64,000 bases of DNA from an uncultured Verrucomicrobiae bacterium (lineage in GTDB: Bacteria > Verrucomicrobiota > Verrucomicrobiia > Limisphaerales > UBA11358), in assembly GCA_963762585.1 (NCBI GenBank), contig CAVXLF010000023.1, positions 219,515-283,514 on the forward strand. The letters are read 5' to 3'. A model generated the notes under the pieces. It saw only the letters and a program-made list of their open reading frames with translations, was not told the DNA's origin and ran no database searches. Position 1 is the first letter of the stretch. Each line of letters begins with the position of its first letter. Below are positions 1 to 64,000 of this stretch, one piece after another. Made by a program: the position numbers and the translations under genes.

Positions 1-1
1 C

Positions 2-1180
2 GACATCGGCGGGCCGTCCATGCTCCGGAGCGCGGCCAAAAACCATGAAAGCGTGACCGTGGTGGTGGATCCGCTGGACTACGCGGCGGTGGCCGGCCAA
101 ATCCAGGCAAACGGCGGCACGACAGTTGAACTGCGCCGCAAACTGGCGGCCAAGGTGTTTGCGCGGACCGCGGCTTACGACGCCGCCATTGCGGCGCATT
201 TGCAGAAGGAATTCACGGCCGTGCCGGATACCGGCCTGCCACCTTCACTCTCAATCTCCGCGCCGCTGGTGCAGCCGTTGCGTTATGGTGAAAATCCTCA
301 TCAAAAGGCGGCGCTTTACGGCAGGTTCCGCGATTTTTTTCAGCAACTTCACGGCAAGGAACTCTCCTATAACAACATTCTGGATTTGACGGCGGCGGCC
401 AGCTTAATTGCCGAATTTGCGGCTGACCTGCCAACCCTGGCGATTCTCAAACACATGAATCCGTGCGGTGTCGGTCAGGGGCCCGATTTGCGCGAGGCCT
501 GGGACAAGGCGTTGGCGACGGATCGACAAGCACCTTTTGGCGGCATCATTGCCGTCAACCGCGCGTTGGACGGCGCGTGCGCAGAGGCAATCGCGGAAAT
601 TTTCAGCGAAGTCATCATCGCGCCGGATTTTTCGCCGGAAGCGCTGGCCATTTTGCAAAAGAAGAAAAACTTGCGGCTGCTCAAGGTCTTGAAATCGCCG
701 CTAAACGCGCAGTCGTGGGACGTCCGTGGCGTTGGGGCGGATTCATTTCTCTTGCAGGAACGCGATTTAAAAACGGCGACGGCGACGGATTTGAAAATTG
801 TCACGCGCCGCCAGCCGGGTACGGCGGAGTTAAAAGCCATGCTCTTTGGCTGGCGCGTGGTCAAGCATGTGAAGTCAAATGCGATTGTTTATACGGCAGC
901 GGACCGGACGCTGGGGATTGGCGCCGGGCAGATGAGCCGGGTGGATGCGAGCCGGATTGCGGTCTGGAAGGCGGGTGAAGCAAAACTTTCACTCGCGGGC
1001 AGCGTGGTTTGCAGTGATGCCTTTTTTCCGTTTCCGGACGGTTTGATTGCCGCGGCGGAAGCGGGGGCCACGGCGGCGATCCAGCCGGGCGGCTCGGTGC
1101 GGGATGCGGAAGTGATTGCGGCGGCGGATGAGCGGAATGTGGCGATGGCGTTCACCGGCACCCGGCATTTCCGGCATTAA
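2..1180 (+). CDS. purH: Bifunctional AICAR transformylase/IMP cyclohydrolase (5'-truncated by window)
   Basis: [30 protein letters not shown] and C-terminal RHFRH motifs; frame open from the window start. Confidence 0.97.
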
Positions 1181-1566
1181 CGACTCAGCCGGCAGATCAG
1201 ACCGAACTGGCAGAGTACGATCGCGAGCAAAAGCGCCCAGACGAGTCTTTCTTGCAACCGCAGACCGCGTTGGCGGGCGGCAGCCAGCCAGAATTGAAGT
1301 TTGACCGAACCGAGCGTAATCACGTCGCCGTTGTGGAGGAGTGCGGTTTGGACCGGTTTGCTGTTAACCATGACCATGGCGTTCTGTGCCGCCGCGAGCT
1401 TGAAGCCCTCCCGCCGATGGAACTCGAGCAGCACGTGTTGATCCCAGGTGCCATCGTCATTCAATTGCAGGTCATTTTCCCGGGCGCGCCCGATGCGAAA
1501 AGGAAAACGGCGGACAACCGACCGGCTGCCCGCCATTTTTCCCGCCAGAATGTGAAGTTCAATCAT
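1177..1566 (-). CDS. FHA domain protein with C-terminal TM helix
   Basis: F-x-IGR...H motif and '[10 protein letters not shown]' FHA signature, hydrophobic C-terminus; start overlaps the wza stop (TGATG). Confidence 0.8.
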
Positions 1567-2228
1567 CAGAAGAGACGGCGTGGCACCTGAATCTGGTCCC
1601 CGGGATAAACGGCCGGATCCAATGATGGATTTTGGAGGGCCTTGGTGCAGTTGACCTTGATGCGTTCTCCGTTGCTGCGCGTGAGCCAGACCTTGCTCCG
1701 ATTGGCAAAGTCGGTGAAGTCACCGGCGGATTGAATGGCCTTGGTCACCGTGGTTTCACCAATGTAGAGCTGGCGACCGGGTTGTTTCACTTCACCGCCG
1801 ACGTAGAAAACGCGTTGCGGGGAACTCACGGTAATGGTCAGCCGGACATAGTACTGGGGTACGTAGAGGTTATGGATTGCGTTTTGCAACTCGCCGGCCG
1901 TCAGGCCGGCCGCCCGCACCGCGCCGATGTAAGGGAGGGTAATGGTCCCGTCTTCTTTGATGGGTTCCACATGGTCAAGAATCGTATCAGCGGTGCCGGA
2001 GAAACTCACAGTCACCGTGTCTCCCACGTGAAAGCGGGCGGCAGTCAGATCACCTGACATTGTGTCCGTTGGGTTGGTGCCGGTTCCCGTCAGTGCCCCT
2101 GGCGTCTGAGGGTTGTCAGAAAAGAGGATGTCGTTGGAGGACGAGGAACATCCGCTGAGGATGAATCCAGCCAGCAGAAATCCCGCGGCATGCCATTTCA
2201 AATGTGACAGATTCCAAAACAATTTCAT
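1566..2228 (-). CDS. wza: Polysaccharide export lipoprotein (OPX/Wza-like, Poly_export + SLBB)
   Basis: Lipobox LSGC, 'DGTITLPYIGAVRAAGLT', 'YVGGEVKQPG', 'PGDQIQVP'. Confidence 0.9.
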   Translation of the reverse strand: MKLFWNLSHLKWHAAGFLLAGFILSGCSSSSNDILFSDNPQTPGALTGTGTNPTDTMSGDLTAARFHVGDTVTVSFSGTADTILDHVEPIKEDGTITLPYIGAVRAAGLTAGELQNAIHNLYVPQYYVRLTITVSSPQRVFYVGGEVKQPGRQLYIGETTVTKAIQSAGDFTDFANRSKVWLTRSNGERIKVNCTKALQNPSLDPAVYPGDQIQVPRRLF

Positions 2229-2260
2229 TGACAGTAATCGTTGTAAAATTAGCGGCGCAA

Positions 2261-4411
2261 TCAATACTTTTGTTTAATCCCGGTCTTGCCCGGATCTTCC
2301 GCGGCGCTCTGAGCCTGGGTTTCCGGTTCGTCTTCGTTGCGCGAATAATAATAGTAATAACCTTCGTCCTGCGACATGGTAATGTTGTTGAGGACAATGC
2401 CGACCAGGTTGCCGCCGGCTTTTTCAATCAACTGTTTGGCGCGAATGTTCATGGGTTGCGGATAACGGCGATATTGTATGACCTGGATCGCCATGTCCAC
2501 TTCACTGGCCAGCACCGCGGCATCGCTCACGCCCAGGATGGGTGGCGAATCAAAAAACACGAAGTCATAACGCTGTTTTAATTCTGCAATCAGTTCCTTC
2601 ATCTGGGGTGAGTTGAGAATGCTCATGGAGCTGCTGGGCAATTTGCCGCTGGCCATGAAGTCGAGCGTCGGCACTGCAGTGGTTTGAATGACTTCTTCAA
2701 GCGAATTTTGTTTTAACAGGTAATTGGTCAGGCCGACGTTGTTACTGACGCGCAACAGCTTGTGAAGGGTGGGGCGGCGCAGGTCCGAATCCACTATCAC
2801 GACGCGCTGGCCGGCCTGGGCAAAGACGGTGGCGAGGTTCAATGCGGTGGTGGATTTGCCCTCTCCCATGCCGGCGCTGATTATGACAATGCTGTTGAGC
2901 TTGTCATCCTTGCGGGAAAACAAGAAATGGGTTCGCAAGACCCGATAGGCTTCAGCGTGCTGGCTGTCCAGGCCTTCCTCCAGCAAATAGCCGACGTTTT
3001 GGGGAATGACACCCAGCACGGGCGCCTGAAAGGCGCGTTCAACTTCATCGATGGTTTTGACGCTGGTATCCAGATATTCGATGAAGAATGCCAGACCAAC
3101 GCCGACAATCAGCCCGACGATCACCCCCAGGCCGATGTTCAGCGTTTTGTTCGGTCGGACGGGGTATTTGCCCGGTTCGGCCTGGCGGATAATTTCCACC
3201 ATGCCGGTCTTGGGGATTTGCAGATCGAGTTTTTCGGCTTCAATCTTGGTGGACAGCAGCCGGTGGAAATCCAGCATGTTCTGAAGTTTACGCTTTTCCT
3301 CCCAGTAAGGCTGGCCTCTTGAGGCTTCATCTTGATCCTTGTCCTTGGCATCATTCACCGCCGCGGTGATTGCGTCGAGCGCGGCCTTCTCGGATTGCAC
3401 CTGGCTGCTCATGCCGGCCATGATGCCGTTGACCCGGTCATTAACCTCCTGATTCAACTCGGCAATCAAGGATTGCGCGCGGATGACATCCGGGTTTTCG
3501 AGTGAATAATCATTGGTCAAGGTGACGAATTTCTGCTGAGCGCTGTTCAGCTTGTCCAACAAATCATTCAAGGCCAGATCTCCGCCCACGGTGGGCAGGA
3601 CCTCCCTTAATTTTTCCGGGCTTAATGGTTGCAGCTCGCTTAATTGTTTATCCAGCTTCATGTAGCGCTGCTCGCCTTCGATCATCAGGTTGTTGTAGTA
3701 ATGCAACTGCTCCGAAGTCAGGGTGGGGGTGGGGCTGAGGGCGTTGGGATCGGAATCGTTAATATGCAGGCTCTTGCGCAATTGATCCACGTTTGTCTGA
3801 ACGGCATCAATTTTTTCTTCGTCATCCTGGTACTGGTCTTCCAATGTCTTGATGCCGCGCGTCGTTTGTTCGCTGCGCACACTGGACCGGTAGCTGCGAT
3901 AGGCGTCCACAATGGCATTGGCAAGATTTGCCGCCATGTTTTTGTCCTCATCATAAACCGTAATTTCAATCAGCTTGGTGTTCCGGACCGGGTCCAGGGA
4001 CAGCCGTTTTTCGAGCATCAACATGGTGACCGAAGTCTGAAGCGGCACGCCCCCGTTGTATCTTTTGCCCCACACCGTGTTCAAATCCAGCTTGTCGATC
4101 ACCTTGCTGAGCACCACCTGGTCCTGAATGATTTCAAATGCAGTTTGAATGAAGTAAGGATCGTAGGGGGCATAGGTGACGTCGCCCCCTCCACCGCCGA
4201 CTCCCTGAATGTCTGAAATGATGTCCGGTTCAATCTTGATCCGGGCGGTGCTGGAGTAAGATTCCGGCAATATGAATGTCACCACCGTGGCAATGGTAAA
4301 GGTGATCAAGAAAACGGTGATGATGATGGCTTTGCGAATACGCAGAATGCGCAGATAATCCAAAAAATGCAGCTTTGCTTCCTGCACGGAATCGGGTTTT
4401 ATCGGGTCCAT
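2261..4411 (-). CDS. wzc: Polysaccharide co-polymerase/tyrosine autokinase
   Basis: Two TM helices flanking a coiled coil, Walker A GEGKST, DSDLRRP, C-terminal YYYYY cluster. Confidence 0.93.
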   Translation of the reverse strand: MDPIKPDSVQEAKLHFLDYLRILRIRKAIIITVFLITFTIATVVTFILPESYSSTARIKIEPDIISDIQGVGGGGGDVTYAPYDPYFIQTAFEIIQDQVVLSKVIDKLDLNTVWGKRYNGGVPLQTSVTMLMLEKRLSLDPVRNTKLIEITVYDEDKNMAANLANAIVDAYRSYRSSVRSEQTTRGIKTLEDQYQDDEEKIDAVQTNVDQLRKSLHINDSDPNALSPTPTLTSEQLHYYNNLMIEGEQRYMKLDKQLSELQPLSPEKLREVLPTVGGDLALNDLLDKLNSAQQKFVTLTNDYSLENPDVIRAQSLIAELNQEVNDRVNGIMAGMSSQVQSEKAALDAITAAVNDAKDKDQDEASRGQPYWEEKRKLQNMLDFHRLLSTKIEAEKLDLQIPKTGMVEIIRQAEPGKYPVRPNKTLNIGLGVIVGLIVGVGLAFFIEYLDTSVKTIDEVERAFQAPVLGVIPQNVGYLLEEGLDSQHAEAYRVLRTHFLFSRKDDKLNSIVIISAGMGEGKSTTALNLATVFAQAGQRVVIVDSDLRRPTLHKLLRVSNNVGLTNYLLKQNSLEEVIQTTAVPTLDFMASGKLPSSSMSILNSPQMKELIAELKQRYDFVFFDSPPILGVSDAAVLASEVDMAIQVIQYRRYPQPMNIRAKQLIEKAGGNLVGIVLNNITMSQDEGYYYYYSRNEDEPETQAQSAAEDPGKTGIKQKY

Positions 4412-4417
4412 AAACTC

Positions 4418-4451
4418 AAAAAAAGGAGCCAGAGTAATGACTCTTGCTCCT
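4418..4451 (-). terminator. Intrinsic terminator-like hairpin
   Basis: Minus strand AGGAGCAAGAGT-catt-ACTCTGGCTCCT followed by a T-run. Confidence 0.65.
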
Positions 4452-4489
4452 GTTCAAACGTTCAAAAACATCTTACTTAATGCGACCGT

Positions 4490-5782
4490 TCAATAAGTGC
4501 CGGTGACACCCAGATAAACGCGGTTACGGTCGTACCCTGTCTGCTGCACCCCGCCAGCCCCGGTGGCCGAGGTGACATCGTCAAAATTGTAGCCGATTTC
4601 AGCCGAGACATGCGGGTTGATGGTGTAAGCCAGGTTGAAACCCAAGCTGTACAAGGTCTGCGACTGGTTGTTAAGCGCGCCACCGTTGAAAGTTGCGTAT
4701 TGAATCTGGCCAGTCAAATTGGCGGCCAATTGCGCGGTGATCTGATGGTTGAGAGTGGCATAAACCGTTGAGGCTTCCTGGTCCAAAGTTTCATTGCCAC
4801 CGCTTGGTGCAACGGCATCCGTGGCCGTCCGTGATTGGGTGAAACCCAGTTGCAAATAGCTGCCCGGCAAATACGTGTAGGTTCCCGTTAATTTTGCGTA
4901 GGGTGAAACTTGACTGGTTGTCGGGACGCCAGCCGGAGGGTTGTAATAGTCTTCATATTGAATGCCGGCCTGCGCTGAAAGGGTCAGGTTGTCGAGCACG
5001 CTGTATTGTGCGCCGAGATATCCAAATTGCGACCGGTTGTCGCGGCTATTACTATTGAACGTTATTGGGCCTTCAGCAGCAATAGCCTCATTTCCAATAT
5101 AATTGATCTGCTCATATTGGTAACCGATATACGCCAGCAACGTCGGCTGGAACTGCCAGTTTACATTCAACGAAACATCATGTTGCAGCCGGTTCAACAG
5201 CCCGGTAAGGCTGGGAGCAACTGCAGTACCGCCGCTGTTTTGGTAGTCAAAGAAGTTGTTTTGGTAACTGAAAGTCGTGCCCAGGAGCGGGGTCCATTGG
5301 GTGTCGAGCGTGATTGAGCCAAAATTGTGAATGTTATTTCCCTCGGTCCGCAGCAAGGTGCCGCCGTTGAGGAGTTGCGGTTCCTGGCCCACCTGCAGCG
5401 AATCCTGCACCTTGGTCGACCAGCGTTCGGTAAACGCATGGTCCACCCACAAATCCAACTGGTGCGTCTGATCAATCGGATTTTGGCCAAGGCTGTCCCG
5501 ATCCTGATAGTAATACAAACCGTAGGTGTAACGAAGCCCCAGTTCCGTTTGCTGCAATGGCACGTTCAGGCTGACGTAGGGACTGAATTCAAATCCGAAG
5601 CTGCTGCGTTTGAACGTCCCCGATGGCTGGGTATTGTAGTTATCGTCATAGAAACCGCGCAAGGTGCCCGACACGCTCCACAGCTTGGCGGTCTCCATCG
5701 AATTTAAGTCCGGTGCGTAAGCAGCTTCAAGGCTGGTTGTCCCAACCGCTGCCAGTCCTACACAGGCTAAGAATTTTCTCAT
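4490..5782 (-). CDS. Outer-membrane beta-barrel protein, EPS-associated
   Basis: Signal peptide, alternating amphipathic strands, terminal aromatic residue (VTGTY), located upstream of wzc/wza. Confidence 0.82.
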   Translation of the reverse strand: MRKFLACVGLAAVGTTSLEAAYAPDLNSMETAKLWSVSGTLRGFYDDNYNTQPSGTFKRSSFGFEFSPYVSLNVPLQQTELGLRYTYGLYYYQDRDSLGQNPIDQTHQLDLWVDHAFTERWSTKVQDSLQVGQEPQLLNGGTLLRTEGNNIHNFGSITLDTQWTPLLGTTFSYQNNFFDYQNSGGTAVAPSLTGLLNRLQHDVSLNVNWQFQPTLLAYIGYQYEQINYIGNEAIAAEGPITFNSNSRDNRSQFGYLGAQYSVLDNLTLSAQAGIQYEDYYNPPAGVPTTSQVSPYAKLTGTYTYLPGSYLQLGFTQSRTATDAVAPSGGNETLDQEASTVYATLNHQITAQLAANLTGQIQYATFNGGALNNQSQTLYSLGFNLAYTINPHVSAEIGYNFDDVTSATGAGGVQQTGYDRNRVYLGVTGTY

Positions 5783-5951
5783 AGTACAATTTTATGTCCA
5801 AAACTTGACATCATTTTGATGTTCAAGGAAAAGCAAACGGCCAATGACTTTACGGCATTATCAGGAAATCAAAAATCGTGTCAAACATCATTTTCATTAT
5901 TCTCCAACTAATATTACATAAAAGACCCTTAAAAACAATGCCGTGATTCAA

Positions 5952-7712
5952 TTAAAACGCGCTGTTTCCCAGCCGCTTACACTTTAGTTTTTCCAGCAAC
6001 GTCCGTAGCGGGGAAGTATTAACAACGTCGCGCTTTTCCAACCAGCCTTTGCGCGCAATTCCAGTGCCAAATCGGAGAAATTCGGCATGTTCGTTTCGAT
6101 GTGCGTCAGGATTGATGACGCATTTCACGCCCTTGCTTTTGGCGTAGGGCCAAAGCCGCCAATCCAAATCGAGCCGGTGCGGGTTGCAATTCAACTCTAT
6201 CCAGGTGCCGGTTTCAGCACAGGCATCAATCACGGCCTGCGCATTGACCGGATACGGCTCGCGTTCCAGCAACAGCCTTCCGGTGAGATGGCCGAGCATG
6301 TGAACAAAGGGATTTTGCGCCGCGCGAATCAAGCGTTTTGTATTCTCGGCTTCGTTATTGGCCGGCACGTGCAGGCTCGCCACCACCACCTCCAATTCCG
6401 CCAACAGCTCATCATCGAAATCCAGCCGGTCGCGTAAAATGTCCACCTCACAGCCGGTGAACAGCCGGAATTCACTGCCGCGCTCAGCGTATTGTGCGTT
6501 GATTTTCTTGATTTCCGTTATTTGCTGCCGGACGCGCTTCGCATCCAGGCCGTTCGCCTGGAAGGATGATTTTGAATGGTCGGTAATGGCCCAGTAATCG
6601 AGTCCCAGCTCTTCCATGTAGCCGGCAATTTCCTCCAGGCGATTGTGCCCGTCACTCCAATTCGAATGATTGTGCAGGGCGCCCTTCAAGTCCGTCCATT
6701 CGATGAGCCTGGGCAGATCGTTCTTTTCGCCGGCGGCAAACTCACCGTGGTCCTCGCGCAATTCCGGCGGCACAAACGGCAAATCCAGTTTTGAGAAAAT
6801 TTCCATCTCATCCCGGCAGGTCACCCGCAGTTTGGGATCGCGCGTTTCAATTTTTGATTTGAACAGGCCATATTCGTTCAACCGCAGGCCGCGCTGAATC
6901 GCGCGCTGGCGCATGACGATGTTATGCTCCTTGCTGCCCGTGAAATAGGCCAGGGCAAACGGAAATTCATTGTCGCTGACCACCCGCAAATCACATTGAA
7001 TGCCGCTTTTCAGGATGACGCTCCCTTTGGTCTCGCCCCGGGCCGTGACCTTGATCACGTCGGGCTGCGTGACAAAAAAATCAATCACTTCCGCCGGGTT
7101 TTTCGACGATGCCAGCAAATCAATGTCGCCGATGACTTCCTTGAAACGCCGCAAACTGCCGGCCGCGCTGCAACGGATGACTTCCGGATGGGTGCGCAAA
7201 CCCTCCAGCAATGGTTCGGCCGCGAACAACGCGTCGCTCAGCAGGTGTTGGGTGGCGTAGGTGCGGCGGCGGGCGATGCCTTCGAGCAGATTCGCCTGGG
7301 TCTTTTCACCGAAACCGTCGAGCTGTGCGACTTTGCCCGTTTGACAGGCCGCTTCCAGTTGTGCCACGGAATCCACGCCGAGTTCCCGGTTGAGCGCCTG
7401 GATTTTTTTGGGGCCCAGTCCGGGAATTTCGAGCAGCTCGATCAACCCCGGGGGAATCGAGGCTTTCAACTCATCGTAATAGGCCAGTTTGCCCGTTTCC
7501 ACCAGCTCGGTGATTTTTTGTTCGAGCGCCTGGCCGATGCCTTTGATTTCGCCCAGCCGTTTTTCCGCGATGATGTTCGCCAGCGGTTCGCTCAAACCTT
7601 CAATCGTGCGCGCGGCGTTGGTATAAGCGCGCGTCTTGAACGGATTTTCACCTTTAAGTTCCAGCAACGTCCCAATTTCCAGCAGCATGGCCGCAATCTG
7701 ATCTTTGTCCAT
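5952..7712 (-). CDS. polX: DNA polymerase X / PHP 3'-5' exonuclease
   Basis: GENPFK..AY, HhH motifs, GSLRR..GDIDLL, YFTGSKEHN, PHP HxHSxWSDG and DAH. Confidence 0.95.
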   Translation of the reverse strand: MDKDQIAAMLLEIGTLLELKGENPFKTRAYTNAARTIEGLSEPLANIIAEKRLGEIKGIGQALEQKITELVETGKLAYYDELKASIPPGLIELLEIPGLGPKKIQALNRELGVDSVAQLEAACQTGKVAQLDGFGEKTQANLLEGIARRRTYATQHLLSDALFAAEPLLEGLRTHPEVIRCSAAGSLRRFKEVIGDIDLLASSKNPAEVIDFFVTQPDVIKVTARGETKGSVILKSGIQCDLRVVSDNEFPFALAYFTGSKEHNIVMRQRAIQRGLRLNEYGLFKSKIETRDPKLRVTCRDEMEIFSKLDLPFVPPELREDHGEFAAGEKNDLPRLIEWTDLKGALHNHSNWSDGHNRLEEIAGYMEELGLDYWAITDHSKSSFQANGLDAKRVRQQITEIKKINAQYAERGSEFRLFTGCEVDILRDRLDFDDELLAELEVVVASLHVPANNEAENTKRLIRAAQNPFVHMLGHLTGRLLLEREPYPVNAQAVIDACAETGTWIELNCNPHRLDLDWRLWPYAKSKGVKCVINPDAHRNEHAEFLRFGTGIARKGWLEKRDVVNTSPLRTLLEKLKCKRLGNSAF

Positions 7713-7924
7713 GAACATGAGTATAACGCCGTCGGAATGGGTTCCAAATCGAAAGTGGCGGGATTGGCCTTGCGGCGATGGCTCATTCCGGCCGTCCGGC
7801 AAGGGCCGGGCGGGGCCGGTTGATAAGTTCCGGGTAAAGGGAGTTGGTTGGGGAAATGGCCCATGTTTTGCTACAGGGTGCAGGTGACCGGTCGGGTTCG
7901 GAGCCTGTTTTGTGAAGTAAAGAT

Positions 7925-9901
7925 ATGAATTTTGCGAACGTACATTTGAAATTTTCGGAACAATACCTGCAAGCGACTTTGTTCGTGTCGCTGTTGAGCG
8001 TGTGGGTATTGGTGGGGCTTTTTTATTATCTGAATCGCTACACCAAGCGGGAGTATTTTGCCGTCTGGACCACCGCATGGCTGTTTTATGCGCTGTGGCT
8101 GACCCTGGGGTTGACGATGCACGATGTCGTCTCCAACAACGTGATTTTCATGCTCCGGCAATGTTGTGTGGCCATTTCAGCGGTCTTCCTGTTGTGGGGC
8201 AGCGCGCGCTTTCTGAGTTTGCCGGTCCGGCAGAGCATGCTGGGTTTGTTCATGTTGTTTCTGCTGGCCTGGACCTTTGTCAGTCCGGAAGTGCTTTCCA
8301 GCCAGTTTCAAATTCAACTGCCGGTTTTCATTCTCATCGGTCTCAGCAGCGTGTTCGCCGGGGTTTGTTTTTATCGGGTGCGGAAACGGATCCCGTTTGT
8401 CGGAGCCGGCATGTTGTCGATGGGCTTCCTGCTGTGGGGGCTTTACCTCGGGAGCTATCCTTTTTCCCAGGAGTATCAGGACCTTTACAACGCAGGTTTT
8501 CTGATTGCGGCGGTGCTGCAGTTGTTCATCGCCGTCAGCATGGTGGTGTTGGTCATGGAGGAGGTGCGTTACAACGCCGAACAGATTCGCGCCGAAATTG
8601 CCGAGGTTCGCTCTGAAAAGGATGCCTTGCAGGTCAAGGTCCTCACCACCGAGGAACAATGCCGCAACCTTTACGATCAGGTCCGCCTGACCGATGGCGT
8701 GCAAAAGGCCTACGATGAATTGCGCCGGACGCAGCAGGTGGTGGTGCAGCAGGAACGCCTGCGCGCCCTGGGCCAGATGGCCAGCGGGGTGGCGCATGAT
8801 GTCAACAATGCGCTGTCGCCCATTGTCGCCTACTCCGAATTGCTGCTGGTCACCCAGCCGAATTTGTCAGACGTAACGCGCCAGTATTTGCAAATCATCC
8901 GTCAGTCGGGTGAGGATATTTCCCACATCGTTGCCCGCATGCGGGAATTTTACCGCCGCCGCGCCGATACCGAGGAACTGGCCAAGGTGGACGTGAACAA
9001 GGTCATTGAAGAAGTGATCGAACTCACGCGTCCGCGCTGGCGCGACCTTTCCCAGCGCGAGTCCATTTCCATACAAATCAAGCGCGAACTGGAGCCCCAA
9101 TTGCCGCCCCTGCTCAGTGACGCCGGCGATCTGCGGGAGGCATTGATCAACCTCATTTTCAATGCGGTGGACGCGCTTCCGCAAGGCGGTACGATTACCC
9201 TGGTCACCCGTTCCTTCAGCCATCCGGCTGAGGGCGAAAATATGCCTCCGGAACGGCAGCTCCAGATCGAGGTGCGGGACGATGGCATTGGCATGGATGA
9301 AAAAACCCGCCAACATTGCCTGGAACCCTTTTTCTCCACCAAGGCCAAGCGGGGCGGCACCGGTCTGGGACTGGCAATGGTTTACGGCATGATGCGGCGG
9401 CACGATGGGACCATCGATATTGACAGTGCGCCGGGTCGCGGGACTTGCATGCGCCTCACTTTTCCCGTTCGGGAAAAAATTTCATTGGTGACCACTCCGG
9501 TTTTCGCCCCGGCCACCGGTCAAAGCCGTTCCCTGCGCATCCTTTGCATCGATGACGAATCACAGATACAGGAATTGCTGAAGCATTGCCTCATGACCCT
9601 GGAACATCAGGTGACGACGGCTTCGGGCGGCAAGCAGGGTGTGGAAATGTTTCGCGCGGCCATGCTCGAGAAACAGCCTTATGAGATGGTGATAACGGAC
9701 CTGGGGATGCCGGATATTGACGGACATCAGGTCGCCAAAACCATCAAGGCGGAATCGCCCGGCACGCCGATCATAATGATGACCGGTTGGGGCGCACAAA
9801 TGAAAGAGGACGGGGAAACCGCTCCGGAAGTGGATGCCGTGGTCGGCAAACCGCCGCGCATCCAGGAATTGAACAGTCTGCTCCTCAAACTCACCGGCTA
9901 G
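7925..9901 (+). CDS. Membrane hybrid sensor histidine kinase/receiver
   Basis: About 7 TM helices, H-box AHDVNN, N/G1/F/G2 boxes, C-terminal REC domain (DD, TDLGMP, KP). Confidence 0.93.
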   Translation: MNFANVHLKFSEQYLQATLFVSLLSVWVLVGLFYYLNRYTKREYFAVWTTAWLFYALWLTLGLTMHDVVSNNVIFMLRQCCVAISAVFLLWGSARFLSLPVRQSMLGLFMLFLLAWTFVSPEVLSSQFQIQLPVFILIGLSSVFAGVCFYRVRKRIPFVGAGMLSMGFLLWGLYLGSYPFSQEYQDLYNAGFLIAAVLQLFIAVSMVVLVMEEVRYNAEQIRAEIAEVRSEKDALQVKVLTTEEQCRNLYDQVRLTDGVQKAYDELRRTQQVVVQQERLRALGQMASGVAHDVNNALSPIVAYSELLLVTQPNLSDVTRQYLQIIRQSGEDISHIVARMREFYRRRADTEELAKVDVNKVIEEVIELTRPRWRDLSQRESISIQIKRELEPQLPPLLSDAGDLREALINLIFNAVDALPQGGTITLVTRSFSHPAEGENMPPERQLQIEVRDDGIGMDEKTRQHCLEPFFSTKAKRGGTGLGLAMVYGMMRRHDGTIDIDSAPGRGTCMRLTFPVREKISLVTTPVFAPATGQSRSLRILCIDDESQIQELLKHCLMTLEHQVTTASGGKQGVEMFRAAMLEKQPYEMVITDLGMPDIDGHQVAKTIKAESPGTPIIMMTGWGAQMKEDGETAPEVDAVVGKPPRIQELNSLLLKLTG

Positions 9902-10033
9902 ACCAGGTGCCGGTTCCAATCCGCTTCCGGTCTCACGCGATGATCCGTTCGTCAACTTCATCGTCCGCTCGAATTTTCCTCACGCGCTGGTTTTTCCGTG
10001 CCGATTCCCGCGGAGGCTGGCAAGCTCAAGCCC

Positions 10034-10837
10034 ATGCCAAACATCGCGCACCACCCGGTGGCGCTGACCATTGCCGGTTCGGATAGCGGCGGCGGCGCGG
10101 GAATTCAGGCCGACTTGAAGACGTTTGCCGCGTTCGGCGTCCATGGTGCCAGCGCCATCACCTGCCTCACCGCGCAAAACCCCCGGCGTATTCTCGCCCT
10201 GGAAGCGTGTTCCCCCAGGATGTTGCGGCGGCAAATCGAGGCGGTCTTTGAAGAACTGCATCCCGCGGCGGTGAAAACCGGAATGTTGTTCTCGGCGGAA
10301 AACGTCCGCGTGGTTGCCGGTTTTTTTAAAAGGAGAACACGTTCCCTGCTGGTCGTTGACCCGGTGATGGTTTCCACCAGCGGCACCCTGCTGCTCCAAC
10401 CGGCGGCGATTAAAATTCTAACAGGACGATTATTGCCGCTCGCCACGCTGGTCACACCCAATCTGCACGAGGCCGGGATGTTGACCGGGGAAAGAATCAC
10501 CTCGGTCGAAAAAATGCGCGCGGCCGCCCGCAAAATTCATTCGCATTTTGGCTGCGCGGCGCTTGTCAAAGGCGGTCACTTGCGTGACGTCCGTGAGGCG
10601 GTGGATATTTTCTTCGATGGTCGGACGGAATTGCTTCTGACCGCACCGTTCGTCAAAGGCGTGCGAACCCACGGCACCGGCTGCACTTATTCCGCAGCCG
10701 TCACGGCGGCGCTGGCGCTGGGTCGCCCTTTGCCGCACGCCGTCAGCCGGGCCAAAAATTACGTCACCCAGGCCATTGCGCGAAGTTATCGCCTGGGAAA
10801 TCATTCCGGGTTGAATCACTTTGGCGGAATGAAGTGA
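10034..10837 (+). CDS. thiD: HMP/HMP-P kinase
   Basis: IAGSDSGGGAGIQADLK, VDPVM, TPN, THGTGC. Confidence 0.95.
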   Translation: MPNIAHHPVALTIAGSDSGGGAGIQADLKTFAAFGVHGASAITCLTAQNPRRILALEACSPRMLRRQIEAVFEELHPAAVKTGMLFSAENVRVVAGFFKRRTRSLLVVDPVMVSTSGTLLLQPAAIKILTGRLLPLATLVTPNLHEAGMLTGERITSVEKMRAAARKIHSHFGCAALVKGGHLRDVREAVDIFFDGRTELLLTAPFVKGVRTHGTGCTYSAAVTAALALGRPLPHAVSRAKNYVTQAIARSYRLGNHSGLNHFGGMK

Positions 10838-10883
10838 CCCGGCGTTGCCGCAAGCTGGTTTCACCTTGCGCGCCGGTGAAGTT

Positions 10884-12491
10884 TTACGGCCTTTGCAACT
10901 GGAAGAACTGGCTGGCGTTCGTCGCGTTCAACGTCACCTGGTTCTGATTGTTGGTCACCGTTGGGATCGCGTTCAGCGCGCTCCAGACGATGGGGGGCGC
11001 AAGGCTGGTAGTGGTTTCAACGACAAAGCCATCCGGATAGACGGGCCAGGTGAGCACCAGGTTGGTGCCGGATTGCGTGACGTTCAAGGTCATGCAGAAA
11101 AACTCCCAGGCGAGCGCGTAGGTTTCATTATTGCTCACGGCGTTGGGCCCGCCATGCTTGAGAACCTGCAAATCGTAGCGGCCCTGCGGCAATTGCGGCA
11201 GCCAGAGGTGTTCCACGTTGTCCACCATGCTGGTGCTGGCGGCCACGAGGTTGCTGGACCCGGCGTCATACAGGAAGAGGTCGAGATTGTTGATGTTGGT
11301 TTGATTGGCTTGGCGGTTCCATACCAGGGTCGCGGTGGCGGTGAAGGCGGCCTGGTTCAAGCCGTTGGTAACGTCGAAATAATAGTGGTTTATCCCGTCG
11401 GTGGTGGTGCTGCTGGTATTGGTGCTGAAATCCCAGCCGCTCAGCGCGCCGATGGTGCCGCCCGCTCCCGTGGGCGGATGCGGGCTGTTGGTGGACACGG
11501 TGGTGGAGACAATGTAGCCCTGCTTGCCACCGGTGAGTTGTTCGTAGGAATTAAAGACATCCAATATGCCTGCCCCGTAATTTGTGTCGAGCGGCGATGG
11601 AGGATTGTTCGCCCAACCCGGCGGTTTGACGGCGCCATTGAGGAGCAGCGCCTTTACCGTGCGGATGTCATGGGCGAGATTGGTGGTGCTGCCACCATCG
11701 CCGCGCAAACCGGCCTGCATCAGAATCGCCGCCGCGCCCGCGACATAGGGTGTGGAAAAACTCGCCGCCCCGCCAGGGGCGATGATATCCGGCTTGGCGC
11801 GGCCGTTATCCGGCGTTGGTCCGAAACTTGAACCGCCATCCGAAACGCCAACCCCAATGCCGTTGTAACACGTTGCCGGCGGGCTTACCTGCCCGTTGTT
11901 GCCCGCGCCGGAAACGAACAGCGTGTTGTGTTGCGCGGCGTAATTGTCGTAGGCCGAATCCACCACCTGTTGAATCGCCAGGGGCACCGCGCCGAAAATA
12001 AAACTCTGGTTCACCACCGAGTCGTTGGCGCTGTCAGAATGGATCGACGCGCTGTAGTTTAACGTAATTTGGTTTTGAGCAACCTGGATGAAGTAATTCG
12101 CGTCGTAATTGTCCACGTGCGCCACATTGGTGGCCACTCCCCCGGGGATGCCGTAAAAATTACCCGCCACACTGTCCGCGTGGCCGGATTCGGTGTTTAT
12201 CGAATTGGGATATGTATTCGCCGTACCGAGGCCCGAAGTATAGGTGAAAAGACTCGTCGGCTGTTCCACCACGCCGGCTCCAGGATTGACCTCCCAGTTG
12301 GTCGTCCCCGAATCAAACGCTTCCGGTTGTCCCACCCGAACGCCGGTGCCGTTCAGGTTTGTGGTAACCGTCTCCAACACCGTGACGCCGATGGTGTCGA
12401 GATCTGACGCATGGATCATCAGGTACGGGCACAAACCTCCCAGCACGACCAGCCAAACCCGGATTATTCGCAAACAACGCGCTTTTTTCAT
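10884..12491 (-). CDS. Secreted S8-family serine peptidase with C-terminal putative sorting domain
   Basis: Signal peptide, GHAxxVA, GAGN, KPDIIAPG, SFSTPYVAG; the acidic triad position reads Glu (VGQPE). Confidence 0.8.
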   Translation of the reverse strand: MKKARCLRIIRVWLVVLGGLCPYLMIHASDLDTIGVTVLETVTTNLNGTGVRVGQPEAFDSGTTNWEVNPGAGVVEQPTSLFTYTSGLGTANTYPNSINTESGHADSVAGNFYGIPGGVATNVAHVDNYDANYFIQVAQNQITLNYSASIHSDSANDSVVNQSFIFGAVPLAIQQVVDSAYDNYAAQHNTLFVSGAGNNGQVSPPATCYNGIGVGVSDGGSSFGPTPDNGRAKPDIIAPGGAASFSTPYVAGAAAILMQAGLRGDGGSTTNLAHDIRTVKALLLNGAVKPPGWANNPPSPLDTNYGAGILDVFNSYEQLTGGKQGYIVSTTVSTNSPHPPTGAGGTIGALSGWDFSTNTSSTTTDGINHYYFDVTNGLNQAAFTATATLVWNRQANQTNINNLDLFLYDAGSSNLVAASTSMVDNVEHLWLPQLPQGRYDLQVLKHGGPNAVSNNETYALAWEFFCMTLNVTQSGTNLVLTWPVYPDGFVVETTTSLAPPIVWSALNAIPTVTNNQNQVTLNATNASQFFQLQRP

Positions 12492-12652
12492 GGGGCTGAG
12501 CCCCTAATGTAAGCAGTTTTCATGCTAAAAGTCCAGCTTTTTATCTCAATTCCAGGTGGTTATCATGTTTGTGGGCCATTCGGAAACCCGCATCCGCCGT
12601 TGTGATTCACAGCACGGTTTCTTTTTTGCCCCAACCCGTTACACTCCGAACA

Positions 12653-13396
12653 ATGTCCGACACGCTCGTCGTCAACGAAATCTATTTGAGCCTGCAAGGG
12701 GAAAGCACCTGGGCCGGCCTGCCCTGCATCTTCATCCGGCTCACCGCCTGCAATCTGCGCTGTTCCTATTGTGATACCGCCTACGCTTTCAACGCCGGTG
12801 AAAAAATGTCGCCGGGAAAAATTGTATCCGAAGTGCGGCGGCTGGCCGCCCCGTTTTCAAACTCCCGGCGCTCAACTCCCCACGCTCAACTGCCGCTGGT
12901 TGAGTTGACCGGCGGCGAACCTCTGCTCCAAAAAGCCTGTTTGCCGCTGATGAAGCTGCTTTGCGACGACGGTTTCACCGTGCTGCTTGAAACCAGCGGC
13001 GCGCAGGATATTTCACCGGTTGATTCGCGGGTCCGTCGCATCATGGATTTGAAATGCCCGGGCAGCGGCGAAGTGGGACGCAATCGCTGGGAAAACCTCG
13101 GGCAGCTCAACGCCACCGACGAAATCAAATTTGTCGTCGGCACCCGGCAGGATTATGATTGGACGAAGGAAATCATCGTCCGGCACAAGCTTGACGCGAT
13201 TTGTCCGTTGCTGATTTCGTGGGTGCATCCGTTGTTGCCGGAACAACAGGACAAATCATTGAAAAGAGTTCCGACGGGCCAGACCCCGATTTCGCGACGC
13301 GAACTGGCGGAAAAAATCATTGCCGACGCGTTGCCGGTGCGCTTGCAGGTGCAGCTGCACAAGGTCATTTGGCCGCCGGAACAGCGCGGGGTTTAG
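12653..13396 (+). CDS. queE: 7-carboxy-7-deazaguanine synthase (radical SAM)
   Basis: EIYLSLQGE, CNLRCSYCDT, TGGEP, QLHKVIW. Confidence 0.9.
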   Translation: MSDTLVVNEIYLSLQGESTWAGLPCIFIRLTACNLRCSYCDTAYAFNAGEKMSPGKIVSEVRRLAAPFSNSRRSTPHAQLPLVELTGGEPLLQKACLPLMKLLCDDGFTVLLETSGAQDISPVDSRVRRIMDLKCPGSGEVGRNRWENLGQLNATDEIKFVVGTRQDYDWTKEIIVRHKLDAICPLLISWVHPLLPEQQDKSLKRVPTGQTPISRRELAEKIIADALPVRLQVQLHKVIWPPEQRGV

Positions 13397-13398
13397 AA

Positions 13399-13473
13399 AT
13401 TTGCGATTTGCGATTTGCGATGGTTCCTGAATTTCGGGCGGGCGCGTAAATCGTAAATCCAAAATCGTAAATT
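13399..13473. repeat. Inverted pair of 7-nt tandem arrays (ATTTGCG)3 ... (AAATCGT)-like
   Basis: Directly visible; fills the queE-aminotransferase intergenic gap. Confidence 0.85.
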
Positions 13474-13474
13474 C

Positions 13475-14800
13475 GTGACCACAAAGCAGACACTTCAATT
13501 ACTCCGCGACTACGAATCGCGGAACATCGTTCACATTGAATCCGACGGTTCCTGGCCGATCGTCTGGGACCGCGCCCGGGACGCTCAGGTTTGGGATGCC
13601 GACGGGAAAAAATATCTGGATTTGACCGCGGCGTTTGGCGTGGCTGCCGCCGGTCATGCCAATCCGCGCGTGGTGAAGGCCGGACAAAAACAATTGGCCC
13701 GCCTGCCGCATGCGATGGGCGACGTGCATCCCCACCCGCGCAAGGCCGAACTCGCGCGTGAATTGAGCCGCCTCACCTTCGAGCGTTGGACGAAATCCCC
13801 GGCGGCCCGACGCCCGATGCCCGACCCGATTCGGGGCAAGGTCATTTTCAGCAATTCGGGCTTTGAAGCGGTTGAGTCCGCGCTTAAAACGGCCATGCTC
13901 GCCACGGGCAAACATGGCGTGATTGCCTTTTCCGGTGCGTATCACGGACTTGGTTACGGTGCGCTCAACGTGACCCACCGCGATTTTTTCCGCAACCCGT
14001 TCCATTACCAGCTTCATGAGTTCGGGCATTTTGTCCTGTTCCCATCCATGGCCGGTGATCTGGCGGCGGTCGAATGGGCCATCCGCCGGGTGCTGCGGCG
14101 CGAACGAATCGGCGCGATTCTGGTTGAACCCGTACAGGCCCGGGGCGGCATCAATGTCCCGCCGAAGGAATTTTTGCCGATGCTGCGCCGGTTGTGCGAC
14201 GAACATGGCGCCTTGCTGATTCTCGATGAAATTTACACCGGGTTTGGCCGCACCGGAAAATGGTTTGCCTGCGAGCACAGCGGCGTGGTGCCCGACCTCA
14301 TCTGCCTTGGCAAGGCGCTGACCGGCGGTTTTCCGTTGTCGGCCTGCGTCGGGCGCGCGGACCTCATGGACGCCGCCTGGCCGGAGTCGCACGGTGAAGC
14401 GATTCATACCAGCACCTTTCTCGGTCATCCGGTCGGCTGCGCCATGGCGTTGGCGCAGATCGGAGAAATTGAGCGGCTCAACCTCTGCAGGCGAAGCGCG
14501 GAACTTGGGGAGTTTTTACTCGGCAAATTATCCAGGGTCCAGGCTCCCAAGCTCAAGATTGAAGCGCGCGGTCTGGGGCTGATGGCCGGTATCGAAATCC
14601 GGTTGCCTGACGGCAAACCGGCGACTGCGGTCACGATGCAGGCCGTCAAAACCATGTTGCATCGGGGTTTCATTCTTTTGCCCGAGGGCGAACACGCCAA
14701 CGTCCTCAGCTTCACCCCGCCGTTGACCATCACCCAGGGGCAATTGGGAAAAGCCATCAATGCGCTCGAGGAGGTTTTGAGCACGGACGGGCACGGATAA
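13475..14800 (+). CDS. Class III PLP aminotransferase
   Basis: DADGKKYLD, NSGFEAVE, DEIYTGFGRTG, PDLICLGKALTGG. Confidence 0.92.
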   Translation: MTTKQTLQLLRDYESRNIVHIESDGSWPIVWDRARDAQVWDADGKKYLDLTAAFGVAAAGHANPRVVKAGQKQLARLPHAMGDVHPHPRKAELARELSRLTFERWTKSPAARRPMPDPIRGKVIFSNSGFEAVESALKTAMLATGKHGVIAFSGAYHGLGYGALNVTHRDFFRNPFHYQLHEFGHFVLFPSMAGDLAAVEWAIRRVLRRERIGAILVEPVQARGGINVPPKEFLPMLRRLCDEHGALLILDEIYTGFGRTGKWFACEHSGVVPDLICLGKALTGGFPLSACVGRADLMDAAWPESHGEAIHTSTFLGHPVGCAMALAQIGEIERLNLCRRSAELGEFLLGKLSRVQAPKLKIEARGLGLMAGIEIRLPDGKPATAVTMQAVKTMLHRGFILLPEGEHANVLSFTPPLTITQGQLGKAINALEEVLSTDGHG

Positions 14801-14811
14801 ACAAATTCTCT

Positions 14812-14902
14812 GGTAGGGCGCGTCACTCCGTGCGCGCCGTCGTAGCGGGAATGAACATCCGGTTTGGCAATTGGCGGCGGGCAGAGGACTGCCCGCCCTA
14901 CC
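14812..14902. repeat. GTAG-type REP doublet (REPIN-like)
   Basis: GTAGGGCGCGTCACTCCGTGCGCGCC ... GGCGGGCAGAGGACTGCCCGCCCTAC: two hairpins in inverted orientation. Confidence 0.85.
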
Positions 14903-14963
14903 GACGACATCATGGCGTTTTATCCGTGTCCATCCGTGTTTATCCGTGGTTAAATTCTCCCCG

Positions 14964-15839
14964 GTGAAACTGTCCGAAATGCGGGAACTGTTGGCGGCGC
15001 GCGGGATTCAACTGACCAAATCCCTCGGCCAGAATTTTCTGCACGACGGCAATCAATTGCGGCGGATCATTGGATCTGCCGCCTTGACCCACCATGACAA
15101 GGTTCTCGAAATCGGGCCGGGAATGGGTCCGTTGACCGAATTGCTTCTGGAAAATGCGGGCGAGGTTCTCGCCATTGAGAAAGACGCGCGACTCGTGGAG
15201 TTTTTGCGCGAACGGTTCAAAACCCTCGCCCCGTCCCTCTCCCGTCCGATGGGAGAGGGTGGCCGAAGGCCGGGTGAGGGAAAATTTGATTTGCTCCACG
15301 CCGATGCGCTGGAATTTCTGAAACACGAGCCACGCGATTGGAGCGGCTGGAAGCTCGTGGCGAATCTGCCGTATTCCGTCGCATCGCCGATTCTGGTGGA
15401 ACTGGCGCAAGGCGCGCGCGCGCCGGAAAAAATCGTCGCGACGCTGCAAATCGAGGTGGCGCAACGGTTGATGGCCGAGGCCGGCGACAGGAATTACGGC
15501 GTGTTGACCCTGCTGGTGCAACTGGATTATGCGCCGCGCGGGCATTTCAAGATTCCTGCCGGCTGTTTCTTTCCCGCGCCGGACGTGGATTCGGCCTGCG
15601 TGTTGCTGGATCGCCGCGCCACGCCGCTTCTGCCGGAAAGCCAGCGCGCGGCTTTTGTGAAAATCGTGAAGCGCGCCTTTTCCCAGCGGCGGAAAATGAT
15701 GCTGAAATTGTTGCGTGAAGACTGGCCCGCTGAAAAACTGGGGCGGGCGTTTGCCGAATTGAAAATCTCGCCGCAGGAGCGCGCCGAGAAATTGAGCTTG
15801 GAACAGTTTGTTGAATTGGTAAGGAACCTGGCGGATTGA
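14964..15839 (+). CDS. rsmA: 16S rRNA dimethyltransferase
   Basis: LGQNFL, EIGPGMG, ANLPY, FFPAPDVDS, RAEKLS; start codon uncertain (GTG 14964 or ATG 14979). Confidence 0.95.
   Translation: MKLSEMRELLAARGIQLTKSLGQNFLHDGNQLRRIIGSAALTHHDKVLEIGPGMGPLTELLLENAGEVLAIEKDARLVEFLRERFKTLAPSLSRPMGEGGRRPGEGKFDLLHADALEFLKHEPRDWSGWKLVANLPYSVASPILVELAQGARAPEKIVATLQIEVAQRLMAEAGDRNYGVLTLLVQLDYAPRGHFKIPAGCFFPAPDVDSACVLLDRRATPLLPESQRAAFVKIVKRAFSQRRKMMLKLLREDWPAEKLGRAFAELKISPQERAEKLSLEQFVELVRNLAD
15223..15280. repeat. Palindromic element inserted within rsmA
   Basis: CCCTCGCCCC..CCCTCTCCC-gtccgat-GGGAGAGGG..GGCCGAAGGCC.GGGTGAGGG, nested inverted repeats. Confidence 0.85.
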
Positions 15840-15845
15840 AACAAC

Positions 15846-15904
15846 CGGGCGGATCGCTGTGCTGGCGACCCGGATTTTGGGGACGGCGACACGCCGTCCC
15901 TCCC
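15846..15904. repeat. GGAG-type REP-like doublet
   Basis: GGGACGGCGACACGCCGTCCCTCCC hairpin plus a degenerate partner upstream. Confidence 0.65.
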
Positions 15905-15909
15905 ATAAA

Positions 15910-16419
15910 ATGAGCGAAGAAATATTCGATGTGGTCAATGAGCGCGACGAGGTGGTTGACCGAAAGTCGCGTCGCGAAGTTCATGCGCGGGGTTTGCTGC
16001 ACCGCGCCATTCATGTGCTGGTATTCAATTCACGCGGAGAAACCTTCCTGCAAAAGCGTTCGATGATCAAGGACCGCGAGCCGGGCAAGTGGGATTCCGC
16101 GTCATCCGGGCACGTGGATTCCGGCGAGGATTACGACGCCTGCGCCGTGCGTGAATTGCGCGAGGAAATTGGATTGGTGGTCCCGCAAACGCCGGAGCGT
16201 TTGTTTAAAATTAATGCCTGCACAGAAACGGATCAGGAGTTTGTCTGGGTTTATCGCTGTCAGGCGGAAGGGCCGTTTCAATTGCATCCCGATGAGATTG
16301 AATGCGGCGGGTGGTTTTCCCCGGAAAAAGTCACGCGCTGGATGGCCGGACAGCCGGAGGATTTTGCCGGTGCGTTCCGCTTCATTTGGAAAAAGTATTC
16401 CGTCACCGGGGGCAAATAA
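15910..16419 (+). CDS. NUDIX hydrolase (IPP isomerase-like subfamily)
   Basis: LHRAIHV, GHVDSGE...AVRELREEIG Nudix box. Confidence 0.88.
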   Translation: MSEEIFDVVNERDEVVDRKSRREVHARGLLHRAIHVLVFNSRGETFLQKRSMIKDREPGKWDSASSGHVDSGEDYDACAVRELREEIGLVVPQTPERLFKINACTETDQEFVWVYRCQAEGPFQLHPDEIECGGWFSPEKVTRWMAGQPEDFAGAFRFIWKKYSVTGGK

Positions 16420-16493
16420 ATTTTTCAGAACCTTCACACTTGGCGTGAGGTTTGCTCCTTTACTTGCGCTGAAAATGGGTTAGTTATTTAGCC

Positions 16494-17123
16494 ATGCAAA
16501 ACTTTTTGGTTCCAATTGTGGTCGAACAGACCGGTCGCGGCGAACGGACGTGGGACATTTACTCGCGCCTGCTGGTGGACCGCATCATCTTTCTCGGCAC
16601 GGCGGTGGACGACAATGTGTCCAACATCATCATTGCCCAGTTGCTTTTCCTGCAGATGTCCGACGCGAAAAAGGACATCCATATTTACATCAATTCACCG
16701 GGCGGCAGCGTCACCGCCGGGTTGGCGATTTACGACACGATGCAATATCTGACCTGCGACGTGAATACCTACTGCGTCGGGCAGGCGGCGAGCATGGGGG
16801 CGGTGCTGCTGGCGGCGGGCGCCAAGGGCAAACGCTATGCGCTGCCGAACGCGCGCATCCTCATCCATCAGCCCTGGGGCGGGGTGCAGGGTCAGGCCAG
16901 CGACATCAGCATCCAGGCGAAGGAAATTTTACGGCTCAAGGACCGGCTCAACGAAATTCTCGCCAAACATTGCGGTCGCAAGGTTGAGGACATCGCGCGC
17001 GACACTGACCGCGACCGTTTCATGTCCGCCGACGAGGCGAAGGAATACGGCCTGGTGGATCATGTTGTGCAATCGCGAAAGGAAATCCCCGGCGTGGTGG
17101 AAAAAACCTCGGTGGTGGTTTAA
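16494..17123 (+). CDS. clpP: ATP-dependent Clp protease proteolytic subunit
   Basis: [33 protein letters not shown]. Confidence 0.98.
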
Positions 17124-17141
17124 TCAAAATCGAAATATACC

Positions 17142-18419
17142 ATGGCCCGGCCAAACAATCTCACCATGTGCAGTTTCTGCGGCAAGTCGCATGCGGAAGT
17201 GCGCAAGCTCATCGCCGGGCCGGGCGTTTACATCTGCGACAACTGCATCATCCTTTGCAAAAACGTCCTCGACCGCGAACTCGAGGTGCAGAACCAGAAA
17301 AAACAGCCAAAGTTCACCGTCCCCAAACCCGCGGAAATCAAACGGATGCTGGACCTGCATTGCGTCGGCCAGGAGCACGCGAAAAAGACCCTGGCGGTCG
17401 CGGTGCACAATCATTTCAAGCGCATCCAGCAGGAGCCGGAGGCGGGAACGGCTTCCGGCAAGACCAAACACGCCGGCGTGGAAATCGAAAAGAGCAATAT
17501 TTTGATGATTGGCCCGACCGGTTCCGGCAAAACCCTGCTGGCGCGCACGCTCGCCCGGGTGCTGGATGTGCCGTTTGCCATCGCCGACGCCACGACGCTG
17601 ACGGAAGCCGGCTACGTGGGCGAAGACGTGGAGAACATTATTTTGCGGTTGTTGCAAAACTCGGATTACGACGTGAAGCGCGCCCAGCGCGGCATCGTTT
17701 ACATTGACGAGATTGACAAGATTGCGCGCAAGGCCGACGGCCCGTCCATCACGCGCGACGTTTCCGGCGAAGGCGTCCAGCAGGCGCTGTTGAAAATCCT
17801 CGAAGGCACGGTTTGCAACGTGCCGCCCCAGGGCGGCCGCAAACATCCGCAACAGGAATATATCCGCGTGGACACGACGGACATCTTGTTCATTTGTGGC
17901 GGGGCGTTTGTCGGTCTGGAGAAAACCATTCACCGGCGGCTCGGCCGGCACACCATGGGTTTTAGCGCCATTGGTGAGATGCAAAAAAGCGCCGTGGCCG
18001 CGCGCGATCAAATTTTACAGCACGCCGAGCCGGAGGATTTGTTGGACTACGGTTTCATTCCCGAGTTCATCGGCCGGCTGCCGGTGGTGACCACGCTGAC
18101 CGAATTGTCCGAGGATCAATTGGTTTCGATTCTCACCGACACCAAGAACGCGCTGACCAAACAGTTCGCCAAACTCATGGCCATGGAAGGCGTGGAACTG
18201 GAATTTACACCCGATGCGCTGCGCGAACTCGCCGTGTTGGCGCTCAAGAAGGGCACCGGCGCGCGGGCGTTGCGCGGCCTGATCGAACGCCTCATGCTCG
18301 ACGTGATGTACGATGCACCCGATAGCGGCGACATCGTTCATGTCAAAATTACCCGGGCGGTTGTGCTGGGTGAAACCCAGCCCATCGTCCGGCGCAAGCA
18401 GGACATGGAAGCAGCGTAG
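17142..18419 (+). CDS. clpX: Clp protease ATP-binding subunit
   Basis: CSFCG/C..C zinc finger, [17 protein letters not shown] loop. Confidence 0.98.
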
Positions 18420-18471
18420 GAGATTTTCCATTTGCGATTATTGCCACCGGCGGGTGGGCCGCCCGCGCTCC

Positions 18472-19449
18472 TCACCGCGCGAAAATCTGGCGGATGACGT
18501 CTTCGATCGGCACTTCCTGAATGTCAATGTCGGTCACCGGCAATTCGTCCAGCAACGCCTTGCAGACGGAAATCACGCGGTCGCGCTTGACCTTGAGCGT
18601 GATGGCGCTGGGCGTTTTTTCCACCACCTCGCCGTAGCGCAACAGATTTTCGTTCGGGTGCGACTCCGTGCTGGCGCATTGAATCGTGACGAATTTGAAA
18701 TCGGCAAAGCGATCCACGATCTCGCTGAGCTTGCCGTCGAAGAAGATTTTGCCGTGATCAATGATGATGACGCGCTGGCAAAGCGCCTGGATGTCGGCCA
18801 TGTAGTGGCTCGTGAGCAAAATCGTGGTTTTTTGCTCGGCATTGTGGCGGCGGATAAATTCGCGCACGGTCTTTTGGGAAATCACATCCAGCCCGATGGT
18901 CGGTTCGTCGAGGAAGAGCACCTTCGGCTGATGCAGCAGCGACGCGATCAGCTCCATTTTCATCCTCTCACCGAGGGAAAGTTCGCGCACGCTGACGTTG
19001 AGCTTGTCTTTGACGGCGAGCAGTTCGCTCATTTCGGCGACGGTGCGCTCGAAACGGTCGGCGGGGATGCCGTAGATTTTCGCGTTCAGTTCGAGTGATT
19101 CGCGCGCAGGCAAATCCCACCACAGCTGGTTTTTCTGGCCCAGGACGAGTGCGAACTGGCGGCGATAACCGTCAGCGCGTTCCCACGGTGTGTAACCGAG
19201 GACCTTGGCTGAGCCGCTCGTCGGGTAAAGCAGGCCGGCGAGCATTTTGAGCGTGGTGGTCTTGCCCGCGCCGTTCGGGCCGAGAAACCCGACCAGTTCG
19301 CCGGGTTCAATCTGGAAATGCACGTCGTTGACGGCCACCGTCTGCTCGTATTGACGATGAAAAAGCCCTTTGATCGCCCCTGCAAAACCGGGCTGCTTTT
19401 TATAGGTGCGAAAGGCCTTGGTGAGATTGTTAACCTCGATGACCGGCAT
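18472..19449 (-). CDS. ABC-2 type transporter ATP-binding protein
   Basis: GPNGAGKT, LSLGERMK, FLDEPT, H-loop. Confidence 0.92.
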   Translation of the reverse strand: MPVIEVNNLTKAFRTYKKQPGFAGAIKGLFHRQYEQTVAVNDVHFQIEPGELVGFLGPNGAGKTTTLKMLAGLLYPTSGSAKVLGYTPWERADGYRRQFALVLGQKNQLWWDLPARESLELNAKIYGIPADRFERTVAEMSELLAVKDKLNVSVRELSLGERMKMELIASLLHQPKVLFLDEPTIGLDVISQKTVREFIRRHNAEQKTTILLTSHYMADIQALCQRVIIIDHGKIFFDGKLSEIVDRFADFKFVTIQCASTESHPNENLLRYGEVVEKTPSAITLKVKRDRVISVCKALLDELPVTDIDIQEVPIEDVIRQIFAR

Positions 19450-19523
19450 AATCAGCCGCAAAGAAGCACAAACGGCGCAAAAGGGGAAATTTATTTTGTG
19501 ATTTTTGCGCCTTTTCGCGGCAA

Positions 19524-20888
19524 TTACCGCATCAACTGCTTTTCCAGGTAATGGACGACCTGACGGACGTTGGCGTCCACTTCCATGCGGTCTTTCACCA
19601 GGCGGCAGGCGTGAAGGACGGTGCCGTGATCGCGGCCACCGAAGGCCTCGCCAATGGTATTGAGCGAGCTTTCGGTCATCTGCCGCGACAGATACATGGC
19701 GATCTGGCGCGGGAAGGCGATGTTCTCCGGCCGGCGTTTGCTGGTCATGTCAGCAAGGCGGATATCGAAATGTTCAGCGACCCGTTTCTGGATGACTTCG
19801 ATGCTGATGGAAAGCCGGCCTTCTTCGTGGAGGATCTCGCGCAGCAAGCCTTCGACCACTTCAATCGAGAGCTTCTTGCCGGTGAGCGAGGCGTAGGAGG
19901 CAACGCGGATGAGGGCACCTTCGAGCCGGCGGACATTGGTGCGAATGCGGCTGGCGAGAAAATTCAGGATATCCTCGGGCAGTATGACTCCCATGAGCTG
20001 CGCCTTTTTATTAAGAATGGCGAGGCGCATTTCGATGTCCGGCGGCTGCAAATCGGTGACCAAACCCCATTCGAAGCGGGAAACCAGCCGGTGTTCCAGC
20101 CCCTGAATTTCGCTGGCCGGCCGGTCGCACGTGAGCACGATCTGTTTGTGCGCCTCGTGCAGCGCATTGAACGTGTGGAAAAATTCCTCCTGAATTCGCT
20201 CCTTGCCCGCCAGAAACTGGATGTCATCAATCAACAGCACGTCGGTTTGGCGATATTTCTTGCGAAACCGGGCGAGCTGGTTGTTTTGAATGCCATCAAT
20301 GTATTCGTTCGTGAATTTTTCGGACGAAACATAGGCCACCCGGGCGCCCTTTTTGTTGCTGGCGACGTGCTGGCCAATGGCGTGGAGCAGGTGGGTTTTG
20401 CCGAGCCCGACCCCGCCATAAAGAAAAAGTGGATTGTAGGATTTGCCGGGGGCCTGGGCGACGGCCAGCGCCGCGGCGTAGGCGAAATTATTATTGTTGC
20501 CGACGACGAAGGTTTCGAACGTGTTCTTGGGGTTAAAGGTGATTTCCCCGTTGTGCGACGTTCGCTCGTGGCTGGACTCGGCAGTCCGGTTTGCTTTGAC
20601 CGGTGCCGCTGCGGCGGGAAGGGCCTGGGCATTGCCACCGGCGATGATCTTGAATTTTACCTGCAACTGACGCCCGGCGGCGACGGCCAAGGCATCCTGC
20701 AAGAGGCTGAGATAATTGTCCTTGAGCCAGACTTCGCAGAATTCATTGGCCACCTCCAGGGTGACGTGGTTGGGGTCAACCGCATTGGCCCGCAAGGGAG
20801 CGAACCACATGTTGTAAGTGTCTGCGTTCAACCTGGAACGAAGATGTTCCCGCGCTGAATTCCAAATCTTTTCTGCCGAAAGCTGCAT
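19524..20888 (-). CDS. dnaA: Chromosomal replication initiator
   Basis: YNPLFLYGGVGLGKTHL, IDDIQF, QEEFFHTFN, FGGRDHGTV. Confidence 0.98.
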   Translation of the reverse strand: MQLSAEKIWNSAREHLRSRLNADTYNMWFAPLRANAVDPNHVTLEVANEFCEVWLKDNYLSLLQDALAVAAGRQLQVKFKIIAGGNAQALPAAAAPVKANRTAESSHERTSHNGEITFNPKNTFETFVVGNNNNFAYAAALAVAQAPGKSYNPLFLYGGVGLGKTHLLHAIGQHVASNKKGARVAYVSSEKFTNEYIDGIQNNQLARFRKKYRQTDVLLIDDIQFLAGKERIQEEFFHTFNALHEAHKQIVLTCDRPASEIQGLEHRLVSRFEWGLVTDLQPPDIEMRLAILNKKAQLMGVILPEDILNFLASRIRTNVRRLEGALIRVASYASLTGKKLSIEVVEGLLREILHEEGRLSISIEVIQKRVAEHFDIRLADMTSKRRPENIAFPRQIAMYLSRQMTESSLNTIGEAFGGRDHGTVLHACRLVKDRMEVDANVRQVVHYLEKQLMR

Positions 20889-20922
20889 TTGCGTTTTGTT
20901 CAAAAGCCCGTTTTTCAAGCGT

Positions 20923-21225
20923 TTATTCACCTAGCCCTAAAATTGGCGTTTGACCTTGCCCGCCATGCTCACTCGTGCTGCTTCAAACACATCGTTGCGT
21001 TAAAGCGTTCACGTCCACGCTCTTATTAACCGGAACCTTTGCCCAAACATCAAAGCAACACGCTGATTAACAATATGTTGCAAATTGTAAAAATTAAAAC
21101 CAGGTTCCGTATCTTCTGCAATTACTGAAACGATGCGACCAACTTGTGCTTACGCAAACCTTTTACGCGAATGAGCCGACCGTTTCTAGGACAACATATT
21201 AACATTTATTCGCGAGTTATTCACA
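20923..21225. promoter_or_regulatory. AT-rich region with DnaA-box-like sites
   Basis: TTATTCACA at 21217-21225 (fits TTWTNCACA), TTATTCACC at 20923-20931, other degenerate copies. Confidence 0.5.
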
Positions 21226-21257
21226 TTCACGTTCGGTCCGCTTAAAGCAATCATGGT

Positions 21258-21629
<372 letters not shown>

Positions 21630-21783
21630 TTAGCACCAGGTTTGGTCCTGTAAACAGGAATCTTTATCAGAGCGATTCTCACGCTCCCTGCCGCCAGGAA
21701 TGTCCTCGATTTGCGGCGGATCGAAGCAGTCCCTTATCGGTTGGCGGACTAAAACGAGAAATGCTTATACTTGCGTTTCACTA

Positions 21784-21812
21784 TTGACAGTAATTAGCTA
21801 ACATGATTTACT
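21784..21812 (+). promoter_or_regulatory. Possible sigma70 promoter upstream of ileS
   Basis: TTGACA-17 nt-TTTACT with TG at the extended -10 position. Confidence 0.35.
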
Positions 21813-22076
21813 ATCACAAGGGTGCGATGGCGATTAGCCATTCAGCAACGTTCTTTGAAGGTTTAAACCAGTTTTCGATCCGGGTCTTGGTACGACCCCG
21901 GATTGGAGTTCTTCGTGATCCTACGTACGTACTATCGAAAATTCCCCGGGTCTCTCGGCCACCCCCTGAGCCGTTTGACCCGGTTTTTCTTTTCCACCAT
22001 GCTCCATTGGCCGGTGCTGCGCGTTCGTTGACACCATTTTTCCCGGCTGTTAGCTTCGTTCCTTCTGAAAGTCACA

Positions 22077-24950
22077 ATGGACTATAAAAACACGCTGAAT
22101 CTGCCGCGCACCGATTTTCCCATGAAGGCCGACCTGGTCGCGCGGGAGCCGGAACGGCTCAAAAAGTGGGAAACCGCCGGGCTTTACGAGAAAATCCAGG
22201 CTGACCGCGGCCAGGCCAGGGAAAAATTTGTCCTGCACGACGGCCCGCCATTCGCCAATGGCGACGTCCATATCGGCACCGCGCTGAACAAGATTCTCAA
22301 GGACATCATCGTCAAATACAAGACGCTGCGCGGCTTCAGTGCGCCGTATGTGCCCGGCTGGGATTGCCACGGTCTGCCCATCGAATTCAAGGTTTCCCAG
22401 GAAATGCGCAAGGCCGGCGATACCACCGCCGATGCGGTGACCATTCGGAATGCCTGCGAGGCCTATGCCCGCAAATATATAGACATCCAGCGCGTCCAAT
22501 TCAAACGCCTCGGGGTGCTGGGTGATTGGGATAATCCCTATCTCACGCTCAACAAGGAATACGAAGCCGACGAACTGCGTCTGTTTGCCAGCATCGTCGA
22601 GCAAGGATTTGTGTATCGCGGGAAAAAGCCCGTTTATTGGAGCATTCCGTGCCGTACCGCGCTCGCCGAGGCCGAAGTCGAATATCAAGACCACGTTAGC
22701 CCCAGCATTTATGTGAAATTTCCGGTTATCGGCCAGCCGAACACCTTCGTGCTCATCTGGACGACGACGCCGTGGACATTGCCGGCAAACCTCGCCGTGG
22801 CCTTCAATGAAAAGCTGGAATACGTTCAGGTCGAAATCGGCGGTGAAAAATACATCTTGTATCGTGGTTTATTGCCGGCCGTCGCGGAAAAATGCGGCTG
22901 GAGCGGCTATCAGGAGCAACCTTTTCCCGCCACGAAACTGGCTCAACTACAATATCAGCACCCGTTTATTACCCACCGCACCGGCAAGCTTTATCCGGCC
23001 GGGTTTGTCACCAGCGACACCGGCACCGGCTTCGTCCATATTGCACCGGGACACGGCCTTGAAGATTATGGCCTTGGTTCCTCGGTCGGGCTGCCGATTT
23101 ATTCGCCCGTGGATGATGATGGTAAATTCGCGCAAACGGACGATTTGCCGATCGAACAGCAAATGCCCGCCGAAATGGTCGGCAAATCCATTCTCGAAAA
23201 GCACGGCAAAAGTGACGCCAACGAAGCCGTCTTGCACGAACTGCGTGCCCGCCATGCGCTGCTGCATCAGGAAAATTATCATCACAGCTACCCGCATTGC
23301 TGGCGCAGCAAGACCCCCGTTATCTTTCGAGCGATGGACCAGTGGTTCATCAAGATTGATCATTTGATTTCGGAGGGGCGCGTTACCCGAGCCCCAAATC
23401 AAACCTTCCGCGCGGCCGCGCTTGCTGAAATTGACCGCGTGAAGTGGATTCCCGATTGGGGCGTCAATCGCATCAAAGCCGCGGTTGAATCGCGTCCCGA
23501 CTGGTGCATCTCGCGCCAGCGCACCTGGGGCGTGCCGATCCCGGCGTTTTACGATGCGAATGGCCATGCGATCCTTGACGCCCAAATCGTCCGCCATACC
23601 GCGGATTTGATTGAAAAACATGGGTCAAACGTCTGGTTCGAGAAAACCGCCGCCGAACTGTGGTCGCTTGTGAAACCAAGGGATTGGAAGGGCGCGGATG
23701 CCGCCGCCAAATCCAACGACACGCTGGATGTATGGATTGATTCCGGCAGCTCATCGCGGGCGGTCATTGCACGACGTGAAGAACTCCACTCAAGACCCCA
23801 GAGCCAGGAGCCGAGACCCAATTTCCAGGCCGACATGTACCTGGAAGGCTCAGACCAGCATCGTGGCTGGTTTCAATCCTCGCTGCTGCTGTCGCTCGCG
23901 GGCAATGGCGCGGCGCCGTTCAAGACGGTTCTGACGCATGGCTTCATGGTGGACGCCGACCGCGAAAAAATTTCCAAGAGCAAACAGGCCGCCTACGAAA
24001 AACCGCAAACGGCCGAGGCTTACGTCAAGAAATACGGCGCCGACATCGTGCGGCTCTGGGTTTCGTCGCAGGACTTCCGCAATGACATCATCGTGAGCGA
24101 GGAACGCATCGCCAAGGTGGCCGAGACCTATCGCGTCATCCGCAATGCGTTGCGTTATCAACTTTCGAATCTTTACGATTTCGATCCGGCCAAACACACC
24201 GTGCGCGAGGACGAACTTACCGGCCTTGACCGGTGGATTCTCGGCGAGTTCTCGAAGCTGGAGCAGGAAGTCGTCAAGGCTTACGACGATTACGAATTTC
24301 ACGTTGTCTATCAAAAAGTCAGCCAGTTCATCGCCGTGGAGCTGTCCTCAATTTATCATGACGTCATCAAGGACCGGCTTTACACCGACCCGGCGAATTC
24401 GCCGCGCCGCCGTTCGACGCAAACCGCGCTGCACCGCCTTGTGACCGGCCTGTGCCAGATGCTCGCGCCGGTTCTTTCGTTCACGGCGGATGAAGCCTGG
24501 GAATTTGTGCCGGGGAAGAATGTGAATTCCGTTCATGAATCCGAGTGGCAAGCAAACGCTTTAACACTCGCTGTAAATGAAATCGAAGATTGGAACTTTC
24601 TATTAAAGGCTCGTGAAATCTGGTTGCCAATATTGGAGGTCAGTCGCCGAGATAAAACCATTGGCAAGTCTTTGGATGCAAAAATTCAACCAGCGGCAGA
24701 ACAAATGCCTGAATTGGTAAAAAGCCAAAAACTTCAAGACGTCTTCAAAGAATTATTGAATGTTTCGCAGATCCAGTTTTTGTATTTCAAAGATAATCCT
24801 AATGCGAGTTCTTTGGGTGATAAGGTTGTTCATGCCGACGGCCAGAAATGCGAGCGCTGCTGGCATTGGGAGACGGATGTGGGTTCCAATCCGGAGCATC
24901 CGACGATTTGTGGCCGCTGCGTCGAAGCCGTGAGGCAATTCAAGGCGTGA
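22077..24950 (+). CDS. ileS: Isoleucine-tRNA ligase (type 1, C-terminal zinc finger)
   Basis: [52 protein letters not shown]. Confidence 0.98.
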
Positions 24951-24953
24951 AGT

Positions 24954-25040
24954 TGGTACCGACGGAGGGGGTCGAACCCACACATCCTCACGGATACTAG
25001 ATTTTGAGTCTAGCGCGTCTGCCAATTCCGCCACGTCGGC
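24954..25040 (-). tRNA. tRNA-Leu(CAA)
   Basis: Reverse complement GCCGACGTGGCGGAATTGGCAGACGCG-CTAGA-CTCAAAA-TCTAG, long variable arm, GTTCGA, encoded CCA. Confidence 0.96.
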
Positions 25041-25294
25041 ACGTGGAAACCCAATATATTTCAGCACCGGACGAAGTAAATCAATTTCAACGCGGGATTA
25101 CACGGATTCACCGGACGATTTTCCCCCTCGAATCGGGTCCAGAGGTGATTCAGCAGTTCGTCAGCCCGTTTTTGCGAAGTAAAAACCGATGCTTGGCTGG
25201 TATAAAAAACCCGGGTTCTGGTAAAAAAAAGAAAGTGGTTATTTTGCGGGTGTCGGGGTTATCTTGGGTGTGTGGTGGGGAGAATAGATGATTT

Positions 25295-26614
25295 ATGGCA
25301 GAACCGTTAAGACTGGAGAAATTTTCGTTTGGAGTCGGTGATCGTTTTGCGCATCAGGCCAAGGCACAGCTTCAGGCCTTCATTCTGGCCGCCCAGCAGG
25401 GCGCGGAGGTGGTCCCGGTCTGGAACAAATCCAACCGCGAGCATGTCATCGTCGGCTCCGAGCCGGCCAGCACCCGGGCGGCGGTGACGGCGGCGGTGAC
25501 GGCATTGCGCTGGCAAAAGCCTTATCACGTGGACGCCGACCATATCCGGCTGCAAACCGTGGACCGGTTCATTCCGCATTCGGATTTTTACACGATTGAC
25601 GTGGCGGATTGGATCGGGAAACCCGCCGATGCCGGGGCCGTGGCGGCTTTTATCAAGCGACACGCTGAACTGGTGGGAAGGATTTCGATTCCCGGGATCG
25701 AATCGCCCTTTCAATCCACGCCGGCGGAGGTGGAGCGCGTGGCTGGCAAGTATCTGGCGGCGGTCGGGGAAGCGGGAAAAATTCACCGCCACATCGCCCA
25801 GATAAAAGGCGGGGGGAAATTCATCACCGAGATTTCGATGGACGAGACCGACCATCCGCAAACGCCGGCGGAGCTGCTGATCATCCTGGCGGCCATCGCG
25901 GACGAAAAGATTCCGATCCAGACCATCGCGCCGAAGTTCACCGGCCGCTTCAACAAGGGCGTGGATTATGTGGGAGACGTCGCGCAATTTGAAACGGAGT
26001 TCAATGAAGACCTCGCCGTGATTGCCTTTGTCGTGAAGCAATACGGCCTGCCCGGCACGTTGAAATTAAGCGTGCATTCCGGCAGCGACAAATTTTCCAT
26101 TTATGCGCCGATGCGCCGGGCGCTGACCCGATTTGGGTCGGGCCTGCACCTCAAGACGGCGGGCACGACCTGGCTCGAGGAAGTCATCGGGCTGGCGGAG
26201 GCCGGGGGCGACGGACTGTCGCTGGCCCGGGAAATTTATGCCGGCGCGCTCGAACATGCGGAAGGGCTTTGTGCTTCGTATGCTTCGGTGATTGACATTG
26301 ATTTCAAAAAACTGCCGTCTGCAGAAACAGTCAATGGCTGGAGCGCGAATCAATTTGTCTCGGCGCTGCGCCATGACCCGGGCAATCCGGCCTATAATCC
26401 GCATCTGCGGCAATTGCTCCATGTTGGTTATAAAATTGCCGCCCTGATGGGCGACCGCTACCTTGACGCCTTGGAAAAGCATAAGGACCCGGTGGGAAAA
26501 AACGTGACCGCCAATCTTTACGAACGTCATTTGAAACCCTTGTTTGTGGGCATGAATCAGGCTGCTTCCCGTTCGCCGGCCGCCCCGGTGCGGGGGGCAA
26601 AGCTGCCGCCATGA
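25295..26614 (+). CDS. uxaE: Tagaturonate/fructuronate epimerase family
   Basis: SFGVGDRF, DADH, EISMDET, LSVHSGSDKF, HLKTAGTTWLE; adjacent to uxaC. Confidence 0.85.
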   Translation: MAEPLRLEKFSFGVGDRFAHQAKAQLQAFILAAQQGAEVVPVWNKSNREHVIVGSEPASTRAAVTAAVTALRWQKPYHVDADHIRLQTVDRFIPHSDFYTIDVADWIGKPADAGAVAAFIKRHAELVGRISIPGIESPFQSTPAEVERVAGKYLAAVGEAGKIHRHIAQIKGGGKFITEISMDETDHPQTPAELLIILAAIADEKIPIQTIAPKFTGRFNKGVDYVGDVAQFETEFNEDLAVIAFVVKQYGLPGTLKLSVHSGSDKFSIYAPMRRALTRFGSGLHLKTAGTTWLEEVIGLAEAGGDGLSLAREIYAGALEHAEGLCASYASVIDIDFKKLPSAETVNGWSANQFVSALRHDPGNPAYNPHLRQLLHVGYKIAALMGDRYLDALEKHKDPVGKNVTANLYERHLKPLFVGMNQAASRSPAAPVRGAKLPP

Positions 26615-28083
26615 AATTCATCCACGAGGATTTTCTGCTGCCAACGCGCACGGCCCGGCGCCTCTACCATCAATTTGCCGAAGCCGAGCCGATTCTGGAT
26701 TATCACTGTCATCTTTCGCCGAAGGACATTGCGGAGAACCGCCGGTTCGAAAACCTGTTTGAAATCTGGCTGGAAGGCGACCATTACAAATGGCGGGCAA
26801 TGCGTTCCAACGGCGTGGCCGAACGCTTCTGCACCGGGGACGCCAGTCCCTTTGCCAAATTCCAGGCCTGGGCCGCGACCGTGCCGCACACACTGCGCAA
26901 TCCGCTCTACCATTGGACGCACCTGGAATTGAAGCGCTACTTTGGAATGGATCAGTTGCTTGACAAGGCCAGCGCGGCCCGCATTTGGAAGGAAGCCAAC
27001 GAGCAACTCGCCTCGCCGGAACTCACCGCGCGGGGCATCCTGAAAAAATTCAACGTCAAAACGGTATGCACGACGGATGATCCGGCGGATGATTTACGCC
27101 ACCATAAGGCCATTCGGGACTCCGGTTTGACGACGCGGGTGCTGCCCACCTTTCGCCCCGATCAGGCACTGACGGTGCATCAACCGGCATTATTCAACCG
27201 TTGGATTGGCCGGCTGTCCGCAGCCAGCGACATTGAAATCAGCGGCTTTTCGAAGTTTCTCGATGCCTTGCGTTCCCGTCATGATTATTTCCACGCGCAC
27301 GGTTGCCGCCTTTCCGACCATGGCCTGACCCAATGTTATGCGGATTTTTGCCCGGAAAAGACCGCCGCCCGGATTTTTGCCAGGGCGCAACGAGGGAAAC
27401 CGGCCACACCGGCGGAACGGGCGCAATTTTCCGCATTCCTGATGCTTTTCTTTGGACGACTGGATGCGGAAAAGGGCTGGACCAAGCAGCTTCATCTCGG
27501 GGCCTTGCGCAACAACAACACGCGGCTGCTAAACCAGCTTGGCCCGGACACCGGCTTTGATTCCATCGGCGATTTTCCGCAGGCCGGCGCGCTGGCGGCC
27601 TACCTTGACCGTTTGGACCAGGAAAAGGCGCTGCCCAGGACCATTCTTTATAACAATAACCCGGCGGACAATTACGTTTTTGCTTCGATGCTGGGCAATT
27701 TCCAGGACGGCACGCTGGCGGGCAAAATCCAGCTCGGGTCCGCCTGGTGGTTTCTCGATCAAAAGGAAGGCATTGAGTGGCAGCTCAACGCGCTCTCGAA
27801 TCTCGGCCTGCTTTCGCGCTTTGTCGGCATGGTGACGGATTCCCGCTCGTTCATGTCGTATCCGCGCCACGAATATTTCCGGCGTGTGTTGTGCCATCTG
27901 ATCGGACGCGACGTGGAGAACGGTGAAATTCCAAATGACGATTTGCTGCTCGGGCCGATGATCCGGAACATTTGTTACGCGAACGCAAAACAGTATTTGC
28001 AACTGCCAACGGCTGAAGCCGGCGCGGAAGGCTGGAAACGTCCCGCGGCGCGGATTCACAGCTCGCCCCGCCGGAAAAGCTGA
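26611..28083 (+). CDS. uxaC: Glucuronate isomerase
   Basis: [39 protein letters not shown]. Confidence 0.97.
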
Positions 28084-28087
28084 AGCC

Positions 28088-28861
28088 ATGATCGCCAAAC
28101 GAGTCATTCCCTGTCTCGACGTGCATGACGGCAACGTCACGCGCGGCGTCCAGTTCGGCAAGGCCGAGGCGGGCGAACTCCGAAACGTCGGCGACCCCGT
28201 CGCCCTCGCGCTCCGTTACAATGAGCAGGGAGCGGATGAAATGGTTTTTTTCGACATCACCGCCACCGCGCACGGGCGCAAGACGATGGTGGACGTGATT
28301 GAGCGCGCCGCCGACCAATGTTTCATGCCGCTCACCGTTGGCGGCGGCATCCAGTCCGTGGATGACATGTTCACCATGCTCCGCGCCGGGGCGGACAAAA
28401 TCAGCATCAACTCCAGTGCGCTGGCCCGGCCGGAACTCATCCGTGAAGGCGCGGAAAAATTTGGCAGCCAGTGCATCGTGGTTTCGATTGACGCGAAAAA
28501 GGTTGGGCCGGACAAATGGGAGGTCTTTTCGCACGGCGGTCGCAAACCGACCGACCTCGATGCGATTGAATGGGCCAAGCGCGCCGTGGCGCTCGGTTCG
28601 GGCGAGATTGTATTGAACTCCATTGACGCCGACGGCACGAAGGCCGGGTTTGACCTGGTCATCACGCGGCGGGTCAGCGAATCCGTGGGTGTGCCGGTGG
28701 TGGCCAGCGGCGGCGCGGGCACGCTGGAACACATGGCCGAGGTGTTGCTCGAGGGCCGGGCCGACGCCGTCCTCGCCGCGAGCATTTTCCATTTCGGCAC
28801 CTACACCGTCGGCGACGTGAAGAAATATTTGGCGGACAAGAAGATTCCGGTGAGGTTATGA
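28088..28861 (+). CDS. hisF: Imidazole glycerol phosphate synthase cyclase subunit
   Basis: [31 protein letters not shown]. Confidence 0.97.
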
Positions 28862-28889
28862 ACGAACCCACTAAACAGTCGAAAAGTGT

Positions 28890-28968
28890 AACCGCCAAGT
28901 CGCCAAGAACGCCAAGCAGGGATTCGGATTTTTTAAAAAATGTGGCGCGCTTCGCGTCCTGGCAGTGG
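28890..28968. repeat. 9-nt periodic array (CGCCAAGnn)x3 with degenerate inverted partner
   Basis: ACCGCCAAGTCGCCAAGAACGCCAAG ... TGGCGCGCTTCGCGTCCTGGCAG between convergent genes. Confidence 0.65.
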
Positions 28969-29008
28969 GGAACGTTCTGTTTGATTGGCCTTGTCGAGAA
29001 AATGCCGG

Positions 29009-30457
29009 CTACTGGCTCAACCGATAATACTTTTGTGTGCCGGAGATGGGATTGGTCACGGTGTATCGGCCGCTGATGACGACCGGTGTTGTCGAATTGG
29101 TGCTCCAGATCGCCGGGGGAGCCAGGTTGGTGGTGAATAGCAAAGTGAACCCGGAGGCCGTGTTCGTCCACGTCAAAATAACATTGGTTCCGGCAGGGGT
29201 TAGGTTCAGTTGCGGCGCTGATCCCAAAGCAAGGCTGAATACGGTGCCATATTCCACATTGAGACCCGGATCGCCGCCATTATACGCCGTTCCATACAGG
29301 GTGTTGCCCGATAAAAGTAATGCGGCATTCGGATGGGCTCCGTCGCTGTTGGTATAAGGAGCGGTGCTGTTGGCGGTGAATGTATACAGGTTCGTAAAGC
29401 CCGTGCCATTGGTGCTGACGGCGAACAGCGTGCCCGAGCCAAACAAGCCTCCGTTATAGGCCGTTCCATACAGGGTGCCGCCGGATACAATCAAACTGCC
29501 CCGCGGATTGGCTCCGTCGCTGTTGGTGGGGGGAGAACCGGCGGTGGCCGTGAAAGTATACAGGTTCGTGAAGCCGGTGCCATTGGTGTTGACGGCGAAC
29601 AATGTGCCCGAGCCAAACCTGCCGCCGGACGGCGCCGTTCCATACAGGGTGCTGCCCGATAAAACCAATCCGGCGTTCGGATTACTGCCGTCGCGGTTGG
29701 TGTACAAAGGAAAACCGGAATTGGCCGGGAAGACGTGCAGGTTCGTAAAACTTGAGCCATCGGTATTGATGGCGAACACCGTGCCATTGCCGCCGGCCGT
29801 TGTCCCATACAATGTTTTGCCCGACAGAATCAATACGCCGGCCGGATCGGAGCCGCTGCTGGCGTTGGTGAAACTAAACAGGTTCGTAAACCCGGTGCCA
29901 TTGATGTTGATGGCGAACACCGTCCCGTTATTCGCGCCGCCGCCATACGCGGTCGTTCCGTAGAGGGTGTTGCTTGATAAAACCAATGCGGCATCCGGAC
30001 CCCCTCCGTCATTGCCGCCGGTAAAGGAGTACAGGTTGGTAAAGCCCGTGCCATTGGTGTTGACGGCGAACACGGTGCCGGCGCCCAAAGCACCGCCGTC
30101 GTAGGCCACTCCATACAGGGTGTTGCTGGACAAAATCAATCCGGCAAACGGCACACTTCCATCGCTGTTGGTATAGTAACCAGGAGGATAGGCCGTAAAA
30201 ATATACTCGTTGGTAAAACCAGATCCGTCGGTGTTGACGGCGAACAAGGTGCCATTCCCGTTATAGCTGCCCGAATTGCCGCCGGCACTCGCCGTTCCAT
30301 AAAGGGTGTTGCCGGATAAAACCAATTCGGAATAGGGAGTGGCTCCGTCGCTGAAGGTAAAACTATGCAGGGTCGTGAAGGTTTGCGCCGTCGTCCTGGC
30401 CGCGGGCAGCAAGGCCAGAACGGCAATCAACGCGGGCACAAGGAACAGTCTTTTCAT
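29009..30457 (-). CDS. Secreted Gloeo_Verruco (GloVer) tandem-repeat protein
   Basis: About 7 repeats of DG.xP...L.LSG.TLYGT...GG..G.GTLF.VNTNGTGFTNL..F; signal peptide; C-terminal YYRL domain. Confidence 0.88.
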   Translation of the reverse strand: MKRLFLVPALIAVLALLPAARTTAQTFTTLHSFTFSDGATPYSELVLSGNTLYGTASAGGNSGSYNGNGTLFAVNTDGSGFTNEYIFTAYPPGYYTNSDGSVPFAGLILSSNTLYGVAYDGGALGAGTVFAVNTNGTGFTNLYSFTGGNDGGGPDAALVLSSNTLYGTTAYGGGANNGTVFAININGTGFTNLFSFTNASSGSDPAGVLILSGKTLYGTTAGGNGTVFAINTDGSSFTNLHVFPANSGFPLYTNRDGSNPNAGLVLSGSTLYGTAPSGGRFGSGTLFAVNTNGTGFTNLYTFTATAGSPPTNSDGANPRGSLIVSGGTLYGTAYNGGLFGSGTLFAVSTNGTGFTNLYTFTANSTAPYTNSDGAHPNAALLLSGNTLYGTAYNGGDPGLNVEYGTVFSLALGSAPQLNLTPAGTNVILTWTNTASGFTLLFTTNLAPPAIWSTNSTTPVVISGRYTVTNPISGTQKYYRLSQ

Positions 30458-30648
30458 GTGAGTTTTCAGGGGGGTGATGCTTTTAATCAGTTGATAATTT
30501 CGAGGAATGCTCAGCGAGCCTGCCCGCTTGAGCCAACGGCGGCGGCTTGACTGTGAAGCAAGCGCACAGCGCAGTCAAGTTATTATATTATTTTGTAAAG
30601 AAGAGATTCTCATTTGACACCACTCGCGGACAAATTCATTTTTGCGCC

Positions 30649-31002
30649 ATGAATCTTACCGAATCCCGCTGGCTGCCGATTGTGCTGCTGACCGGCTCGA
30701 ACATTTTCATGACCGTCGCGTGGTACGGCCATTTGAAATTCAAGAGCAAGCCGCTGCTGCTTGTCATTCTCGTGAGCTGGGGCATCGCGTTTTTTGAATA
30801 CTGTCTTCAAGTGCCGGCCAATCGCTGGGGCAGCGCGGTGTATTCGCCTTTCCAGCTCAAAATCATCCAGGAAATCATCACGCTCACGGTCTTTTGCGTC
30901 TTCGCCTTCCTGTATTTCGGCGAGAAAGTCCGGTGGAACCATCTGGCCGCGTTTGTATGCATCGTGGCGGCGGTGGTGTTCGCCTTTTTGCCGAAGGAAT
31001 AG
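30649..31002 (+). CDS. DMT family small membrane protein
   Basis: SNIFMTVAWYGHLK, SWGIAFFEYCLQVPANR, QLKIIQE. Confidence 0.88.
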   Translation: MNLTESRWLPIVLLTGSNIFMTVAWYGHLKFKSKPLLLVILVSWGIAFFEYCLQVPANRWGSAVYSPFQLKIIQEIITLTVFCVFAFLYFGEKVRWNHLAAFVCIVAAVVFAFLPKE

Positions 31003-31006
31003 ATTT

Positions 31007-31096
31007 GGTTGAGGGTCGAAGGACGGGAGTCGGGAGCAGAACCATTCCGCGAGATGGCTGAACCCGGCTTTCGACCCGCGTCCTTCGACTCTCGAC
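31007..31096. repeat. Inverted pair of 7-nt periodic arrays
   Basis: GGTTGAG GGTCGAA GGACGGG AGTCGGG ... CTTTCGA CCCGCGT CCTTCGA CTCTCGA. Confidence 0.7.
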
Positions 31097-31131
31097 AAGC
31101 TCATTTCGTTTTGTTTAATTGGCCGCTCTGA

Positions 31132-33474
31132 ATGACAAGAGCGCCCGCCTGCGTGGCCGTAGCCAGCGTTACGTGCATGCCACCTGAAACCAACCACGGT
31201 TCGCGTGAATCCGTGCCGGTCAGCACTCCGGCGCGGCGAAGGCCTGCCCTCTTCCTGCTCGTTTTTTTTGCCGCCCTCTTTCCCGTCATCGTCCGGGCGC
31301 AACCAGAGCAGCAGTGGGTGGTGGACGGGCTTGACCAGGTCATTCCGGGCGCGCCGACAGGCGGGGTGACCTACGATCTGACCACGGGCGAGGCGACTGG
31401 CACGAACGTTTTTGTCCAATACGGCAACGCCACACTCATCGCGGACAACGCGACGGTGAACCAGAAGACGGGCGAGGTGGTGGCCGACGGCCACGTGCGC
31501 ATTGAGTCGGGGAACATGACCTGGGTCGGCGATCACATGCGGTATAACTTCCTGACGCACCAGATGCGGAGCGAGGAATTCCGCACGGGCAACCCGCCGG
31601 TGTTCGCGGCGGGCCTGGAATTGTCGGGCAACACCACCAACCAGACGTACAACGCGCGCCACGTTTACGTCACGACCGACGACGTGAGCGAACCGGCCAT
31701 CCGCGTGCACGCGAGCCGGATCAAGATTGTGCCCGGCAAATATGTCGAGATGTGGAATGCGGTGCTGTACATGGACGGCGTGCCAACGTTTTACTTTCCA
31801 TTTTACCGGCGGAACCTGGGGGAACACTCGAACAATTATACCTTTCTCCCCGGCTACCGCAGCGGCTACGGGCCGTACCTGCTGAACACCTACACGTGGT
31901 ATCTCGACGACCTGGCGGACGGCCGGTTGCATCTGGATTACCGGGAAAAGCGGGGCGTCGGCGCGGGACCGGACGTGAATCTGCACCTGGGCCGGTGGGG
32001 CGAATCCGCGTTCAAGTATTATTACGTGCATGACCAGGAACCAAACCAGAGCACCAACAATCTGCCGTTGTTTGGAAACATCCCCAACAACCGCCAGCGA
32101 TTGTACTTCACCTATCTGGCCACGCCGTTAACCAATTTGAACGTCAAGGCGCTGGTCAATTACCAAAGCGACCCGCTGGTGCTGCACGATTTTTCCGAGG
32201 GCGCCTACAGCCTGAATCCGCAGCCGAACACGTTCGCCGAGGTCAACCGCTACTGGGACAACTGGAGTCTTGATGCCGAAACGACCCCGCGCATCAATGA
32301 CTTCTTTGATCAAATCGAGCGGCTGCCGGACGTGAAACTCACCGGCTACCGTCAGCCGATTTTTGACACGCCGTTTTACTACGAAAGCGAGAGCTCCGCC
32401 GGGTACTACCGCAGGATGGTTGCCGACACCAATAATCTGGTGCCGGCGCTGCCCGATCCCGATTATTCCGGCACGCGGGCCGACACCTATCATCAATTGC
32501 TCCTGCCATGGACGTTTTTTGGGTGGTTGAACGTCACCCCGCACGCCGGCGGGCGGTTTACATATTACAGCCAGGAGGGCGGGCCGGCCGGGACCAACGG
32601 CGAAACCTATCGCAAGGTTTTTGACACCGGGGCCGAAGTGGCCTTCAAGGTTTCGAGCCTGTGGGCGGGCGCGACCAATTCCGTCCTGGACATTGACGGG
32701 CTGCGGCATGTCCTCGAGCCGTCGGTGAATTACGTTTTTGTGCCGCGCCCGAACACGCTGCCCCCGCAGTTGCCGCAGTTCGATTCCGTGTTGCCCAGCC
32801 TGCTGCTGTTGCCGGTCCAATTTCCCGGCTTCAACGACATTGACGCCATTGACCGTGAGAACGTGATCCGGTTTGGCCTGCGCAACACCCTGCAGACCAA
32901 ACGCGACGGCCAGGTCGAAAAGTTGCTCGACTGGAACCTGACGCTCGACTGGAATCTCCGGCCCAACGGGCAGACGAATGCCATTTTTTTGCAACCGCAG
33001 AAAACCTTCAACGACCTTTATTCCGATCTGACGTTCCAGCCGCGTTCCTGGATCACGTTTGAATCCCAACTGCGCTACGACATCAATGCCGGCGAGTTAA
33101 ACCTGGCGTTTCATCAACTCGCGTTCACGCCGAACGACCGCTGGAGCTGGGGCATCGGCCACTGGTATTTGCGCAGCGAATTTTTGGGCACCGGCGAAAA
33201 TTTCATCACCAGCACCATGTTTTTCCGCCTGAATGACAACTGGGGCCTGCGCACCACGCACGATTTCGACGCCCAAAGCGGCCGCCTGGAACAACAGTTT
33301 TACACCGTCTACCGGGACTTCCGGAGCTGGACGGGGGCCTTGACCTTTCGCGTGCAGGACAACGGCACCGGCCCGAAAGATTACACCGTCGCCTTCACCT
33401 TCTCGATCAAAGCGAATCCGCGCTATCGAATCGGCGGCGACACGGTCGAACCGGACCGGCTCGTCGGGGAATGA
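31132..33474 (+). CDS. lptD: LPS-assembly protein LptD-like
   Basis: N-terminal OstA-like jellyroll (L.AD...N..TGEVVADGHV), 'VPTFYFPF', long beta-barrel; start uncertain. Confidence 0.8.
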   Translation: MTRAPACVAVASVTCMPPETNHGSRESVPVSTPARRRPALFLLVFFAALFPVIVRAQPEQQWVVDGLDQVIPGAPTGGVTYDLTTGEATGTNVFVQYGNATLIADNATVNQKTGEVVADGHVRIESGNMTWVGDHMRYNFLTHQMRSEEFRTGNPPVFAAGLELSGNTTNQTYNARHVYVTTDDVSEPAIRVHASRIKIVPGKYVEMWNAVLYMDGVPTFYFPFYRRNLGEHSNNYTFLPGYRSGYGPYLLNTYTWYLDDLADGRLHLDYREKRGVGAGPDVNLHLGRWGESAFKYYYVHDQEPNQSTNNLPLFGNIPNNRQRLYFTYLATPLTNLNVKALVNYQSDPLVLHDFSEGAYSLNPQPNTFAEVNRYWDNWSLDAETTPRINDFFDQIERLPDVKLTGYRQPIFDTPFYYESESSAGYYRRMVADTNNLVPALPDPDYSGTRADTYHQLLLPWTFFGWLNVTPHAGGRFTYYSQEGGPAGTNGETYRKVFDTGAEVAFKVSSLWAGATNSVLDIDGLRHVLEPSVNYVFVPRPNTLPPQLPQFDSVLPSLLLLPVQFPGFNDIDAIDRENVIRFGLRNTLQTKRDGQVEKLLDWNLTLDWNLRPNGQTNAIFLQPQKTFNDLYSDLTFQPRSWITFESQLRYDINAGELNLAFHQLAFTPNDRWSWGIGHWYLRSEFLGTGENFITSTMFFRLNDNWGLRTTHDFDAQSGRLEQQFYTVYRDFRSWTGALTFRVQDNGTGPKDYTVAFTFSIKANPRYRIGGDTVEPDRLVGE

Positions 33475-33477
33475 GAC

Positions 33478-34551
33478 TTACGACAGACCGGACGCGGGCA
33501 GGGAAAGGCTGAATGTGGTGCCGGCGTTGAGGCTGCTTTGCACTTGAATGACGCCGTGATGTTCGTGCGCGATGCGCTGGCTGATGGCCAGGCCCAAACC
33601 GGTGCCATTTTTTTTCGTGGTGAAGAACGGTTCGAACAACCGCCCAAGATTTTCGGGCTTGATGCCCACGCCGGTATCCTGGATGTGAATCCGCATCAAC
33701 CGCGCTCCATTTTCCCCTTCCGTGATTTCCGTGGCGACGGTCAGGACGCCATTCGAGCCCATCGCCTCAAGCGCGTTGAGCAGGAGATTCATGAAGGCCT
33801 GTTGCAATTGCACGTCATCGCCGCGCACCGTGTCCGATTGGGCTTCGTACCGGCGCTGGAGTGAAATCAATTTCCCGGCGATCTGGTGGTGCAACAGCCG
33901 CAGCGAATGGTCGAGCAATTCATGCACATGCACGGTGTTGAAGGCGGCCCCCTTGGGCACCGCGAACCGCAACATTTGCGTGACCATGGCGTTGATGCGT
34001 TGCAACTCGCGATTGACGACTTCGGTCAATTCCGTGTCGTGGCCTTTTTCCAGCAGCAAATCAACGAACGTTTTGATGGCAACCATGCCATTTTTGATTT
34101 CGTGCGCCATGCTGGCTGAAAGCGTGCCGAGGCTGGCCAGCCGGTCGAGCCGCCGCATGTTTTGCTCGAAGACCGGCGCGGAAGTCAGGTTATTCAACAC
34201 GACGACCACCTGTGATTGCGCGCGGGTTTTCACCGGCAGGATGCTGACCCGCAACGGGGTGGCGGCGCGGCGGGAGGTTTTGGGCAAAATTTCCAGGTTG
34301 GTCACCGCCTGGCCGCTCCGGGCGGCATTGCGAATGAGCTCGGGGAGTGGGGCGGGCAGGGAACTCGCCGGTGCGTTTCGCAATCGGGCCGCTTTGGTGT
34401 GCAGGTGGCTGGCGGCTTCGGGCGTGCAGGCGACAATGCGCCCGCGCGCACCCACCACCAGCACCCCGCACGCAAAACATTCCTGCAAGAGACTCGCTGG
34501 ATTTCCGTCTGGAAGTCCGTTTTTTTCCTGAGTTGAGCCACCGGGTGACAT
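33478..34551 (-). CDS. Cytoplasmic PAS-like sensor histidine kinase (NtrB-like)
   Basis: AHEIKN, NLLLNA, DTGVG, FFTTK..GTGLGL. Confidence 0.9.
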   Translation of the reverse strand: MSPGGSTQEKNGLPDGNPASLLQECFACGVLVVGARGRIVACTPEAASHLHTKAARLRNAPASSLPAPLPELIRNAARSGQAVTNLEILPKTSRRAATPLRVSILPVKTRAQSQVVVVLNNLTSAPVFEQNMRRLDRLASLGTLSASMAHEIKNGMVAIKTFVDLLLEKGHDTELTEVVNRELQRINAMVTQMLRFAVPKGAAFNTVHVHELLDHSLRLLHHQIAGKLISLQRRYEAQSDTVRGDDVQLQQAFMNLLLNALEAMGSNGVLTVATEITEGENGARLMRIHIQDTGVGIKPENLGRLFEPFFTTKKNGTGLGLAISQRIAHEHHGVIQVQSSLNAGTTFSLSLPASGLS

Positions 34552-34744
34552 AAATCAAAACAACCTTCTGGCGCCCGCTTGCCCCTGCCTGGGCTGATCC
34601 CCAAGCAGATGGCTGCGCCGATATTAAGTCGCGCTTGCCCGGCGACCAACAAAAAAAGTGAAATTTGCGTCTTTAAACCCGCGAAAGAGGTTGTGTTTTG
34701 CGGCTGACGTTTGGGCCGGGCGGGATTACGCTGTTGCCTGACGA

Positions 34745-35944
34745 ATGAAAAATACCTTCGACAGCATAGAATCCGTCGTTGCCAGCATCCGCCGCGGCAA
34801 ACTGGTCATTGTGGTGGACGACGCCGACCGCGAGAACGAAGGTGACTTGATTCTCGCCGCGCAATTCGTCACGCCCGCCGCGGTGAACTTCATGGCGAAG
34901 CACGGGCGCGGCCTGATTTGCGTGCCGACGACCGTCGAACGGCTGCAACAACTCGGGATTGACCGCATGGTGCAACAGAACCGCGAGAGTTTTCGCACGG
35001 ATTTTCAAGTGAGCGTGGATGCCGCCCGCGGCATTTCCACGGGCATCAGCGCCGCCGATCGCGCCCGGACGATTCAGATCATGGCCGCGCCAACCATGGT
35101 GCCCGACGATTTGGTCCAGCCCGGCCATGTGTTTCCGTTGCGGGCCCGGCCCGGTGGCGTGCTGCAGCGCGCCGGCCACACCGAGGCGGCGGTGGACCTG
35201 GCGCAACTCGCCGGCCTGCGGCCCATCGGCGTGCTGTGCGAAATCCTGAATGACGACGGCACGATGGCGCGGCTGTCGCAGTTGCGCAAATTCGCCCAAA
35301 AGCATCGCCTGAAAATTTGCACGATCGCCGATTTGATTGAATATCGCCGCACGCGCGAGAAGCTGGTGGAGCGCGTCGAGGTGGTGAAGCTGCCGACCGA
35401 TTACGGCGATTTTGATCTGCATCTGTACCGCTCGACGCTGGACGGCCAGCATCATCTGGCGCTGGTTCACGGCAACGTGGCCGGCCGGGAAAAGGTTTTT
35501 GTGCGCGTGCACAGCGAATGCCTGACCGGCGACGTGTTCGGTTCGCGCCGCTGCGATTGCGGGGCGCAACTGCATCAGGCCATGCGGCAGGTGGCCGGGG
35601 CGGGGTGCGGCGTGATCGTTTATATGCGGCAGGAAGGCCGCGGCATCGGTCTCGCGCCGAAAATCAAGGCCTACAAACTGCAGGAACAGGGCTACGACAC
35701 CGTCGAGGCGAACCAAAAACTGGGTTACGACATGGACCTGCGTGAATATGGCCTCGGCGCGCAAATCCTGGTTGATCTCGGCCTGAAAACCATCCGGTTG
35801 CTGACGAACAATCCCAAAAAAATCGTCGGGTTGGAGGGGTACGGACTGAAAATTGTCGAGCAGGTGCCGATTCGCGTGAAACCGAATCCGCACAATGAAA
35901 AGTATTTGAAAGCCAAGCGGGAGAAGATGGGGCATTTGCTGTGA
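34745..35944 (+). CDS. ribBA: Bifunctional DHBP synthase/GTP cyclohydrolase II
   Basis: DRENEGD, RAGHTEA, RVHSECLTGD, RCDCG, QEGRGIGL. Confidence 0.97.
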   Translation: MKNTFDSIESVVASIRRGKLVIVVDDADRENEGDLILAAQFVTPAAVNFMAKHGRGLICVPTTVERLQQLGIDRMVQQNRESFRTDFQVSVDAARGISTGISAADRARTIQIMAAPTMVPDDLVQPGHVFPLRARPGGVLQRAGHTEAAVDLAQLAGLRPIGVLCEILNDDGTMARLSQLRKFAQKHRLKICTIADLIEYRRTREKLVERVEVVKLPTDYGDFDLHLYRSTLDGQHHLALVHGNVAGREKVFVRVHSECLTGDVFGSRRCDCGAQLHQAMRQVAGAGCGVIVYMRQEGRGIGLAPKIKAYKLQEQGYDTVEANQKLGYDMDLREYGLGAQILVDLGLKTIRLLTNNPKKIVGLEGYGLKIVEQVPIRVKPNPHNEKYLKAKREKMGHLL

Positions 35945-36510
35945 AGGGGACAAAATACAGAGTTCAGCGGGATAGAGATTTCAAACCGCATCATATTTTG
36001 ATTGGCACAGCCAAAATTGCATTGGAAAGTGCAGAAGCAAAAACTCCCGGTTGGCTTTATTACGAATTAACTGCGATTACTTTTTCGGCTTTGGCTCTTG
36101 AGGCTCTTACAAATTCGTTTGGTGAAAAGCTTGTGTCGAGATGGGACGACTTTGAAACCGCAAGTCCAATAGCCAAACTCAGAATTATTTGTTCATGATT
36201 GCTTGTAGAACCAGACTTTGAAAAGGAACCTTGGTCCGTTGCTCTCTGGTTGGTGAAATTCAGAAACAAAATCGCGCATGCAAAACCAGAGTCCATTAAA
36301 TTTGACAAGACAATGACTGAGAATGATTTTCAAAAAATTCAATTTGAGTTTCCGCGCTCCAAGTTGGAGATGCAGATCAATCTTGAGAATGCAAAGCGTT
36401 CAGTTTCTACCATAGATCAAATACTGGAATTGTTTTACCTCCCATTAAAATCTGACGAGAAGTATTGCTTGTATTCGGATGGATTTAGCGGAACGACTTC
36501 AGCGTGTTAA
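35941..36510 (+). pseudogene. Low-GC HEPN-motif gene interrupted by an in-frame TGA
   Basis: Two consecutive same-frame ORFs separated only by TGA 36196-36198; RNKIAH (R-x4-H); visibly AT-rich relative to flanks. Confidence 0.6.
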
Positions 36511-36634
36511 GGGCCAAAACGTGCCGCGCCAACAGTTGCGCGGGATGTCCTTGTCGCGCCGCATTTCTGAAACCCGACTTTTTGTTTGCCCACACTGGTC
36601 TCTTCACTCAGACTGCGGCTGGTCCGTAAGCGTT

Positions 36635-37885
36635 ATGCCCAAACTTGTTGTCCTCTCAACGGCACTGTCCGGCTTGTCCCACGAATTGAGCGGGAACTGG
36701 GTCACAATCGGGCGCGCGGATGGGAACACGTTTCAGATCGTCGAAACGTCCATTTCGGGCAGGCATTGTGAAGTCCGGTTGCAGGGCGATGAACTGGTCG
36801 TGCGCGACCTGCTTTCCACCAACGGCACGTTCATCCAGGGCAGGAAAATTGCCGAGGCGGTGCTGAAGCCGGGACAAACGCTGCGCCTCGGCAACGTGGC
36901 ACTGGCATTGGATCTTTCCACGATCCCGGCGGCCAAATCCAAACCGGCCGGGCTTCCCGCGACGGCGGTGACCCCGTTCCCGGCCCAAAAACCGGTTGCG
37001 CCCGCCAAGGCCCACGCCGACAGTGACTCCACGAAAAAGCATCATGTCCTTTTCGTGGACGACAGCATGGCCTTCCTTGAAACCTTCAGCAAATTATGTT
37101 CGGTCTTCTCCAACAACACTTGGGAAATTCATTCCGCCCCGACGGCGGACCGGGCCCTGGCCATTTTGCAGGAAAGTCCGATTGATCTCGTCGTGCTGGA
37201 CATCGGGATACCGGTGGTGGACGGCCTGCAGTTGCTCGGAATCATCAACCAGCGTTATCCGGGTCTCAAACTCGCCGTCATGACCGGCAGCGCCACGGAA
37301 AGCAATCGCGCGGCCTGTCTGGCCAACGGCGCCGAACTGTTTATCGAGAAACCGGTTTCCGCCGACGGCATCAAGGTGGTTTTCAACCTGTTGAACGACC
37401 TGATGTCGTGGGCGCATCGTGACGGTTTCAGTGGCGCGCTGCGGCAGGTCGGCATGCAGGATGTCATCCAGATGGAATGCATCGGACGCCGCTCTTCCAT
37501 CCTGGAAATTCGCAACCGGGAGTTGCGCGGGCAGATTTACATCGAGGCCGGCGTCATCACCCACGCGGCGGTGGGAACGCTGGTCGGGCAGCAGGCTTTC
37601 TTCCGGTTGCTTTCCCTCAGCGGCGGCGAGTTCAAGGTGAAACCGTTCCAGGCGCCGCCGCAACGCACCATCCAGGACCGATGGGAATTTCTGCTCATGG
37701 AAGCGGCGCGCGCCTGCGATGAGGAAACGGTCTTGATCCGGAACACCCCGGTTGGCAGCCCGGCCAAAACGTCCGCACCCGGTCTGGTTTCCGGTGCAAA
37801 CATGCAGCCACACAAACCCTCGCCGCCGGCGGCAGGCGGAAAACCGGACGGCTTGGGCGATGATGTGGCGGTGGGTCGCCACTGA
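36635..37885 (+). CDS. FHA + receiver + DUF4388-like protein
   Basis: IGR..SGRH..STNGT; VDD..LD..KP; GFSGALRQVGMQDVIQM..GQIYIEAG.ITHA. Confidence 0.8.
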   Translation: MPKLVVLSTALSGLSHELSGNWVTIGRADGNTFQIVETSISGRHCEVRLQGDELVVRDLLSTNGTFIQGRKIAEAVLKPGQTLRLGNVALALDLSTIPAAKSKPAGLPATAVTPFPAQKPVAPAKAHADSDSTKKHHVLFVDDSMAFLETFSKLCSVFSNNTWEIHSAPTADRALAILQESPIDLVVLDIGIPVVDGLQLLGIINQRYPGLKLAVMTGSATESNRAACLANGAELFIEKPVSADGIKVVFNLLNDLMSWAHRDGFSGALRQVGMQDVIQMECIGRRSSILEIRNRELRGQIYIEAGVITHAAVGTLVGQQAFFRLLSLSGGEFKVKPFQAPPQRTIQDRWEFLLMEAARACDEETVLIRNTPVGSPAKTSAPGLVSGANMQPHKPSPPAAGGKPDGLGDDVAVGRH

Positions 37886-38111
37886 CGATGTTGAATGGAA
37901 GGCCACCGACGATTCCAAGCAATAGCCGGGCGATTCCAATTCCGGATTTATATTCAATATATATTCTTATATTATGCTTTTGTTGAAAAAGTATAACTAA
38001 AGCAAAATTTGTCGTCTGAATAACAAAATAGGTAGAGTCCTCTCGGGATGGGGGTGGGTAAGAATCGTGGTAACGAAATTAATGAAACAGGAAACGTTGC
38101 ACTCAACACTT

Positions 38112-38408
38112 ATGAAAAAGCAAACGATGATTTGGTGGAGCACGTCGGTATTGGTCGGGGCGTGTGTGTTTGGTCTGGGTCTGACGCTGGCCCAGGCCCA
38201 GCCGCCGGAAAAGAAAGCCGCGCACAAGCTCACGGGCGCGGAGTTGTACCAGATCAACTGCAACCGTTGTCACGCGGAACGGTATCCCACCGAGTGGACG
38301 TCCGCCCAGTGGAAGACCATCATGACGCACATGCGGGTGCGCGCGAATCTGCCGGCCGCCCAGACCCGGGAAATTTTGAAATACCTGCAGGAAGACAGCG
38401 GAAGCTAA
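38112..38408 (+). CDS. Small monoheme c-type cytochrome
   Basis: Signal peptide, CNRCH, distal W...I..HM. Confidence 0.85.
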   Translation: MKKQTMIWWSTSVLVGACVFGLGLTLAQAQPPEKKAAHKLTGAELYQINCNRCHAERYPTEWTSAQWKTIMTHMRVRANLPAAQTREILKYLQEDSGS

Positions 38409-38436
38409 ACCACCACCGAAACCAGGAACTACCTCA

Positions 38437-39774
38437 ATGAAAATATCTACCATGATTTTAAGTGCGGCGGCGGGATGCGCGCTCAGCGCGGTTCTTTCTC
38501 CCCATGCCGCGGCGGTGGTCAGCGATGACGATTTCAACGCGCTGAAAAGCACGGTTCAGCAGATGGACCAGACCATGGAGGCGCTGAAGGAGACGAACCA
38601 GTTTGATGAACAAAAAATCCAGCAATTGGAACAGCGGTTGGGGGACACCCAGGTGCTGGCCACCAACGCTGCGGTGCTGGCCACGAACGCTGCCGAGCAG
38701 GCGGAAGCGGCGCAAGCGCAAGCCACGCCCGGTCCCGGCGCCCGGCACAATTTCATGGTGGTCGGCGACGCCGAGGTTCAATTCGGCAAGACAGCGGGGC
38801 AGCACAGCGGATTTGCGCTCGCCGATTTTGCGCCGATCTTTCTGTTTCGGGCGAACGATGACATCCTGTTCGAGGCTGGTTTTGACACCTCGTTGGCGAA
38901 CAATGGCGGGCCTCCCGGCACCGGGGGCGGTTCCACGGGTTCTTTAAGCCTGAGCTTCGCCCAGTTGGATTATCTTTGGAACGACTATGTGACCTTGGTG
39001 GCGGGCGACATGCTGCTGCCGCTGGGCACTTACAACGAACGGAGCGCGGGCTGGCTCACGAAAATACCGGACAGTCCATTGTTGGACCAAAATATCCTGT
39101 CGTCCAGCGGCGTCGGGGTGCAACTGCGGGGAGCCGTGCCGGTGGGTGATTCCGGCCAGATGCTGACCTACGCGGTGTACGGTGCGAACGGGCCGGGGTC
39201 GACGGACGGAACCGGAACCGCCGGCAATCTTGATCTGGGTGGCAACGTGGGCATCCTGGGGGACGGCACCCAGCAAAATCTTCACAGTAATCCCAGCGGT
39301 GGCGGTCGCATCGGTTGGTTCTATCCGTGGAAGCCGCATTACGACGTGGAGCTGGGGGTTTCCGGTCAATCCGGCGAATGGGATGATGCCGGGAAGGAAG
39401 TCTGGTCGGCTTCCGTGCTGGATGCCGCGATTCATATCAGTCCCTACTTTGAAGCCAAGGGCGAGTATGCCTACACCTGGTACGGGACATCGGACATGGG
39501 CACCATCATTCCCCGTGGCTGGTGGGTGCAGGCGGCCTACAAACTGGCCGGTCTGGACCTTGACCTTCCCATCGTCAGCGATGTCGAACTCGTCGGCCGT
39601 TATGACCGGTTAAATGACGGTCTGGGCACCAAAACGGACCGTTATACGGCGGGCTTCATTTATTACTTCACCAACACCCTGTTGTTTGAAGGCGATTACG
39701 AATATGTCTGCAGCCGGGGTCCCGCGGCCATGCCGCCCAACGATTTTATATTGCAACTTTCTTACGGATTCTAA
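38437..39774 (+). CDS. Outer-membrane porin-like beta-barrel with N-terminal coiled coil
   Basis: Signal peptide, Q/E-rich coiled coil, amphipathic strands, terminal QLSYGF. Confidence 0.8.
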   Translation: MKISTMILSAAAGCALSAVLSPHAAAVVSDDDFNALKSTVQQMDQTMEALKETNQFDEQKIQQLEQRLGDTQVLATNAAVLATNAAEQAEAAQAQATPGPGARHNFMVVGDAEVQFGKTAGQHSGFALADFAPIFLFRANDDILFEAGFDTSLANNGGPPGTGGGSTGSLSLSFAQLDYLWNDYVTLVAGDMLLPLGTYNERSAGWLTKIPDSPLLDQNILSSSGVGVQLRGAVPVGDSGQMLTYAVYGANGPGSTDGTGTAGNLDLGGNVGILGDGTQQNLHSNPSGGGRIGWFYPWKPHYDVELGVSGQSGEWDDAGKEVWSASVLDAAIHISPYFEAKGEYAYTWYGTSDMGTIIPRGWWVQAAYKLAGLDLDLPIVSDVELVGRYDRLNDGLGTKTDRYTAGFIYYFTNTLLFEGDYEYVCSRGPAAMPPNDFILQLSYGF

Positions 39775-39792
39775 ATCAAATACAACCTGCAC

Positions 39793-40272
39793 ATGAAAAT
39801 GATGAAAATGAACATGAAATTTGCCGCGTTCCTCCTCATGACCGCGCTGGCTTCGTTCGGAGCGGGTGTGGCCCGCGCTGACGATCCACTGGATGCCGCC
39901 ACCCAGGCCCGCATTGACCGTTTCGAAAAGGGGCCGGCCAAGGTTGATGTTTCCAAATACCCGCAAGGCATTCAGGACAACTACGACGTGTTCCAGCAGA
40001 AATGTTCGCAGTGCCACAAATTGAGCCGTCCCATCAACAGCGATTATGCGTTGCCGGATGAATGGTCGCGTTACGTGAAGCGGATGATGCACAAGCCCGG
40101 CTCCGGCATTGACAGCACGGACGGCAAGAAGATTTATGAGTTCCTGGTTTATGATTCCAGCGTTCGCAAAAAGGCGATGGTTGACGACAAGCTCGCCAAG
40201 CTGGGCGCTGATGACCGGGCTGCGGACGAAGCCAAAATCAAGGAAGTCCACGACAAATACGACAATCAATAA
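39793..40272 (+). CDS. Monoheme c-type cytochrome
   Basis: Signal peptide, CSQCH, distal W...V.RM. Confidence 0.85.
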   Translation: MKMMKMNMKFAAFLLMTALASFGAGVARADDPLDAATQARIDRFEKGPAKVDVSKYPQGIQDNYDVFQQKCSQCHKLSRPINSDYALPDEWSRYVKRMMHKPGSGIDSTDGKKIYEFLVYDSSVRKKAMVDDKLAKLGADDRAADEAKIKEVHDKYDNQ

Positions 40273-40324
40273 GTGGTCTGGCTGGTGGAACCCGCCGGTT
40301 CAGCAGTAACGATTGCATTAATCC

Positions 40325-41239
40325 ATGCGTGACGAATTGGATGGCACCCCAAAAAATGAAACCGACCCGCCGGCGGCGTACACGCCGGTGCCGGTATGGA
40401 TTTTTGTCCTGACCCTGGTGCTGTTGTTTCTGGGCGCGGTTTATTTTGACACGTATGGCGCCTGGTTTGACAAGCAGGTTTACGCACCCTACGAATCGGC
40501 CGAGGAACTGGCCTTGTATCAGCCCAAATCCGGCGAGGCCGCCATGCTGGCGCATGGCCAGTCGGTTTATGAAAACGTTTGCGGCCTGTGCCACGGCACC
40601 GATGGTCTGGGTAAAACCGGCCAGGCTCCGCCCCTGGCCGGCTCCGAATGGGTGGTCAAAGACGTCGCGTCACTCGCGCATGTGCCGTTGACCGGGCTCA
40701 ATGGTCCCATTCAAGTCAAAGGCCAGGACTGGAACCTGGCCATGGCGCCGATGGGCGCGGGATTATCCGATGCCGATCTCTCCGCGGTCTTGAGTTACAT
40801 TCGCACCTCGTGGGGCAACCAGGGTAGCGCGGTTTCCGCCGACGAAATAAAAGCCGTGCGCGCGGCCCTCGGCGGCAGCGGTCCCTCGGCGGAGGAATTG
40901 GCCAAAATGACGCCGGTGGAGCGCGGCCACGCCGTTTTCCGAAAATATGGGTGTTTCCAATGCCATGGCCAGGATGGCAAGGGCGGCGTGTCCAATTTCA
41001 ACGCCAAGACCGCCGAACAGGTCCCCAGCCTGATTTATGTGGCTGATGGTTACACCAAGAATGAATTGATCGCCTTCATCAGCCGGGGTGAGCGCAATAT
41101 CCCCCGCAAAAACCCCGCCGGACCGGAGCCGCCCCACTTCATGCCCAAATGGGGGCCCGTCATCAGCCCCAATGAATTAAGTGATCTGGCTGACTTTCTT
41201 TTCAGCCTGAAACCCAAGGGAGAAAACCTGGGGTTTTAG
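40325..41239 (+). CDS. Membrane-anchored diheme c-type cytochrome
   Basis: N-terminal TM helix, CGLCH (..PPLAGS..MAP) and CFQCH (..MPKW). Confidence 0.88.
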   Translation: MRDELDGTPKNETDPPAAYTPVPVWIFVLTLVLLFLGAVYFDTYGAWFDKQVYAPYESAEELALYQPKSGEAAMLAHGQSVYENVCGLCHGTDGLGKTGQAPPLAGSEWVVKDVASLAHVPLTGLNGPIQVKGQDWNLAMAPMGAGLSDADLSAVLSYIRTSWGNQGSAVSADEIKAVRAALGGSGPSAEELAKMTPVERGHAVFRKYGCFQCHGQDGKGGVSNFNAKTAEQVPSLIYVADGYTKNELIAFISRGERNIPRKNPAGPEPPHFMPKWGPVISPNELSDLADFLFSLKPKGENLGF

Positions 41240-41320
41240 GCCGGTCCAGATCGAGGCCGGATTCGGTAAATGAAAAATCTTCGTGTTCATTTGCTCCCGT
41301 TGGTGGTTTAATCCTCCGCG

Positions 41321-41818
41321 ATGCTTCGCCAGATACAGCGAAAAAAAGTTCAATCGCCGGGCGGAACCTTTGCCATCGTGGCGTCGCGCTACAACGCGCG
41401 TTACGTGGACGCCATGCTGCGCGCGGCCCGGACGGAATTGTCGCGCGCCGGAGTTTCGAAAGTCCAAATTATTCGCGTGCCCGGCGCGTATGAGATTCCA
41501 GTGGTGGCGGCCCGGCTCGCCCGGAACGCCTCCCGCATCCTGCATCCCGCCTCCCGTTTCTCCGCCATCATCTGCCTCGGCGTGATTTTGCGCGGCGAAA
41601 CGGTTCACGCCGCGCACATCGGCGAAGCGGTCAGCCGCGCGCTCATGGAAATCCAGATCGCGCACGAGATTCCCGTCATTCACGAGGTGCTGCTTTTGGA
41701 AAACGAGGCGCAGGCGCGCGTTCGCTGCCTCGGCGCAAAACACAATCGCGGAACGGAAGCGGCGCAGGCGGCCCTCGCCATGGCGCAGGTCATTACGGGT
41801 TTAAGCCCGACCGCCTAA
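41321..41818 (+). CDS. ribH: 6,7-dimethyl-8-ribityllumazine synthase
   Basis: SRYN, VPGAYEIP, ICLGVILRGETVH. Confidence 0.93.
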   Translation: MLRQIQRKKVQSPGGTFAIVASRYNARYVDAMLRAARTELSRAGVSKVQIIRVPGAYEIPVVAARLARNASRILHPASRFSAIICLGVILRGETVHAAHIGEAVSRALMEIQIAHEIPVIHEVLLLENEAQARVRCLGAKHNRGTEAAQAALAMAQVITGLSPTA

Positions 41819-41858
41819 AAGTCGTTAAATACAAGTAATTAATGATAATGATGAGCGC

Positions 41859-41876
41859 TTGTGAAAAATTTCACAT
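41859..41876. promoter_or_regulatory. Rex/CRP-type palindromic operator upstream of the oxidase operon
   Basis: TTGTGAA-AAAT-TTCACAT; contains an exact TGTGA-N6-TCACA. Confidence 0.6.
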
Positions 41877-41945
41877 AATTCTTGCCGCTCACAGTTGTGA
41901 CTGTTAAGTTGTAGCTGGTTTTTGCGCTTCCAAAGCCAAAAAAGT

Positions 41946-42647
41946 ATGAAAAAACTCTCGTTAGTCGTTTTGATTGCGGTGCTTGTGGGCGTGCCCGGCG
42001 CGCAGGCGGCGGACATCATCGGCACCATCACGCTCAACGGCACGCCGCCGCCGGAAGTGCCCTACACGCCGCTCATGAACGATCCCACCTGCGGCGCGAT
42101 GTACACCACCACACCCACGACGCATTTTTATGTGGTCGGGCCGAATCATGAACTGGCCGACGTCATCGTTTCCTTGAAGGGTGTCACGGGCAAATCCACC
42201 GGTGCGAACCAGCCGCCGGTCATGCTGGATCAGAAAGGCTGTCTGTATCAGCCCCAGATTCTGGCGATGCAGACGGGCCAGAAACTCACGGTCAAAAACT
42301 CCGACCCGTGCATTCACAATGTTCACTGTGTGCCGGCCGCGTCCGGCAATCTGGAGTCCAATCAGGTGCAAATGCCGGGCGGCCCGGACCTGACCTATGC
42401 GTTTTCCCAACCGGAGATGTTCCTGAAATTCAAATGCGACGTGCATCCGTGGATGTTTGCCTGGGTAAGCGTGTTTGACAGCCCTTATTATTCTCTCAGC
42501 GACAAGGCGGGTAAATTTGTCATCAAGAATGTGCCGCCCGGGAAATACACCGTGGAGGCGGATCACCGCAAACTCGGCACCTTGACCAGGGACGTGGAGG
42601 TCAAGGACGGTGAGGTGACGGTGAATTTTTCTTTTGACGTCAAATAA
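41946..42647 (+). CDS. Periplasmic cupredoxin-like / carboxypeptidase-regulatory-like protein
   Basis: Signal peptide, HNVH ... KCDVHPWM (type-1 Cu-like ligands), 'KFVIKNVPPGKYTV'. Confidence 0.72.
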   Translation: MKKLSLVVLIAVLVGVPGAQAADIIGTITLNGTPPPEVPYTPLMNDPTCGAMYTTTPTTHFYVVGPNHELADVIVSLKGVTGKSTGANQPPVMLDQKGCLYQPQILAMQTGQKLTVKNSDPCIHNVHCVPAASGNLESNQVQMPGGPDLTYAFSQPEMFLKFKCDVHPWMFAWVSVFDSPYYSLSDKAGKFVIKNVPPGKYTVEADHRKLGTLTRDVEVKDGEVTVNFSFDVK

Positions 42648-42700
42648 GTCGGGAATCAGAGCGGCCCCGATCGTGGGTCGGGGTTTTACCTTTAACCAAA

Positions 42701-43812
42701 ATGACTGAAAACGCGGTCGTAAAAACAAATCGCCCGTTGCATTGGTTCGCGGTGCTGACGGCGCTGTTCACCTTTTTGCTGCTCGGCGCGGGCGGCCTGG
42801 TCACCAGTCATGGCGCCGGCATGTCCGTGCCCGACTGGCCAAACAGCTACGGCTACAACATGTTTTTGTTTCCGCCTTCCCAGTGGATTGGCGGCATTTT
42901 CTACGAACACACCCACCGGTTGATTGCTTCCGGCGTCGGGCTGATGACGACCATTCTCGCCGTCTGGCTCTGGTTCAAGGACCCGCGCAAATGGATGCAC
43001 TGGCTGGGCATGGGAGCCTTTCTCCTGGTGGTGGCGCAAGGGGTTCTCGGCGGCTTGCGCGTGGTTCTGGCCGATGCGCAGCTCGGTATTTTTCACGCCA
43101 TCATCGGGCAATTGTTTTTTGTTTTGACCGGCGCGATTGCCCTGTTCACGAGCCGGTTTTGGCAAAGATAAAACCTCCAACCGGGCAGGGCGGGCAATCC
43201 TCTGACCGCCGTCGGCCGAACGGAGTGACGCGCCCTACTGGATCGAACCTGCGACGGCTCGTATTGGTGACAACGGTGCTGATTTTCTGCCAGTTGATCA
43301 TCGGCGCGACGATGCGGCAGCAGCACGCCGGTCTGGCCATCTCCGATTTCCCGCTCGCTTATGGAAAAATCTGGCCCGACACCAGCGCCGTTGCCGTTCA
43401 AGGTTACAACGAACATCGCATGGACGTGACGGCGGAAAATCCCATCACGGCGTTTCAAATTGTTTTGCAAATGATTCATCGCCTCGTCGCCCTGACGATT
43501 GGCGTGTTGACCGTGGCCTGCGCGTGGCAGGCGTGGCGGCGGCTGGGCAAAAAGGATTCGCTGACGAAACTCGCGTGGTTCTGGCTGGCATTGATATTGG
43601 GGCAGATCCTGCTCGGGGCGGCGACCATCTGGTCGAACAAGGCTGCCGACGTGGCGACCGCGCACGTGCTGGGCGGCGCACTTTCGCTCGTGACAGGCGC
43701 GCTCTGGTATATTATTGCTTTCCGCCGTTCGGCGGGGTCGTCTGAAATTGCGCCAGCCGCAACAATATCCGGCGCGTATGGAGCCGTTCCGGCCATGGCC
43801 GCAAACAAGTGA
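42701..43812 (+). CDS. ctaA: Heme A synthase (COX15/CtaA), frameshifted near 43163
   Basis: GAGMSVPDWP, EHTHR, H..IGQ in one frame; HAGLAISDFP, IHR, AH in the next; one extra A in CAAAG would fuse them. Confidence 0.85.
43184..43238. repeat. REP doublet (same family as 14812-14902, reversed) inside ctaA
   Basis: GCAGGGCGGGCAATCCTCTGACCGCC ... ACGGAGTGACGCGCCCTAC. Confidence 0.8.
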
Positions 43813-43813
43813 A

Positions 43814-44731
43814 ATGAAAGAAGCCTCGGTGGAAATATTAAGCGTTCCGGCCTCCCGGGTCGGGGCCGTCGAAAAAAGTTGGGTGTCGGTCTTCGCCGAT
43901 CTGGTCAAGGCGCGGTTGACGACATTGGTGCTGCTGACGACGCTCGTCGGCTTTTACGTCGGCTGGCGTGGTCCGATGGATTTCGCACTCATGTTCAACC
44001 TGCTGGCGGCCACGGCGCTGGTCGCGGCCGGCGCGGCGGCGCTGAACCAGTTGCTCGAACGCGAGTACGACGCCAAAATGCGCCGCACGCAAACCCGTCC
44101 GCTGCCGGCGGGCCGTTTGCAACCGACCAGCGTGATGCTGTTTGGCGGTGTCTGCGCGGTGACGGGCCTGGTCTATCTCGCCCTGGCGGTCAATCTCCTG
44201 ACCTGCGTCATCGGCGCGGTCACGCTCATCAGCTATTTGTTCATCTACACGCCGCTGAAGCGCGTGACGTGGTTGAACACACTGGTCGGGGCGGTGCCCG
44301 GCGCCTTGCCGCCGTTGATGGGCTGGACGGCGGCGCGCGGTGAATTGAGCGGTGAAGGCTGGGCGTTGTTCGCCGTGGTGGCCTTCTGGCAGATCCCACA
44401 TTTCATGGCCATTGCGTGGATGTATCGCGACGAATACGCGCGCGCCGGTTTCAAAATGTTGCCGGTGATTGATCCGGACGGCCATCGCACCGGGCAACAG
44501 GCCGTGAGCCATACGCTGGCGTTGTTCTTCATGAGTTTGTGTCCCTTCGCCTTCAAGCTCGCCGGCCCGGTTTATCTGACGGGCGCCCTGGTCCTGGGCG
44601 CGGGCTTTCTGGCGTGCGCCATTCAGTTTTCCCGGCAGCTCACGCTGGCGCGGGCCCGGCAATTGTTTCTGGCCTCAATTCTGTATCTGCCGCTGTTGTT
44701 GGCGGTGATGGTGTTGGACAAAGTAAGATAA
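43814..44731 (+). CDS. ctaB: Heme O synthase (protoheme IX farnesyltransferase)
   Basis: LNQLLEREYDAKMRRTQTRPLP, YTPLKR, WQIPHF, YRDEY. Confidence 0.95.
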   Translation: MKEASVEILSVPASRVGAVEKSWVSVFADLVKARLTTLVLLTTLVGFYVGWRGPMDFALMFNLLAATALVAAGAAALNQLLEREYDAKMRRTQTRPLPAGRLQPTSVMLFGGVCAVTGLVYLALAVNLLTCVIGAVTLISYLFIYTPLKRVTWLNTLVGAVPGALPPLMGWTAARGELSGEGWALFAVVAFWQIPHFMAIAWMYRDEYARAGFKMLPVIDPDGHRTGQQAVSHTLALFFMSLCPFAFKLAGPVYLTGALVLGAGFLACAIQFSRQLTLARARQLFLASILYLPLLLAVMVLDKVR

Positions 44732-44732
44732 C

Positions 44733-46604
44733 ATGGAACCGCTGGTTCATACCTTTCCCCCGTATCGCGAACGCGAGGCGGCTCACGCGCATGAGGCGCA
44801 CGCGCATCACGAGGACATCGGTTTCTGGCGCCAATACATTTTTTCGACCGACCACAAAATCATCGGCATTCAATACGGTTTCTCGGCGCTGTGTTTCATG
44901 CTGTTCGGATTTTTCCTGATGATGTTGATGCGCTGGCAGATTGCGCATCCCGGTTCGCCGGTGCCGGTCATCGGGCCGCTGCTGGCCAAAATCCTCGGCC
45001 AGCCCGCCGCCAATGGCGTGATCTCGCCGGAGCTTTACAATTCGTTCGGGGCGATGCACGGCACCATCATGGTCTTCCTGGCGATTGTGCCGCTGGCCTT
45101 CGCGGCGTTCGGCAATTATGTGGTGCCGCTGATGATCGGCGCGCCGGACATGGCGTTTCCGCGCGTCAACATGGCCAGCTACCAGGCTTACGTGCTGGGC
45201 GGCATGGTGATGGTGGTGAGCTTTTTCATTCCGGGCGGCGCCGCGCAGGCGGGCTGGACCTCGTATTCGCCGCTGGCGACGACCATTCCCACCGATGGCC
45301 AGTTTTTCTGGATCATTGGCATGGTTTTTTTGATCACGTCGTCGCTGCTCGGGGCCGTGAATTTTATCGCGACCATCATTCAATTGCGGGCGCCGGGCAT
45401 GACGTGGATGCGGCTGCCATTTTTCGTCTGGGCGCAGTTTGTGACGGCCTTTTTGTTGCTGCTCGCGTTCCCGCCGCTCGAAGCCGCGAGCCTGATGCAG
45501 TTGATGGACAACGTCGCGCACACGAGTTTCTTTCTGCCGACGGGCCTGGCCGTGGGCGGCCAACTGGCGCACATCAGCGGCGGTGGCAGCCCGTTGTTAT
45601 GGCAGCACCTGTTCTGGTTCCTGGGCCACCCGGAGGTGTATGTGTTGATTTTGCCGGCGATGGGCATTGTGTGTGAAATCATCGCCAACAACACCCGCAA
45701 ACCGGTCTGGGGCTACAAATCGCTGGTGTACTCGGTGCTCGCCATCGGTTTCCTGTCGTTCATCGTCTGGGCGCACCACATGTATCTGACCGGCATGGGC
45801 ACGAAAATCTCCGCCTTCTTTCAGGCGACGACCATGATCATATCCATTCCGTCGGTCATCATTCTGACGTGCCTGTTCATTTCGCTCTGGGGCGGTTCGA
45901 TTCGGTTTAACACACCGATGCTGTTCGCGCTGGCGTTCCTGCCGATGTTCGGCATCGGCGGGTTGACCGGCCTGCCGCTCGGCTTCAATGCCAGCGACGT
46001 TTATCTTCACGACACCTATTACGTCATCGCCCACTTCCATTACGTCGTGGCGCCTGGGACGATTTTTGGGCTGTTTGCGGGCATCTATTATTGGTTCCCC
46101 AAAATGACGGGCCGGAAAATGAATGAATTCTGGGGCCGGGTGCATTTCTGGGGCTCCCTGGTCTTCATGAACCTCGTTTTCATGCCGATGTTCGCGCAGG
46201 GCATCAAAGGCATGTTGCGGCGCATGGCCGACGGCGGCGCGAATTACTCCGCCGCGCGCGTGCCGGATGCGATTGGCACGCTGCCGGGCACCATCATGGA
46301 ACTTCACACGTGGATTCTTTGGGCGGCGATGGCGTTGGGCATCGCGCAAATTCCGTTCATCCTCAATTTGTTCTGGAGCATCCGGCATGGTGAAAAGGTT
46401 GGCGACAATCCGTGGCACTCGACCACGCTCGAATGGCAGACGCCCACGCCGCCACCGCATGGCAATTTCGCCGAGCCGCCGCAAATCTGTCGCGGTCCCT
46501 ACGAATACAGCGTGCCCGGCCACGACACGGATTTTACGCCCCAAAACGAACCGGACGCTCCGGCCATGACGCCGAATATTTCACCCGCGCCGGCCGCACC
46601 CTGA
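44733..46604 (+). CDS. ctaD: Heme-copper oxidase subunit I (A1-type)
   Basis: STDHKIIG, MHGT, DMAFPR, GHPEVY, WAHHM, HDTY, AHFHY. Confidence 0.96.
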   Translation: MEPLVHTFPPYREREAAHAHEAHAHHEDIGFWRQYIFSTDHKIIGIQYGFSALCFMLFGFFLMMLMRWQIAHPGSPVPVIGPLLAKILGQPAANGVISPELYNSFGAMHGTIMVFLAIVPLAFAAFGNYVVPLMIGAPDMAFPRVNMASYQAYVLGGMVMVVSFFIPGGAAQAGWTSYSPLATTIPTDGQFFWIIGMVFLITSSLLGAVNFIATIIQLRAPGMTWMRLPFFVWAQFVTAFLLLLAFPPLEAASLMQLMDNVAHTSFFLPTGLAVGGQLAHISGGGSPLLWQHLFWFLGHPEVYVLILPAMGIVCEIIANNTRKPVWGYKSLVYSVLAIGFLSFIVWAHHMYLTGMGTKISAFFQATTMIISIPSVIILTCLFISLWGGSIRFNTPMLFALAFLPMFGIGGLTGLPLGFNASDVYLHDTYYVIAHFHYVVAPGTIFGLFAGIYYWFPKMTGRKMNEFWGRVHFWGSLVFMNLVFMPMFAQGIKGMLRRMADGGANYSAARVPDAIGTLPGTIMELHTWILWAAMALGIAQIPFILNLFWSIRHGEKVGDNPWHSTTLEWQTPTPPPHGNFAEPPQICRGPYEYSVPGHDTDFTPQNEPDAPAMTPNISPAPAAP

Positions 46605-46612
46605 AACCTTTC

Positions 46613-47380
46613 ATGGAAATCCCCTACGCAGTTCATCCCCGGCCGGACACCGGCATCTATAACGCCAAGGTGGGCATCTGGCTGTTTCTCGCGTCCGAAG
46701 TCATGCTCTTCGGCGGACTTTTTTCCGGCTACGTGCTGTTGCGCGTCGGCGCCGATCAATGGCCGCACGGCTGGCTCAACGTCACGCTGGGCACCGCCAA
46801 TACCATCATCCTCGCGCTCTCGGCCATCACGACCCTGCTGGCATGGGTCGCGTGCAAGGTGGGGCAGTTCGGGAAATTCAAATTTTTCCACGCCTGCACG
46901 CTGTTGCTGGCACTGTCGTTTTTGTGCATCAAAGGTTATGAATACCACGACAAATTGATTCACTACGAAATCAAGCTCACCGACGGCCGCATCGCCGACG
47001 GGCACCGGATTGCGAGTGACGCCGATTCCGTGACGATTGAGGGCCGCTACGTGACCGACGAGAGCCAGCTTTATGATTTGCGCGCACAGAAGAACATCCC
47101 CCGCGACGAAATCAAAATCCCGCGTTCGCAAATCAAGTCCATGGAAAATTACGGTCCGTGGCACAACACGTATCTGGCGCTTTACTTCACGCTCACCGGC
47201 CTGCACGCGCTGCACATTCTTGGCGGCAGCATCGTCATCGGCTATCTGTGGGGACCGGGCCGGCGGCTGTGGAAGACTGACCCGCAACACTTTACCAACC
47301 GGGTTGAAGTCTCGGGGTTGTTCTGGCATTTCGTGGACCTGGTCTGGATTTTTCTGTTTCCGGTCTTATATTTGACTTGA
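46613..47380 (+). CDS. ctaE: Oxidase subunit III (short form with soluble insert)
   Basis: WLFLASEVMLF, YFTLTGLHALH, WHFVDLVWIFLF. Confidence 0.93.
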   Translation: MEIPYAVHPRPDTGIYNAKVGIWLFLASEVMLFGGLFSGYVLLRVGADQWPHGWLNVTLGTANTIILALSAITTLLAWVACKVGQFGKFKFFHACTLLLALSFLCIKGYEYHDKLIHYEIKLTDGRIADGHRIASDADSVTIEGRYVTDESQLYDLRAQKNIPRDEIKIPRSQIKSMENYGPWHNTYLALYFTLTGLHALHILGGSIVIGYLWGPGRRLWKTDPQHFTNRVEVSGLFWHFVDLVWIFLFPVLYLT

Positions 47381-47389
47381 TTGGAATTT

Positions 47390-47710
47390 ATGAGCGAATC
47401 GCATCCGGTTGATTTCAACAGTTACCTGCGCCGCTGCCTCTTCGTTTTCATCGCGGCCGTGTGCGCCGTGGCGTTGATGATCTGGGCGTCCTATTTGCCG
47501 CAGGATCACTTCAGTTGGCCGCTGAAGGTGGCCCTCATCCTGATCGTTGCCTGCTGCAACGCCCTCGTCGTTGCGGGGTTTCTCATGCACCTGATTTCCG
47601 AGAAAAAGATGGTTTACACCGTGTTGGGGTTCACCGTGTTCTTTTTTGCCGGCCTGCTGGCCCTGACCGTCTGGGCCATGCATGATTTCCCGGCCGGAAC
47701 GACCCATTGA
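47390..47710 (+). CDS. ctaF: Oxidase subunit IV
   Basis: Three TM helices, FLMHL motif, position after subunit III. Confidence 0.8.
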   Translation: MSESHPVDFNSYLRRCLFVFIAAVCAVALMIWASYLPQDHFSWPLKVALILIVACCNALVVAGFLMHLISEKKMVYTVLGFTVFFFAGLLALTVWAMHDFPAGTTH

Positions 47711-47711
47711 T

Positions 47712-47897
47712 ATGTCGCTGAAAGCCTTTCATCTTATTTTTGTGACGCTGCTGACGACGCTGTCGTTCGGCTGCGCGGCGTGGGGCTTTGCCGTTGGCCG
47801 GCCGTTCTTCGGCGTGCTTGGCATCGCCGCCGGCATCCTGGTCATCGTTTATGGAATTTATTTTCTGAAGAAACTGAAAAACGTGAGCTACCTATGA
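47712..47897 (+). CDS. Small two-TM protein in the oxidase operon
   Basis: MSLKAFHLIF...YFLKKLK; tightly packed, ATGA overlap with next gene. Confidence 0.7.
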   Translation: MSLKAFHLIFVTLLTTLSFGCAAWGFAVGRPFFGVLGIAAGILVIVYGIYFLKKLKNVSYL

Positions 47898-48142
47898 AAT
47901 TGCGCTGGAAAATCCTGGCCGCCGCCGCCGTGCTGGCGCCGTCGCCGCTGTTCGCCTGCGCCGCGTGTTACGGCCGGTCCGATTCACCGCTGGCCAGCGG
48001 CATGAACTGGGGCATCTTTACCCTGCTCGGCATCGTATTGACCGTGCTGACCTGCATCGCGCTGTTTTTCGTCCATGTCATCCGCGGCGAAAAGGAGCAT
48101 GGCCACAACGAACCGGCTCCGAAGAATCCTCCCGGCGTATGA
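47894..48142 (+). CDS. Small membrane protein with CxxC motif
   Basis: Signal-like N-terminus then ACAACYG, one TM helix; overlaps both neighbours. Confidence 0.7.
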   Translation: MKLRWKILAAAAVLAPSPLFACAACYGRSDSPLASGMNWGIFTLLGIVLTVLTCIALFFVHVIRGEKEHGHNEPAPKNPPGV

Positions 48143-48906
48143 CCGAGTGGTTTGCCAATCATATTCTCGGCATGCCCGAGCTGGCCTCAAAAAATGGCGC
48201 GTCGGTTGATGCCCTGATTGTCTATGTCCACTGGCTGATGATTGCGTTGTTCATCGGCTGGCTGATTTATTTTGGCTACGCGGTCTGGCGTTTTCGCGCC
48301 ACGCGCAATCCCAAGGCCGATTATCAGGGGGTCAGGAATCATGCGTCGAGTTACCTCGAGCTCACCGTGGCCGCCATCGAGGCCGTCCTCCTGTTGGGCG
48401 TGGCCATTCCGGTTTGGGCGAGGGCGGTGGACCATTTCCCGGACGCGAAGGACTCCACCGTCATCTACGTCATGGCGCAGCAATATGCCTGGAACATTCG
48501 TTACGCGGGCCCCGATGGTGTGTTTGGCCGGCAGGACATGAACTTCGTCACGTCGGACAATGTTTTTGGGGTTGATCCGTCCGACGCGAACGGCAAGGAC
48601 GACATCCAGACGCTCAATGAAATCCACGTTCCGGTCGGCAAACCCGTCATCGTCTATGTGAGCTCCAAGGACGTGATTCACTCCTTCAAAGTGGTGGCCA
48701 TGCGCGTTTGCCAGGACGCGATTCCCGGCCTGCGGATTCCCTGCTGGTTTACGCCCAACAAAATCGGCAAATACCAGGTCAATTGCGCCCAGCTTTGCGG
48801 TCCGGGCCACTCCAGCATGACCGGCGGTATTTTGATCGTGGAAAGCCAGGCGGATTTCAACAAGTGGATTGCTTCCAAGTCCGGCGCTTCCGCCAGCTTT
48901 GAATAG
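48139..48906 (+). CDS. ctaC: Oxidase subunit II (CuA)
   Basis: Two TM helices, QQYAW, DVIHSF, CAQLCGPGHSSM; no fused cytochrome c. Confidence 0.94.
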   Translation: MTEWFANHILGMPELASKNGASVDALIVYVHWLMIALFIGWLIYFGYAVWRFRATRNPKADYQGVRNHASSYLELTVAAIEAVLLLGVAIPVWARAVDHFPDAKDSTVIYVMAQQYAWNIRYAGPDGVFGRQDMNFVTSDNVFGVDPSDANGKDDIQTLNEIHVPVGKPVIVYVSSKDVIHSFKVVAMRVCQDAIPGLRIPCWFTPNKIGKYQVNCAQLCGPGHSSMTGGILIVESQADFNKWIASKSGASASFE

Positions 48907-48940
48907 ACGGCTGGTCTTGCCGGTGGCAGGATGGCTGGGC

Positions 48941-49598
48941 ATGAATGGTTCCCCTCAACGATTTCCACTGACGATTTGGGTCGGCTTTGGCCTGCTCTTC
49001 GGCGTGCTGGGTTTGATGTATCTGATTTCCCTGCTGGAATTCACCCAGGCCAGACAAAAAACGTTGCCCGTGATTGATCAGGTCGCTGATTTTGCGCTGA
49101 CCAATCAAACCGGCGAGGTGACGACGCTCGCCGATTTGACCAACCACGTCTGGGTCGCCGACATCATCTTCACCCGCTGCGCCGGGTCGTGCCCGATCAT
49201 GTCAACGGAAATGAAATCGCTGCAGGACGCGCTGCCCGCCGACAGCCCGGCAAAACTGGTCACGTTGACGACCGATCCCGATTACGACACGCCGGACATT
49301 TTGAAAAAATACGGCGAACATCATGGCGCCGATTTTCAGCGTTGGATCATTTTTGACCGGCTCCAAAAAGGAACTGGCCGGCCTGGCCACCGCCAGTTTG
49401 AAGCTGGGTTCCACGCCCGTGCCGCCCCAGGACCGGACCAATTCCGTTGACCTGTTTGTGCACAGCACAATTTTTGTGGTGGTGGACAAACAGGCGCGGC
49501 TGCGCGGCATTTTTGAAACGCAGGGCGAAGGTGTGGATTGGGCGAAGGTCAAACCGCAAATTCTCGCCACCGTGAAGGAATTGGAAGGCGAGCGATGA
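48941..49598 (+). CDS. SCO1/SenC copper chaperone, frameshifted near 49350
   Basis: FTRCAGSCP, TDPDYDTP in one frame; FLTG..HST.FVVVD..LRG in the next. Confidence 0.85.
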
Positions 49599-49691
49599 CT
49601 GCAACATGCCTCCCAAAATCGTGTTGGAGCGCCGCTCCGACCCGGCGTTTTGGATGCGGTCATTGACATCAAGCGGCCGAGGCCAGCGTTA

Positions 49692-50138
49692 ATGATGAAC
49701 ATCCACGATTTGCCCGCCGTCAACGCCTCGCTCAACGGTCTCAGCGCGGTTTTCCTGAGCGCCGGTTACATTTTCATCCGCCGCAAAAACCAGATGGCGC
49801 ATCGGAACTGCATGGTGGCGGCATTCGTCACCTCGGTCGTTTTTCTGGCGTGTTACCTCACTTACCACGGTTATCTCGCGGTGGTTTTGCATCAGGGACC
49901 GACGCGGTTTCTGCACCCGCTTTGGTTCCGTCCGATTTACCTGACGATCCTCCTCACGCACACGGTTTTGGCCGTGGTGATTGTGCCGCTGATTTTGGTG
50001 ACGCTTTACCGTGCAAAAAAGGAGCGCTTCGAGCTTCACAAGCGAATCGCGCGCTGGACCTGGCCGCTGTGGATGTATGTTTCCGTGACCGGGGTGATTG
50101 TCTATTTCCTGCTGTACCGGATTTTTCCACAGAGCTAA
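49692..50138 (+). CDS. DUF420 family membrane protein
   Basis: LPAVNASLN, HRNCM, FLACYL.YH, HKRIARW.WPLWMYVSVTGV. Confidence 0.88.
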   Translation: MMNIHDLPAVNASLNGLSAVFLSAGYIFIRRKNQMAHRNCMVAAFVTSVVFLACYLTYHGYLAVVLHQGPTRFLHPLWFRPIYLTILLTHTVLAVVIVPLILVTLYRAKKERFELHKRIARWTWPLWMYVSVTGVIVYFLLYRIFPQS

Positions 50139-50173
50139 AGCGCTTGATTCCAGGGTGGTGGTGCGGTATAAAT

Positions 50174-50237
50174 GGAGCGCGGAGCATTGCTCCGCGAGAA
50201 CCAAGGTTTACGCTGGCGGAGCATTGCTCCGCGCTCC
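50174..50237. repeat. GGAG-type REP doublet
   Basis: GGAGCGCGGAGCATTGCTCCGCG ... GCGGAGCATTGCTCCGCGCTCC. Confidence 0.8.
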
Positions 50238-50312
50238 GAAAACTGCAAATTGTACCCTTGCCAATCCCAGCAAGAACTTGTCTTGTTGCGCCGAATCAGC
50301 GAAAACCAACGC

Positions 50313-51320
50313 ATGTCATCGGTTGCCAACGTGGTCATTCACGCCAGCCAGTTTCCAGAAAATGTCCGGCGCGACTTGCTTGAATCGCTGCGCACCCGGC
50401 GCGTGAACCACAAGTTTCACTATGACAGCGTCAGGCAAACCCAAAAATGGCTCGCGTTGCACCAGGCGTATTCGCCCACCAGGAATGACGCGGATTGTCA
50501 GGCCGTTTATGAACAGGGTTTTGCGGCGGCAGCTCAACAGATCAAAACCAATAGCGTCCGGGTCATCGGACTCGGCTGCGGCGGCGGGCAAAAGGACACG
50601 CGGTTGTTGAAATTGCTGAAAGCCCGCGGCAAAAAAATATTTTATACGCCCTGCGATGTCAGCCCGGCGATGGTTTTGACCGCCTGCCAAACCGCGCTGG
50701 CCGTGTTGCCGGCGGAGAATTGTTTTCCGTTCGTGTGTGATCTGGCTACGGCGAATGATTTGGAAAAGATGGTAGGGTCGGCGCGCTGCGCCGACCGGAC
50801 GCCGCGGCGCGGCGTCCCTACCATTTCGCGCCTGATCACCTTCTTCGGCATGATTCCGAATTTCGAGCCGGAGCAAATTTTACCGAAGCTGGCGTCGCTG
50901 GTCCGCGAAGGGGATTATTTGCTGTTCAGCGCCAATCTCGCCCCCGGCGCCGATTACGCCGCGGGCATGAAAAAGATTCTGCCGCAATATGACAATTCAC
51001 CCACGCGCGACTGGCTGATGGCGTTCCTGCTCGACCTTGGCGTTGAGCGGGGCGACGGGGAGATGCGGTTCGCGGTTGAGAACGGACGGTCCGGATTGAA
51101 ACGGGTGGCGGCCCGCTTTTATTTCCGCCGGCAGCGCCGGATTAAAATTGATGACGCGGAGTTTGTGTTTCGCCGCGGCGAAAATATCCGGCTTTTCTTT
51201 TCCTATCGTTACACGCCGGAGCGCGTCCGCAAAATACTGGCACGTTACCGGTTGCAAGTCCGCGACCAGTGGATCATGCACTCAGGAGAGGAAGGTGTGT
51301 TCCTGGTCAATCGATTGTAG
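50313..51320 (+). CDS. EgtD-like SAM-dependent methyltransferase
   Basis: KFHYD, GLGCGGGQKD, PCDVS, FFGMIPNF, ENI..FFSYRYT. Confidence 0.7.
   Translation: MSSVANVVIHASQFPENVRRDLLESLRTRRVNHKFHYDSVRQTQKWLALHQAYSPTRNDADCQAVYEQGFAAAAQQIKTNSVRVIGLGCGGGQKDTRLLKLLKARGKKIFYTPCDVSPAMVLTACQTALAVLPAENCFPFVCDLATANDLEKMVGSARCADRTPRRGVPTISRLITFFGMIPNFEPEQILPKLASLVREGDYLLFSANLAPGADYAAGMKKILPQYDNSPTRDWLMAFLLDLGVERGDGEMRFAVENGRSGLKRVAARFYFRRQRRIKIDDAEFVFRRGENIRLFFSYRYTPERVRKILARYRLQVRDQWIMHSGEEGVFLVNRL
50771..50822. repeat. GTAG-type REP doublet in-frame within the methyltransferase
   Basis: GGTAGGGTCGGCGCGCTGCGCCGACC-GGACGCCGCGGCGCGGCGTCCCTACC. Confidence 0.85.
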
Positions 51321-51371
51321 CCGCGTTGGTCACAACGCGGGGTCGTCCGCCGTTTCACAACGGCGGCGGCG

Positions 51372-52259
51372 TCAAAAAACCTTCATCGTGTCCAGCACGG
51401 CCTTCGTGCGCGGGACTTCATGCGTGCGGAACAGGTCGGTTTTCCCCAGCGCGGCCAGCACGGCAAAGAACGGTTCGGCACAGCGGACTTCGTCGCCGAA
51501 GAATTCAAACGCGTGGGGCAGGGCGTGGCAAATCGGAAATCCCAGGGTCCGCAATCGGAACGTGTTCAGAAAAACGGTCATTTGATGCCGGACCCGCACG
51601 GCGCTGTCCTGCAGGTTGCGGTAGTAAAAGCCCAGGCCGGGATCGAGCAGGATTTTCTCCACCCCGTGATGCCGCGCGATTTCAATCTGGCGCGAAAAAA
51701 ATTCGCGCATTGGTTCAATCGGGTCGGCGCTCAATTCGAAATCTTCGACTTCGCGGACATTTTTGCCCTGCACGTAGCAGAGGATGACGGCCGCATCGTG
51801 CGCTGCCACCATTTGGAAAATCTCGTCGCCGCCCTCCGTGCCGGTCAGGTTCAGGACGTTCGCGCCGGCTTCCAGGCACGCGCGCGTGACGGCGGGTTGG
51901 TACGTTTCCACGGAAACCAGAATGTTCGCGGCGCGCAAGGACTTGATGACCGGCAGCAATTGGGAATTCTGCGTGCTTTCGTCCACCCGCGCGGCGTCGG
52001 CGAGGGTGGATTCCGCGCCCACGTCCACGATGTCCGCGCCCTGGGCGTGCAGGATTTTGCCGCGCGCCACGGCGGCTTCCGCCGTCAGGCAGACACTTTC
52101 GCGATACCACGAATCGGGCGAAAGGTTGATGACGCCCATGATGCCGGGCTGGGAGTTGAAATCGAATGGTTTGCCGCCGATGGAGAATTCCCTGACCCGG
52201 GCGGGCGCGGCGGAACAATGCTTTTCCAGCAGTTCCGCAAGGTCTTCAAGTCTTAACAT
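51372..52259 (-). CDS. Dihydropteroate synthase-like pterin-binding protein (divergent)
   Basis: IMGVINLSPDS, DVGAEST, LDPGLGF, FRTHEV; lacks the STRPG Arg and the SRK motif. Confidence 0.75.
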   Translation of the reverse strand: MLRLEDLAELLEKHCSAAPARVREFSIGGKPFDFNSQPGIMGVINLSPDSWYRESVCLTAEAAVARGKILHAQGADIVDVGAESTLADAARVDESTQNSQLLPVIKSLRAANILVSVETYQPAVTRACLEAGANVLNLTGTEGGDEIFQMVAAHDAAVILCYVQGKNVREVEDFELSADPIEPMREFFSRQIEIARHHGVEKILLDPGLGFYYRNLQDSAVRVRHQMTVFLNTFRLRTLGFPICHALPHAFEFFGDEVRCAEPFFAVLAALGKTDLFRTHEVPRTKAVLDTMKVF

Positions 52260-52411
52260 GCCGGGAATCCTAGGGCGAAAATCGCAAATCGTAAATGGAA
52301 AGTGGCGTTCCCTCCCGAATTTCGCCGTTCGCGGCGGGGCAGAATTGTGATAGCCTGATGGGTGACGACTGGCAATAATGGGGCGGACAACCATTAACGA
52401 GAGGAAACCCG

Positions 52412-52684
52412 ATGGCCCAAGCAATCATGGATCCGGAAAAGGTGCGGCGGTTCGCGGAAGAACTGCAGCGTTTCAACAGCGACCTGGAAAATCGGATGAT
52501 TTTGTTGCAGGCCCGCTTCGGCGCGCTGGGGGACAGCTGGCAGGACCAGGAGCACGAGAAATTCAACGACGAATTCCGGCAGGCGATGAAGGCGTTGAAG
52601 AAATTCATTGAACTCTCGAAGGAACACACGCCATACCTGTTGAGAAAAGCCCAGCGCATCGAGGAATATCTCAACCAGCATTAA
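52412..52684 (+). CDS. WXG100-family (ESAT-6-like) protein
   Basis: 90 aa helical hairpin, 'MDPEKVRRFA..L', central LGDSWQD, no signal peptide. Confidence 0.8.
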   Translation: MAQAIMDPEKVRRFAEELQRFNSDLENRMILLQARFGALGDSWQDQEHEKFNDEFRQAMKALKKFIELSKEHTPYLLRKAQRIEEYLNQH

Positions 52685-52688
52685 CCGC

Positions 52689-53189
52689 ATGGCCGAACAC
52701 GCCCAGGTCAGTTCCGTCGAAGCGATTGAATCGTTCCGCGCCAGTCTGATTTTGTTTTTGAGCAAGGTGCGCCCGACGCTGGAAGAGGTGAGCGACGAGG
52801 TGCTGCGCCTGCAGTACTGGCTCCAGAACGACCAGCGCCGGCACTGGCAAAACGAGATGCGCCGGCGGGGCTTGAAACTGGAGGAAGCCCGGCGGGAGAT
52901 GTTCAACACCGCGCTTTCCCACCTGCAGGAGGCAACGGCATTGCAACACATGGCGGTGCAACGGGCGCAACGCGCCATCCGGGAGGCGGAAGAGAAGCTC
53001 GAGACCGTGAAACAATGGGAACGGGCCCTGGAAGACCGCACCACGCCGTTGATCAAACAGGTGGAGGAACTCCATGGGTTTCTCATCCTGGACATGGGGC
53101 GGGCGGTCACCCAACTGGTTCAAATCATCAAAACGCTGGAGGCTTACGCCAAGACCGGCAAAGCCGGCCGGGAAGGGGCGCCGTCATGA
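52689..53189 (+). CDS. All-helical coiled-coil protein (WXG100-like partner)
   Basis: 166 aa, heptad-rich, central W; packed between two WXG-like genes. Confidence 0.7.
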   Translation: MAEHAQVSSVEAIESFRASLILFLSKVRPTLEEVSDEVLRLQYWLQNDQRRHWQNEMRRRGLKLEEARREMFNTALSHLQEATALQHMAVQRAQRAIREAEEKLETVKQWERALEDRTTPLIKQVEELHGFLILDMGRAVTQLVQIIKTLEAYAKTGKAGREGAPS

Positions 53190-53398
53190 ACCTGAGCGGG
53201 AGCAAAAGCCGGCTGGTGGGAAGTGCCCGGGAACTTTCAATGAAATGGAAGGAAACCAAAAACTACTGGCGGGACGGAAAAAGCCAGGAGTTTGAGCACC
53301 GATATCTGGACGAGCTTTTCGTCCGCGTGGACAAGACGGTTGCCGTCATTGAGAAGCTGGATGATATTTTAAAAAAAGTCAGGAGTGACTGTGAATAG
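53186..53398 (+). CDS. Short WXG100-like protein
   Basis: 70 aa, W.ETK.YWRD..SQEF motif parallel to LGDSWQDQEHEKF; ATGA overlap. Confidence 0.68.
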   Translation: MNLSGSKSRLVGSARELSMKWKETKNYWRDGKSQEFEHRYLDELFVRVDKTVAVIEKLDDILKKVRSDCE

Positions 53399-56300
53399 GA
53401 ATCTGGGCGTCAATGAAATGCTGGCGTTATTGGACGCGCTCAAGGGCGCGGTCGAGGACTTCGCCGCGCGCGAGGAGAGGTTGAATCGCGATTTTCAAAC
53501 CCGGTCGGCGGCGGAACTCAACACCTTTGAAGCCGCCAGCCAGCTCCGGCAGTCCAGACTCGCCGGGGAACTGTCCGCGGCCGAGGCGGCTTTTGAAACG
53601 GAAAAAAATGCGCGCACTGCCCGATTCGAACGGCGCAAGGTACGGATCAACCGGGCGCACAGTGTGTTGAGCCGGCGGGTGTTGGATGAAGTCGGCGGGC
53701 AGGAAGGAAATCTCCGGCAGAAAGCCCGGAAAAACCTGGCGGAGGCGGAGCGTCAGCGGGATGTGGAACTGGCAGATGCCGCCGTCGCTTTTGGCGATTT
53801 ACAGAAAAAATTGGACGAAAGCAGCGAAGTGTTCGCCGGGCTGGAAAAGAGCGCGCGGACGGCATTTCGCGGTTACGGCATATTCCGAAGACTGCTCGGC
53901 CGCCAGCCGCCCGGGCCGGAGCTGGAGTTTTCGCTGGATGAACCCCGGTTGTTTGAGGAGTTGCAAAGCCTGGAATCCAACATCCGCGGGGATTTGGATC
54001 AATTCCAAAAAATACTGCTCCCGCGAATATTCAAGTTCCTCCCGGTTTCACTGGTGGTTTTGCTGTTGCTGGGCGCGGTTGCGGCGGTTCCGGTGCTTCA
54101 GCATTTTGGCCGGCACCCGGTTACCTGGCTGGAAACCGGCCCGGTCGCGCTGTTGCTGGCGGTGGTTTTGATTTTCTACCTCCAGGGACGGGGCGCCGTG
54201 GTGCCCGCCGCCGCGGCCATTGCCGGTCAACTGGGAAAGGCGCGCCGGCGGCTCGACGCCTGCTCGCAAAAAAACGCAGAGCATTATCAGCAGGAACAGG
54301 CACGGATTCAGGCCGGGTTCGATGCCACCACCCGCAATCTGAATCAGGAATGGAAACAGACAGTGAGGCAGATTGTGAGCACGCGCGGCGATCGGCCGAT
54401 GCAGGTGGATGAAAAAGCCCTTCGGGCCGCGCAGAAAAGCGAGCAATACTTCCGGACCGGCCGCGAACAGATTGAGCGCCGGCACGCGGAAAAGGTTGCC
54501 AGCCTGCAGGCGGAAGCCGGGGCGCAGGCCGGCCGGCTGGCCGGGGTTCATGCCGGGAAAATGGCCGATTACCAAAAACAGCAGCAAACCCGGTGGGAAA
54601 CGCTGGAGTCGGAATGGAAAAGCAAAATCGAACCGCTGTATGCGGCCATTCACTCGGCCAATGCCGCGGCGGACCAGCTTTTTCCCGGGTGGGAGGCGCC
54701 CTCCTGGAAGACGTGGACACCGCCGCAGGAATTTAAGCACGCCGCGCGGTTTGGCCGCCTCGAAGTGGATCTGGCGACGCTCGCTGAAAAGATGCCCCAG
54801 GACCAGCGCCTGGCGCTGCCCGGGCCGGCCAGTTTCAACCTGCCCCTGGCGCTGGCGTATCCGCTCCAGGGTTCCATCCTGTTTGAGACCGGCAAGGCTG
54901 GCGGCAGCGAGGCCGTTGCCGCCATCAACAACATCATCTTCCGGCTGCTTTCCACGACGCCCCCCGGCAAGCTGACCTTCACCATTTTTGACCCGGTCGG
55001 CCTCGGCCAGAGTTTTGCCGCGTTGATGCATCTGGCCGATTACGAGGAAAGCTACATCGACAGCCGCATCTGGACGCAGACCGCGCAGTTTGAGGAAAAG
55101 CTCGCGGAGCTGAACGAGCACATGGAAAAAGTCATCCAGATGTATCTGCGCAACGAGTATGCCACGATTTCCGAATACAACGCCGAGGCCGGCACCATCG
55201 CCGAAAAATATCATTTCCTCGTCATCGCGTCATTTCCGGTGAACTTCAGCGAGACCGCCGCGCGGCGGCTCCGGAACATCGCGGCCAGCGGCGCGCGCTG
55301 CGGCGTTTACACGCTCGTTCAATGGGATCAGCGGCAGGCCATGCCGCAGGATTTCGTCCCGGATGAACTTCAAAAAAACAGCGTCTGCCTGACGCACACC
55401 GAAGGCGGATTTCAACTGTCCGGCCGGCGCGCGCCGGGAACCAGACTGTTTTTCGATCCACCGCCACCATCCGAGACCGCCACCCATTTTCTTCATCAAC
55501 TCGGGCAGAGCGGCAAGGATTCCAACCGGGTCGAGGTGCCCTTTGAACAGGTGGTGCCGGCGGATGCCGATTATTGGAAGGAAGACACGACGGAAGAACT
55601 TCGCGTGCCCATTGGCCGTTCCGGCGCCACCAAGCTGCAATACCTTGCCATCGGCAAGGCCACGCGCCAGCACGGCTTGATTGCCGGCAAGACCGGTTCG
55701 GGTAAATCCACCCTGTTTCACGTCATCATTACCAACCTCGCGTTGTGGTGCAGTCCTGACCAGGTTGAATTTTATCTCGTGGACTTTAAGAAAGGCGTGG
55801 AATTCAAGTGCTACGCCAACCGCCGGCTGCCGCATGCGAAAGTTGTCGCCATCGAAAGCGACCGCGCCTTTGGCCTGAGCGTGCTCGAACGCGTGGATGC
55901 GGAACTGCGCCGCCGTGGCGATTTGTTCCGCAAGCTGGGGGCGCAGGATCTGGCCGGCTACAAGCGGGCGGGTGGGACCGAACCGTTGCCCCGGTCGCTT
56001 TTGATCATTGACGAATTTCAGGAATTTTTCGTGGAGGAAGACCGCGTTTCCCAGGGCGCGGCTGTTTTGCTGGACCGCATCATCCGGCAGGGCCGCGCGT
56101 TTGGCATACACGTGCTGCTCGGCTCGCAAACCCTGGGCGGCGCCTACACCCTGGCCCGGGCCACCATTGGCCAGATGGTCATCCGCATTGCGCTGCAGTG
56201 TAATGAGGCTGATGCCTACCTGATCATGGACCAGGACAACCCCGCGCCGCGCCTGCTTTCCCGGCCCGGCGAAGGCATTTACAACGACACGGCCGGTTCG

Positions 56301-57296
56301 ATTGAAGGCAACAGCCCGTTTCAAACCGTATGGTTGCCGGACCATGAGCGCGATGGTTACCTGGCAAAAATTCGAGACCGCGCCGACGTAACCCGGTATC
56401 CGGGCCCGATTGTGTTTGAAGGCAACGCGCCGGCGGATGTGCTGGAGAACCTGTTGTTGCGCGCGGTGCTCTCGTCTCCGACCCTAAAACCGGCGGAGCA
56501 GGCACGCGTCTGGCTGGGCGCGCCCAATTCCATCAAGGGACCAACGGAAGCCGTTTTCCAGAGACAAAGCGGCAGCAACCTGCTCATCGTGGGGCAGAGC
56601 GAGGAACGCACGCTGACGCTCCTGGCGGTGGCCCTCGTCGCGCTGGCCGCGCAATATCCGCCGGGAAGCGCATGTTTCATCGTGCTCGACAGCACGCCGC
56701 CCGGCCTGCCGCAACGCGAGTTTTTGCAGCGGGTCATTCAGGCCGTTCCCCACGAAGTAACGCAGGTCAACAACAGCAATCTCGCCGAAACCATGACCGC
56801 TCTGGCGGAGGACTTGAAACGTCGGACCGATGATGGAGAGGCAAAATCGCCGGAAACCTTCATTCTGGTCCAGGGGTTGCAAAATTTCAAAAAACTCAGG
56901 CAGGAGGACGAATTCAGCTTTTCCTCCGGTGACGCCGGGACCGCGCCCAATCCTGCCGCCGCGCTCCTCAATCTGGTCAGTGACGGTCCGGGACGAGGCT
57001 TTCATGTCATCGTTGCCTGCGATACTTACACCAACGTGACCCGCTTTCTGGGGCGGAAGGCCTTGAGCGAATTTGAAATGCGCGTGCTTTTCCAGATGAG
57101 CGCCGGCGATTCCGCCAGCCTGGTTGATACCCCGGACGCCGCCACGCTCGGGCTGCATCGTGCCCTCTTCTACAACGACCGGGAAGGCTACCTCGAAACC
57201 TTCCGCCCTTACGCGCGGCCGGGCAATGAATGGGTTGAGGAAGTCGCGCAAAACCTCGCGCGCCAGCGCGCGGCCGGGAGACCGAAGAAATCTTGA
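53385..57296 (+). CDS. FtsK/SpoIIIE-family ATPase, EccC/EssC-like
   Basis: Coiled coil, 2 TM, coiled coil, three FtsK-like modules; GKTGSGKS, YLVDFKKG, LIIDEFQ, GRAFGIH in the middle one. Confidence 0.88.
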   Translation: MTVNRNLGVNEMLALLDALKGAVEDFAAREERLNRDFQTRSAAELNTFEAASQLRQSRLAGELSAAEAAFETEKNARTARFERRKVRINRAHSVLSRRVLDEVGGQEGNLRQKARKNLAEAERQRDVELADAAVAFGDLQKKLDESSEVFAGLEKSARTAFRGYGIFRRLLGRQPPGPELEFSLDEPRLFEELQSLESNIRGDLDQFQKILLPRIFKFLPVSLVVLLLLGAVAAVPVLQHFGRHPVTWLETGPVALLLAVVLIFYLQGRGAVVPAAAAIAGQLGKARRRLDACSQKNAEHYQQEQARIQAGFDATTRNLNQEWKQTVRQIVSTRGDRPMQVDEKALRAAQKSEQYFRTGREQIERRHAEKVASLQAEAGAQAGRLAGVHAGKMADYQKQQQTRWETLESEWKSKIEPLYAAIHSANAAADQLFPGWEAPSWKTWTPPQEFKHAARFGRLEVDLATLAEKMPQDQRLALPGPASFNLPLALAYPLQGSILFETGKAGGSEAVAAINNIIFRLLSTTPPGKLTFTIFDPVGLGQSFAALMHLADYEESYIDSRIWTQTAQFEEKLAELNEHMEKVIQMYLRNEYATISEYNAEAGTIAEKYHFLVIASFPVNFSETAARRLRNIAASGARCGVYTLVQWDQRQAMPQDFVPDELQKNSVCLTHTEGGFQLSGRRAPGTRLFFDPPPPSETATHFLHQLGQSGKDSNRVEVPFEQVVPADADYWKEDTTEELRVPIGRSGATKLQYLAIGKATRQHGLIAGKTGSGKSTLFHVIITNLALWCSPDQVEFYLVDFKKGVEFKCYANRRLPHAKVVAIESDRAFGLSVLERVDAELRRRGDLFRKLGAQDLAGYKRAGGTEPLPRSLLIIDEFQEFFVEEDRVSQGAAVLLDRIIRQGRAFGIHVLLGSQTLGGAYTLARATIGQMVIRIALQCNEADAYLIMDQDNPAPRLLSRPGEGIYNDTAGSIEGNSPFQTVWLPDHERDGYLAKIRDRADVTRYPGPIVFEGNAPADVLENLLLRAVLSSPTLKPAEQARVWLGAPNSIKGPTEAVFQRQSGSNLLIVGQSEERTLTLLAVALVALAAQYPPGSACFIVLDSTPPGLPQREFLQRVIQAVPHEVTQVNNSNLAETMTALAEDLKRRTDDGEAKSPETFILVQGLQNFKKLRQEDEFSFSSGDAGTAPNPAAALLNLVSDGPGRGFHVIVACDTYTNVTRFLGRKALSEFEMRVLFQMSAGDSASLVDTPDAATLGLHRALFYNDREGYLETFRPYARPGNEWVEEVAQNLARQRAAGRPKKS

Positions 57297-57377
57297 CGGG
57301 GTTTCTTCTGATATAAGACAAGACTGAAAATCAGGTGGTGGTACGTTTTGAAATTCTAACAACTCCCCATATTGGGG

Positions 57378-57590
57378 TTAAACCAATCCCCAATTACGCC
57401 ACACAGAATTAACAGAAGCGAGCATATCCACAACTACAACGCCATATCGTCCCCGTCTGAAAAGCGCGATCATTAAAATAAATGGCAGAGAAATCAGCCA
57501 CACCATTGGGGAAAGGACAAAACACACGAAGCTGCCGATGAGATACTCGGCTATGAATCCCCCAATGCCTTCTATGATCGCCAGCCTCAT
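57378..57590 (-). CDS. Small low-GC hydrophobic hypothetical protein
   Basis: Hydrophobic ORF, AT-rich, just 3' of tRNA-Arg; start uncertain. Confidence 0.35.
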   Translation of the reverse strand: MRLAIIEGIGGFIAEYLIGSFVCFVLSPMVWLISLPFILMIALFRRGRYGVVVVDMLASVNSVWRNWGLV

Positions 57591-57673
57591 AATAAACAAA
57601 ATTCCCAAATACCGAACGACCTTGAGGGGAACTAGCCTCTTCCGAAAAATCAACGCAAGAGACCATCGGAAAA

Positions 57674-57750
57674 TGGCGCGCCCGCCGCGATTCGAACGCG
57701 GGACCACCTGCTTAGAAGGCAGATGCTCTATCCAACTGAGCTACGGGCGC
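57674..57750 (-). tRNA. tRNA-Arg(TCT)
   Basis: Reverse complement GCGCCCGTAGCTCAGTTGGATAGAGCA-TCTGC-CTTCTAA-GCAGG..GTTCGAATC..GGGCGCGCCA. Confidence 0.96.
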
Positions 57751-58116
57751 CGCCAGGAGGACATTAGTAGCTGGCGCGCAACGGCGCAAGCGCCGGCTAT
57801 ATCACGCATTTCGACAGTCACTGGACACTTGATTGAATGAAAAGCGAACTCCTATGTCAGAAACAGTGAGCCGGTGACAGGACGATGTTCGTTTTTTGTC
57901 GTACCGGTGAAAACATGAAGGCCGTCTTACATGTATTTGAAAAATGTACAAAAGGTCAATATTCGCTAACCCTGCCCACACAAGTTACTTGTGGGTTTCC
58001 GGCCAAAAAAAATTTGACTTTGCGGTTATTTTCTTGTACATGTATTGTCATAAAACTGGGCAGATAATGTTATTAATGTAATGTTGTTTGGTAGTTATTA
58101 GTAAAAAAAAGGGATT

Positions 58117-59656
58117 ATGTACACCTCCTTAAAAACCCCGTTTCGCAACCCATTTGTAATACCCGCAACCCTGTTTTGGCTGTTGCCGGTCTGCGCCATT
58201 TTTTTTGCCCGGTGCCAGGCACAGCAACTTTCACTTTTGTCCGGGCCCGCCGATCAGTCGCAGATGGCGTGGACTTCGGGGCCTGCCGATGCCAGCCTGG
58301 GCAAGCTGGCCGATATTAAAATTCCCAAGGGCTATCGTTTTACGGATGCGACCGGGGCCGGGGCTCTGCTTGCCAAAATGAACAATCCAGTTCCCCAAGG
58401 ACTGGTGGGCATTCTCGCTCCCGAGTCAGGGCAATGGTGGGTCGTTCTGGAATATAAGGACATCGGTTATGTGAAGAACGCGGACAAAGGTGAAATTGAT
58501 GCCGCCGCAATTCTTAAAACCATCTCCAATCACGCCAAACGTCAGAATGAGGAGCGGAGCCTTCACGGCTTGCCGCTGATTTCCTCTGTGGATTGGAAAC
58601 TTTCGCCGGTGTTCAATGCCAGGACGTATACTGTGGAATGGGCGGTTCTGGCCAAAACCCAAACCGCGGGGTGATCAATCACACCATGCGTCTGCTCGGT
58701 CGGCAAGGCGTGCTGGATGCCACGGCGGTGGAACCCTATCAGGCCGGGCAGTCTGCCGCCAATTTGGTTCCGTTGCAGGACTTGATGAAAAACACCGCGT
58801 TCAAATCAGGACAGCGCTATACGGATTATCAGAAGGGTGACAAAGTTTCCGATATTGGCCTGGCCGGGCTCATTGCCGGCGAGGATGATTCCGCAGATGC
58901 GGAAAAAGATGACGCTGCCACTTCGGGAAAAAGCGCGGGGATTTGGGGATGGTATGTCCTGGCCGGCGTTGTTGCCGGAGGGGGAGTGCTGCTGTTTCTC
59001 GGAGCCGTTCAGCAACGCCGCAAACCGCGGCACGTCCTCCCCGCCAGTCCCGTGGAGAATGGAACCAGCAATGAGAATGAACCCGCTCAGCGAACCCGCA
59101 ACTTTGCCGGCTGCTTCACTGTGCCGGGCCGTGGTGGCGGATCAGGTACTGAAATCTGATGACGTCAAGCCGGTTGAAGTGAAACCCATTGGCGAAAGAC
59201 CCCAGGTGGCCATTGCCACCAATGGCTCCAGCAAACATCGGCCTTCCCGCCGTCGCCGGAAAATCTTTGATTATCACCGGTTTTATGTGGATACGGTGAT
59301 GAAACTTTCTTCCAGCGGCTATACGGCGGAAGTTCCAGCGGCTGATGAGCATGCCAATGGCCACGCACGGCCACTCCAACGGCCACGCCAATGGCCATTC
59401 AAACGGAAATGGGCACACCAATGGCCACTCCAATGGTTCAGCAACCGAAGGACAGTCACCATCGTATGCGGTCATGAACCAGGCCATTGCCCAGGCACAC
59501 ATGGATTTGATCGCCAATCAGAAGGAACTCATTGAGGAGCAAAAACATTTGCTGATCCAACAGGCCAAGCTGATTGAGGAGAAAAGCAAGTTAATCGCTG
59601 AAAAAAGCCAGCTTCTGGACCGTCAAACTGAACTGTTCGAGCGGGACATTTTGTAA
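58117..59656 (+). pseudogene. DUF2167-domain membrane protein with NGH-repeat/coiled-coil tail, three apparent frameshifts
   Basis: GPADASLG..IPKGYRF, IGYVK, RLLGRQG, GQRYTDY..GDKV..GLAGLI spread over successive frames (shifts near 58668, 59100, 59365); may be intact in vivo. Confidence 0.65.
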
Positions 59657-59659
59657 AAG

Positions 59660-59713
59660 TTGGCATCCGATTGCCAATAAAGTGTTGACAGAACCATCCC
59701 AAAACGATACAAC
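59660..59713 (+). promoter_or_regulatory. Palindrome plus sigma70-like promoter upstream of the PEP-CTERM gene
   Basis: TTGGCA-N6-TGCCAA (59660-59677) then TTGACA-17 nt-TACAAC. Confidence 0.4.
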
Positions 59714-59905
59714 ATCGCTGTAGATTGGAAATTGCCGAAAATTCATGAGTTGCACTCATGGTTCTTGTGGATTTGGGGTCTCGAGAGAGAGTGGCGTTGC
59801 GGATTTAATATTCAATTCAGAATCAAGTGGCCGAAGTTTGCGGTCGGAAACAAAAGTTTGTTACTATTAAATAGTTAATTGAAAAGTCATCAGAACAAAA
59901 GTTTT

Positions 59906-60598
59906 ATGAAAACCCTGAAAATTATTACCCTGATGAGTGTGTTATCGGTGGGGGCAATCTTACGATCCGCAGCAAACACGGACATAATTTTTCCAAGCAG
60001 CCCGGCTCCTTTGCCCGACTTGACCGGCAGCTATATGGATTCGGGTTATGATGCGGGCAGCGGTGCTTTTCTGGTGACTGGATGGACTACGGATTATAAT
60101 ATCTCTGATGGTCATGGCGGGGCAACCGACGTTGGAGTTTCAGTCCTCGACGCTTATACTTTATCAGCGACAATCAACAACTCAGGAGTGCTGACAGGTG
60201 GAACAATAACAATTGACGGTGCCGTCGGTAATGGGAATACAAGTGTAACGCTGCTGACCGCTAATTTGGTCACGGGAGCGGCGGGGACGGCCTTTGGCTA
60301 TGGCGATGGCGGCAACAACCTGTTTCAATTTCGCTTCAATGTTACCGGTGGCACTCTGGCAAGCGCTTTTGGCGGAACTGGCGCCGCGGGCGGGGTCATT
60401 TTGGATGCGTGGTTTGATCCTACGGGCGACAATCCTTTCACCGGTTCATGGGCGGGCAGCTTTGACAGCCACGGCAGTCAGGTGGGTGCCATAGACTGCT
60501 TTGCTGTTCCCGAACCCTCGTCCGGTCTGCTGTTATCCGTTGGTGGCGCTTTGTTAATGGGCGCGTATCGTTGTCGGCGAAACACTTTGAGTGTTTGA
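59906..60598 (+). CDS. PEP-CTERM sorting domain protein
   Basis: Signal peptide; C-terminal VPEPSS + TM helix + basic RCRR. Confidence 0.92.
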   Translation: MKTLKIITLMSVLSVGAILRSAANTDIIFPSSPAPLPDLTGSYMDSGYDAGSGAFLVTGWTTDYNISDGHGGATDVGVSVLDAYTLSATINNSGVLTGGTITIDGAVGNGNTSVTLLTANLVTGAAGTAFGYGDGGNNLFQFRFNVTGGTLASAFGGTGAAGGVILDAWFDPTGDNPFTGSWAGSFDSHGSQVGAIDCFAVPEPSSGLLLSVGGALLMGAYRCRRNTLSV

Positions 60599-60720
60599 TT
60601 AAGACGCAACCGAGAATGCTCCCTTCGTTGGCAGTTCTCAGAGATTCAGAGATTCATGTTAAACTTTGAAAATTGAATGGCATGATAAGCTGAACGTATC
60701 AGTTCAAAAAGGAATCCATT

Positions 60721-63330
60721 ATGAAAAAGCAGATTACGTTGGTCATGTTGGCGGTTGTGGCGGTGGTCACACCGTCGTTTGCCAGCCTTTTAAACGTCAG
60801 TTTGACTTACCCGGAGATGAGTGCCAATAGCGCGAGCGCGTTTGCTCTAAATTACACCCCCACCAATCATCTCTTGTCCATCAGCGCTGCGCCCACCACG
60901 GTGCTGTTCGCCAGGGGGACGGCCCCCAAATTGATCAGCGGCACGAAAAATCTTCAGATCCAGATGGCCGTGGACAACACCGGGGCACTGATTGGCAGCG
61001 CACCCGGGGACGGGGGCAATGATTTGGCTTTGTCCGGAACGGTAACGGCAGTTATCGGTGGGATAACCAACACCTACTCGGGCGTTTTGCTGACCGGCCA
61101 AGTGATTGGGTTCGGTTATCTGGCGGGCTCGTCGGCCCAATATGATCTCCGCTTCACGCCCAATGGCGGGCCGCTGGCCAGCTTGTTCTGCGGGAACATC
61201 AGTGTTCAAATCGTGAGCGGGGCGTCCACCTTCAACAATAATTTTACGACCAATTTCAACGGCCAGGCCAAAATTACTCTTGGATCCGAAGACACCACGC
61301 CTCCGACGATCGTTTGTCCGTCCGACATTACGGCCCAATGCCATTACACCAACGGATTGGCCGGGGCGTATGTCAATTATCCCCCGCCCGTGGTTGCGGA
61401 CAATTGCGATCCGAATCCGACGGTGGTTTGCACTCCGCCTTCGGGCAGTTTCTTTCCCTGCCGGCGCCGCCGGCCAATTCGACCAATTATATTGTGACCT
61501 GCGTGGCGACCGATGCCTCGGGCAACACGAATGTATGCAGCTTTAACATCACGGTTCAGGACACCATGCCGCCCCAATTTGCGGATACGAATAATCCGGT
61601 GCTCCAGTGCGGGGCAGGTGGTCCAATCATTCTGACCAACGATCCAGGTGAGTGCTATGCGACCTTCGCGTTCCCGATCCCGACGGCCACTGATTGCTGT
61701 GGCGGCACTGACACGGTGAATGTGAGTGCCGTTGACGAGAATGGCGCCACCATCACACTTAACAATTTGGGCAATGGCATGTTGCAAGGCCAATTCCCGG
61801 TGGATACGGCAGGAACGAATCTAATCACCGTCACCGCCGACGACGGGCGGGGCAATCAATCTCAATGTCAAACGCCGGTGCTGGTGCTGGACACCGAACC
61901 GCCCACCCTGTTCTGTAGTGACCAGACTGTCACCTTTAAGCCGATCCTCACCAATGCCCTGAGTTGCATCAGTGCGAACTTTAATAACCTGTGCGTTGCT
62001 TCCAACAACTACATTTGGTTCAGCAGCGTGGTTCAAAATCCTTCATGCTATGGCAAAGGTTCGTTTACGGTGCATGTGTTTGACCAGACCATTCAACTTG
62101 CGGTGGACAACACCAATATCACCCTGAATGTGCCGGATGCCTATGTGACCTTCTCCAACGGCGTGGCCACCGCGACCACGACGTTTACGAACGGACAATG
62201 GATCACGGTATCCAAGCCTGGTCTTTGTGGAAATACCTTCCTGTCCGGGCTGGCCTGGCAGGTTCCCTTCAATTTGAACAACAATAACAACCGAACTTTC
62301 GGCCATTGCTGGGGCAAGGACTCGGGTAATCCGTGCAACAGCCGTTGCCAGGTCGCGTCGGCAACGTGGTGCGCACGATTCGCGATTGATACGCCCGGGG
62401 TCGCAGTTCAGTGGCAGTGGGGAGCGGCTGTGGAGAGCGCCCTGACCAACAATTGCAATGCGTTCGGCGTCAAACCGGTGGACGACAACCGCAGCGAGCT
62501 GCTGGAAGAATTCGGATCCGGCCGGTGCTTGCGAGAACTTCAAACCATGCCTGGTCAGTGGCGCCTGTGGCCATGGCTGGTATTTGTGTGGCAGAACGTT
62601 GCAGCCGGATTGCACCGGCGTGTTGAGCGACAGCAAACGCGCCAATCTGGGAATGGGGACGGTTTGCCTCGGTGCGGTTGAGTTTACCCCGCCACTGGCA
62701 GTGGACAATTGCGGCAAATCGGTGCCAGTGGTTTGCACACCGGCACCGGGCACCATATTGGGGCCGGGCGTTTATCCGGTGACCTGTGTGGCCACCGACG
62801 CGAGCGGCAACACCAATCAGTGCACGTTCAATCTCACGGTATTATCGCCGTTGCAGGTGGTGTTTGACTGTCCGATGGATGACAATATTGATGACAACAC
62901 GGCGGAACCGGATGCCGGCTTCAGCGACATGAATTGTCCGGACGATCCTTCCACCACGGAATACATTACGTCGTTCTGCGTGGGCGGCAAAATTATGCAT
63001 TCCGTCCGGCTGCTGGATTGCAACGGCAATGACGTGACCTGCCAGGAGGGTCCGTACGTCACGGTTCATATTGACGTTACAGAACGTCAGGGCACTTACA
63101 GCAGTTCAGTCCTGGTCAACGATTTGTCGCAGAACTATGTTTGCGTGGGCAGCCCGGGGGGGATCATGGTGTTGAACAATGGCGAATTCCAATACAACCT
63201 GAACACCAGCGGTTATCCAGCTGGCACACTGGGCAGCAATCTTTTCTTCCGCTCCTGCGTTTGGGTTGAGTATAACAGCTCGGCCGGAGTGCCGGTGGGC
63301 ATGGAAGATGTCATCCTGGAAAGCAAGTAA
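60721..63330 (+). CDS. Secreted Cys-rich HYR-domain protein, two apparent frameshifts
   Basis: Repeated DTTPPTIVCP..DNC..VVCTP..VTCVATDASGNTN.C.F; frame changes near 61459 and 62492. Confidence 0.75.
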
Positions 63331-63437
63331 TGACCGTAGGCGTTCCGAACCCGAAAGCAAACCGGTTATTGGGTAGAAAGCAACGCCTTGCCGCTGAAGG
63401 TGTCAGAACGGGGTCGGAAGAGCGTTCTGGTGGTAAA

Positions 63438-64000
63438 ATGAGACGGCCAAGTGCAATTTTGTGGTTTGCCGTCGCAGGGGTGGCAGTGTTGATGGTGTAT
63501 CTTCTTCACTTTCACCGCACTGCCGCGCTGGGCTCCCCGCCCGGCGTTCAATCAACCAGCAAAACTGCGGGTGGCAAGATTGTGGTCGGGGAAGCGCCTG
63601 GTCAGGGTGAGGCGCTGGAAGCCTCCAAAGCATATCAGGTGCGTCCCGATCAGGTGCTGGCCAAAGTCAACGGTCGGCCCATCACCCTCTGGGATTTGAT
63701 ACCGCTCCAGTCAACCAATAATGCCGAACAGCAACTGGACCCGGTGACATACAAATATTTTCTTCAGCGCGCCATCAATCGCGAATTGATCATGCAAGCT
63801 GCCGGAGCCCGGGGGATTACCCTGACGGACTCCCAACAGCAACAGTTGGATAAATTCAAATCCGTGCGGGAAGAGCCTGAACCCGGTCTGGTCGGCAAGT
63901 TCACCGTAAATTCGGCAGAGGTTGAATTTGAGCTTCGCGATCAGCAGGCGTTCATGCTCCAAACCTCGCTGATGGCGGCGGCAGGTGTGACCCCGAACGT
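63438..64000 (+). CDS. SurA-N-like membrane-anchored protein (3'-truncated)
   Basis: Open frame to the window end (alternative ATG 63330): TM helix, VLAKVNGRPITL..INRELIMQAA..GITLT. Confidence 0.6.
   Translation, partial: MRRPSAILWFAVAGVAVLMVYLLHFHRTAALGSPPGVQSTSKTAGGKIVVGEAPGQGEALEASKAYQVRPDQVLAKVNGRPITLWDLIPLQSTNNAEQQLDPVTYKYFLQRAINRELIMQAAGARGITLTDSQQQQLDKFKSVREEPEPGLVGKFTVNSAEVEFELRDQQAFMLQTSLMAAAGVTPN

Follow-up and report, generated by a model that had tools for sequence, protein, structure and literature searches.

Gene organization of the cassette

The window analysed here, a stretch of 64,000 nucleotides from an uncultured Verrucomicrobiae bacterium, contained four close-packed genes at 52412..57296, which we designated g1 to g4. 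The genes and a candidate promoter are as follows.

52253..52282, + strand: sigma-70-like promoter candidate, weak match (TTAACA-18-GAAAAT, 9/12 positions), approximately 130 nt upstream of g1
52412..52684, + strand: g1, 90 aa; WXG100-family helical hairpin of the HP0062 type, with W-Q-D replacing W-x-G
52689..53189, + strand: g2, 166 aa; long helical hairpin with a variable Pro/Ala-rich tail
53186..53398, + strand: g3, 70 aa; two helices with W-R-D at the turn; predicted g2 binder
53385..57296, + strand: g4, 1303 aa; membrane-anchored EccC/EssC-like ATPase

The open reading frames and their 4-nt spacing or overlaps were as claimed in a preliminary description of this DNA: g1 and g2 were separated by 4 nt, g2 and g3 overlapped at an ATGA, and g3 and g4 overlapped by 14 nt. 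The likely start codon of g4 is the GTG at 53391, which reduces the last overlap to 8 nt; an AGGAG lies 6 nt before it, and this start fits the database copy of g4, a protein of 1301 aa. The promoter candidate is a consensus match only, in a region holding four such sites against 1.4 expected. The GC content of the cassette (0.59-0.61) fell within that of the window (0.50-0.61), in agreement with the host-like composition noted previously.

Domain architecture and phylogeny of the g4 ATPase

The membrane anchor and the ATPase modules of g4 were located at the following positions.

54039..54176, + strand: transmembrane hairpin, residues 219-237 and 246-264 joined by a short loop, from a Kyte-Doolittle scan
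54792..55544, + strand: module A, approximately residues 470-720; FtsK-like fold, degenerate Walker A
55557..56276, + strand: module B, residues 725-964; sole intact ATPase module
55686-55709, + strand: Walker A motif GKTGSGKS of module B, residues 768-775
56352..57284, + strand: module C, approximately residues 990-1300; third FtsK-like fold, degenerate Walker A (GQSEER)

The g4 protein passed the PF01580 (FtsK_SpoIIIE) profile with 114.5 bits. Its top-scoring NCBIfam models were EccCa (117 bits, cut-off 509), EccCb (92.5 bits, cut-off 347), and EssC (91.8 bits, cut-off 778), each under its cut-off, and the FtsK model gave 26 bits (cut-off 1566). When g4 was compared by sequence with solved chains, EccC (4nh0) scored 105 bits, EccC5 102, YukB 73, and FtsK 36. 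The AlphaFold2 model of residues 460-1303 (pLDDT 82) had three modules, all of which aligned to EccC D1-D3, with a helical stalk ahead of them. In a Foldseek search, the best match of the predicted fold was EccC D1-D3 (E 1.9e-31, 892 columns), whereas the match to FtsK covered a single module (E 6e-15). In sequence and fold, g4 matched EccC/EssC far better than FtsK, in line with the earlier description of an EccC/EssC-like ATPase, but g4 has three P-loop modules, with the middle one alone intact, where EccC and EssC have four.

The intact module B, which aligns by sequence with D1 of EccC and EssC, carries a Walker B DE at residues 876-877 in addition to the Walker A motif, and both motifs were invariant in the 24 aligned sequences. 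Exactly one GxxGxGK[ST], located in the middle module, was present in all 30 locus proteins and in 69/69 representatives. Module C, as modelled, was matched by Foldseek to the C-terminal modules of EccC and EssC, and scored weakly (17 bits) against a module-B profile. The hairpin is preceded by a cytoplasmic N-terminal domain of approximately 215 residues. One or two hydrophobic segments occurred at the hairpin position in 29 of the 30 locus ATPases and 68 of the 69 near-full-length representatives; the same scan recovered the membrane helices already known in the controls EssC, EccC, and FtsK.

A phylogeny of the ATPase was among the checks named in the preliminary description. In the tree of active modules, the FtsK references formed a separate clade without the g4 family (support 92/87), and the g4 module grouped with the ATPases of Helicobacter, Caballeronia, and a verrucomicrobial locus, L049, in one clade (80/94). 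This clade lay outside the EccC/EssC D1 group, and the tree gave no firm branching order among the clade, FtsK, and the D1 modules.

Small helical proteins and their predicted pairing

The g1 protein, described earlier as WXG100-like, proved to be a true WXG100 protein in the profile search, scoring 40.4 bits against the Pfam WXG100 cut-off of 27.3, and this family was matched by 17/17 g1 orthologues; with NCBIfam WXG100_ESAT6 it scored 27 bits, under the cut-off of 45. The solved chains closest to the g1 profile were those of Helicobacter pylori HP0062 (3fx7 and 2gts; E 1.5e-9), and EsxB and EsxA ranked below them. The turn of HP0062 reads W-R-D, and W-x-D is common to HP0062 and g1. Residues W43 and D45 of g1 were invariant in all 17 sequences, and the alignment further showed invariant Q46, E47, H48, F51, E54, and F55 and an invariant C-terminal pattern, H-x-P-x-L-x-RKA-xx-I-xx-YL-x-Q. 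At 16/16 loci holding all four genes, g1 had the highest conservation among the four, a pattern easier to reconcile with a structural or regulatory component than with an effector that evolves fast.

The g2 protein matched no family in Pfam or NCBIfam. Its AlphaFold2 model (pLDDT 81.9) predicted two helices, at residues 7-77 and 80-157; W44, W110, and Y153 were invariant, and the tail past approximately residue 155 varied in length among orthologues. In the profile searches g3 itself also had no family match, and WXG100_2 was matched by 2 of its 19 orthologues (best E 5.9e-5). Residues W28 and D30 of g3 were invariant in 19/19 sequences, as were W21, F36, and E70. From these sequences, g3 might be called WXG-like, a weaker statement than that of the preliminary description. 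The W-x-D motifs noticed earlier in g1 (W-Q-D) and g3 (W-R-D) were both there and both conserved. By inspection, the alignments of g1, g2, and g3 contained neither a W-x-G motif nor a conserved Y-x-x-x-D/E export signal after the last helix. The Kyte-Doolittle scan found a hydrophobic segment in none of the three proteins, consistent with the reported lack of signal peptides.

In complex modelling, g3 with g1 and g2 scored 0.83, and the best of three controls 0.24. Of 80 solved complexes, 58 attained the mark used for such models, as did 2 of 110 mismatched pairs; that the present complex passed may partly reflect solved WXG100-type bundles. The runs shared at least 96% of contacts, with a partner pLDDT of at least 90. 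The modelled contacts of g3 fell on residues 2-49 and 103-146 of g2, and g1 was barely touched. The predicted partner of g3 is thus g2 and not g1, and the model does not favor the heterodimer of two WXG-like proteins, g1 and g3, that had been implied. The predicted packing of the short g3 hairpin on the longer helical g2 recalls the PE-PPE pairs. It can also be likened to the T7SSb Lap proteins, which bind LXG domains, as small helical partners on a longer helical protein.

Genomic context, conservation, and distribution

The neighbors of the cassette are housekeeping genes, namely cox genes, SCO1, DUF420, a methyltransferase, and a pterin-binding enzyme, together with a tRNA-Arg approximately 380 nt downstream. 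As previously stated, no toxin-immunity pair was among these neighbors and LptD was encoded in the same window (at approximately 32134-33243); an Omp85 protein was encoded on another contig of the genome. The reported absence of EccB, EccD, and EssB near the cassette extended to the whole genome (79% complete), in which no EccB, EccD, YukC/EssB, or YukD was found, with matches in the named control genomes; the search covered these four families. The genome's own FtsK is a separate gene on contig C1.

The four genes occurred in identical order at 10 of 11 loci from relatives and at 6 of 12 loci from a wider sample of the phylum, where a seventh locus had g2 and g3 with g1 past the fetched edge and most others lacked upstream sequence. 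They were found together in 13 of 19 extended loci. This recurrence of the four-gene order is far beyond chance. Among 20 extended loci, no additional gene family was found at more than 4. In the three lone-ATPase genomes searched (G011, G209, and G329), g1 was still encoded elsewhere: it adjoined g2 and g3, away from the ATPase, in G011, whereas in G209 and G329 its sole neighbor of this kind was a weak match to g3. Synteny around the cassette was retained in the two closest relatives. A strong match was obtained in 24/40 relatives within the order. The pattern in the phylum was patchy, with the family in 12 of 400 sampled genomes besides that of the window, and 958 clusters (50% identity) matched at E<=1e-30. 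The cassette is conserved across Limisphaerales, is patchy in Verrucomicrobiota, and extends to Planctomycetota. The phage and viral collections searched held no g1 relatives, and PADLOC returned generic ATPase-domain matches only (SspH, mad8, and HerA).

In modules A and B, relatives of the ATPase on Caballeronia plasmids showed 27-32% identity, and their neighbors encode VWA, CARF, PP2C phosphatase, Ser/Thr kinase, and AAA proteins. On a Helicobacter plasmid, the g1-like gene is separated from the ATPase gene by a WHH/colicin-DNase nuclease gene followed by a SMI1/KNR4 gene, an arrangement typical of exported polymorphic toxins. A Rhodococcus plasmid relative adjoins TerD genes. The Kyte-Doolittle scan found no membrane helix in the Caballeronia and Helicobacter plasmid ATPases or in the verrucomicrobial L049, and the core function may therefore need no membrane. 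Judged by these sequences, the family members of PVC bacteria characteristically carry the membrane hairpin, and the proteobacterial plasmid relatives are without it.

Comparison with known systems

The cassette had been proposed to represent a distinct, stripped-down T7-like subtype, but systems of this kind, including verrucomicrobial and planctomycete ones, are already in print. A table footnote in Zhang 2012 (Biol Direct 7:18, footnote 6) refers to 'mobile versions of T7SS', with verrucomicrobia and planctomycetes among the carriers that it lists, and H. pylori HP0062/HP0066 appear as a 'WXG100 secretion system' in a passage of PMC4978471. Bell 2024 (eLife 13:RP94800), in the passages on such genes, quotes Anantharaman 2012 as suggesting a stand-alone secretion system, places anchorless EssC-like modules within predicted defence systems, and regards a different mechanism as likely without membrane helices.

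As far as the footnote and the HP0062/HP0066 passage describe it, that type resembles our cassette in its HP0062-type WXG100 protein and in a three-module ATPase with only the middle module intact. The cassette differs from the mobile type of the Zhang footnote in being chromosomal, among housekeeping genes, and not evidently mobile. Its g4 carries a membrane anchor of two helices that is conserved, and such an anchor is absent from the plasmid ATPases of Helicobacter and Caballeronia. The space between g1 and g4, which on the Helicobacter plasmid is filled by the nuclease and SMI1/KNR4 genes, is taken up here by the toxin-less 166-aa hairpin g2 and by g3, which is predicted to bind it. The CoCoNuT Type III-A modules, in the relevant passages of Bell 2024, share with the cassette three ATPase modules with the central one predicted to be active, a long helical N-terminal region replacing FHA domains, and two small WXG100-like proteins, one without W-x-G, with a coiled-coil protein between; L049 is a verrucomicrobial example of this type. 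As described in those passages, their ATPases lack membrane helices, VWA genes flank them, their loci are of the McrBC type, and their coiled-coil protein has a D-ExK nuclease, whereas the cassette has the hairpin, no VWA or McrBC gene nearby, and no nuclease seen.

T7SSb EssC and g4 share a cytoplasmic N-terminal domain, a hairpin near residues 220-290 (248-290 in Listeria EssC and 219-264, the same place, in g4), and stacked FtsK-like modules, and in both systems a WXG100 gene lies beside the motor gene. EssC, however, has a DUF plus D1-D3 and FHA domains, whereas g4 has three modules and a coiled coil; T7SSb also has YukC/EssB and YukD, neither of which was found in the genome of the cassette, whose host is diderm. 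EccC of the T7SSa/ESX systems was the top solved match of g4 in both sequence and fold, but those systems have EccB, EccD, and the Y-x-x-x-D/E signal, none of which was found with the cassette.

Proposed function of the cassette

The cassette almost certainly belongs to the 'solo WXG100 plus three-module EssC/YueA-like ATPase' family, as its PVC membrane-anchored form. The type VII kinship in the preliminary description was supported by the WXG100 protein g1 and the EccC-like motor. Of the two roles that it offered, export and a non-secretory one, the likelier is export, here of small helical proteins across the inner membrane. Tentatively, and at a probability slightly short of even, we regard the cassette as a chromosomal PVC-type member with minimal type VII-like export, without EccB/D/E or EssA/B-type partners. 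In such an exporter, g4 would assemble into a ring, as in FtsK-family motors, held in the inner membrane by the two-helix hairpin, with the N-terminal and stalk regions and the three P-loop modules on the cytoplasmic side. ATP would be hydrolyzed by the middle module only, and the degenerate modules A and C may serve as scaffold or docking sites. The cargo would be folded helical bundles, a g1 dimer of the HP0062 type and the g2-g3 heterodimer, which g4 would move across the inner membrane into the periplasm. Because no further recurring family and no EccB, EccD, YukC, or YukD was found, a channel would need to be assembled from the two helices that each ATPase subunit contributes; the analysis yielded no candidate component for passage of the outer membrane. 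The export reading draws on the WXG100 identity of g1, the EccC-like fold of g4 with its single canonical Walker A, the conserved hairpin, the linkage of the four genes, the g2-g3 model, the toxin-like arrangement on the Helicobacter plasmid, and the published suggestions of secretion. Counting against it, besides the lack of partner and outer-membrane components, are the anchorless relatives, the high conservation of g1, the missing W-x-G and Y-x-x-x-D/E motifs, and the position of the active module outside the D1 group.

A non-secretory conflict or stress module, in which a membrane-tethered cytoplasmic g4 ring would act as a sensor or remodelling motor and the helical proteins as regulators or effectors, for instance membrane-active hairpins freed by a trigger such as phage attack, is the strongest alternative, although we consider it unlikely. 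Its counterparts would be the WXG100/EssC-like modules without an anchor that are embedded in CoCoNuT and TerY-P defence loci, and this reading draws on the signaling-type neighbors (VWA, CARF, PP2C, Ser/Thr kinase, and AAA genes) of the anchorless Caballeronia ATPases, the TerD genes beside the Rhodococcus relative, the predicted defence systems in which passages of Bell 2024 set similar modules, the high conservation of g1, and the patchy pattern in the phylum (12/400). The cassette itself, however, lies among housekeeping genes without VWA, kinase, phosphatase, CARF, or McrBC genes, and its frequency in the order and its synteny in the two closest relatives resemble a resident function and not a defence island. 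The strong conservation of the hairpin, the generic nature of the PADLOC matches, and the lack of g1 relatives in the phage and viral collections also argue against such a module. It is very improbable that g4 handles DNA for a mobile element, as a motor for coupling or segregation in the manner of FtsK, TraB, or TcpA, to which g1, g2, and g3 would be accessory. The FtsK_SpoIIIE domain, the appearance of FtsK and of TcpA, the coupling protein of pCW3, in the sequence and fold searches, the downstream tRNA-Arg, and the operon's being called mobile in passages of Zhang 2012 and Bell 2024 would suit this role. Against it, the solved FtsK chain matched g4 far more weakly than EccC did (36 vs 105 bits), the NCBIfam FtsK score was under its cut-off, the FtsK clade excluded the g4 family, and no FtsK gamma domain was among the Pfam matches of g4 at E<=1. 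In addition, a separate FtsK is encoded on another contig of the genome, no gene for an integrase, a relaxase, or conjugation lay nearby, and three modules with one active follow the EccC/EssC plan and not the FtsK plan.

To the published picture of this family, in which minimal export by the PVC form is our preferred reading, the present analysis adds a model of g3-g2 pairing, g1 as the most conserved gene of the cassette, and the membrane hairpin as a trait of the PVC members, in contrast to the proteobacterial plasmid relatives.

Organization of the cassette and its surroundings

The preliminary description had recognized a four-gene cassette with a WXG100 protein and a membrane FtsK-type ATPase, and this observation was confirmed. 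The four genes were co-oriented, with spacing close to nil:

52412-52684, same strand as g2-g4: g1, WXG100 protein, 90 aa
52689-53189, same strand as g1, g3, and g4: g2, helical hairpin protein, 166 aa
53186-53398, same strand as g1, g2, and g4: g3, helical protein, 70 aa
53385-57296, same strand as g1-g3: g4, EccC/EssC-like ATPase, 1303 aa

Judging from the sequence, g4 is likelier to start at the GTG at 53391, which is preceded six bases upstream by AGGAG, than at 53385; the GTG start agrees with the 1301-aa length of the database copy. The start codon of g4 and its ribosome-binding site fall within the bases that encode the invariant C-terminus of g3 (...DCE, 53380-53398), so conservation of this C-terminus may be partly due to constraint at the nucleotide level.

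The GC content of the cassette was within the range of the window, and the neighboring genes were of housekeeping type: cytochrome oxidase subunits, SCO1, DUF420, a methyltransferase, and a divergently transcribed pterin-binding enzyme, beyond which there was a tRNA-Arg gene and then a DUF2167 gene. Among 23 loci searched, L009 and L010, from the two closest relatives, were the only ones with flanking genes in common. The tRNA-Arg(TCT) gene (57674-57750, minus strand) was located approximately 380 nt downstream of g4, with no integrase nearby, and also adjoined the cassette in L009 and L010. The DUF2167 gene (58117-59159) was apparently split into two overlapping frames, 58117-58674 corresponding to profile positions 3-134 and 58593-59159 to positions 136-209, and this split would be either a frameshift or an assembly error. 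An ORF of 103 aa at 59345-59656 on the plus strand contained a repeat rich in His, Asn, and Gly (HGHSNGHANGHSNGNGHTNGHSNG), with a helical tail after it, and matched no Pfam family. The genome that contains the window is 79% complete in an assembly of 2.5 Mb; the host is a diderm, as the window encodes LptD and an Omp85 protein is encoded elsewhere in that genome.

The ATPase encoded by g4

A Kyte-Doolittle scan, which recovered the known helices of EssC, EccC, and FtsK as a control, placed membrane helices of g4 at residues 219-237 and 246-264, joined by a short loop. With two membrane helices, the N-terminal 215 residues and all residues after 265 must be on the ATP side of the membrane; the label "coiled coil" for the N-terminal 215 residues and for the stalk comes from their composition and a literature description. 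The AlphaFold2 model of residues 460-1303 (24-row alignment, pLDDT 82, pTM 0.63) contained three tandem P-loop folds, modules A, B, and C. In a Foldseek search with this model, the best match was the cytoplasmic part of T. curvata EccC with its three modules (E 1.9e-31, 892 columns), followed by two-module fragments of EccC and EssC; for FtsK motors the match covered a single module, with E 6e-15 at best. In sequence comparisons, module B, the middle one, scored 105, 102, 73, and 36 bits with EccC, EccC5, YukB, and FtsK, respectively. The Walker A (GKTGSGKS) and Walker B motifs were confined to this module and were invariant in all 24 aligned sequences. The NCBIfam models of EccC and EssC scored well above that of FtsK, yet far under their own cut-offs. 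In a maximum-likelihood tree of active modules (28 rows), which has several long branches and gives no order among groups, the g4 family and its anchorless relatives formed one clade (support 80/94), apart from the FtsK clade (92/87) and from the D1 modules of EccC and EssC. The tree therefore indicated that g4 is not grouped with DNA translocases and that it forms its own lineage rather than being an EccC or an EssC.

The small proteins and their predicted complex

The g1 protein is a bona fide WXG100 protein, scoring 40.4 bits against a Pfam cut-off of 27.3, and all 17 orthologues matched the family. Its closest solved relative was H. pylori HP0062 (E 1.5e-9), which is a homodimer; a W-x-D turn replacing W-x-G is common to both. 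No known family was found for g2, and no family match for the g3 sequence, WXG100_2 being touched by 2 of 19 g3 orthologues. Matches to EAD11 on g1 (8/17, best E 0.005) and to Prominin on g2 (13/18 members, best E 5e-5) were below cut-off and were taken as helical or compositional likeness. No hydrophobic segment was found in g1, g2, or g3. Profile-profile comparisons of g1 with g3, g1 with g2, and g3 with g2 were not significant (E 0.03-0.1, probability <2%); the W-x-D motifs of g1 and g3 fell in register in their non-significant alignment.

The AlphaFold2 model of g2 was a long two-helix hairpin (pLDDT 81.9), after which there is a variable Pro/Ala-rich tail. Neither the g2 profile nor the g3 profile found a relative among solved structures; for g2, an LXG chain appeared only at E 1.2, and the best matches to solved chains, at E 0.04, were rejected as coiled-coil noise. 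Foldseek returned zero matches to the g2 model at E<=0.001, and the matches from VIA-align were generic long hairpins, the best Z of 11.5 being below the approximately 13 advised for helical models. A search for fused toxins, in the form of longer proteins with a g2-like domain, had no matches, and is a weak test by the tool's own grading.

In a three-chain complex model, both helices of g3 packed on g2 at either end of its hairpin (residues 2-49 and 103-146 of g2), and contact of g3 with g1 was limited to the last residues of g1. The score for g3 was 0.83, against 0.24 for the best of three controls; the mark applied to these scores was passed by 58 of 80 solved complexes and by 2 of 110 mismatched pairs. 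Contact agreement between runs was at least 96%, and partner pLDDT was at least 90. The model supports binding of g3 to g2; part of its passing score may come from solved bundles of the WXG100 type. Two units are accordingly predicted, a g2-g3 pair and g1 by itself.

Distribution and conservation

The full-length ATPase was strongly matched in 24 of 40 sampled relatives (16/24 in the genus and 8/16 in other families of the order), and the N-terminal 720 residues of g4 found a match in 12 of 400 other genomes sampled evenly from the phylum. When these 720 residues were compared with 1.84 billion cluster representatives, 2545, 1849, and 958 were matched at E<=1e-3, 1e-10, and 1e-30, respectively, the last number being clusters at 50% identity. 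Sixty-nine of the best 150 representatives had at least 1150 aa; all 69 carried exactly one canonical Walker A, and two or more membrane helices were predicted in 59 of them, one in 9, and none in 1. A distant representative, P0246 (29% identity, 1307 aa), comes from a cultured Planctomycetales isolate; other indications of Planctomycetota, in ESM Atlas rows, served as leads. A scan of species-level genomes for the g1 motif yielded at least 582 relatives among at least 599 pattern hits, and the labels of the best 80 relatives were nearly all Verrucomicrobiota, Limisphaerales, subdivision 3, or Pedosphaera. Copies of g1 with 78-93% identity also occurred on contigs labelled Sulfopaludibacter, Limnocylindrales, Acidiferrales, Methylomirabilota, Bifidobacteriaceae, or Gammaproteobacteria (loci L058, L060, L078, L083, L088, L093, L133, and others); the probable cause is wrong labelling or binning of the metagenome bins, not gene transfer.

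Of 11 near loci, 10 kept the order g1-g2-g3-g4, as did 13 of 19 loci of an extended set. In two extended loci the g1-g2-g3 trio was parted from the ATPase gene, by 7.5 kb and 1.9 kb; the 7.5-kb insert (L033, G022:C15, 11824-19339) contained ORFs of 719, 172, 126, and 255 aa. The ATPase gene was alone in three extended loci, with g1 elsewhere in each genome: one (G011) had the whole trio elsewhere, and the other two (G209 and G329) had g1 adjoining only a weak g3-like match. No other gene family recurred in more than 4 of 20 extended loci. In all 16 loci carrying the four genes, g1 was the most conserved; mean column identity was 85% for g1, 64% for the C-terminal part of the ATPase, 59% for g3, and 54% for g2.

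Relatives with a different make-up

A verrucomicrobial locus, L049 (G200:C2, 5462-11462), matched the layout of a Caballeronia plasmid: a VWA gene and a g1-like gene, then a helical protein of 436 aa, two small proteins, and a shorter ATPase that has no membrane helices. On the plasmid, genes for CARF, VWA, PP2C phosphatase, kinase, and AAA proteins come next. In L049, the g1-like protein was 39% identical to g1 and also had W-Q-D, the small ORFs were of 110 and 82 aa, and the ATPase had 1059 aa with no membrane helix. On a Helicobacter plasmid, a g1-like gene was accompanied by genes for a 340-aa protein with a C-terminal WHH/colicin-DNase nuclease, an SMI1/KNR4 protein, a protein of 77 aa, and an ATPase that lacks the anchor. 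Identity to g4 over modules A and B was 32% for the Caballeronia ATPase and 27% for the Helicobacter ATPase, and both, like the L049 ATPase, fell within the g4 clade in the tree. No detectable likeness was found between g2 or g3 and the proteins in the same slots of the two plasmids; the parallel is positional only. On a Rhodococcus conjugative plasmid (L139, NZ_CP126457.1, 3728-13824), the gene for a 1322-aa ATPase with 43% identity in the active module precedes ORFs of 314, 73, and 87 aa and then TerD genes; the 87-aa product matched WXG100 weakly (E 0.005).

The design of the cassette is already described in print. Zhang et al. (2012, Biol Direct 7:18) used the term "mobile versions of T7SS," and Bell et al. 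(2024, eLife 13:RP94800) described, beside CoCoNuT systems, an anchorless form whose N-terminal region is a coiled coil and whose two WXG100 proteins include one without W-x-G; a stand-alone secretion form is attributed to Anantharaman et al. (2012) as quoted by Bell et al. A "WXG100 secretion system" of H. pylori, based on HP0062 and HP0066, was named in a pan-genome paper (PMC4978471), and WXG100 proteins in Verrucomicrobia were reported by Sutcliffe (2011), according to a citing paper. Garrett et al. (2024) extended type VII subtypes within Gram-positive phyla only. A literature search on WXG100 or T7SS in Verrucomicrobia, Verrucomicrobiota, or Planctomycetes found no experimental study.

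Function of the cassette

The preliminary description had interpreted the cassette as a minimal type VII-like system in a diderm, and this interpretation was partly supported. The family assignment is secure; the function is not. We regard export across the inner membrane as plausible, a little short of probable. It is favored by the EssC-like plan of the g4 motor, by strong conservation of the membrane hairpin, by the presence of a WXG100 partner, and by a toxin-immunity cargo in a relative; on the Helicobacter plasmid this pair occupies the g2 slot, an argument for export in that lineage. Relatives without an anchor, the lack of a partner membrane protein, of an outer-membrane route, and of canonical export motifs, and the unusually high conservation of g1 speak against it. 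A specific form of export, in which the cassette of the PVC (Planctomycetota-Verrucomicrobiota) group is a self-sufficient translocase of folded helical bundles without channel subunits of the EccB/D/E or EssA/B type, is rather doubtful. Such a translocase would be a ring of three-module ATPase subunits whose sole membrane part is a two-helix collar per subunit, and its cargo, a dimer of g1 and a heterodimer of g2 and g3, would cross the inner membrane of the diderm.

A non-secretory role, in conflict or regulation, is possible but on the unlikely side. The anchor is missing in the Caballeronia and Helicobacter plasmid relatives and in L049, which argues that the shared core is able to work off the membrane. 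PADLOC gave generic ATPase-domain matches only for the cassette, and no relatives of g1 were found in phage records or viral contigs. Handling of DNA by the cassette is very improbable; in the ATPase phylogeny, a check proposed in the preliminary description, g4 was not among the DNA translocases.

To our knowledge, nearly all work on type VII secretion concerns Actinomycetota and Bacillota, in which the motor depends on several membrane proteins as partners. The cassette family is very large (958 clusters), occurs in diderm PVC bacteria, and consists of a motor and three helical proteins only. Since at least one cultured planctomycete has a membrane-anchored homologue of the ATPase, the question of export is testable in cultured PVC bacteria. 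If the cassette does not export, annotations of "WXG100 family type VII secretion target" in Gram-negative genomes would be misleading, and WXG100/EssC-like pairs would have another role, probably conflict-related. If it exports, it would represent the smallest sufficient set of parts and a route into the origin of the type VII system, and would raise the question of the job of its cargo in a periplasm. If it were a self-sufficient translocase, it would be the simplest functional relative of the type VII machine and would serve as a model of the ancestral core of that machine, with the g2 slot being the position at which toxin domains are inserted in other lineages.
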